Assembly: GCA_949358305.1 (NCBI GenBank)
Contig: OX442314.1
Coordinates: 18,290,001 to 18,354,000 of the forward strand
Length of the DNA stretch: 64,000 nucleotides
Source of the DNA: Strigamia acuminata
Lineage: Eukaryota
Direction: 5' to 3'
A program made the position numbers and the translations under genes. The notes below the pieces were generated by a model, which was not told the DNA's origin, ran no database searches, and saw only the letters and a list, made by a program, of their open reading frames with translations. Each line of letters starts with the position of its first letter. Within the stretch, counting starts at the first letter, position 1. Positions 1 to 64,000 of the stretch are shown here, in pieces.

Positions 1-1805
1 TCCCAAACAAATGGTAAATCTTTTCTTGTTAATGACGATAAGGGCTTGGCAATAGAAGCATAATTGGGGACAAATTTACGTAGATATCCCGTCATGCCCA
101 GAAATCTCTGAACTTCTTTCACCGTGGTGGGGGCAGGAAAACTGTCTATTGCCAAAAGTTTTAATGTGTCGGCCTTAGTGCCTTCTTTTGTAATTCTAAA
201 ACCTAAAAATTTGATTTCAGTTTGTCCAAAACGGGACTTGGTCATGCTCACGGTTAAGCCTGCATTACGTAAGAGTTGTAACACTTGCTTAACATGCTGT
301 AAATGTTCCTCCCACGTCTTGGAATAAATAATAATATCGTCTAAATAGACCAAACAGAACTGGCCGGTTACTGGGGCCAAAATTTGTTCCATCAGATTTT
401 GAAATGTGGCGGGAGCGTTACACAAGCCGAACGGCATGCGTTTAAATTGGTATTTTCCCATTGGGGTGTAAAATGACGTGATCGGTCGGCTATTGGGGTC
501 CATTTCGACCTGGTAGTATCCCTTAACGAGATCCATGGACGTAAAATATTTTGCGTCACCTAAGTATAATAACATCATGTTCAAATCTGGCATGGCGATC
601 GTATCCTGTATGGTGGCCGCATTGACCCATCTATAATCAATGCACAGACGGTAGGATCCGTCGGGTTTGGACACGATCAAGGGGTGAGACACATAAGGAC
701 TAATAGCGGCGGGTTCGATCAAGTCCAAATCGATAAGTTCTTGTACAAGGGTCTTGAGTATGTCACGCTTGGTTGGATTATACATCCGGTATGGAGATTT
801 TCGAGGATTGTCACGTAGCATAATTGTATGCTTGACTATATGAGTACGGCCGGGAGTGTCACTAAACACTGACTGGACACTTTCTAACACTGCTTTTAAT
901 AGAAGGCGTTGATCGGGCGTACAATCGGCGTTTTTAACCAACTTCTCACTCCAGTCGAGCGAACGCTCAATTTGTCGTGATAGCGAAGGAATGTCCTTGG
1001 CGTAAACTGGTGGCACTAGACAATCTTTGGGGACGCCGGGAGGGGTAAATATTGCGTCATGAGGGTCGAGGTCAGCAATCTCCTCTAAAGTAGTACTTGC
1101 ATTTACAAGCGCTTTCCTGACTGCTTTCTTCGCTTTAAATCTCTTGGAACGTAAAACCTTTAAACATTGCTTTTCTAATTTATTAATCTCTTTTTTAGTG
1201 GCATAAGGAATCGCTACATCCGGGTCGTTACCACATCTCGCCAATTGTTCGTCGGGGCGCAAGTATAGAGAGGTTTTGCGCATGAAATTGTGACCAATCG
1301 TTAAATTTGTCACCCTGGGGGGCAAAACTATGAAGGTAAAGGGTGTATGATGATTTGCCCACTGTATAGTGATGTCTACTTTGCCCACCGGCTTGTGTTT
1401 AATTCCGGGGGCAGAAATTCGCACATTCTTTTTAATTTGGCGGACAGATTCGTATTTAATGCCAAAGACAGGTAGAAGCTGCTCGCCAATAAAACAACTG
1501 GTGGCGCCAGAGTCTATTAGCGCCAAGGAGGGGACTCCATTTACGTGAACATTAATTTGGGCGTGGTCCGTAGTTGAGGATGACGCCATTGACATCAAAC
1601 GTTCTGTGAAACGTTCTTTTAAATCGTGGTGAGGCGAGGGATGGGAGGAAAAGGGAAAATCCTCCGAGCCTGCTAGAGCAAGGGACATCTTGTTAAAAGA
1701 GTTGCATAAATTTAAATCTGGGTTAAGAAGTGGGTTGTTAAATTTAATTCCGGTTTGTATTTGGGACTGAACTATTTGGGCGTCAGTCCCGGGTTTAAGT
1801 TTTTT
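1..1805 (-). CDS. pol: Pol polyprotein (aspartic protease + reverse transcriptase; partial, continues beyond window start)
   Basis: Hand translation is open from the slippery site (1799-1805) to [10 protein letters not shown] (Asp codon 1512-1514). RT motifs [14 protein letters not shown] at ~400-440 and VYLDDII at ~330-350. The frame is -1 relative to gag. Its absence from the ORF track is consistent with no stop before the window edge. Confidence 0.93.
1763..1805 (-). promoter_or_regulatory. -1 programmed ribosomal frameshift signal (A_AAA_AAC slippery heptamer + stem-loop)
   Basis: Minus strand reads A AAA AAC (1805-1799) in the gag frame, an 8-nt spacer, then GGGACTGA/TCAGTCCC as a perfect 8-bp stem (1790-1783 / 1770-1763) with the gag TAG in the loop. 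Pol is in the -1 frame. Confidence 0.85.
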
Positions 1806-3679
1806 AGAATGGGGCAGTCTTTTGCACCATGTTCCGCCTCTCGACAGAGGGGGCATTTTGCTAATTCCGCCAGCATTTTAGCAATTAAGGGATCTTCGTG
1901 TTTGCTCTTTTTAGCGTCCTGGGAATTGTGGGAATGAGAATTGGGTCGGTGTTCACGCTTTTTATTATGATCGTTATTGCCTTTAAAGGTGGGGCATTTA
2001 TTTCGAAAATGATCCTTACTTCCACAATTGAAGCAAGTTCCTTTCTCAAACCTTTTTACCTGTTGGCTGATATGATTTAACAATTCCTCACTATGTTCTT
2101 GGTTCTCGTTTTCAGATGCGTCAGAGTTTTCTGAGCTGTCTGAATCCGAAGAAGCCGATATATTATTTAAAATTTTCTTAGCAGAGTTTTTATATTTATT
2201 GTGGTGCCAGTGACGCTTGTGTTTACCGTCGTTATGCTTGACACCTTCTGAATTTTCAGATTTCTTTTCTTCCTTTGTTTCTTTGGGGGCGTCGGCTGCC
2301 TTGGCAGCTGTGGGTTTGTCATCTTTATTATCTTTAGGTTTAGATTTTGTACCTGGGGCGATGGGGTCATTGCCCACTTTGACATCGTACTTCTCCTTGT
2401 CTGCTAATACTTTCTTGTATATCCGTTCTAGATCACCTTTGTCTAAATTGTTTATTTCTAGACGGCTACGAATATCGGGGGTTGCGTAGCGTTGCATCAT
2501 TTTACGCGCAACGATTCCGTTGTACGTAGATTGCTGTCGCCAGCAGTTATAATAGCGCAACACGTAGTGATACACTGTCTCTCCTTCCTCTGCGACCTGC
2601 TCGAAGCAGAGCTCGCCTCTCTGATCTTCATTTAATCCAAATCTGTTTTGGAAAACGGTCTTAAAATCTTCCCAAACAGTGAGAGTCGGCGCGAAATCGT
2701 CATACCAGGTGGCAGCCACTCCTGTGAGGTATGAGGGAACACATTGAGTGATCGCCTCGTTAAGAGGGCAACCTTTATTTCGCGCTGCAGCGATTACAGC
2801 GTCGATAAACAAATTACATTCTGCAGGAGTGCCTTCTCCTGTGAAGCGGGGCACCTCCAAACCTTTGAAAGTGTAACGACGAGGGTCGTTCTGTGTAGAA
2901 TTTGATTGATCATTGGGGGGAGGAGTACGATCTCGCTGTCGTCGCTGATCAGCTTGGTCAGCCTGGAAGGTTGTAAAACTTGTGGCTAGCTGCCTGATAC
3001 TGTCAAACATATTAACTAACATATCATTCGAGACCGTAGAAGTACTAGAAGAATGCGAGCGGGCAGGGGACGTGTTTATTCGTCTACGAGGGTTTCCGTG
3101 CGGAGTCGAATGGTTATGTAAATTGGGGTCAATAATACGTGGTGGAGTAGTGGGTCTAGGTTGATGGGTTGGTGTGTTTCCACCAGCATTAGCTTGTTGA
3201 TTTAATGTGGCTTGTGCCTGAGCTTGGGCTAATGCTATCGCATCGGCTTGGGCTTTGGCTTGGGCATCCGTCTGAACTTTGGCTAATGCTAACGCATCGG
3301 CTTGGGCTTGGGCTTGGGCATCCGCCTGAGCTTTGGCTTGAGCATCTGCCTGAGCTTTGGCCTGAGCATCTGCCTGAGCTTTGGCCTGAGCATCTGCCTG
3401 AGCTTTGGCCTGAGCATCTGCCTGAGCTTTGGCCTGAGCATCTGCCAAAATTTGTGCAGTTCTTGCAACAAAGTCATTAATATCTACGTAACTGGCGGGG
3501 TCTATTCCCACCAACACACCAAGATTCAGGAGAGCGGGCAAATCAACTGTCTGGGCGGCGCTGAGGTCCAAAGTAACCTGCTGCCCTTGACTACCGCCGG
3601 CCTGAGGCTCGATATTACTCGAATTTAAATCACCAGGGGAAGTCACTACAGTGGGGTTCGTTTTATTACGGCCCGTCAT
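1772..3679 (-). CDS. gag: Retrotransposon Gag with Ala/Gln repeat, capsid-like region and two CCHC zinc knuckles
   Basis: ORF 1772-3697 with first ATG at 3679. Contains [10 protein letters not shown]...[12 protein letters not shown] (retrotransposon gag signature) and knuckles [14 protein letters not shown] and [14 protein letters not shown]. Confidence 0.93.
3205..3445. repeat. 24-bp coding tandem repeat in gag (AQAKAQAD)n
   Basis: Unit CTGAGCATCTGCCTGAGCTTTGGC is near-perfect at ~3325-3445, with degenerate copies down to ~3205. Confidence 0.95.
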
Positions 3680-4895
3680 TATTACCACGGATGTCAAAAT
3701 TTAAGCTTTCAAATAATTATTTAAAACACTTTCCTTCCTCTTCTTGAATTATTTCTGATATTCTCAGAAAACTCAAGCGATAAATGGATCAAGTCTAAAA
3801 TTGATCGGTACACAATGGAATTCCTAAATTCAAGCGAATTCAAGAAGCTTATGATTCTAGTGCAAAATATCAAAACGTCTCAACAATACTAACAATTACT
3901 TTTCTCGTGATAGAAAATGTCAAAATGAAATTTGCCTACCGTCGGTGGAGAGTTCGAATCGGATTTCGGGAGTCGTCTAAAGTTTGCAGTGTTTCAGCTT
4001 TTCAGGGAAGTGGTCGTCTGGTACACGTGGGTATGCAGAAGAAGTACTTCGAGAAGTGAACAGAATCGAGGGAAAACTAGGGTTTTATAACTTTGATATT
4101 TACAAAGGAAATAATTATTTGGCAGACATAGGATTATGTTAATGGCAATAATTGCCTGTCTGGCGACGTTGAGTCGGCACAGGGAAAGTTTGGCATAAAG
4201 GACAGGAACTTGAAACAATAGGGATTAGGTTTCACAAGATGGTGCTACAAATTTTTAGTTAGAGCAATTATCCAGAAATATGTTTGAAGTTTGAAGAATG
4301 TAAGGTTTCAAGATGTTAATCCAATTTAATTATTGAACATAAGAGAAGAAATTAATTTTAATGTCGATTTGTTAGGAAATATAATTTTATTTTTAATTCT
4401 AATATTTATTTTTATGAAAAGCAAAGAATGTGAAAGTAAATGTCAGGAGAATCCTTTATCAAAAGAATCCTTGAAAGTAGTTATGGGGAAATGAGTATTT
4501 ATTCATAGTGAAATGTTTAATTTGTAGAGTATTTTTAGTTTGTATAATTGGTTAAAGCTGGGGTCTTTGACTTGTAAACCCAGTAGGTGGTTGAGGGGTG
4601 AGCAGCAAAGAAGGAAGGGGAAAGGTCGTTAAGTGGTAGCCTTAGGCTGGCTGACCAACATCTGTTCCTTGGCACACTTCAACCTATTTTTTACACACAC
4701 TGAAAAATACACTTTATACACAAATTAATACACAAAACCCATAAATTTAGATTTTAAAACACTATAATTAATGAAAACATTTAAGACTCTTTGATTTTCA
4801 AACAAAAATCAAATATCATATTTTCGCAATTTTTCAAAATTGCACCAGATTGATCTATCAATTTGAATATGCAAATTAACTACTTAATTATGCAC

Positions 4896-4913
4896 ATCCT
4901 GTCGCGGACGCCA
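4896..4913 (-). promoter_or_regulatory. Primer-binding site, probably tRNA-Arg-like
   Basis: TGGCGTCCGCGACAGGAT starts 2 nt after the LTR 3' CA on the minus strand. TGG is complementary to tRNA CCA. It resembles the complement of the arthropod tRNA-Arg(TCG) 3' end as recalled (TGGCGACCGTGACAGGAT), with 2 mismatches. Confidence 0.75.
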
Positions 4914-4915
4914 CT

Positions 4916-7048
4916 TGTGACGGAATAAACTTAGGCATGGATATATAATTAGTATAATATGAAGGAATAACTAAGGGGTAAAGTTAGGCTGTACTGCAAT
5001 GGCAATTACAGTAAGGCGGGAAAGGAATCTCTTGAGTGACGTGAGTCACTTGAGAGGTAAAGGGGGTCGCTGGCAAGTGACCACAAATAATCTAGAGGCT
5101 AGACAGGTATAAAACAGTGAGATAACATAAATAAATGGAGAATAAATATCTGACTTCGTGAAATATGCGACATATAAATTGATAGATGAATGTAGGTAAC
5201 TATGAATAATATTGAGCCAACACAAGTGTGTAAACTATAATAAAGCTAATTTATTAGCGAGTCCAAATGATCATTAAACCATAATCCAAAATACATACAT
5301 ATATACAAATACACAAGCGCTATAAACAAGGCCTCCAATAATCATTGGGGTAATACAAAGACATATCAAAAGGTAAATACGCTGACAAAACTAGAGCATT
5401 GGGAGGCATGAGGAATTCATGGCCCAAGGCAAAAGGGGGACTTGAACAGGAGTGAAAGAGAAGCGCTCTTTTAATTACGCTGAAACTGTAGTTTAAGGGG
5501 ATTAAAAGGGGACATTTAAAATGGCGGCTCAATCGAGGCTTTGATTGCAATTCGGTTCGGTGTGGCTTTAATAACGATGTCGTCACAAATAATGCATTGA
5601 CTTTGAAGAAAGCCAATGCTGCCTAAAACTTAATTGTTCAATTAAAGCAAGATCTAAAACAAGAGTGTAAACTCTTGATTAAGCGGTTTGGTGGGTGAAA
5701 GACCCAAGAGTTGGCTATGAGAATGGCAACATGTCATTGAATAGGCCTAACCAAGAGTAGAGCAGTTCTGCTAAACCAGAGGTTCACATTGACTGGATAC
5801 ATCATTTAATGGCTAGGTTCTTGGCTAACAAGTGCAAGGGGTTTGTGAGCGAGTGCTCGAGACAGAGAAAGACAACTACACATATTTAGGTGTAACTCAG
5901 ATTGCTCTGAGTTCAAATGTCTATGCGTAACAACTTTCAGGAGAAGGCTGACTAGCGCATTTAGGACTAAGCATAAATGCAAAGTAATGCTACGCCATTG
6001 AGAACCAGAGGTTAAGGTAAGGGAAGTTACTATTAAATTAATAGCAAGTTCTTATAGCAAGTAGAAGGATTGATTGACTAACAATGGACAACAAAAGGAC
6101 TAAGCCGAACTAATAAATCTCCCTCAACTTAGCAACAATTGACCACTTCAATGGAAATCCACTGAAGTAATTCTAATTACCAATTTGAGAGCAATAAATG
6201 AAATAAGGCTTACCAGTACTTTGATTCCGCGGTCCAGGGTCATTGAATCCAGTGTCAAAAGGGTTGTGGAATTTTGGCGGGAAAATCCACCAACAAAGCC
6301 AGGGCGGCAAAGTTGGAGTAGAGGCAACAAAACCTATCTTTTCTCCTTCATCTTCACCTCCATTGCCATCCTACTTCCCCCAGCTGTCAACTGCAGGAAG
6401 TTTTACATCTCAACCCAGTAATCGAATACCAAATAGGCTCGGATGTTGCTCGTAGGGCAACCAACTAAAGCGAGATAGTGCGTCAAAACCTTGACGCACA
6501 ACATAAGTCAAAGCCAAAGGCAAGAACAAAATGTGTAAAGTCAAAATATATGGGCAAAATCTCTGTAGGAAGCCTTGAACAAAGCTTATATAGACAAACC
6601 AAACAACACCTCATTGGAATGGAACCAATGGGGTAAATAGACCAATGACAAATGAGAGCTATCTCACTAGCATGAAGCGGGAAAGCTTCACAAAGCAAAT
6701 ACCTCATCAGAATGTAAACAAGGAGGAGTGCATAAGGGGTCAAGAGTTCTCTTGGCCTTTGTAAGGTCACTCTCTCTAATGCTTAGAAACAACACAAGGG
6801 GAAGTAAACAACATAGTCGCTCAGTCTTGGCTTCACTGTATAGTGACTCATCCAAGATGGCGACTGGTGCAATAACACACTATAAACTGTAAGAAAATGC
6901 TTATGGCCGTGAGCCAGTGGCTCACTTATAGCGCCTAGGACTCATATAATATAAAAGTAAATTAAAGAATTCAACTTAAAACCTTGAATTAAATATAAAT
7001 AGTTTTATTTATCTTTAACCAAAACTACGGTATTTTGGTACCGTCACA
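4916..7048 (-). repeat. 5' long terminal repeat (~2133 bp)
   Basis: Bounded by the 8-bp inverted repeats TGTGACGG (4916) and CCGTCACA (7041-7048) and abuts the PBS. The partner LTR is outside the window, so identity cannot be confirmed. Confidence 0.8.
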
Positions 7049-7761
7049 AATTTATGTTATGACATTATAAAGCCAATCATATTTTAAGCTTACGCCTCTC
7101 TGCTAGCCAAGTATGTCCTACTACTGTCCATTCTCAGTGACATACCGTCAGTGCTGCAATTCCTGAAGTGATTATATAAAAACAGTGAATTGTAAGTGAA
7201 GGAATTATCAGCTCGTTATTTGCGTTTCATGTCAATATAAATATCATCATTCTTTTCCTTATCAGTTTGTTTTTAGCTAGAATTTTTTTACCTATTTTGA
7301 TATGCTTCTTGGAAACACTCGCTGCAGCAGTAGTGTTAGTTGACTTGACCCATTACCATGTAGTGAGGTACTGAAGCAAAATTAGCACCCTCTGATGCCA
7401 CGAAACTGGCAAATTGCCCATTCCCATATTGTGATATACGTTTACCACTTCCTTGAATGATGAGGTATTTTTATCATTTTTTTCCTGTTTGTATGTATTT
7501 TGAAATGAATTATTGCAATTATTTAATTTTGCAGTGTAAAACGATACTTTAGCGATGTTTCTGCTGGTATATTGACAAATGCACCGACCTTGACTAATGT
7601 TAGTTGATAATTATTTTATTTTATAATTTGTTTGATCTTTTTACTACAAACTTTACAAGTTCAGGTCAAATAATTTAGTACCATAAGCACGTATAATACA
7701 AGCTATAAAATATTTATTTTTTTTAAATAAATAAATAAATAAAACCTAAAAAAAAGGTTGA

Positions 7762-9613
7762 TTAATCACGTATAGGTTTAGATTTCAAGGAATTTAAAGC
7801 TTGTTGGAGATCTTGAATTACAATATCAATTTCACTTTTGCTCGTTTCTCTTCCCACACTTAACCTAAGTGCATTTGCTGCTAGTGTTTGTCCCACTCCA
7901 GATGCAAGAAGCACGAAGGAAATACTAATTGAAATTTACATTTGATTACATACATTGATAAAGTTATTTTCTGAATACCGTAATATATTTTTATTTACTT
8001 TGCTTTGGAGTGGCAAGCTGCTCCAACACTCGCTTCTAGACGGCGACAAGCACTTAACACTTTGGATCCTTCTAATCCGTGTCCAATAAATGATACATTA
8101 CAAGTATTGGCCAATGTAAGCGGGAAATTGTTGTTGAGGTGAATTTTCTGTCCAAATTTAGCCTGTTAAGTTACACAAGAGAATAACTGATATCAGATAA
8201 AATTATTCATTTAATTTATCTTTTTTTATTGCAACCTTCAATTGAAATTGAAGATAATCTCTAATTTCCTTCATGTGTTTAGCATAAATGTCTAAATTGT
8301 CAAAAACAAGTTGGGCTGCCTAAATATGCAATTTTACTTTGAATCACCTAAAATTTAATGAATGAATTTCATTTCCATTCTTACTTTGCCAAGTCCCGCA
8401 ATCATGGCTACATTTTCCGTCCTGCCATAAATAATTCAGTAAGAATATAATCAATTTCAGATTATTAAACATTACACGAACCCTGGTCTCAGTCGTCTCT
8501 CCTGTCCACCTCCATAAAACAAAGGCATGACGGGTGTTTCTTTACCAGGCTGACGTGCATAAAGAGCTCCTATTCTGGGTCCATAAAACTACGATAATAA
8601 TTCATTACAAATCAAGTGTGTCATGATCATGAAATTCTCTCAAATACCTTATGTCCTACGACGGTAAGATAATCAACCTGTAAATCACGTACACTGACAG
8701 GCATTTTACCTATGGCTTGGGCTGCATCGGTGTGGGTTAATATGCGATGTAAACATTGTCTCGATTGATTTAGTTCGTTGATTCGTTGGCATATTTTGTC
8801 TACTGGCTGAATTGCACCCGTTTCGTTGTTTGCCAGCATAACAGTTACCAAACAAGTATTACGCCGAATTTCATTTAATACATCATCAGTGTCCACGGAA
8901 CCCGTGATTCCTGAGACAGGAACGAATGAAACATCTGAAAAGTTTTTTTTAGAACGTTGAATTAATTTAAGAAAATTAATCGGGGATTTTTTAACCATTT
9001 TTTTCCCGCGTTACCGTACCAATTTTTTTCTCAAGTGATAATTTTTCAAGTGGAATTCTAATTGAATCATGTTCGATGTTGGTAGTGATAATATGAGGTC
9101 TTCCAATGGTTTGATTGGTTATAATTGACCCGTCCTCCTGCGCTCTTAATTGTTCATAAAAATAGTCAATACTTATCTGTACGATCCAATTATTGACTTC
9201 GGTGCCTCCAGATGCAAATATAATGTCTAAGAAAATCAAATGAATTAGTATGTCGTGAATTATTGTGCAATTTACTACCATTTGCATTTGCGTCTATCAT
9301 TCGAGCAACATCTTGCCGCGCTTGTGTAATAACTGTAGCAGCTTTTTGACCTATGTTACCGAAGAGATAACGAGGTTTACAACTTGCTTATCTGATGTAG
9401 TAAAGAGAGATCATCTTTCGGTACCGGATTTGTGACTACTTCCGGGATTGGCCCAGGCGTTCTTTAAAGTTCTAGTTATTTCGTCCAAAACTGAAGGATC
9501 GAGAGGAGTTGTGGCATTGTAATCGAGGTACACACTGAAAAATAAAATTAATGAATGAAAAATACCGTATCAATTGTTCAATCGTAAATTAAATATTGTT
9601 CTCACCGATTCAT
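7762..9613 (-). CDS. SCLY: Selenocysteine lyase (class V PLP enzyme), multi-exon
   Basis: Spliced translation gives [62 protein letters not shown] and catalytic [12 protein letters not shown] and GAACHS match SCLY rather than NFS1. Stop TAA at 7762-7764. Confidence 0.9.
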
Positions 9614-10019
9614 TTCCGCTGTGATGCTTGGTAAAGGTTACATGCAGGAGGACGTCATCGAATTATTTCGGGAAGTGGAAAAGGATTTTATCCGGAGCTG
9701 GCATTTACCGGCGAATTCTTAAGTATTGTACACCACGAAACTGGTACTAGAGGGCGCTCAAACACTATAGAGAAACACAAAAACGACAGCTTTTTCTTCT
9801 TCGCAACTGACACCGTACTCGGTGGCTAAACTGTAAAGCTCCCACAGAATAATTTGCATGTTAGAGTAGTTAATAGATTAAAATAATTATTAGTATTGAA
9901 ACGAAGCTGCAATTGAATAAATATTAATTTTATTATGCAATATATTAGTTACATAATTCTTATGCGTTTCGTTTATATAGAAAAAATATATGTATAAAAC
10001 AAAATTTGACAACTCAGTG

Positions 10020-13628
<3,609 letters not shown>

Positions 13629-13936
13629 CGTCGAATTTAGGATGTAACGATTACTAGGAAACTTCGTAACAAGAAAGCTATCAGATGCGTACTTCGACTT
13701 GCCATTTTGTTTACACTGGTGAGTCGACCACTGGCGGCAGTTGTTTCAAACATACGGCATCGTTCTGTTTCTAGACAAGCATGCTTGGTTCGTGATTGGT
13801 TGTTTACGATCACCTAGTGTTTCGAGCACTGTTTGGTATTTGGAAGACTACAAAGATTGTGAGCAAATTATAAATCTCTATTATTATTTTATTAAACTAA
13901 ATTCAAAGTGTGATGAAAAATATTATTTTAGATACA

Positions 13937-15996
13937 ATGCCTCAAGGATCAGCAGGTGTGAAGGAAAGAGAAACTTTATACAGATTAATAATCAGGTATT
14001 ATTTTGATTTGCAAGGGAGGAGTAAATATAAATGTAATTTTGATGTTGTTTTTCTTAGTCAGCTGTTTTATGATGGGCATCAAACGTTAGCCGTAAGCTT
14101 GTCAAATTTAGTAAAAGCACACCCAGCATGTTCACCATCTGATCGCCTTTTACATGTTGTAAATATGGGCTTACGTATCGAAGAAGGTAAATAGGCTCTT
14201 TGTGGACTAAATTACTATAAGTAATTAGTGTCCATATTTGCACCTATTCGATGGTATTTTTAATTTTTTAATTTTTTTTTTCAAGATCAAGTGGAAAAAC
14301 AAAAATTGAATTCGAACGTAATGCCAGGAATTGGGATTGATTTGGAATACGAAACAGATGGTAAAGTGACGAGGAGATTGCAATGAATAAAACAAGTTGT
14401 AGTAAATTATTTATGTTGGTATTATTATTTTTTTCAATTATTTGTGTTTAGTTACTTCGAATGCTCCTGAACCAGCATTATACGAAACCTGTTACGTCAC
14501 ATCTCACAAAGCTCAGTGCAGAGCTGGGGCTTTTAGTTCAGATGGTCAGCTAGTTGCAACGGGGTCAGTCGATGCTTCAATCAAGGTATTTTAGTGTGAT
14601 GAAAGAAACTCATTAAAATTAGTGGATAAATACATTTTATTTAGATTTTAGATGTTGATCGTATGTTGGCAAAAAGCTCGCAACCCGCTGAAATGACAGC
14701 TCAGGAATCTGCCCAACAAAATATGGAATCACATCCAGTTATAAGAACTTTATACGACCACATCGAAGTAATGTCTTCAAATTGTCATTTTTATTATTAG
14801 TATTATTTTTTTTATTTATAAATTATGCTTACAATACTCTTTGATTATTTAGGAAGTCACGTGTTTAGAATTTCATCCGCAGCAGCAGATTTTAGCTTCT
14901 GGAAGCAGAGATTTCACTGTCAAATTTTTTGATTACTCAAAACCATCAGTGAAAAGGGCTTTTAAAACAATTCACGTACAAAATAAAATACACTCACATA
15001 AATGAGAAATATAAAAATATTTTGTTGTATTAGGAAGCTGAAGTCGTGCGGGCATTATCGTTTCATCCATCTGGCGATTTCATCGTGGTAGGGACACAAC
15101 ACGCAACTTGTAAGCAACTTCTTATGTGTAATTAATAAACTTGTAACGGTGAATAATAAATTAAGTTATTTTAAGTACGGTTGTATGACGTAAATACGAG
15201 TCAATGTTTCGTGTCATCCATACCCGAAGATCAACACAAAGGACCGATCACAGCTGTAAAATATGACTACGAAGCAATCCATATTCGAATTTACTAATTT
15301 AAAAAATATCCATTTGTAGGCAAAGTATTCACCAAATGCAAATATGTATGTCACCAGTTCTAAAGATGGTGATATCAAAATTTGGGATGGAGTTAGCAAT
15401 AAATGTGTTAATACTTTCACCCAAGCTCACGATGGGCACGAAGTTTGCTCGGTGTTGTTTTCCAGGAATTCAAAGGTTTGTAATTGTATTCAGTTGATTT
15501 TTTTACTCTGTTTATTGAAATGATATAATGTTCGTTCAGTATGTGTTATCAAGTGGAAAAGATTCTTTAGTAAAGTTGTGGGAGCTGGCGACTAGTAGAT
15601 GTCTTATAGCTTACACAGGTGCAGGAGCAACTGGAAAACAGTCACACAGAACTCAAGCTGTGTTTAATCATACAGAAGATTACGGTCAGTATTGGATAAT
15701 TATTCATTAATTCGTTCCATTATATGTTTAATTATTTTAATAGTTATGTTTCCGGATGAAAAAACAACCAGTTTGTGTTGTTGGGACTCCCGCAATGCAG
15801 CACGAAAGCAGTTGTTGTCACTGGGTTCGTAAATCAAACTAATTTTTCTAGGTTTTTTTTTTTATACTTTTTTTTTATTTTAGGACATAATAATGTGGTT
15901 CGTTGTATAATTCATTCCCCAACTGGACCGGCTTTCCTTACTTGCAGCGACGACTTCCGAGCAAGATTTTGGTATAAACGAGCACTGTCTGATTGA
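13937..15996 (+). CDS. CSTF1: Cleavage stimulation factor 50 kDa subunit (WD40), multi-exon
   Basis: [58 protein letters not shown] repeats, ending [14 protein letters not shown]. Confidence 0.95.
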
Positions 15997-16544
15997 AGTA
16001 CATTTACATGTATCTAATAACTGCATTAAATTACCGATTAAATTGTGTAACTAACTATAATTGTCTTATTCTCAATTGATATCAATTGAATCTAAAAAAA
16101 AAATCTTCATATGGAAAATAAAATTGTCTTTTGGTGGAGAGTGGAGACCGAAGTGACTGAAGCGCCTCGTGTGGCAGAAAGTAAAATAAATCTTTTTTCT
16201 TTACACAAACTAATAAAATTAATGTACGAGTTTTTAAATGGAATAAACCGAGAAAAATAAAGAATTTTTTTTGCATTATCAATGAAGAAGTTGCGTTTAT
16301 TAAATATATATATTTTTAATTTTACGTTTACATCATATCCGTTCTTGATATGGACGACTTGACGAGTGCGAAATGCCAACAAGCCTTGGCAAGTTGGTCG
16401 GAGAAAATCTGAGCGGAGTGATAGCCGAGATCTGATGGGACTGAGCCAAATCTCGGAGCATTTCAAAGACTTTTTCTTTATTCGGTCGATGATCCAGCTG
16501 ATCGCTTTCATCATAAATTCCTGATGCAGTGTGACATTCGAAGT

Positions 16545-18591
16545 ATGAACGAAGAAAGACCTGCCGGACAAACTGAGCCGCAACCGCGACCGGGTTTTGT
16601 CAACCAAGGTAATTAACGTCTCACCGTATAAACAAATAATTATCATATTTTTCAACTTGGTAATTTTTTATGTATCTATATATTATATGATTTCCAATGT
16701 TTAACAACAGATTTTGAACCAACTGTAAATTAGCCATCTGTTTGAATTTTAAAAATGAGTAATATTCTGTTATTCATGAAGTTGCAAAACTTCCTGCACT
16801 TTTATTTCTTTGGCAAAACTATAAACACAACTCATTATATTTTTATTTATATTTTTATGCACTAGTTTGTCGCGAGTGGCTCGTTCATGAAGACAGTGCG
16901 TTAGCACAAAAACTACAAGATGAAGAAAGTAAAAAAAAAAAAGAAGTTATATTTAATTATATAGCATGCAAATTTCAATGCCATTTCATTTTTTATTTAT
17001 ATTTTTCAGTTGAAATGCATTATGGAAAAAATAGAAGTGAACGTCGTGTTGTGCAGGGGGATCTTAGACATGCCCGTGATGTTCAGCATGAAGAAATTTC
17101 AGAAGCAGAAAAAATACATGATATGTATGAGCGAATGCTGCTCGAACAGTGAGTCATTTGACATGTCACGTAAGATTATAAAATTCTTAACATTTTGTAT
17201 ACATTATTTAGAGAAATGGCTGATGCACAAGTGGCTTTGGAATTGCAAAGCTTGGAGGATAGAAAAGAAGGCAGAGGCAGGGATTACGAAGAGGCTGACA
17301 AGGTTAAATTGAGCGTGTATTATTTTGCATTTTAATTTTATTTATTAAAACATTTGTATTATTTATTAGAGATTAGCTCGCCAACTACAAGAGAAGGAAA
17401 AACAGCGTTTCGAACGAAAGAAAAAAGCGATAGAAAAGGAGAGACGACCAGTAGAAAGGATCAGAGCTGGCAGCAGTTAGTCGATACAAATATGATTAAT
17501 TTTATTTAATTTTTGTAATTTTAAATTTTAAATTTGAAGGCGAAAACATTATAGAAGTGGAGAACGAATCGTCAGAAATTATAACGCATAAATCATCAAG
17601 GGTAGTTCGAGAACCATTACAAATGCAAGATCCAGAGTTATTAGAGTATTTGCTGCAACCGGCATCCGACGTGGATACGAACGAACTACGATTAAGAGAA
17701 GAACGAGACGCAGAATTTGCCAGGTTACTTCAAGATCAAGAAGCCATGGTAACTATTAATATTGCTAGTGTAGGTTGAACAAAAGTAATCAATTTAAACA
17801 TTTAAATCATTAGCAGGAAAAGAGTGAGGCTGATAGAGACCGTCTACTCGCAATTGAAGCGCAAGATCGAGAATTAGCAAAAATGTTGCAGGAACAAGAA
17901 CGGGCGAAGCTTCGAAGAGCTAAGGAAAGAGCGAGATTAAAAGCAATTCAAAAACAAATGGAGCAGGAACATTCTATCGCAGATGTAAAAGGAGCGCACG
18001 GTTCGCTTCAAAGACCAACTGATATTCCTGGCTTAGTGGGTAAAAATAGAGAGAAAGAAAAAGAAGCTTGCGGATCGATTCAGAAACGAAGGTTCGTCGC
18101 TCAATGTTTTATTATTTCTAATTTTTTTTTCTTAGATTTTTATTTTTTTTCTAGACTTCCCGCTGTGAGTGTACCGAGTAACGAGATAGAAAGAGAAATT
18201 GTTGAAGAGCAGCCAAACGCACAAACACCCGAACACGTTAATATTGCAATGGCAATAGATCCAACTTACAATCGAAAATTAAGAAAAAATGCCAATTTTA
18301 CTACGACTAATTCGGGGCAATCTGGTGATGGAAATTGTAGCAGTGCGTCGACCCCCGTTCTTCCAACTCCAGAGTATAGAACTGGTACGAAGAAGGAATT
18401 GAGTTTATATTTATAATTATTTATTTTTCGTTTTATTTTTTATTACTTTTGTAGAGAGTTACGAGGATGATGACGAGCATTGCTACGATAGTGACGAAGG
18501 GCCAGCTCCACCTTACATGCCGATTCAGGGACAAAAGCGACACACGTTGGAGAAGAAAAAGAAGGGAAAAGAAAGTTGTCGACAACAATAA
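16545..18591 (+). CDS. CCDC50: CCDC50 (Ymer)-like coiled-coil protein with MIU-like ubiquitin-binding repeats, multi-exon
   Basis: N-terminus GFVNQ|VCREWLVHEDSALAQKLQDEE|IEMHYGKNRSERRVVQGDLRHA matches the CCDC50 N domain as recalled. Repeated DxxLAxxLQxxE motifs. Ends KKKKGKESCRQQ* at 18591. Confidence 0.75.
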
Positions 18592-21500
18592 TGTTAAAAT
18601 TTGTTCACTTTTTAAAAAGAGAATTGATGTTATTTGCTTGTCTTTTTAATTCTCTACCAAAGATACGAAGAACTCATATAAGGACTCAAAGTCTTTTTAT
18701 GTTTTGGGTTAAATTTGATTTTTAAATTTCGTTTACTCGTTTCAGTGGTTTTTTTTTTTTTTAGATATTTTATTTACAACTGCAAATTTCTAAAGAAAAT
18801 TGTTTTTTTTATATGTTTTGTTATAATACATGTCGAATTTCCAGCTTGCAAACTTACTGCACTCGTGTACTCTGAAAACATGCAATTCTTGAGCTGCTAT
18901 TTTTTTTTAATTTGTATCCAATAATGGATTTGAAATTATTTGAAATAAGGAAATGTAAGAGTTTGCAAATGGTATATTTTTTTTAGTCATTTGCAAATGA
19001 AGTTTTTTTGTTTTTCTTCTCATTTACAAAATTTTACAAGTATTTTTATCACTTTGTATATTTTATTATCTTTTGCATTTTTTATAAGCTGAATAAAATG
19101 TGTATTTAAAAAAAAATAATTGGTCTTGTTTGCAGTTTTTTTTTTTTTCAAATTTATGAAGAAATGAAATTGATGAATATTAAATTTCAAATTTAAATTA
19201 GAAAAGCCTAAATTGAATTTTTAAGAAGCTTCACTGCAATGACTGTTTTCTATTTCGCAATCGGAAAAATGAAAGAGATGGATTCATTAATCATGCAATT
19301 CATGATTCCAGCCATTTTAAAAACTTAAGCACCGATGAAACAGAAAATGAACATCGTAAGCGTAATAGAAATTTATGTTTTTTAAACACGAACATTTAGA
19401 TGAAATAAAAAAAAATTAAATTTACCTCCATCGAATTCCATTTTTTTTTAGTATTTTATCTCAAGTTTTAATATTCTTCACACCTGAGTGCATTTATTAA
19501 GCATTTGCCGTTAATTAGCAACACAATAAAAATAGTTGAAATTGAATGTGAAACAATTTATTTTCCGATGTTAGTATCTTTAAAATTCCGATCATGTTTG
19601 CCCTTAGATATCAGCTGCTATTGTAAGCCCTCAATAACATAATTCGATAAGTCTCGAAATTAATTACATCGAGCACACGCAATTTATTAGAAATTAGTTT
19701 TACAATTTACGAAAATATTTTTACAAGCAGATGAAAAAGAGGAAGTTGTCATTGCAAGAGGTGAATTTCCTTCGTTTCCTCTTCAGTCTCGCAAACGAAC
19801 AAAGGGAGCCGAAGTAAGACACATATAAACACGTACCACCCTACTGGATACCAAATTGTGCCTTAAAACCTGCTTAAACCTGCTAAATCTTGGTGGAAAA
19901 CTAGCATCGTGTCATTTAACGTCGATTCGTAATTCGGATCTAATCATTGAACAAACGAATTCGATTCCAACTTGGGTGGTTGGATTTCTCCATGGGTCGT
20001 AGCTTCTGCCTCCTCCTCCACGCCCGGCCATATTGACGAGAAACGGAGGCTAAAATCATCATCAAAATACCCATTCCGCCGCATAGATCGAGCTGGCAAT
20101 CGATCGAGTTGAGCCGAGACGGTGTGCTGGTGAAAACTGAAGCTAGAATCTGCGCTTTTTGATTTGGTAAGTTGAGTTGTTAAAATGAAAATGATCGTTC
20201 GGCCGCTGACGGGGAAATAAAATTTCTCCAAAATGGCCCCCTGATCAAAACGAATCTCGGTTTCGTGGAGTGTTGCTTTGAGATTTACACTCAATTCCAC
20301 CGATCTCTTTAATTATGTTTACTTTGGATGTGATGTGAAATATGATTTTTATCGATCATGCAGCTAGAAAATGACGGTTGGAAGGATTTTTTTAAGGTTT
20401 GCAAACCAAAGCATCTCTTATCAATTTGAATAAGATTGATTACCAATGAACCTAAAGTTATCATTTGAGATTTCAACATTAGGTTTAAACACAATTTCTA
20501 ATACAATTGTGTTCGACATTTTTCTCTACGCTTAAAGCAGCCCGATTATTTTATGAATTTTTAAACGATTTTTTTTAAAAATATTTCTAATTTGGCATTT
20601 ATTTATACATTAATTCATCTCCGAATTAATAATAGTGTCTGTTAATAATTTCGTTTAATGTGGTCACCGTATAATAGTCAATTTCATTCGAAATAAAGAA
20701 CAAAACGAACAGGTGCTGAAATCCTCCATTTTTTCACTCACATTTTCATCAGATGTTTTTTTTTTCGAGGAAGTTTCCAATTGCATTGCAAAATTAAGTT
20801 CTGGAGTTTATTTATTTAATTTTTTTATCATTTAAATTTACGTATCATTTTTGATTATTAAAATTAAACGATATTTCATCACAAATATGGAGATGGCGAT
20901 GATGAAAATGGCCACTTGTTCTGCTCTGGGAGAATGAAGTTGGGATCAGTGTCCTTGGACATCAAGTGACCTTTTACAAAACAAGAGGCCTGGTTTATTT
21001 AGATTTCGTCAAAATATTTAATCTAATCAATTTGAAATAGCTATATTTTTCAAGTGATGAATGCACATCGTTGGTATCTAACAACATTTGTGTTTATTAT
21101 TTATTCTTAGCTAATAGTTTTGAAGACGCCATTTTGGCTCCAGCTTATTGTTTTTAAGAAGGAAAAAATTACTTCTTCAAAAATAGTAAATCGTTTCCTT
21201 TTCTCTTTGAAGAAAGATTATACACTTGTTAAGTAATAATAACGCTTAAATTTGTTTAAATTGGATAACACATTGAAGCTTAGTACATAAATATATTTAA
21301 ACCATGATATCAATTTCCCAAGCTTTTTGCTCTTGTGCTATCAACGGAAATATCGATGTTTGATTTGATAAAGTTAATGGGAAAAATAAAAGGATTGCAG
21401 TTTTTAATTTTATATTTAACTAACAGTTTTTATCATTTGACTATTAAATACTATCCAAAATGTTCCATTTTTTTTTAATTTTTTTTTTTTAGTTTTTATT

Positions 21501-22544
21501 TAATTTAAAAAAAAAATATTAATAAATTAAAAAACAAAAGTAAACATACAGCAACCAGTTACATCCTTTGAAAAACAAAGTAAAAATAATTGTTTTTCTT
21601 CTCTGAAAATGACGCGTGTATTTTAAAACTTACTGCACAATTTGCTATGCAATTGGTTCAAGTCGTGCAGTGAAGCCTAAATACCAAACTTGCATCTTAA
21701 ACTATCAAATTGATGGAAACATAATTAAATCCTGGATTAAATATTTGTATTTCTTCATCGGGATAATAAACGAACAATAATAAATAATTAGATATTAATT
21801 AAAATCTTTTATTTATTTATTTATTCATATTTTTTTTTTCTATTTAAAAATTAAGCTGCTGCTGTTCACACAATTTAGTGTTTGAATGAGAAGGCAATTT
21901 GCCAACATGGAAGTGTGATTTTTGCTAGAGAAATGAGGCCATTTCAGATTTATTTTCCTTCCTCCTTACCTAACTTTTGAATTGTGGTTCAATCCAAATC
22001 TCCCGTTGCCTGTTGAATAGCAACTGATGTTGTTTATTTCAATTTAAAAGTGTAACCTAATTCGAAAAAATAGTCAACCGATTCGCTTTTATAAAGAAAA
22101 GTTTCATTCTATAATCGAGTCTCCCCCTGCAGATGGGGGGTTAAGGTTTAAAGTGAGACCTGTTTGGAAAAAAAAGAATAGAAAAAAAAAGCTGAATAAG
22201 AGCAGGATGTTGTATATAGGGTAAACCAGACTTGAAAACTGGTCCCTCTTTCTTAGGCCCGTTTGCTTGTCACAATAATAAGGTGCGAGTGGGAAAAGTT
22301 ATCCGCATATGATACATTCAATTTAATGTTAAAAATAAAATATTTGGTAAATTTTTAATTTATTTAAAAATTTTTTCTTTTTCAGAGGATGCTTCGATGT
22401 TTTGCATACGGAATGAGTGATAAATGCAAACGAGGTTGACGATTTGTTGAATAAGAAGAATGAAATGAATTATAGTAAGTACACGTTGGGATAAAACGTT
22501 ATTGCTTGATTAGAAATTAATTATTCATTTCCTTTCGTTATTAG

Positions 22545-25500
22545 ATGAGCAATAAAGAAGAAAGCATAATCGAATCTAACGCCGATAATGAACGAGTGAG
22601 TAAAGAAATTGAATCTAACGATGCTGTGGAAGAGGAGAAAGAGAAGGAAAATAAGGTGACCGTTTTCTCGTTGAACGAACAAGCTCAAGTGGATGTAAAG
22701 ATGGAAAAAACGTCTGAAACTGATTCTCCTTTCGGTGAAGCTGGAGACGACGAAGGCGAAGACGTACCAGAAGCTTCTCAAGGGGAACCGGGCAAATTTT
22801 TTTTCCTCCTGCTACCGATTCACTGCGCCAAAGGAAAAGGCGGACGAAAAGTATACAAGTGCGACGTGTGCGGCGGAGTGTATCGACACGCGTTCAGTCT
22901 AAAGCGCCATTATCTACGGACTCACATAAATTACGAATACTTGAGCGAAGCGGATATTTCGAATTGCAACATCAGCGTCACGCAGACGACGAAATCGCCA
23001 CAAGAAGAAGAATTGGAAATTAATCCGGAATTGATGAACGGGTTGTACAGGTGTCACATGTGCTCTCAGTTGTTCGACCGAATTGGCCAGCTAAAATATC
23101 ATATCCTCAATCATCCCACGCAAGCAAACGACAAGAGATTTCCATGCAACCAATGCGATATGACTTTTTCCCATCGACAAAATCTCGTTCGCCACTTGTC
23201 GGTCCATTCTGGTGAAAAACCTTACCCGTGTCGTTACTGCGGAAAATGTTTCCCTACCGCAACAAACCAGAAGAGACACGAACGCATTCACGAAGGCGTT
23301 AAACCTTACGCGTGCGAACATTGTTCGTCATTATTTACCCAGAGCGGCGACTTGAAAAAGCATATCCGGAAACAACACTCGTCCTTTTTCCATCCGTGCG
23401 CGTTTTGCGTCAAGTATTTTATCGACGAGACACAACTCGAGAAACATTTGGCAATGCACGGAGAAAATGTGGAGACTAATCGTCAAGAAGTGGCAAAAAG
23501 GAACGCGGGCGGGGTACAGAGTAACAAAAACTCGCCTTCGTTGAGACGAGGAGGAAGCCAGAAGTCGATTTTGGACGCGAATAAATTTACTTGCAGCACT
23601 TGTTCCAAGACGTTTAGCAACTACATAAGTCTCCGCAGGCACGGACAGTCGATGCATAATGTGAGAAGCGCAAATTCCTTGCAATCTACTGCCGTTTCGA
23701 ACAGAGGCGAGGACGCGCCAACAGAATGCCTGCTGACGGATGCCGATTTTTACGCAGACATCGCGTACAACATCTCGGACAATCTGCTCAACCACCTCGA
23801 TGGAAAATTGTACGACCCTCAACAGCCGACACCGCCGACGGACGACGATAGCAACACGCCGTCACCGCCGGTGGGCGATCGAACATCGGTTAGACGAAAT
23901 CTTCAACAGGATTGGACTTCGTACAATTTTCCTTCTTGGTTCAACGTGGAAGCGGATGTCGATTCTGCCGTCGATAAAAATGCGTCGACGCCATTGGAAA
24001 TTTGTGATTTGAGCTTAAACAAAACACCAAAGAAAAACCAAACTACTCGCGAAACGCAAGAGGTGCACGTTGAATCGGTGACCTTGTCTCACTCCGATAT
24101 GCTGTACAGTTTGGCCTTGTCACCCGTCAATAGCAGCTCTTGCAGCGATTTTCAATGCGTCGACGGCGTGTTAGATTTATCTCTACCTGGAAAAGATAGA
24201 AGGGAATATTCATCCGAAACGCTACCTCAGGCCTGGGATTTACCGACCACTTTTGTTTGTTTTGCTTGCGGTGAAAATGTGGATTCGTTCGACGATATGG
24301 AAGATCACAAGATCAACAATCACCCAAATGTGTATTGCACACATCTGGAGATTGAAGGGATCAAAGACGTGCCTTTGCAACTTTTCAAGCAACATTGCAG
24401 TCCTTTTGGAATTCTACAAAATTGCACAGTTCCACCAATCATATCCGTAGTAGAAAACCTGATTTGCACAAAATGCAGCAGCAGCTTCTCCTCAGTCACC
24501 GAACTTCATTGTCACATGTTGGAGTGTGGCGGCCACAAGGAAAACCTGAGATCGAGTCCGCGTCACGGACGCAATAAATCGAGGAAACGTAAAACGGTGA
24601 AGCGAGGAATGAAGAGGAAATTGGAAGACACGCCGCAGAAGAAGAGCACTCCTTCGGTTGTGAAAAAAGCGAAGACATCGCATTCGACATCCGATCGATC
24701 GTCTCAAACGTCTAGTCGGTCGTCCGGGTCAACAAAAGTACCTTCGTTCGCATGCGCCGCGTGTGACAAGAAGTTCAGTCAACAGTGCCAGTTGGACAGA
24801 CACGTGAAAATTTGTCCACAAAATGCTGCTAAGAAAGTTGAATCGCCCAAAGAAGCGGATAAGCAACAACACATGTGTTCTTACTGCGCTCGCTCTTTCA
24901 CTTATTTGGCCAGTTTGAAGAAACATATGACCGATTGCGTTTTGCGTAAAGAGAAGAAGAGGAGATTGAGTGCGAGCAAGAGTGAGGGGAAAAGCTCGAA
25001 GCGAGTTAAGAAGGCCGAAAGTGTACCTCAACCCAGTTCGCCGGGGCCTGACGAAGAATCAAACAGTTCGGAATTTTCGGAAGAAAGGCCATCGTCCGTT
25101 TTGAAGATTAAACAAGAGGTCGCGGAGGATCAGTCCGTTGACGACGTTCAATGTTGCGACATATCACCCGAAGAGGAAGACGACGTCAAAAAGGTTGTGG
25201 CTGAAATCAAGTTGGAGGAAGACAAGAAAGGCGACGGCAGTGGACATTGCCACGCGTGCCCGCATTGTAGGCGAACGTACACTTATTTGGCGAACTTTAA
25301 GAAACATGTGTCGGAGGCTTGTCCGTTGCGGAAAGAAATAACCAAAGATGCGTCGAAGGAAGACGAAAAAGAGATTTATAATGTGGATGATGAAGATGAT
25401 TTGTCGCCGGAAGAGAACGAGAACGAGAACGAGGAAGTGGAAAAGGCCGAAGTTGAGGCTGATAACGAGTCGAGCAAGAGTTTGGAAGTGCCGGAAGAAT

Positions 25501-26180
25501 TGTCGTTGGACGAATTAGAGGAAGATAGCAAGTCGGAATCAAAGAAAAACAAAAAATCAAAGGGAAACGAACATTTTACTTGCGCAACGTGCGAGAGAAA
25601 TTTTGCTTCGTACGTCAAGTTATTGCAACATCAATTGTCTCATAAATTAAAAGCGCAGGTGAGCCCTGATGGCGGGAAAAAGGCACAGGCGAGCGGCGAG
25701 ACGAAACAAGTGGTTAATGTGGCGAGAAATAGGAAGAAGAAAATGGCTTCGGCGAGCAAAGCGCCAACGAAACACAAGGGAGGTTGGCCCAAAGGAAAAA
25801 GTCGGAAAGGCTACGTTGCGAAACACAAAAGAGGTGGCAAGAATGCGAAAGCGAAAGTGCCGAAAGCCGAAAACAACAAAGTAAAGGATGACGAGGTGGA
25901 GGAAAGTGCGGATTTAGGAGTTGAGAATACAACGGAGGAGAGTGAAGTTAAATTGACGGAGGAAGAAGGGGCATCAGAAACGAGTGGAGAAGATGTTAAT
26001 TCTCAAACTGTTGAAAGTTTATTAATTTCAAGCAAAGTGCCTCTGGAGGAGCAGAAAAAGAACAATAAAGTATTGACCGTCGCCCATCTTGTGGATCCTT
26101 GCGTCTTGCAACGGATGAGGCAGAAGAAAAGTTCATTGCCATCAACTGAAGCTGCTCCTCCAACTGTGGTTGCAAGTTGA
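22545..26180 (+). CDS. Multi-zinc-finger (C2H2/C2HC) protein, PRDM2/RIZ-like, single coding exon, no PR/SET domain
   Basis: 1211-aa ORF with many C2H2 fingers and HSGEKPY linkers. Blocks resembling PRDM2 as recalled: NISDNLLNHLDGK, HPNVYCTHLE, CTKC...ELHCHMLEC, CSYCARSFTYLASLKKH. PxDLS-like motifs ICDLS and VLDLS. Zinc-finger identity is certain, PRDM2 orthology is less so. Confidence 0.8.
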   Translation: MSNKEESIIESNADNERVSKEIESNDAVEEEKEKENKVTVFSLNEQAQVDVKMEKTSETDSPFGEAGDDEGEDVPEASQGEPGKFFFLLLPIHCAKGKGGRKVYKCDVCGGVYRHAFSLKRHYLRTHINYEYLSEADISNCNISVTQTTKSPQEEELEINPELMNGLYRCHMCSQLFDRIGQLKYHILNHPTQANDKRFPCNQCDMTFSHRQNLVRHLSVHSGEKPYPCRYCGKCFPTATNQKRHERIHEGVKPYACEHCSSLFTQSGDLKKHIRKQHSSFFHPCAFCVKYFIDETQLEKHLAMHGENVETNRQEVAKRNAGGVQSNKNSPSLRRGGSQKSILDANKFTCSTCSKTFSNYISLRRHGQSMHNVRSANSLQSTAVSNRGEDAPTECLLTDADFYADIAYNISDNLLNHLDGKLYDPQQPTPPTDDDSNTPSPPVGDRTSVRRNLQQDWTSYNFPSWFNVEADVDSAVDKNASTPLEICDLSLNKTPKKNQTTRETQEVHVESVTLSHSDMLYSLALSPVNSSSCSDFQCVDGVLDLSLPGKDRREYSSETLPQAWDLPTTFVCFACGENVDSFDDMEDHKINNHPNVYCTHLEIEGIKDVPLQLFKQHCSPFGILQNCTVPPIISVVENLICTKCSSSFSSVTELHCHMLECGGHKENLRSSPRHGRNKSRKRKTVKRGMKRKLEDTPQKKSTPSVVKKAKTSHSTSDRSSQTSSRSSGSTKVPSFACAACDKKFSQQCQLDRHVKICPQNAAKKVESPKEADKQQHMCSYCARSFTYLASLKKHMTDCVLRKEKKRRLSASKSEGKSSKRVKKAESVPQPSSPGPDEESNSSEFSEERPSSVLKIKQEVAEDQSVDDVQCCDISPEEEDDVKKVVAEIKLEEDKKGDGSGHCHACPHCRRTYTYLANFKKHVSEACPLRKEITKDASKEDEKEIYNVDDEDDLSPEENENENEEVEKAEVEADNESSKSLEVPEELSLDELEEDSKSESKKNKKSKGNEHFTCATCERNFASYVKLLQHQLSHKLKAQVSPDGGKKAQASGETKQVVNVARNRKKKMASASKAPTKHKGGWPKGKSRKGYVAKHKRGGKNAKAKVPKAENNKVKDDEVEESADLGVENTTEESEVKLTEEEGASETSGEDVNSQTVESLLISSKVPLEEQKKNNKVLTVAHLVDPCVLQRMRQKKSSLPSTEAAPPTVVAS

Positions 26181-27726
26181 TAATACATAGTTTTAAAAAG
26201 TTGACAGTGACTTAATATAGTTTTGATAATAGGGGCGTGTTAGTTGTATATTTCTAGAGGAATGCCTTCCAATTTGAACCGAAAATATGTTATAAGATTT
26301 TAAAAACGTTTCATCTAAAATGCTTGTTATATTTACTTGTTTTTGTATTGTTTTAATGGACAATAGGTTATGATTATTATTATGAGTTGCACCCGTTTGA
26401 AATTATGTTGATGCAGTTTTTGTTTTTGTTTTTTGTTTTGCTTGATGAAAACAGAAATACAGGTATTAAAAATTGAGACAATCTGGAGATATCAGTTTAT
26501 ATTAATAATATCCTGTAAGTGCCTCCTGCCTGATTATAAATACATACAAAGTTATTTAGAAATTGAAAAAAAATATTTACAAGCGTTTGAAAAATTCAAA
26601 TTTTGTACAAATTTTTAAAATCGAATTAACCTCTTAATACTATTGATATAAAATGTTTGTTGGGGAAGTTTATATAAGCAGATTTTCAAACAAATATATA
26701 TCATTATATATTTAATTTGAGAGCTTTTTTTTCCCCTTGGAAACTTTTCAATACACGAAACGAAATCATTATTCTATTGTTTATGAGTTCTTAACAATAA
26801 TTCCTTTTGTTATTAGTAAAAAAAAAAATAGAATTTCTAAAAAGTATTGTTAGTGCCTGGAATTGAAAATTAAATACCGTATGTATACAATTATTTTTCA
26901 AATTAATTATAGGTGCCTTAGAAGATTTTAGGAAGTTTTGTTTTCGATTACAAATTGCAATAAGTGTAATAATGTTTTTAATTGTAGTTATTATTGGTAT
27001 GTTTTGATTTGCTCTTTTTGAATATACTTGTTATGTTTGAAAGCTAGAGAAATGAAATTGAGCCAAATTAACATTAAGCTCATTAGTTATTTTTATTATT
27101 TTCCTTTTTGTTGCTCATTTACGTTTACATTTTGTTTGTGCAAATCAAGTCGGATTTAGTAGTCACATTTTTTTTCACTTTTAAGCTCAATTGCTCATAA
27201 ATGTTAGCAATTTTTTGAAAAGTTTTCATAGCAATAATATTAATAATGTAATAAATAATTTTTTGAACAATTTTAGTTTGATTTGTTTGAGCAATAAATT
27301 TAGTTTTTGTTCATTTTTTTGCCTCATTTCTAATTATATATTTTGATAACTAATGAATGTCATTTACATATAAGAAATTATTGTTTTGAATGAAAGATGT
27401 TTTCACTAGATATTTCGCAAATTTAGGCAAATCATTTTTTTTTCCCATGTAAAGTATCTTTAATTTTTCAATTTTTTCATTTTTGAAATAAAATCTAATA
27501 ATAATTGCAAAAACATTTAAATCGACTGCTAATACGGATCAATTTCGATACACGATGTCGCTGTATTGCTGGTGGCGGTAATGATATCGCGAATAAACAA
27601 ATGAGTAGGCGGGATCTGCGCAGAAACCCACGATAACGGTTCGCATTGAGGTTGTTTTCGCCGCGCCATCGCCACACTCAATCAGCCGTTGTGAAGCTGC
27701 CAGGTGTGTAAAGAAAACAATCGACA

Positions 27727-30400
27727 ATGTCCAATCCAGTGTAAGTAATAATTTTTTTTTCTCGAAAGTAACGTATCAGTGAATATTTAGTCATGTCGCG
27801 TTTCACAAATTGAATGACAGTTATTTTTTTCCTCTAATTTTTTCATAAATTGGATTTTTTTTTTTCAAAACACCTTGACCTTGCCCTTTGGTTGCTTAGG
27901 AGACGCTTGTGGTTGCTCCTATTTCCCTGGGTCGCTAAGCTTTTTAACTTTAAACAAGGAGTGGTTTTTGTACAGTAAATAGAACCCTGGGTTCTTTTTT
28001 GTTTGTTTTTTAATATTTGATTTTCTTTTATTTGTTCCAACTATCAAATATTTTCCTTGAATGACTTGCACTTTATTTTCTAACTTGTAAATTAAACGTT
28101 AGATAATAAATTGTATAAGATTTTTTGTTCACACATATATTTATTGTTTTGCAATTTCGTACAAATTTAAAAAAATGTAAACTTCACGCCATATTGAATA
28201 ACCTCTCAAGCTTAACTGTAATTCTGGAAATTGTGTCAAACCTTGCGTCAACTTTTAAAGAACTCATTTTTTTTCCGACAAGTTTACTTCAACGGTACCT
28301 CTTGAAATTACATTTTATAAATCATGGGAAACGCTGCCTGCTCCAAACAAAAAGAGGAACAAGTGTAAGGAAACTTTAGTGCAACAGCGAGAGTGTTAAT
28401 CAATTTATTATTTAACCAAATTTAAAAAATTACATAATTACAAAATTTTAATTTGTTTTTTTCGTGTTTTAGTGCCGATATTGCCATGATTGGCTTGGCC
28501 GTCATGGGCCAGAATTTAGTACTTAACATGAACGACCATGGGTTTGTGGTAAATTTATATACTAATTCTCATCATAGTAGTCAACAAAATGATAATTTTT
28601 TTCTTTTCTAGGTTTGTGCTTACAACCGCACTACTGCCAAAGTGGACCAATTTCTCGCAAACGAAGCAAAAGGGACCAAAGTGGTCGGCGCTCACTCTCT
28701 CGAGGAAATGGTCAGTAAATTGAAGAAGCCACGTCGTGTTATGATGCTCGTTAAAGGTAATTTTAAATGACCTTGCAAATGGCCTTGTAATGTTGAATAA
28801 TTGCTGAGTAATCGTTCGATTGTAGCTGGAAGTGCGGTGGATGATTTCATCGAGAAGTTGGTACCTCTTTTGGAAAAGGGAGATATTATCATTGACGGTG
28901 GGAATTCTGAATACCAGGATACTGACAGACGTTGTAAAACTTTGAAGGAAAAGGGTATTTGGTTTGTTGGCTCTGGTGTTAGTGGAGGAGAGGATGGAGC
29001 TCGGTATGGACCCTCACTTATGCCTGGTGGACAGAAAGAAGCTTGGTAAAAGGAATTTTATATTTTTGTTTATAAATGATGAGAATATTTTAATTTAGGC
29101 CACACATTAAAGCGATTTTCCAAGGCATTGCGGCTAAGGTCGACAATGAGCCATGTTGCGATTGGGTAATTTTATTTTTTAGAGATTTTAATTATTGTTA
29201 AATTTTTCATACTTTCTTCAAAGGTTGGTGAAGATGGGTCTGGTCATTTTGTGAAAATGGTTCACAATGGAATCGAATACGGGGACATGCAATTAATCGG
29301 TGAAGCTTACCATTTATTAAAAGATTCTTTGGATTTATCCCACGATGAAATGAGTGATGTATGAATTGTTATTTCTGATTATTAATTTAATTTTCAACTT
29401 GAGTGAAATTTAACCATAGATTTTTGGCGAATGGAACAAAGGAGAATTGGATTCTTTTCTCATTGAAATAACTCGCGACATTTTGAAATTCAAAGACGAC
29501 GATGGAAAGCCATTAGTCGAGAAAATCTTGGATTCAGCCGGACAGGTCACTATTTAAACCACTGCTAATTTTGATCGATTAAATGGGCGACTAAAATTTC
29601 AGAAAGGAACCGGAAAATGGACCGCAATAGCGTCGTTGGAGTACGGCATGCCCGTAACCCTAATCGGTGAATCCGTGTTTGCTCGATGTTTGTCCTCGTT
29701 GAAAGCCGAACGAGTAATTGCTAGTAAGCAATTGAAGGGACCAAAAGAGACCAAGCATAAGGGCGACAAGAAACAATTTGCCGAGCACGTTAGAAAGGTA
29801 ATTCATAATTCCCCGGTGCTGTTATTATAGTAGATTTATTTACAAACTTAACCTATTAATTGTTTTTAGGCTTTATACGCGTCTAAAATTGTGTCGTACG
29901 CTCAAGGTTACATGTTGCTTCGCGAGGCTGCAAAATTATTTAATTGGGATTTAAATTACGGAGGAATTGCGCTCATGTGGCGAGGAGGTTGCATCATTCG
30001 TAGTGCCTTTTTGGGAAATATCAAAGCGGCGTTTGAAAAGGACAAATCCTTGAGTAATTTACTGCTCGACGACTTCTTCCGGAAAGCTATTGATGATTGC
30101 CAGGATTCATGGCGTTTGGTCATCATGGAGGCAGTCAAGCTAGGAATTCCCACTCCATGTTTTGCAACTGCCCTCGCCTTCTACGATGGATACCGTTCGG
30201 AAAATCTTCCAGCCAATTTAATACAAGTATTTAAATTCATTCAAGGTCTATGCAGGTTTCACGACGTTAACTCTTTGCAGGCACAACGAGATTACTTCGG
30301 CGCCCACACTTACGAACTTCTCGCTTCCCCGGGGAAATTCGTTCATACCAACTGGACCGGCCACGGTGGCAATGTGTCTGCCTCCACTTATAAAGCTTAA
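27727..30400 (+). CDS. PGD: 6-phosphogluconate dehydrogenase, decarboxylating, multi-exon
   Basis: [95 protein letters not shown]. Confidence 0.98.
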
Positions 30401-30644
30401 ACCATCTCGCGACGACCATGATATTCAGCACTAATCAAATTTTGAACAAATCTATTTTTTCTGATGATATTTAGCTGTTGCATTAAATTTGAATGAAACT
30501 AAGTATTGAACAATGTTTGCCTTTATTTACGTTTATATAAATTTCATATCCCATAATGAGTTTTCTTGAAAATGAAAAAAAAAGCAACTGGCCAAGAAAA
30601 TTATAAATCCGAATCAGTGACGCATATTACACCAAACTGAAATG

Positions 30645-32476
30645 TCACGAGCTTTTTTCTTTTTTGGTCCGTTTTCTGTTTTTACACGTATCCTTTTCCA
30701 ATTCTTCTTGGTTCACAATTTCAAAACCGTTTGTCTCCTCACTTTCGGAATCCGTTTGATCTCGTTCTGACGTTTCCTTCTCTTCCCCTTCTTTACTTTT
30801 TATAGATTTTGTCTTCTCCGTCGTTTCTTGCTTCTCGCTGCCCTTGTATTCATACTGAAAAACAAACAAACAAAAATTTATCAAGCCTCGTGATTCGTTG
30901 AGCAATATGCACGATATCAACCTTGAATAAGGGCCAAAAGGATTCGAAAAAACCAACGTCTTCGGTCAGATTTGGTAATATCCATAAATGATGTTTTCCG
31001 AACGACACCAACCAAATCACGCAGAAAGTGATCAGACGCACTAAATATTCAAAAACTCGCTTTAATCCGAGTAAAGTCGTTTTTAATAGAATATTTACTT
31101 ATGATTAAGGCAACGATGACGCAGAGAAACGCAGCAGCTGCCACACTCACGTAGTAAACGCCTTTTCGCACTGAAGAAGGCCAAAGAGGAAAAAGACAGA
31201 GCAGAATGGCACCCACAACTAAACAACAAGCAATAAAAGTTACACTTAATTACGCAATCAAATATAATTGAATGTTTTACCCAATAAACTGCCAATTAAC
31301 CAAGCTGTTGTTGGTATAGGATCGTAAATCCAAACGTACGCCTTAAAAACATTAAATTATTATAATGATCAATTAAATTTAGTGCTTACTCACTTCGCTT
31401 CCATCCACAAATATTTGTTCCAAATGCATATCAAGTTTGATTTTTCTCTTTTCCTTCTTTTTTTCTTTATCGCCCGAAACATCCTTTGGTAACGCCAACT
31501 GTAAACAATAGAATTTAGCCGTAATATAAAGATCAGACGGTTGTTTTCGAGCCGTTTTACTTGTTTGTTTTTCGACTCGCTATCTTTATCCTTTTTCTTC
31601 TTTTCCACGCTTTTCTTTTCCTCTTTATCGTTCGGATTACTACTATCGTCTTGATCTTTTAGTTTCTTTTTTGTTTTTACATCTCTTTGGGATATTAAGA
31701 TTTTTTTGGCGCGATGGAAAAATTTATGAATGAGCATCCTAATAAATAAAAAATAAAATAAATAAAAAATTTGAAAATAATTAAATTAAACTTACGTATT
31801 TAAATATTCAATAACCGATTCCCTCGATGTAAACAGAGCTTCTTTTCCTTTCTTATTCGTTGCCCATGGCGAATCTAGTAAACATTCCACAGCTTTGGAT
31901 GCTGAAAACCAAAGAAATATCATTTTAGTCAACAAAAATAAATTATTCTGTTTAATTAATTATACAAACCAATGAAATATTCCACTTTATGGCTTAACAA
32001 ACTTGCTTTCTTCAATGGTACATGGTTCCTCATATATTTGGCCACCGCATACTCTTCTTTCGACGGTTTTTCGTCCACTTCCTACCGGATACAAAACATT
32101 CAAAGGGTTAATACAGCTGGCTGACGTGTCAACTGTCAGGTGTATACATATGTAACTTGACTAAATAAAGATCGAACAAAACTTAATAATTTAATCATCT
32201 TAACTTGATCGCTATTAAAAATTGTACACATCAGAATTATTAATTGGATTTCGCTTAATATTTTTATTAAACAGATGTTTACAAGATAGATTTAGGCCTA
32301 CACGATAAACGTGTTGCCGTTGCTGCTAAGAATCAGTTTGAACAGAATCAATGGTACATTGTTTAGGTAAATTTTTATATCGACAACATACATGGAACAG
32401 AAAAATATACGAAATCTGTACATATGAAAGATCCATTTACCTCCTTCCGCTTTCGACCTTTGCGTTTGTCAGCCAT
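30645..32476 (-). CDS. SEC62: Translocation protein SEC62, multi-exon
   Basis: MADKRKGRKRKE|EVDEKPSKEEYAVAKYMR, KAVECLLDSPW, Lys-rich loop, YVWIYDP, LFPLWP, HHLWILPNLTEDVGFFESFWPL, acidic tail with NGFEIV. Confidence 0.95.
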
Positions 32477-33003
32477 AACACATCAGACCGCCACAACACA
32501 ACTAAACTTCCCTACCCACGATATATTAATCGATTCTCCCACTCCGATGCCTCAACTGAAAATAACTTCACAATCGCCATTTTGTTTCCAAGTGTATAAC
32601 CACAATTTTCCTACATCAAAAGAAAAGAATTATATTTTAAATTTTATAAAACGAAATATAATATCTTCTACAACGAAATCATTTCAAAATAACATCAAGT
32701 TTAGAAAATAAATTATTACACATAAACGCCATTTTAGTTCCAAACAAAAATAATTTTGCTCTCCTTCAGACTCCCAGCAGGCGGGGCAGTCAGCTGCTGC
32801 TAGCATCATTGATTCTCAGGCGGCATGTCATATTTTTCAGTGAGGGAATACGTGCTCGGTGTAAGTAACCGAGCCTCAGCTGTGGCTGTGCGGAAGACAT
32901 TCGCAGTTTCCACCCTCCAGTATTTAGCCAGGAATGAAGTAGACTCATAAGCGCCACGCCAGCCTTAGAACCGTTCCTCGAACGAACGTTTTCGCTCCGG
33001 AAA

Positions 33004-36000
33004 ATGATGGAGGACGATCTAGCGCTGGCCAAAGCGCTGGCCAACCTGAACGTTAACCACGCTGTCCATCCGTCGTCAACCACGTGGGACTCATCGTCGG
33101 CTTCTCCTCCCTCGCAGGACTCCAATTCGAGTGACTCAGCATCGTCAACCTTGACAATAGACTTAAGGAAATCAGCCTCAATGATAAAAGGAAAAGTTGC
33201 CAGTTTTAGGTACAGGTAACTTTGTTTTTAAGCGAACGAAAACCCCAAAAAAAACTTTAAATTAAGTTGTACAAATTAACATGCGACTTCTTTAGGTATA
33301 AATTTTACAAAATATTTTTATTGCGGTTTTCTTTTGAAATATTTTTTTTTTTTTTTTTTCTTTTCAAGACATGTATACGAGTTGTAAACAATTATTATTT
33401 TGAAGGAAAGTTTTTATTACACGCATAATTTTATCAAAAAGTCTAAGTTTTTTCCTACCCCATTTGAACTTGAAGGGAAAACTGAAAAGATTTTTTTTCT
33501 TTCTATATTTAATTTCCGAGTTTTTTTCTTTCTATATTTAAACCAGTTTTGGAAAAGAAGTAATCAAATGATTGAAGGAATGATGGAATAAATTTTAATA
33601 CAATATATTGGAATGAATTTTATAATCCAATATTTGTGATTTTGCAGTAATATTATTTGTATTCTAACCGAGTTTTGAAGGTTGTCAGGGAGGCTTCATG
33701 TTTACAAATTATTATTTGATTGATATTGGAATGTGGGAAAGGTAATCTGTGTAATGATAAGTAAGTTTTTTTTGGGGGGAAATTTCAAGTTGGAAGGCCC
33801 TGATTATATAAAAACTTCACGCTTCAGTCTGAGTCGTGAGTGCGTGCTGGTAGAAAGTCAATTGGCAGTTTATGATAGTGGACAGGTTATGCAGATAAGC
33901 TATAAACTAAGGGGGAAAACTGTTCCTGAAATTTTACTAAAGACACCTTTTAACCTTTTTTTTATTTTTATTATTAATTATCAATTTTTTTTAAAATATT
34001 ACACACATTTTATAATTGAATTAGTTTATAAATCAAACGGACATTATCAAACCGGAAGTAAAAATGTGAAATTAAAAGAAAGAAAAAAGAAAAACCACTA
34101 AATGCAAATGAATGTATTTCGCCCACTTTGAAATAGGAGCCGAAAGGGTTTTTAAGACATTTTTTCTCCATCTCATAACGGTAAATTTTATTATCATTGT
34201 GGGAGGATCATCATAAATAAAGTGTAGCCAATAGCCATCGGTGGTAGAAAAAAAAAGGAACAAAGAATGTTTTTCACTCGTATTTAAATGTGTTTAAATG
34301 GGGTCATTTATTATTGATCGTTCTTCGCAATCTGAAAATTACAAAAGCCAATTTGTTTATCATTAATAATGGATTCTAATGGGGCAATGCTATCACTGGT
34401 TGACAGTGTTTACAGTCATTACATCTTGCAATTTGTGTCAGTTTACAAATTTTATCTTTCCAAAAAGTAAATTATTTAAAGGGTCAAGTGAGTTAACTTG
34501 GAGAAAAAAATTCTTATCTTTACTGCGTGATTTATTGCAAAAGAGGTAGGAAAGGGCCAAGCTTGTTTTTTGTTGTTTTCATTAAAGCCCCATAGTACAG
34601 CGCAGCTGCAGACATGCTGTAATTACCACCCGCGTTGTAGTGGAGACGGGAGACTCAAGAAAAAACATAAAAAAATCAGACACCCACAAAAAAATATTAG
34701 AAAAAAAAATGGCTGAATTATTATACGGTGACCTCATTTATTGTTGATTGTACCCAGATCTATAATCGAGATTCCGAGACCCGCGTTGCAGCACCCTGAC
34801 GCGTAATGATTTTTCTGAGAAAGAAAAATACAGTGATGTTTAATTTTTTTAAAAAAATTGATTTAGTTCACTCATTTAGCAATAGTTTTCGGTTTGGCGT
34901 TTTAACCGGAAGGCGGTGCGCCATACCGAAAGATTTACGGTACTTGGGCGTTGAGGTGAGAGATCTATATATGTTTTCTACTTTATTAGAAATCCACGCT
35001 TAAACATACACATAAATAAATAACTAAAGGACTGTATTGAATAGTTTACAATCCTCTTTTTAAAACAGCAATTACTTATTCAGCAGGAGAAAAAACCGAG
35101 GGAATAAATTAAAGATAGGAAATGAAAAAAGTCGAAAGAAAAAACTGTTGAAACAACATTTGCACATTAGCGCATTAGCGCGCTGTTTAGAATTCTAATC
35201 CTTTTAGAATGGATTTTATCACCTAGGAAATACTCACAAGAGTCATGTGAATGGGTGCCAATTAAGTACAATTGAAATTCCCACACTCAGGTGCGATTAA
35301 TTGTTCCCTAGATGCTAAAAAGTTTTTAAAAAATTGAAAATAATGAAGGGCGAGGAGTTTTATCCGTTAAACCTATGGTTAACAATAAATTTATAGGTAT
35401 AATTTGACCTGTACTGTAAAAGAAGTACATATAAGGTGGGAGATTGAGAGATCTGGGCACACCTGTTGATTTGCCACCTTGGCTTGCGCTCGCGGCCTCT
35501 CATTTCATCCTGGAGTAAAATTGCAATAATACTAGGTTTGGCTGCTTTCGTAAAAGTGTGAAACAAATTATATCCTCACACGTTTTGTTATGAAACTGGC
35601 AAATGATTTACGCAATGTCACGCAGGTTTATTGACACGCTGTGCACCTGTTTGCAGTCCAAACTAAGGGTCATTTTTTATATGCACGCCTCTTTAGTCTT
35701 TAGCCACTTCCATTAAACTTTAGGCCAAGGTTGTAAATGGACTCACTTCACAAAGACCAAAGTACACTGACATTGGCATTGGCCATTGGGTGTGAGGTGA
35801 AAGTGAATGGGGCAACTTGTTTGTTTTTTGTTTTTATTAGTCAATTTTCTAATTCAAATTACATGTGTTAGGGAGGGCATGGCGGACGAGGAAATTACAT
35901 TTTTCCGGACTGACAAAATGTCTGTTTTTCATTCATTGTAATTACTGCTTCAACCAGACGGCCTGAAGGATAGGATTGGTAAAATGTTTAAAGATAAAGA

Positions 36001-39000
36001 TAGTTATTTAAAGCTGAATATTTTGGCCGATTCTGTGAATGCATCTTAAACAGGATATTGAAAGATTTGCATGCTAAGTTATACTATTTCCATTTTTGTT
36101 TCAATGAACTCGTAATCGGTGGAATTTTCTCTTTTTTGGTTTGGAAAAAAAATGCTTGGGCTTGTTTATTTAAGCTTATTTATGTATTTAGGAAAGAAAA
36201 ATTGTTGTAAATCTGTGGGCGATGCTTCAATAAACAAATTGGTGTTTGTTTCCTGAAAGGTCGCTGCAGTGCGAATAAAATTAAAATCTGTTTGACCAGG
36301 TTTTTAAAATTGTAATTCTGGCGACTTGCAGGGAGTCGTTTGAAGAAATTTTTAATTGGGCCGTAAAACATGTGTTAGGATTCGTAGGACGTAAATAACG
36401 TTTCATGATCTGCAAATGTGCGACAAGAGTTTTTACGCGTAGAACTGCATCTAAACGAGTGTTTTTCTTGAGTTGCTCGGGTACTATTTTCGTTTGTTTA
36501 AGTAAACGTACAACATTTTAATACTCTGAAAAACACATACTTGAAACTGAAGCATCAAGTATGGCAGGTACTGCATTGTAGTTGTTTATGTGAGCCGTGC
36601 ACTGCAGCCAAATGAACTGTTTTTGCAAAGCATCAACATCAACAAAAACATCTTGAAAACTGACAAATGTGAGAATGCAAATGGATGGTTAAGAGAGATA
36701 ATAACATCGCTTAACTATTGAATGGCTTAATTGAAGGTGACTTATGTAAATGTTCAATTTGGACGTGGACTACATGTTAATGTGCATGCTTAAGTCATTC
36801 TAGGTTCCGTCAATTTCGCTTTAAGTAAAAGCTGATTAAGAGAAATTAAATGTTGGAACTGTCACTTCGAGTTAAACATGCTAAGTCACTTAAGAAAATT
36901 ATGATTTGAAATGACATTTAAGTTGACTGAGGCAGTCAAATGAAATTGACTTTTTTTTCGGTCGTACTGTATTCAGCTTTAGTGCAGCATTGTAAAACAA
37001 ATAAAAATTTAACTGCTAATAAATACAATAAAGTTTTCCATGTGATTCAGTAAAAAATTCTTTTTACATTTCCTTTTATTGTAATGGGGGTGCCTAGACA
37101 GTTTGCCTTTTCGTTATTATTTGTTAAATGTTATAAAAATTTGTCTGCGGCCCACCTGTAATTTAACAATAGCCCCAATTTAACTTATTGTTCCGTATGG
37201 AAAACAGATTGCACACATTTTAATGACCAACAAAAATTTGTTTTGTTAATTAAAAGAGAGAGATTTTATATTTTGATCTATTAATCTTTGCATTCCCCAT
37301 AATGTTTTAAAGAGAATTTAATGATAAAAATAAATCAGATGTAAGTAATGCAAAGTGAGGAACTGAGGGTCTTTAGGGAGTTGTTTTATTTATGATCAAT
37401 AGGATTGAGCAAATAGAACGGGAGTTTCGAAATAATGAGGCAGATATCAAAGAAAAATATTAAGTATGAATCAACAGAAAACCAGCCTTACAATTTACTT
37501 GGCTTCTTCCGAACAACCAACACCAAACAAAACCAGACATTGCACATCCGGGTAACCACAACATAAAGCAGATCACTGCACCAAATCCTCAAAACACAAA
37601 ACCCACCACTAAACCAAACCCAACTCACCACACCACCAACAAATAACACGCAGTGAACACAATTGCCAATATTTTGATTAATATTCGTGAAAAAATTAAA
37701 CTTAAGATATATAAATGTCCAATTTTATCAAATACAGGTAGCAACACGCGCAAAAGAATGCAATTTGGTTGAGTAATGCTGAATACTCATGGGAAATTGA
37801 TGAATTCTGTTAATCTTTTATTACACTTTCTCAAAACTTCATCATATTTGGTAAAGTGCGTGTGCTGTGCATTAAAATGCATGAGGTGGGAGGAGGAGGA
37901 GGAGGAGTATTTGTAATTGACAGCTCATTTGATTAAGCTGTTCCTGTGACTGAGATACAAGCAGAGATAACGTGATAATAAATTGAGAAAGAAAAGGGGT
38001 GTATGGCGAATCCGTCGGCCTGAGAAACGGAAGTTGCATTTGGTTTGTCACGTTTATGTGGTGAACCAGGTCACGATTCGGTGGCTCAACCGTAGACACT
38101 GCTGGGCAAATATGAATGCAAATTTCTTTTTTCGTTTTGAATTTTTTAAGACCTTTTAACAATAGTGATTTTAAATTGCTTTCTCAGCGGTGGCCCATCT
38201 TGACTTTTTATCTGTTGATAATTTTAATTAAAGTTTTATTGTATTTACGATTCGTAGGCGGGAAAATTGACGACCCTAAAGGGGATACAAAATTATTATT
38301 ATTATTATTTATTATTATTATTAGGAGCATATAATTGACTTTCCGCTTGTAAAGTGTTCTCGTTCCTTTTGCGGAGTGACTCCATCTGGTGTTAACGGAG
38401 GAAAAGATTTGATATAAAGAAAAAACTGGAAAAATCGTATTTTAAAAAACGATGAATCGGAATTAATGATGTTGAAATAACTTAACTCGTTAATTTCTGG
38501 AAGATTTTCCACGGAAATTATATTTTAAAAGACCTTTTATCCTTGAAAAGTGTGCAGTTTATTTTTGAGTGGGCAGCGATAAAAATCGATTGGTTGTCGA
38601 GTGGCTTTTACGACTATTAACTTGATTTGTTTCTTTTGCAACAGTTGGTTTTCATAGTAACAGGAAATTATTGATCGGTTTATACAAGTGGCTTGTGTTT
38701 AGGCTTAGTTTTCAACCACTTTCTTCCATGGAGGCGTTACTAACGTTAGTATTGTTAAACTTGTAATGTTTAATGTATGGTTTGAAGTTGACGGGGTTTG
38801 TGTCTTCTCAAACTGCTGCAAACTGATTTGCTGCTGCCAGAAGATGGAAACCCCGTACAAAATTTGGATTTTAGTTTTTAGAATAGTCGATAGTGTAGAA
38901 TATTTCTACATTTTTAATGTATCGGAGTAATCGGACACAGACTGGTGGTTTTGGATGACTTCATAGTTTTTAAAGGAAATTTCGCAACGATTTTCATGGG

Positions 39001-42000
39001 AAATGGGTAAGGTGATTTTTTTTTGAAAGTTTTAATTTTTTTCCTCTAATTTTTACAAATTTAGAATTTATATCTGTGAAATGTTTTTGAATTAACTAAA
39101 TTAAAGATTTACTAGGGCCTTTCAACCTTTTTCATGTCTAACAGACAAGATTAATGAAGTAGAAATTGAAAAACATGACATAAAAAAACACCACTGTACA
39201 TAAAGTTGAATCAAACGACATTTATAGGGTCTTAAATTACTGTCTGGAGGAATTTAAAGCTTCACACAATTAGCATTTATCATTAAAGAGTTTTTGAAAG
39301 TTTTATTTTCATACAATACGGTGGCGACATCTACCGGTGGGCTTAAAAACTATATTTTAGTGCTCAGTTTAGTCTTTACAGCCAAGAAAAGCAAATTCAT
39401 CTGAATATTTTATGAGAAATAGTGATAAGAAAAATACTAATAAAAAAAAATATATTAACAAAATTTTATTTTATTTATTTTTATTCGCATCAGATGTGGC
39501 ACGATTCAGTCTCATGATCACAGGTAAGAATCAAATTGCTCGTTGCCCAGTAGTGCATGAGTCTAGTCAGAATGTTTGAACAAATAAATAAACAAAACTC
39601 CCTCGTTTGTTTACGTTTTAGTGCGTAAGTTTAGAATCCCGTAGTGAATTTTACTGTAACAACACGCAATCTCTTTTTACCGAGTTACTCGTTTATTGAA
39701 CAACTCGTTATGCAATAATAATAATAATTATATTATATTGTTGATTGCATATTGAGTTGTAACATAAACCACAGCGAATGGCTAAATGGGACAGTGAAAT
39801 AGTCGACCTCTGAACAACTCGCGTGTAATTTCTGCTTTGGTAAACATTACTTCAAGAGTAATAGATAAGATAATTAAAAGTTTAGAAAATATCAAATTTA
39901 GTGATTATAGATTAAAAAGTAATTAAGATTTTTCAAAAAAAAATTGAGTCCGTTTTTAAATCTTAAACGGGCGTATCAGTTGTTAACTGTTGATAGGAAT
40001 TGGAAGTTTCACGCATGACATGACGTCATTTTACGGTGGCAATGATAAACAGCGGTCACGAAAAGGTGGCGTGAACATGGAATCACTTGTTGCGAGTTTG
40101 GGAAATGATTTAGGGTAAGCGTATGTGTTGTGAATGGAATTGTAGCCAAGGTGGTAAATAAAGAGCAAATGACCAGGTGGGCGAATGGGTGGAGTCAAAG
40201 GTGTGGGGAAAAAAAATGAAACCGCGCTTGCGCTGTGGGGTGTGGTGTGGTGTGAATGCATGTCGAGTGTAGAAAGAAAGTTCAGCGCAACAATTTACAC
40301 GTGAATTCTCACCTGAAGTCCCAATGAACCCCGTTCGGTGAGTGTGAAAACAATATAAAACAACGTTACGATGGAGAAATTAAAAATGAGCGCAAATTAT
40401 TTCGTTTGCCACCAGATGGCGATACCGACTTAATAACTATTTCTATACAAATACATTTGTAACATTTTTGTATGTAAAGCAAGCTATTTGACTATTCATT
40501 CAATTCAAGACGAACCACGTCACGTAGTTTCGGTCTTTTAACTTGAGTTTAATCGATCTTGTGTCGATTGTGTTGTGTAAGAAGTCAACGAACGTGTTGA
40601 CCCAAAATTGGCAACAAGTTTCTATATTCAGATTACGTCGGAAGGGGGAAAAAGAAAAAGAAAAATAATTGAGAGTCCGAAACAATGGAAAGTATTTGTG
40701 TACATTTTCAATGTTAACAAGTGTTTATAAATAAAGGCGATTTTACGTCATTCCCTTTCTCCCGCCAACGTCAAGTCAAGGAATGCGGTAAAAATCAAGG
40801 CCAGGTGGGGCAAACCTGACGTACAATTGACGTTTTTTTCCTCTTATCTATGGAGGAAAATTAAAATTAATGTTGTAGGGGAGAGAAAATGGAGTAGAAA
40901 GGCCATGTTTACCTTCATAAACCCTCCCCCATCTCTCTCCTTCATTCCCCTTGCGTCCAACTTTTTTTTTCGCTTTTCGACGTCCTTGAATTCGGTTTAA
41001 GAACGATGGATGTCAGGGAGAAACCCCCAACACAGACTATAAATCCAATTGCGGTTGATCACTTGACATCAACTCGCGTTCCGGGTAAGTTGAAGGCAAA
41101 TTGGCTTCCGTTGAAGCAGGAAGTCAATATGTCATTTTTTGCATGTCTTTTTTTTTCTCGGGGAGTGGGAGAAATGCATGGAATGATTCTTAATGAGATA
41201 CCGGTAAGAATGATTGGGGGATGAGGATTTAAAAAAAAAATGAAATTCGTGGAATCAAAATACATTATTTCTTCACATGTGTGAGTGGGTGCGATGAGAA
41301 TTCGTATCTAATTTGAAGGAAAACGCAATACAATTCATGGTTTTAAAATTATTGCTTTAATCTAATGTTTCTAATCATTTTATGAATAGAAATTTGTACT
41401 CCATAACTTAAATCTACTCCACTCGATCATTTATGCTATCGTTATCACGTATATAAAATTTCAAAAGTAGGCGCCATTTTGGTCTTACCGTCATTGCGGA
41501 TGCTTATTTCTAAAAAGTTTCGATATTTTTGGATTCATGAATTAAAAGTGAGGAAGTATTTACTTCACTACACCACACCTCATCGGATCACGTGGAAATT
41601 TATTTTTTTTCTGATATTATTGTTAATTGTGTATCTATATATGTAATTTCGTGTTTTTACTTCCTCTTCGTTTGACTCAAAAATGTATCTGCACGTTATT
41701 ATTAGCTCACTGAAGGAAAATTCTTACTTTTATGCATTTTATATTCACCTGTTGATGAGACAACACCAGAACCTTATTGGTTTGTCCTAAAGTGTGTGAC
41801 CAATTTCCTCTACCGATACATATAAATACCTATCTCAATAGATTGCAAAGTAATTCACAAATCCTTCTTTTAGGTCATTAATTAAAAAAAAAAAACTTTT
41901 TTTATTTCTTATATATTTATTTTTTTCTCTTTGTGTAGACGGACACGGTCCCTCAATGCTCCAAGTCCCATTCAGCAATTTGGACCTTGTGGACGCATTA

Positions 42001-53900: not shown

Positions 53901-56900
53901 AAAAACGAATGCGATTGCAATACTTCGTACATATTATCGCGTTGTGTCGTGGTTTAATCAAATCGGCATTATTCCTTTGCGAAAAGAAGATGGTAGTGGA
54001 GAGGCTATTGAAATTCCATTCGATTATTTGAAAGATTGGTACCAACAAAGACGAAAGGATTTGCAGAGAATTAGCTCGTACGAATTGTTTGAAAAATTGA
54101 GTTTTACAAATTAAATAATTTATTCTTAACGTACTTTCAGACTGATTCGAGGTACAAATCTTCTTTTGATAGACGGTATGGTAACTCATATTGGAGAACA
54201 AATAGCAAATCAATGGGAGAAAGACAGTGGAAATACATTTTATCCTCCCTCGAGTTTGTACGCACTCGTAAATATGTTTTTATTGGATGAAGTATCCACG
54301 ACGACCAAACACAAAATAATGTTGTACTTTCTGTTGGATGTTGCCTGTAAGTTGAACGAATTTGCGGCGTTTTGGTTCTTTTAATTTACATAATATCTTT
54401 TTCTTACTAGCTTGTTTGCGTGGGAATAAACAGGATCAAACTTCGACAGAATTGATGACTTATATAACTACGTTTTCCATTCCTTCGTCTGTGGTCAGAG
54501 TTACTCGGGGATTTTGGTTGTTGGATCATCGTGATTTTAATGTGAGTTTCAGTGTTCAAATTTTAGATATATTGATAATGAATTTTATTTGTTTAGGGTG
54601 CCGTTCCTTTGCTAACACATCCGTTTGTGACAATCAGTGATATTGAACCATGGCAAAATACAGTAATCATTAAGTCGTTATTGTATCAAGGCGAACATCA
54701 AAAAGCTCTGAGGTTTTGGGAGCGTCGTCAACCAACTATGTCGTCGCCAGAAGATATGAAACTCTACTTGAGTGTTCTTTTAGTAAATGAGTCAGTATTT
54801 TAGAAAAATTTAGATTGAAGTGTTTTGTTATATTTAAAAAAAAAATTTAATTTAATTTGTTGTAGGTTGATTTTGCATGCATATCAATTTCAAGGTCGCT
54901 GTCGTGACAAAAATATTGCCAAAGACCTTCTAAACCACTTTTTTCTTGGATGTCAGCAAAGTAAGTTTAAATATTTATTTGTTTTTTTTTTTTATAATTT
55001 TTGTGGAAATATTTATGATTTTCGTATTTTTATTCAGCTAAACATTTAAAAGATGTGATTGAGTTGCCATTGACCGACCAAGAACAAAATAGTTTCATCG
55101 ATTTTCTAAAGTCGTCGGACGAAAAATACGCTCAGGATATTCTTGTTATGTATTTTCTTCAGAGGGGCCAGTTTCAACATGCTTTTCAGTTGAATGAAAA
55201 ACTAAAGAATAGCAACTATGTAATTTTTGCAATTTGATTTTTCTAATTAAGGAGACAATTAATTAATTATTTTGTTTAGGCCGAATTGGATCCACGCAGA
55301 AAGGACCAGAATAACATACGGAACCAGATTGTCAATGGATATGTTAAAATTCTACCTAAAGTTCAACAACAACTGATAACCAATTCAGCTTTTAGTCAAA
55401 ATAGTATCAGCGATGAAAAAGGTTCAGCATTTAATTCATTAATATATGAAAACATTATTTATCTCTATATATTTTAAATAGTTGTTGCAAGGCCCAAAGC
55501 ACAGCCCTTAAGCACGCGTATTATACCGAGTCAAATGGAAGTGGTTTCACAAGCGACTTTAATCGAGGCTGTCTTGGAAAAAATTAATGAAACTACAGTG
55601 GAAAATGTTGACGATGCGAGTCCTTTAAGCGAACAAGAAAGAAGAAAGTTTAGTTTTGAAAGCAAAGAACAAGCGATGCCATTTTTGTGTACACCCATTA
55701 CACCAAAAAGAGCCAGTCGAAGGTAAATTTGAAATTTAATGTAGCCTACGTATAATTTAATTACCTTATACCATACATTTATTTTTAATTTTTAGGGATC
55801 TGAATGAAGTGTTCTATCCTACTGTCACTGAAACGACTGAGTTATCGTCCGAATTGTTGGGCTCACCATCGAAAAGATCACGATTTATTGACATCAGTCC
55901 GCCCTCGAGGAAGCATACTTTAAAACTCATCAATGCTGAACTAACCTCACTGCTACAAATGCCGCCATTGAGACGAAAAATACCGCAAAGATCACCTATA
56001 CCCTCGACAAGTGAAATGTCGTCGTCTTTCATAACTCCACAATCTATTTTGAAAATTCGACATATGACGCAAACAAGTGCTCAAAGCAGTCCTTCGCTAC
56101 AAGCCGATCCCAGGGATGTAGAGATGGATTCGGAACCATCACCGAGCAAAAGTGACGTGCTAGTTCTAGTTGAGAATCAAAAACCCATATCGCCGACAGC
56201 AAAACAACTAAGGTTTGCAGAGCCGGAATCGCCGGAGGAAACTTCACAAGAGATAAAGTATAATATATTTAGATAAGAGTTGTTCATCTCGTGTTTAATG
56301 AATTATTTGATTTATTTTAGTGTGTCAGTTGAAGCGGAAATAATTCTTTCATCACCACTAGAAGCAAGAGCGAGAAGGCCTTTGCATTCCATTGATTCGC
56401 CAACAGATTCTACGAATCTGACGCCTTCGAAGGAAGAATCAGAATTTTCTTTTAGTGCTCCTTTAGAGACCGGTCCTATCGCGATATCGAAAGTCAGGTC
56501 TGTCGAGGTCACTCCGCCCAAATCTCAGTCGGAAACTTCTCTCGACCAGTCGGACGAAGAGATGGACGAAGCCATGTCAACTTGCACGGCAGATGGTATG
56601 AGCCCATGTTTTTGACTTTGTAATCAAAACAAAATGTATTTGGTTGAAAATTGTATTTCTTCCTTTCTTTCTTTCGTTTTATCTTTCGTTTTAATTTTAT
56701 TTTCAATTTTTTTGTAATGCAGATTACTTGGAATTAAATTTCGATGCATCTGATTCAGTGTCCATTACTGACGTACACGAAGATGAATACGATGTAAAAC
56801 GCTCCAACACCAGATTATCGACTGGCAGTAGCGTTGCATCGTGGCATTCAACATCGTCTACCGTTGCGGCACATCCCGACGAAAGGTCCCGTTCGACTAC

Positions 56901-57936
56901 ACCTTCTTGGATCATGGAGATTATGGAAAGGGAACCGACTTTTGGACTTGTTGAAAGTGTTAAAACAGCTCAAGAGGAGGCGGAGAAAATAACGTCGAGT
57001 TTTTCGGATGAGCCGTCAGAAACGGTTCACGAAAGGACGCTTGTGTTTGAAGAATTAAGTGCGACCACAGTACAATCGGAATTAGTTGATGAAAGTACAG
57101 ATCCGCCAGTTGCAGTTGAAAAACCCAGCGCGAAAAAGAAATCAGCGACTAAACCACCAAAAAGTAGAGCGAGATCTGAGAGGAGAACATCGTTGCGATT
57201 ATCCGCAAAGAAAAACCCGACGGAATTGGATGTGGGAGATCTAGATAAAGTGAAGAGAGCTTTAAATATGGACGAAGGAGAGTCGCCAAAATCACGACCG
57301 CGAAGACCAAGGTCAAAACTTAGTGTCATCAGTGAAAGTTCGCAGTCTTCTGCGTGTTCTACACCCGTTAAAGGAGAAAAACAGAAAAAAAGTAATTTGA
57401 ATTTTATGTTTTTGGTGAATGTTTATTGATAAAATGATTTTGCAGCTCGAAAAAGCAAGAAGGGAATCGCTTTAGAGCAAATCGAATTCTCGTTTTCGGA
57501 ACCCGACGTTTTGCCGACAGCAGAACTTGCACCTTTGGAAGAATTTGATACTACCCCGACGAATGAAGTGAAACCGTTTATTTTTTCACCGCCGTTAACA
57601 AGGTCCAAAAGTAAAAAGGTAAAACCGAAAGTCGAAGCATCAACGTCTGCCAAAAGTGAAAAACGTTCTCCTACACGAGCATCTGCAAAGAAGGGCGCAA
57701 GGTGATTATATTTGAATAAGCAAAACTAGTTTATTTAATATATTGACTGAAGTGTGTACTCATGTTTTAATTCTGTTGACAGGGTTCGGAAGCATCATTC
57801 GCCAGAAGTTTTAATTAGTAACAGCCCGATTAACTTCATTTCTCCAGCGCCAACTTCTGGTCTAGTGTATTCATTAAGGAGTAAAGATATTGGAAAAGTT
57901 AAAAGAACAAAAGCGGCCGTGAAATTACAGAAATGA
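50924..57936 (+). CDS. AHCTF1: Nucleoporin ELYS / AHCTF1 / MEL-28, multi-exon
   Basis: Beta-propeller motifs (FAYQEPENDPR, FDLNQWYQAQMP), helical domain (LLIDGMV, YPPSSLYAL, FWLLDH), TPQSILK and KQLRF PP1-docking-type motifs, and a long Ser/Pro/Lys-rich tail. Confidence 0.9.
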
Positions 57937-58313
57937 ATGACATTATCTTATTTTTCTTCCTCAAGAACTTTTTAATATCATTTTAAATTGTATTTTAAGC
58001 TAATTATGTAAAATTATTAAAAAAGAAAAAAAAAGTAGTACTTTTATTAATAAAATTAAAACTGTAAATCGCAAATTATTTCGTTATTTTATTTTGTTAT
58101 GATCATAGATATTGAGCTTCGTATTGATCTCGCTCTAGCCATATTGGGTTTGTAATGCCACCTATGGGGTTTTCAGTGTATTAAAATCGAGAAAGCGCGA
58201 TAGGTTTACCTAGTATGGCGGAGCGGTTAATTTTTTCGTTCGGGTCGTCTGTAATTATTCCAACTAACCCTCGATTGAAATAATATACTTGAATAAATTA
58301 AACTTGAAATTTG

Positions 58314-61300
58314 ATGGAAAAGACTGTAGTTATAGCAGCTGGTCGGTTTGGGTAGGTAAAACGTATAAATGAACCATCTGCTTCGTTTATACCGCTAAAA
58401 TAGAATACTTTTCCAAAAAGGAAAACTAGAAACACTTACCCTTCTTTAAATGTTTTTTTCTTCTTCCAGAGCTTGTGCTCGCCGTTGTTCAGTTCTGCGA
58501 TACCGTAGTCAGCCAAATGTACGATGTTTTGTTACGTTATTAAGAGTGCCGAAATCTTCTCTCCTGACAGAATACCGTAGTTCTGAGAGATTAAAAGGGC
58601 TAATAGCTGCAAATCCATCACTTGTAATTCCTCGGCGGCAATTTGTTGTCGGTGTGTTAACGAGAGTTGTACGACATGCGCTTAAAATCAGGTATCTTGT
58701 TCTTGGAACGGCTGTTGGAGGTGGAATGTCTCTCCACCGGGTAAGCCATTTATTAATTTATGATAATTTATAATTTTTGTATGTTTGATTGATCGTACAC
58801 GTTTTACTTGTAGAAATTCGATGAATGGAAAGACGCCTTTCCTGATTTTAGTTGGCTGGATGACCTTATGCCTCCAGCTGAAAAAGTAAACGAGTTTAGA
58901 AATTCTTTATTGACGTTTAAAGACAAAATCGCTGACTCACTTTCATTACCAGAAATAGGTAAGATGCTAAATTGTTGTAAAAATACTTTACTTAGGTTGA
59001 TATTTTGAATTAGAAACAAGTTGGATCAATGACGGGATTCTTGTTGCTGGCAACAAACTTCGAGACCTGGGAAAGTGGTTTGACGAAACTGCGAGAGTGG
59101 CTGATGCCGAACTTAGCAAATGGGAGCAAAGTATAAACTTTAATTTGTTTATTAGAACTGAGGCCTTTTTTATTTTATGTTGCTTTTATTTTACTTATAT
59201 TTTGAAACTGCCTCTTCTTCCCAGGTTGTCTAATTGTAAAGGGATTGTTCTCCAGACTTACTACTACAGCACTAGGTGTGTAGAATGCAAATCAAAAACC
59301 GCAATAACAATTCTCAACTAACAACATTTTTCTGTTCTATAATAATAACGTGCAACTTGTTTGTGTTTGTTTTAGAATAAAAATTGTTTAATGCTTATAA
59401 ACATGCAGAAATTCTATTTAATTTGGTATCTTTGCGTGTTTATGAGTTAAAATGAAGTCTCGTTGTATTCTCCACACTTTCCAACTTGTAGCTTTGTTCT
59501 GTTTCTAATGATAGCTCAAAGGTGTAAAAAAAAATTAATTTCTATTTTTTAATTTAATTTTTTTGTTTCGTTGATAGATTCTACTCAGGACTTGGCAATG
59601 AGTGCGATTAGTTTTCATACCGTCAACCCCGACGAAGCGAAATCTCCGCGACAGTCGATGGAAAAGGAACGTGTTGAAAAACTACAAAATGAGCTTATCC
59701 ACGTGCAGTTAAAATACCAGAGAGAAATCGAACGATTGGAAAAAGAAAATAAAGAACTGCGCAAGCAGCTGATGTTGAAAACTGAAAGAATGATGCTGAC
59801 CAAACGCAAAGTGAAGGTCGAAACAATATTTGAACTGATGAATTAATTTCTTTACCTCGTTTAAATATATGTTTAGAAATCGTTGATAGACTTGTATTCC
59901 GACGTCCTGGACGAACTGAGCGACTACGATTCCAGTTATAACACTCAGGATCACTTGCCCAGAGTAAATAAAAGTAGAATTTTAATTTATAATTTATTAA
60001 ATACTTTAATTATTTTTCCAGGTTGTTGTGGTTGGAGATCAGAGCTCAGGAAAAACAAGTGTCTTAGAAATGATTGCCCAAGCAAGAATATTTCCCAGGG
60101 GTTCCGGGGAGATGATGACCAGGGCGCCGGTTAAGGTCACATTGAGTGAAGGTCCGTATCACGTGGCACAGTTTAAGGACAGTTCGCGGGAGTTTGATTT
60201 AAGCAAAGAGTCGGAGGTAAAATGGATTTTATCAGCTGAAAGGTTGGAATTTGAGAGTTTTGTCTTTTAGTTGGCTGATCTTCGTAAGGAAGTTGAATTA
60301 AGAATGAAAAATAGTGTGGCCAAGGGTAAGACTGTCAGCTCAGAAGTGATTTCCATGACTGTTAAAGGACCAGGATTACATAGGATAGTTTTGGTGGATT
60401 TGCCAGGAATAATTAGTGTAATTTACTTATTTTTAAAATTAAAATTGTGGATTTTAGAGGTTTATTTCTGATTTTGTAGACGGTCACAACAGAAATGGCC
60501 ACTGATACTCGTGAAGCAATTCGGCTGATGAGTCAACAGTACATGAGCAATCCGAATGCCATTATTTTATGCATTCAAGGTTACAATATTTAAAAAATAA
60601 ATTATTTTCCGTTATTTATTCGATTCTTTTTAAAACAGATGGATCTGTTGATGCTGAGAGAAGCAATGTGACTGATCTAGTAAATCACATGGATCCTCAG
60701 GGGAAAAGGACTATTTTTGTTTTGACAAAAGTAGATTTAGCCGAGGAAAATTTATCCAACCCAGAAAGAGTTAGTTATGAATTATAAATGGAAATAATAA
60801 TGATAATAATAATATATATATTTTTAAAATTTAGATTAGAAAGATTCTTGAAGGCACTTTATTCCCCATGAAGGCACTTGGATACTTTGCCGTTGTTACT
60901 GGTCGTGGAAATAAAGAGGACAGTATATCGTCTATAAAAGATTACGAAGAGCGCTTTTTTCGTACTTCAAAGCTATTTAGGACGGGGGTGTTAAGTGCGA
61001 CGCAAATGACAACGCAAAACCTAAGCTTGGCTGTTGCCGAATGCTTTTGGAAAATGGTCAAAGAATCGGTGGAACAACAAGCTGATGCTTTTAAAGGTAT
61101 TTTTATTTTTTATTTTTGTGACAATAGAAAAATAAAATATATTTTTATATGGTTAATTTCATGATTACAGCGACTAGATTTAACTTGGAAACTGAGTGGA
61201 AAAATAATTTCCCACGATTGCGAGAATTGGATCGTGATGAATTATTTGAGAAAGCACGCGGTGAAATTTTGGACGAGGTTGTCAACTTGAGTCAAGTGAC

Positions 61301-62650
61301 CCCCCAACAATGGGAGAGCGCTTTGTCGAAGAAATTGTGGGAAAAAATGGCCGTTCATGTTTTTGAAAATATTTACCTTCCTGCTGCACAAACTGATAGT
61401 TCAGGGTAAGATTTTAAACAAAATGGAAAAAAAATACTTTTAACTGATTAAATTTTTTCTAGCACTTTTAATACGACTGTGGATATAAAACTTAAACAAT
61501 GGGCTGAAAATACTCTACCGAAGAAATGCGTAGATGTTGGATGGGAAACATTGCAAGAGGAGTTCCGTCATTTCATGGAGCAGTCAAAGCAATCTAAAGA
61601 TCACGATAATATATTCGATAATTTAAAAGCTTCTGTAGTTGATGATGCCATGCGCAAACATCACTGGGAGAGCAGAGCTTGGGATATGTTGGTAATTGAA
61701 TTGTATTTTTTCTTTTTAAATAAGAGAAATTAATTCTGCTATATTTTAAAGCGTGTGATTCAATTAAATACACTCGAAGATCGTGCTGTTCATGACAGAA
61801 ATCAATGGGACCAGGCTGTAAAGTTCCTCGAGAATAGTTTATACGAGAAAAGCAATACGAGTTAGTTATTTAAATTAATTAATTTTATTATATATTTATT
61901 CTTATTTTTTTTTAAACAGCTGAATTGAATCTGAATGAGATGGTTGGACCTTCGGCTTACGATAGATGGGTTAAATGGAAATACCCAACGGAAGATGAAA
62001 GGCAACGCAGAGCAGCCAAAGATGAATTGGAGACACTTTTGCACTTTGATTATGTGTGTATCACTAATTTCGAATGACTGCATTTAAACCAATTAATTAT
62101 TATATTTTTTTATTTCTATAGAACCATAAACCCGCTTTGGCGATGGATGAGTTAACAGCTATTCGTAAAAATTTACAAAACCGCGGCATTGATGTGGACA
62201 ATGAAATGGTAATGAATTACTATACTTTACACGTTCAGAATTTGAAACCTATCACACATAGATTCGGCAAACTTGGCATTTTGTATATCGACGACATTTT
62301 CTGAGAAAATCTTTAGCCAAAGCGACCGATTGTAAACGCGGTTTTTACGTGTACCAACAAGGAATGGAAACTGAGGCGAGAAAATTAAAGTTTTAAAAAA
62401 AAAAATGTGCTAAATAATAATATATTTAATTAAATTTAATCCAGATGGAATGCAATGATGTTGTTCTATTCTGGCGGATCCAACGAATGCTACAAATTAC
62501 CAGCAATGCGCTTCGCCAACAACTAATGAACACTGAAGGCAGGCGACTGGAAAAGGAAATTAAAGAAGTTCTCGAAGATTACAGTCAAGACCAGGAAAAG
62601 AAAATGCAACTGTTAACCGGCAGAAGGGTCGTGCTAGCGGAAGAACTAAG
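58314..62650 (+). CDS. OPA1: Dynamin-like mitochondrial GTPase OPA1, multi-exon; final exon not in window
   Basis: Arg-rich presequence, [75 protein letters not shown]. The last visible exon ends LAEEL at donor 62651. Confidence 0.96.
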
Positions 62651-63748
62651 TTAGTAATATTTTTTTTCATTACTAAACCCAAAAGTGCACAACAAAAAGG
62701 ATTGATAACTCAAGGGTTTTGTTTGGTAAAAGATTTCAACCTTTTGTTGACGAATGCGTATGTGACCTCGGGTTGGCCTGTTTAATCTCGGTGACAAACA
62801 AGGGTCGGTGTATCCCTCTGTGTAAATAAACACTGAAGGTAGAAGTTTGCAAAACAGATCTTTTCTTAGCCGGCTAACCCACGTGGCTAAAAGTAGAACC
62901 GTTTTCCCCATAAAGTGATGATGCAAATACCGACCGTCATTTGTTGTTACCGACTGATTTGTTCCACTAATAAGGCAAGGTTGAGTGCGATCGAGGTGAA
63001 CAACCTTCCTCATTGACTTACCGTGCAGGTGGATGCAGCGGGGGTGGCGGAGAGGAGTGAGGATGACGCAGCAACGCCATCCTCACACTCACCTATCCTT
63101 AAGGCAACAGGAACGACTATTGTTCTGTCTTGAACAACCCTCAAGTCTTGTCCATCTTGAAATCTAAGCCTTTTCTTTCCTCGTTTGCTTTCTTTGTCTG
63201 TTTTTTTTTATATATCCTTCCTCACCCCATTCCTTTTGCAAACAGTTATTTTTTTTTAACCTGATCATCTTCCCTTTTTTTACGTCAAATAATCCCTCAC
63301 CCCTTCTGTCCCTCTTTCGTGACTCTTCCAGATTTTTTCATTCCAGTCTTTTCTTTGTAGTTCTTTCTTATCCCCTTCTTGTTTGGTCATCTTGCGGGGA
63401 GTGTTTTGTTGCCCTTTAGTTCCACCGGAGTGAAGAAGATCCCAGGGAGAAAAAAATTTAAGGGATTGGGGGAGGGGTTGTTGAAGTAGGCTGCCATTCT
63501 GCATGTTAATCATCTGCCAACTAGTGACTTTGACAGACATTAGATGTTGGGAGTGTGTACTAGTCCTTTGGACACACTTTTTTTCCTTCTCGCATCTTCT
63601 TTTCAACTCTTAAGCCACTCGAGTTTTTGTCCCGCGTTGAAAGCGCCATACATTTTATTTTTTTGTCAAATGAACAAGTTGTAGCTAATGAATTCCCGTT
63701 ACGTGTCAGACAGCCTTGACTGTGAATAATTAAAAATAAAATAAAATA

Positions 63749-63984
63749 CCGTATTTTATCGATTAAGAGCCGCGGCTATTATTCAAAGCTGCAATTTTTG
63801 TCAGCAATTACAACTTCGGTTTGTTACATTTGTTTAATGGAACAAACGAAGCGGACGCTCATCGTTGGAGAGGTTAAATACGGAAACAATACCGTACTTT
63901 TGCAAAAATACGGTATTCTTGGTGTCTCAGCCGCGGCTACTATTCGAGGGCGGCTACAACCGACTCTTAATCGGTAAAATACTG
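63749..63984. mobile_element. Non-autonomous pogo/Tc2-like MITE (236 bp)
   Basis: TA|CCGTATTTTATCGATTAAGAG ... CTCTTAATCGGTAAAATACTG|TA, a 21-bp TIR with 2 mismatches and TA duplication. Internal direct repeat AGCCGCGGCTAYTATTC. Confidence 0.85.
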
Positions 63985-64000
63985 TATATTTTTGTATATA

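What the first reader, a model, noticed from the sequence alone, without database searches (positions are those of the whole stretch)
28324..28364. Second PGD first exon encoding an N-myristoylation/palmitoylation-type leader
Seen: inside PGD intron 1, AAATC-ATG GGA AAC GCT GCC TGC TCC AAA CAA AAA GAG GAA CAA GT|GTAAGG ends in the same phase and the same GT|GTAAG junction as the upstream first exon (ATG TCC AAT CCA GT|GTAAGT, 27727-27740). Both splice in frame to 28473, giving [21 protein letters not shown] versus MSNPV-ADIAMIG. Established: Met-Gly-Asn with a small residue at position 6 and a nearby Lys is a favourable N-myristoyltransferase substrate (compare PKA C-alpha MGNAAAAK), and a nearby Cys is often palmitoylated. 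Inference: an alternative promoter yields a membrane-anchored 6PGD for local NADPH supply, whereas 6PGD is normally a soluble enzyme.
Basis: partly seen in the sequence, partly recalled or inferred. Interest (0 to 1): 0.8.

Follow-up and report, generated by a model that had tools for sequence, protein, structure and literature searches.

The report
Lipid-anchor leader exon of centipede 6PGD
A 41-base second start exon inside the first intron of a centipede's 6-phosphogluconate dehydrogenase gene encodes a Met-Gly-Asn...Cys leader that also heads this enzyme in another centipede, a horseshoe crab and many crustaceans, and it is predicted to fasten part of this normally soluble NADPH-making enzyme to membranes through two fatty-acid anchors.

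Summary
ATG 28324 to GT 28364, followed by GTAAGG, lies in PGD intron 1. It joins exon 2 (28473) in the same phase as the canonical first exon (27727-27740). It is not chance. It is the only ATG-started frame in the 732-base intron that ends at a GTRAG donor in the needed phase. Only 2 of 20,000 shuffles gave such a frame with a myristoylation-type start plus a Cys. Its GC is 46% against 22-29% in the flanks.

The resulting 493-aa isoform has the same length as the Strigamia maritima PGD model and is 90.7% identical to it. That model starts MGNSPCSK, against MGNAACSK here.

MG...Cys leaders also head PGD isoforms in Limulus, copepods, decapods, an isopod, a barnacle and Artemia, usually beside a leaderless isoform. 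None was seen in the hexapod records examined.

The one spliced transcript contig of this species uses exon 1a only, so use of exon 1b here is inferred. Acylation, membrane binding and a separate promoter are predictions.

Five paper searches found no report of a lipid-anchored 6PGD. The closest known analogue is sperm hexokinase HK1S.

Verdict: real, conserved alternative 5' coding exon; a new member of a known kind; interest moderate to high.

The parts
27685..27740 (+). Exon 1a. The 5'UTR runs from at least 27685 and the canonical start is ATG 27727-27740 (MSNP + GT), with donor GTAAGT at 27741.
   Evidence: Sequence. The X3 spliced contig has 56 bases on this side of joint 27740>28473.
27741..28472 (+). 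Intron 1 of the canonical transcript (732 bases, GC 0.29). It contains exon 1b.
   Evidence: Joint 27740>28473, GT..AG. Composition.
28324..28364 (+). Coding part of alternative 5' exon 1b. It gives [13 protein letters not shown] plus GT of a split Val codon. Its 5' limit (transcription start or acceptor) is unknown.
   Evidence: Sequence. Only candidate in the intron, with the shuffle control. GC island of 0.463. Same-length leader in Strigamia PGD.
28318..28320 (+). In-frame TAA just upstream of ATG 28324. It fixes this ATG as the first start in the frame.
   Evidence: Sequence.
28365..28370 (+). Donor GTAAGG of exon 1b. Same phase and same AGT|GTAAG junction as exon 1a.
   Evidence: Sequence.
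28473..28548 (+). Exon 2, shared by both isoforms. It starts the Rossmann strand and the NADP-binding glycine motif ([14 protein letters not shown]...).
   Evidence: Joints. GT..AG placement. Translation.
28612..30400 (+). Exons 3-10 of PGD: 28612-28756, 28826-29045, 29099-29165, 29224-29358, 29420-29545, 29603-29797, 29870-30226 and 30281-30400 (stop at 30398-30400). The poly(A) site is near 30502.
   Evidence: Joints and A-run loose end. Exact GT..AG cuts. CDS of 1455 bases. Pfam PF03446 and PF00393 on single exons.
27701..27709 (+). Donor-like CAG|GTGTGT in the 5'UTR of exon 1a, upstream of ATG 27727. A possible alternative donor if exon 1b is an internal exon. Untested.
   Evidence: Sequence only. 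Consensus recalled.
28264..28282 (+). T-rich tract followed by AAG (AG at 28281-28282), the nearest AG upstream of ATG 28324. It is a weak candidate acceptor. Alternatively the transcript starts somewhere in this region. Untested.
   Evidence: Sequence only.

Best explanation
Bases 28324-28364 are a conserved alternative 5' coding exon of a centipede 6-phosphogluconate dehydrogenase (PGD) gene. It replaces the 5-residue canonical start with a 14-residue leader, MGNAACSK..., which is predicted to be N-myristoylated on Gly2 and S-palmitoylated on Cys6, so that this isoform would sit on the cytosolic face of membranes.

Shown:
- the exon's anatomy and phase;
- its improbability by chance;
- its coding-like composition;
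- its counterpart in Strigamia;
- the recurrence of MG...Cys leaders on PGD isoforms across chelicerates, myriapods and crustaceans, on mRNA-sized contigs and in RefSeq isoform pairs.

Inferred:
- that this species splices 28364 to 28473;
- that Met is removed and N-myristoyltransferase acylates Gly2 during translation;
- that a DHHC palmitoyltransferase then acylates the nearby Cys (two-signal model, recalled);
- that the tethered dimer makes NADPH next to membrane-bound consumers.

How the exon enters the mRNA is open. I put about 55% on its own transcription start inside intron 1, and about 45% on splicing from a donor in the exon 1a 5'UTR, such as 27703|27704. In both cases ATG 28324 would be the first AUG.
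For: (1) Anatomy and chance
- exon 1b is the only candidate in the intron.
- 2 of 20,000 shuffles gave an ATG frame ending at a phase-correct GTRAG donor with a myristoylation-type start and a Cys.
- GC is 0.463 against 0.292 and 0.222 in the flanks.

(2) Ortholog
- isoform B is 493 aa and aligns 1-493 to 1-493 with Strigamia maritima PGD (P0002, UniRef100_T1JHS4) at 90.7% identity.
- the two 14-residue leaders share 7 of 14 residues. 6 of the first 8 are identical (M, G, N, C, S, K) and only 1 of the last 6.
- the window and Strigamia are sisters (SH-aLRT 100).

(3) Recurrence
- of the 179 proteins returned by two unbiased PGD searches, 147 have a Met start and a recognisable core. Of these, 21 start MG, and 15 start MG with a Cys at positions 3-10.
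- Named cases: Limulus polyphemus X1 (MGNCVHKC; X2 lacks it), Lepeophtheirus salmonis X1, Artemia franciscana X1 (X2 lacks it) and Pollicipes.
- Further named cases: Scylla X1 and Penaeus japonicus; Tigriopus and Armadillidium vulgare.
- Neocalanus flemingeri transcriptome proteins exist in both forms, 493 aa and 484 aa.

(4) Constraint sits on the acylation part
- In the calanoid copepods, MGN[ST]ATVCK stays fixed while the residues after it vary.
- In the malacostracans, MGNxPC[KR]T[IL]KT is kept from crab to isopod.
- In the leader set I picked for having MG and Cys, M1, G2 and one Cys column align. This is invariant by selection, not a test.

(5) Motif
- 35 of 43 distinct MG+Cys leaders fit the recalled PROSITE PS00008-type pattern.
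- The Cys lies at positions 4-8 in all but one of them, where it is at position 10.

(6) Placement on the fold
- homology to solved 6PGDH (1PGN/2PGD) starts exactly at residue 15 of the Strigamia protein. The leader is therefore an appendage in front of the first Rossmann strand.

(7) Precedent
- PMC4736023 (abstract read): sperm hexokinase HK1S has a unique N-terminus, MGQICQ. Gly2 is myristoylated, Cys5 is putatively palmitoylated, and both are needed for plasma-membrane location.
Against: - The only transcript-like data for this species, one 1,622-base spliced contig in run X3, joins 27740 directly to 28473 and so skips exon 1b. No joint 28364>28473 was listed. Such contigs drop minor forms.
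- No transcription start, cap or acceptor for exon 1b is known. The nearest upstream AG (28281-28282) is an AAG, a weak acceptor, and the TATAAA at 28316-28321 is too close to the ATG to serve it (rules recalled).
- The Strigamia protein is a gene model whose transcript support I could not see.
- No acylation experiment exists for any PGD leader. 8 of 43 distinct MG+Cys leaders, including the Limulus one, fail the simple pattern.
- Cys6 is the only Cys in this leader. From recall, Cys6 of Fyn is a much poorer palmitoylation site than Cys3. The leader's net charge is about zero (K8, K10, E11, E12), so myristate alone would bind weakly.
- Scolopendromorph centipede and millipede records show only leaderless forms. 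The trait is therefore patchy, or under-sampled, within myriapods.
Confidence: 0.65

Rival explanations
1. The exon is real and conserved, but the leader gives only myristoylation, or a weak and reversible attachment. It would act as a switch or protein-protein contact, and the isoform would be mostly soluble rather than stably anchored.
For: - There is a single Cys at position 6, and acidic residues cancel the two lysines.
- Leptotrombidium has an MGKSFGKSYK leader without Cys.
- 13 of 56 distinct MG leaders lack an early Cys.
- From recall, myristate alone binds membranes weakly.
Against: - A Cys within residues 4-8 is kept in 42 of 43 distinct MG+Cys leaders, across chelicerates, myriapods and crustaceans, while the surrounding residues change.
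- That is the pattern expected if the Cys itself is under selection, as in HK1S, where Cys5 is needed for membrane location (PMC4736023, abstract).
Confidence: 0.2
2. The exon is a conserved coding leader with a function unrelated to lipids. Examples are a degradation or regulatory signal, or targeting to another compartment, as in the peroxisomal PTS2 leaders of fungal PGD.
For: - PGD genes in fungi use alternative 5' ends to add targeting signals (PMC7214817, listing and start of abstract; earlier scan notes e1-9524576 and e1-7126817).
- No acylation has been measured for any PGD leader.
Against: - The conserved residues are exactly Met-Gly at the start and a nearby Cys.
- The leaders otherwise differ in length (11-38 residues) and in sequence.
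- None carries a PTS2-like or presequence-like pattern that I could see. This was judged by eye, not by a predictor.
Confidence: 0.08
3. The frame is a chance open frame in the intron, or a relic no longer used in this species. On this view the Strigamia start is an artefact of gene prediction.
For: - The one transcript contig of this species skips it.
- 1,647 of 20,000 shuffled introns contain some ATG frame ending at a phase-correct donor.
Against: - Only 2 of 20,000 shuffles reach the full pattern.
- Exon 1b is a GC island.
- The Strigamia leader has the same length, the same phase and the same M, G, N, C, S, K, although the enzyme as a whole differs at 9.3% of residues.
- Independent transcript-derived proteins in copepods carry the same kind of leader.
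Confidence: 0.05

Closest known systems
Sperm-specific hexokinase 1 (HK1S) with its unique N-terminal MGQICQ motif (PMC4736023; abstract read)
   Same: A soluble-type sugar-metabolism enzyme receives a short, isoform-specific N-terminus. Gly2 is myristoylated and a Cys a few residues on is the putative palmitoylation site. Both are needed for plasma-membrane location.
   Different: The enzyme is hexokinase, the setting is mammalian sperm, and the acylation was shown by experiment. Here the cargo is PGD, the taxa are arthropods, and nothing has been measured.
NADH-cytochrome b5 reductase, with membrane and soluble forms from one gene (PMC2289487; listing and start of abstract)
   Same: One gene gives a myristoylated membrane form and a soluble form. 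They differ only at the N-terminus and arise through alternative promoters and first exons.
   Different: The b5 reductase membrane form also has a hydrophobic anchor stretch and no palmitoylation. It is an NADH user, not an NADPH producer.
Fungal and plant PGD isoforms with alternative N-termini for peroxisomes (PMC7214817 and PMC11103113; listings and starts of abstracts. Earlier scan notes e1-9524576 and e1-7126817.)
   Same: It is the same enzyme, and the same strategy is used: a cryptic or alternative 5' coding segment redirects part of the PGD pool.
   Different: The signal there is a PTS2 for import into peroxisomes, made by alternative splicing or non-AUG starts. Here the signal is a lipidation-type leader for the cytosolic face of membranes.
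SH4-type dual-acylation leaders of Src-family kinases such as Fyn (PMC2132482, listing and start of abstract; the Fyn sequence is recalled)
   Same: Met-Gly start, a Cys at position 6 followed by Lys or Ser-Lys, and membrane binding by myristate plus palmitate.
   Different: Fyn relies mainly on Cys3, as the paper's title states. The centipede leader has only Cys6, and its cargo is a metabolic dehydrogenase.
PKA catalytic subunit alpha N-terminus
   Same: It starts Met-Gly-Asn-Ala-Ala.
   Different: PKA has no Cys there and is myristoylated only. The resemblance is a lead, not a test.

Membership tests
6-phosphogluconate dehydrogenase, decarboxylating (long-chain dimeric type) | N-terminal NAD(P)-binding domain (Pfam PF03446) | tested here: met
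   exon 4 scores 81.4 bits (cut-off 21) and exon 3 scores 21.1 bits.
6-phosphogluconate dehydrogenase, decarboxylating (long-chain dimeric type) | C-terminal 6PGD domain (Pfam PF00393) | tested here: met
   exon 9 scores 161.1 bits and exon 8 scores 68.1 bits (cut-off 27).
6-phosphogluconate dehydrogenase, decarboxylating (long-chain dimeric type) | Full-length colinearity with characterised or solved PGDs | tested here: met
   90.7% identity to Strigamia PGD over 493 residues, and 75-84% to other arthropod PGDs; the Strigamia protein matches sheep 6PGDH 1PGN at E = 3.8e-259 from residue 15 onward.
N-myristoyltransferase substrates | Initiator Met followed by Gly2 | tested here: met
   ATG GGA at 28324-28329.
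N-myristoyltransferase substrates | Permissive residues at positions 3, 6 and 7 (PROSITE PS00008-type pattern, recalled) | tested here: met
   G-N-A-A-C-S fits the pattern. 35 of 43 distinct MG+Cys PGD leaders fit it. No dedicated predictor was available.
N-myristoyltransferase substrates | Myristate actually attached to Gly2 | not testable with these tools
   This needs metabolic labelling or mass spectrometry.
Dual-acylated (myristoyl plus palmitoyl) N-terminal leaders | Cys within a few residues of the myristoylated Gly | tested here: met
   Cys6 here. In relatives the Cys lies at positions 4-8, with one at position 10.
Dual-acylated (myristoyl plus palmitoyl) N-terminal leaders | S-acylation of that Cys and membrane location that depends on both sites | not testable with these tools
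   This needs acyl-exchange chemistry and imaging of G2A and C6S mutants.
Alternative first exon / alternative 5' coding exon | A donor in the same phase as the canonical first exon, joining the shared exon 2 in frame | tested here: met
Alternative first exon / alternative 5' coding exon | Transcripts that join 28364 to 28473 in this species | tested here: inconclusive
   the one spliced contig of run X3 joins 27740 to 28473. No other transcript data were offered.
Alternative first exon / alternative 5' coding exon | Own transcription start (alternative promoter) | not testable with these tools
   No CAGE or 5' end data. Copepod proteins suggest a cassette mode in that lineage.

The most novel reading that the evidence does not exclude
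A lipid-anchored isoform of 6-phosphogluconate dehydrogenase is an ancient trait of arthropods. It is kept in horseshoe crabs, centipedes and most crustacean groups, and apparently dropped in insects. A tiny alternative 5' exon tethers the NADPH-yielding step of the oxidative pentose phosphate pathway to the inner face of membranes. There it would feed membrane-bound NADPH users such as oxidases or lipid-protecting reductases.
Probability: 0.45. Interest if true: 0.78.

Novelty: new member of a known kind. Interest (0 to 1): 0.64.

Why it matters
6PGD is textbook-soluble in animals. Compartmentation of cytosolic NADPH supply is an open problem, because NADPH is assumed to diffuse freely from the pentose phosphate pathway.

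A conserved leader that would pin 6PGD to membranes gives a concrete handle on local NADPH production in a whole phylum. It can be tested by mutation (G2A, C-to-S). Tractable systems exist: Artemia, shrimp and crab haemocytes, copepods, and Limulus amoebocytes.

It would also explain why RefSeq lists two PGD isoforms in many arthropods. And it points to a possible loss in insects, which may be why model-organism work never met this isoform.

For annotation: micro-exons of about 40 bases in first introns can change an enzyme's location and are easily missed.

Tried and rejected
**RNA evidence in this species**
- The look-up of sequencing runs listed no RNA holder. It gave 3 runs of kind '?'.
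- X1 and X2 hold the whole stretch unspliced and behave as DNA. X3 behaves as a transcriptome.
- In one search, X3 gave 2 laid records. No X3 contig covers 28206-28364. This blank says nothing about expression.
- I did not use the second read-laying run, because no further run was on offer.

**Own genome**
- None is held. Copy number of PGD, and of the exon, could therefore not be checked.

**Genomic DNA of Strigamia or any other arthropod**
- It is not in the collections these tools reach. Conservation of the exon against its flanking intron, and dN/dS, could not be computed.

**Earlier scan notes**
- Nothing on this genome and nothing on lipidated PGD. Only fungal PTS2 cases, a Trichoplax first-exon array and bacterial gnd operons turned up.

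**Literature**
- Five searches found no paper on an acylated or membrane-anchored 6PGD.
- Their terms were:
  - 6-phosphogluconate dehydrogenase + myristoyl;
  - + N-myristoylation / palmitoylation;
  - pentose phosphate pathway + myristoylated + alternative first exon;
  - 6PGD + membrane-anchored + myristoylation;
  - 6-phosphogluconate dehydrogenase + shrimp + cDNA + isoform.
- I read listings only. The library lacks most subscription journals.

**Readings considered and dropped**
- Exon 1b as a cassette after donor 27740. By my own reading, the 82 bases from 28283 to 28364 would shift the frame. The exon 1a ATG would then head a roughly 50-codon upstream frame overlapping ATG 28324.
- The TATAAA at 28316-28321 as the promoter of exon 1b. 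It lies 3 bases from the ATG.

**Other**
- Structure and complex prediction were not run. They would not bear on acylation.
- Tree placement of the unnamed leader-bearing proteins P0006 and P0247 failed, with no supported clade.
Full report
**1. The observation**

- The canonical first coding exon is ATG 27727 to GT 27740, followed by GTAAGT.
- Inside the next intron, ATG 28324 opens 13 codons plus two bases, ending at GT 28364, followed by GTAAGG.
- Exon 2 starts at 28473 after ...tag.
- Both first exons end AGT|GTAAG in the same phase. The T at 28473 completes a Val codon in both.
- An in-frame TAA at 28318-28320 makes ATG 28324 the first start in its frame. Position -3 is A and +4 is G.

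**2. The gene**

Stop-to-stop frames and a spliced, polyadenylated 1,622-base contig of run X3 define a ten-exon PGD gene on the + strand.
- The joints are 27740>28473, then eight more GT..AG introns of 53-72 bases.
- An A-run loose end lies at 30502.
- Exact cuts were fixed by GT..AG.
- The coding sequence is 1,455 bases, with the stop at 30398-30400.
- Single exons hit Pfam NAD_binding_2 (81.4 bits) and 6PGD (161.1 and 68.1 bits).
- With exon 1a the protein is 484 aa. With exon 1b it is 493 aa.

**3. Chance**

Exon 1b is the only ATG-started open frame in the 732-base intron that ends at a GTRAG donor in the phase exon 2 needs.

In 20,000 dinucleotide-preserving shuffles of the intron:

| Shuffles with at least one... 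| Count |
|---|---|
| such frame of any kind | 1,647 |
| frame whose peptide fits a PROSITE PS00008-type myristoylation pattern (recalled) | 4 |
| frame that also has a Cys in residues 3-10 | 2 |

The exon is also a composition island:

| Segment | GC |
|---|---|
| exon 1b | 0.463 |
| intron upstream of it | 0.292 |
| intron downstream of it | 0.222 |
| exon 2 | 0.474 |
| exon 1a | 0.429 |

**4. The organism and the ortholog**

- A search with exon 9 put Strigamia maritima PGD (P0002, UniRef100_T1JHS4) on top among single-copy proteins, at 92% identity.
- A tree of 49 PGDs, with leaders cut off, joins the window to Strigamia (SH-aLRT 100) and then to Scolopendra (84). The window therefore comes from a centipede related to Strigamia. 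It is a different species: identity is 90.7% over the full length.
- The Strigamia protein is 493 aa, the same as isoform B, and aligns 1-493 to 1-493 without gaps.
- Its leader is MGNSPCSKHEKEHI, against [14 protein letters not shown] here. The length is the same. 6 of the first 8 residues are identical and 1 of the last 6.
- A chance frame in one species' intron would not be kept in length, phase and acylation-relevant residues in another species whose enzyme differs at 9.3% of positions.
- The Strigamia entry is a gene model. I could not see its transcript support.

**5. Recurrence across arthropods**

Unbiased sample. Searches returned 179 proteins. Of these, 147 have a Met start and a recognisable ADIALIGLAVMG-type core. 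21 start MG, and 15 start MG with a Cys at positions 3-10.

Cluster look-ups and a search with a profile of 12 leader-bearing N-termini (biased towards leaders by design) added more.

Named records with such leaders:

| Species | Leader |
|---|---|
| Limulus polyphemus isoform X1 (XP_022241232.1) | MGNCVHKC...; X2 starts MSSEK |
| Lepeophtheirus salmonis X1 | MGVCFSVK... placed before the canonical MSEPV |
| Tigriopus californicus XP_059089103.1 | MGICFSS... |
| Neocalanus flemingeri transcriptome proteins | both forms: 493 aa (MGNSATVCK-M...) and 484 aa |
| Artemia franciscana X1 | MGATACKH...; X2 lacks it |
| Pollicipes pollicipes | MGNVISCRRK... |
| Scylla paramamosain X1 | MGNAPCRTIK... 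|
| Penaeus japonicus | MGNVPCRTIK... |
| Armadillidium vulgare KAL7632609.1 (its source name carries 'UNVERIFIED_CONTAM') | MGNAPCKTIK... |

Weaker cases:
- Centruroides X1 and Macrobrachium X2 models hold the same kind of motif internally, behind a longer predicted start. I count these as hints only.
- Leptotrombidium has MGKSFGKSYK without Cys.

Unnamed proteins:
- Those starting MGNAACKSL... share the first six residues with the window and group next to Isopoda plus Decapoda (SH-aLRT 93).
- Many leader forms sit on contigs of 1.6-2.1 kb that carry the whole frame. For an intron-bearing arthropod gene this means mRNA (inferred).
- In the calanoid cluster, leader forms were seen on as many contigs as leaderless ones. 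For example P0183 was seen on 18 contigs, and P0184 on 5.

Over all 354 proteins held (a biased set), 181 distinct N-termini were found. 43 are MG plus an early Cys, and 35 of these fit the pattern.

**6. Where it was not seen**

- Hexapod records show only short canonical starts and carry no isoform label. They are four Schistocerca entries, Ischnura, Hetaerina, two Leptopilina, Thrips palmi, Anabrus, Copidosoma and Ladona.
- Two scolopendromorph centipedes and a millipede also show only short starts.
- Long alternative starts in Nematostella, Ptychodera and a turtle are not of the MG-Cys kind.
- This is absence from the records I saw, not proof of loss.

**7. What is conserved**

Within lineages the first 8-11 residues are kept while the linker drifts.
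- MGN[ST]ATVCK stays fixed in calanoids whose next residues vary.
- MGNxPC[KR]T[IL]KT is kept from crab to isopod.
- MGNxxCSK is kept in the two centipedes.

Between lineages only Met-Gly, mostly Asn3, and a Cys mostly at positions 4-8 are common. That is the footprint expected of selection for N-myristoylation plus nearby S-acylation, and of little else.

**8. Mechanism**

Shown:
- The leader lies entirely in front of the fold. Homology of the Strigamia protein to sheep 6PGDH (1PGN/2PGD) begins at residue 15, two residues from the start of the solved chain.

Inferred from established rules (recalled):
- Met removal and co-translational myristoylation of Gly2.
- Transient membrane sampling.
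- Palmitoylation of Cys6 by a DHHC enzyme.
- Stable binding to the cytosolic leaflet, with about eight residues linking the anchor to the NADP-binding domain.
- Because PGD is a dimer, a homodimer would carry two anchors and a mixed dimer one.

The purpose, NADPH made next to membrane-bound consumers, is a hypothesis.

**9. How the exon enters the mRNA**

This is open.
- The nearest upstream AG (28281-28282) is an AAG behind a T-rich tract, which makes a weak acceptor. This favours an own transcription start inside the intron.
- On the other hand, a good donor-like CAG|GTGTGT sits at 27701-27709, in the exon 1a 5'UTR and upstream of ATG 27727.
- Copepod proteins read from 5' regions show the leader-coding piece present or absent between the same flanks. 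P0038, P0151 and P0314 have it; P0315 and P0317-P0319 lack it. That is a cassette mode.
- Inclusion after donor 27740 is unlikely. By my own reading, the 82 bases would shift the frame and put an overlapping upstream frame before ATG 28324.

**10. Evidence against, and limits**

- The only transcript contig of this species skips exon 1b. Such contigs keep the major form.
- No RNA run was listed and no genome is held.
- No acylation of any PGD has been measured.
- 8 of 43 leaders fail the simple pattern, Limulus among them.
- Cys6 as the sole Cys may be a modest palmitoylation site (recalled from Fyn).

**11. What is known**

Five searches of the paper library found nothing on an acylated or membrane-anchored 6PGD (listings only).

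Closest by mechanism:
- HK1S, a sperm hexokinase isoform whose unique MGQICQ start is myristoylated on Gly2. It needs Cys5 for plasma-membrane location (PMC4736023, abstract read).
- NADH-cytochrome b5 reductase, whose myristoylated membrane form and soluble form come from alternative promoters (PMC2289487, listing and start of abstract).

Closest by enzyme:
- Fungal and plant PGD isoforms redirected to peroxisomes through alternative 5' coding segments (PMC7214817 and PMC11103113, listings and starts of abstracts). This scan has also met them on other DNA (e1-9524576, e1-7126817).

**12. Verdict**

The exon is real as a conserved coding feature (about 0.9). Lipid anchoring is the best reading of it (about 0.65 overall). 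It is a new cargo for a known device, so I file it as a new member of a known kind. It has phylum-wide reach and can be tested directly.

Noticed in passing
window 22545-26180 (+): A single 1,211-codon open frame with C2H2 zinc fingers (Pfam zf-C2H2, 105.7 bits). It coincides with the GC-richest part of the window (0.43-0.46). It is the upstream neighbour of PGD.
   Followed up: partly
window 1772-3700 (-): A 642-codon open frame with weak retrotransposon gag and zinc-knuckle hits. Probably a retroelement remnant.
   Followed up: partly
window 30502-30922: The PGD poly(A) site (A-run at 30502) and that of a convergent minus-strand gene (T-run at 30506; contig with a CT..AC joint 30854>30922) lie about 3 bases apart. 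The two 3' ends abut.
   Followed up: no
proteins P0038, P0151, P0314 versus P0315, P0317-P0319 (marine catalogue, copepod-like): Frames read through the 5' region show the leader-coding piece (...DLSKP-MGNSAT) present or absent between the same upstream and downstream segments. In that copepod lineage the leader therefore seems to come from a micro-exon of about 33 bases, not from a separate promoter.
   Followed up: partly
proteins P0001 (Romanomermis, 758 aa), P0122 (757 aa), P0109 (Stylophora, 759 aa): PGD records about 1.5 times the normal length. They score as if part of the enzyme were present twice. They may be tandem duplications or model fusions.
   Followed up: no
window 28677-30813, run X3: The transcript contigs differ from the window at 22 listed sites, 13 of them C>T, while the DNA-like runs X1 and X2 match the window. 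This looks like strain or population difference. Editing was not examined.
   Followed up: no
proteins P0224, P0226 (Centruroides X1) and P0277 (Macrobrachium X2): Annotated starts lie 29-64 residues upstream of an internal MG..C motif of the same kind as the leaders elsewhere. The annotated start codons may be too far upstream.
   Followed up: no
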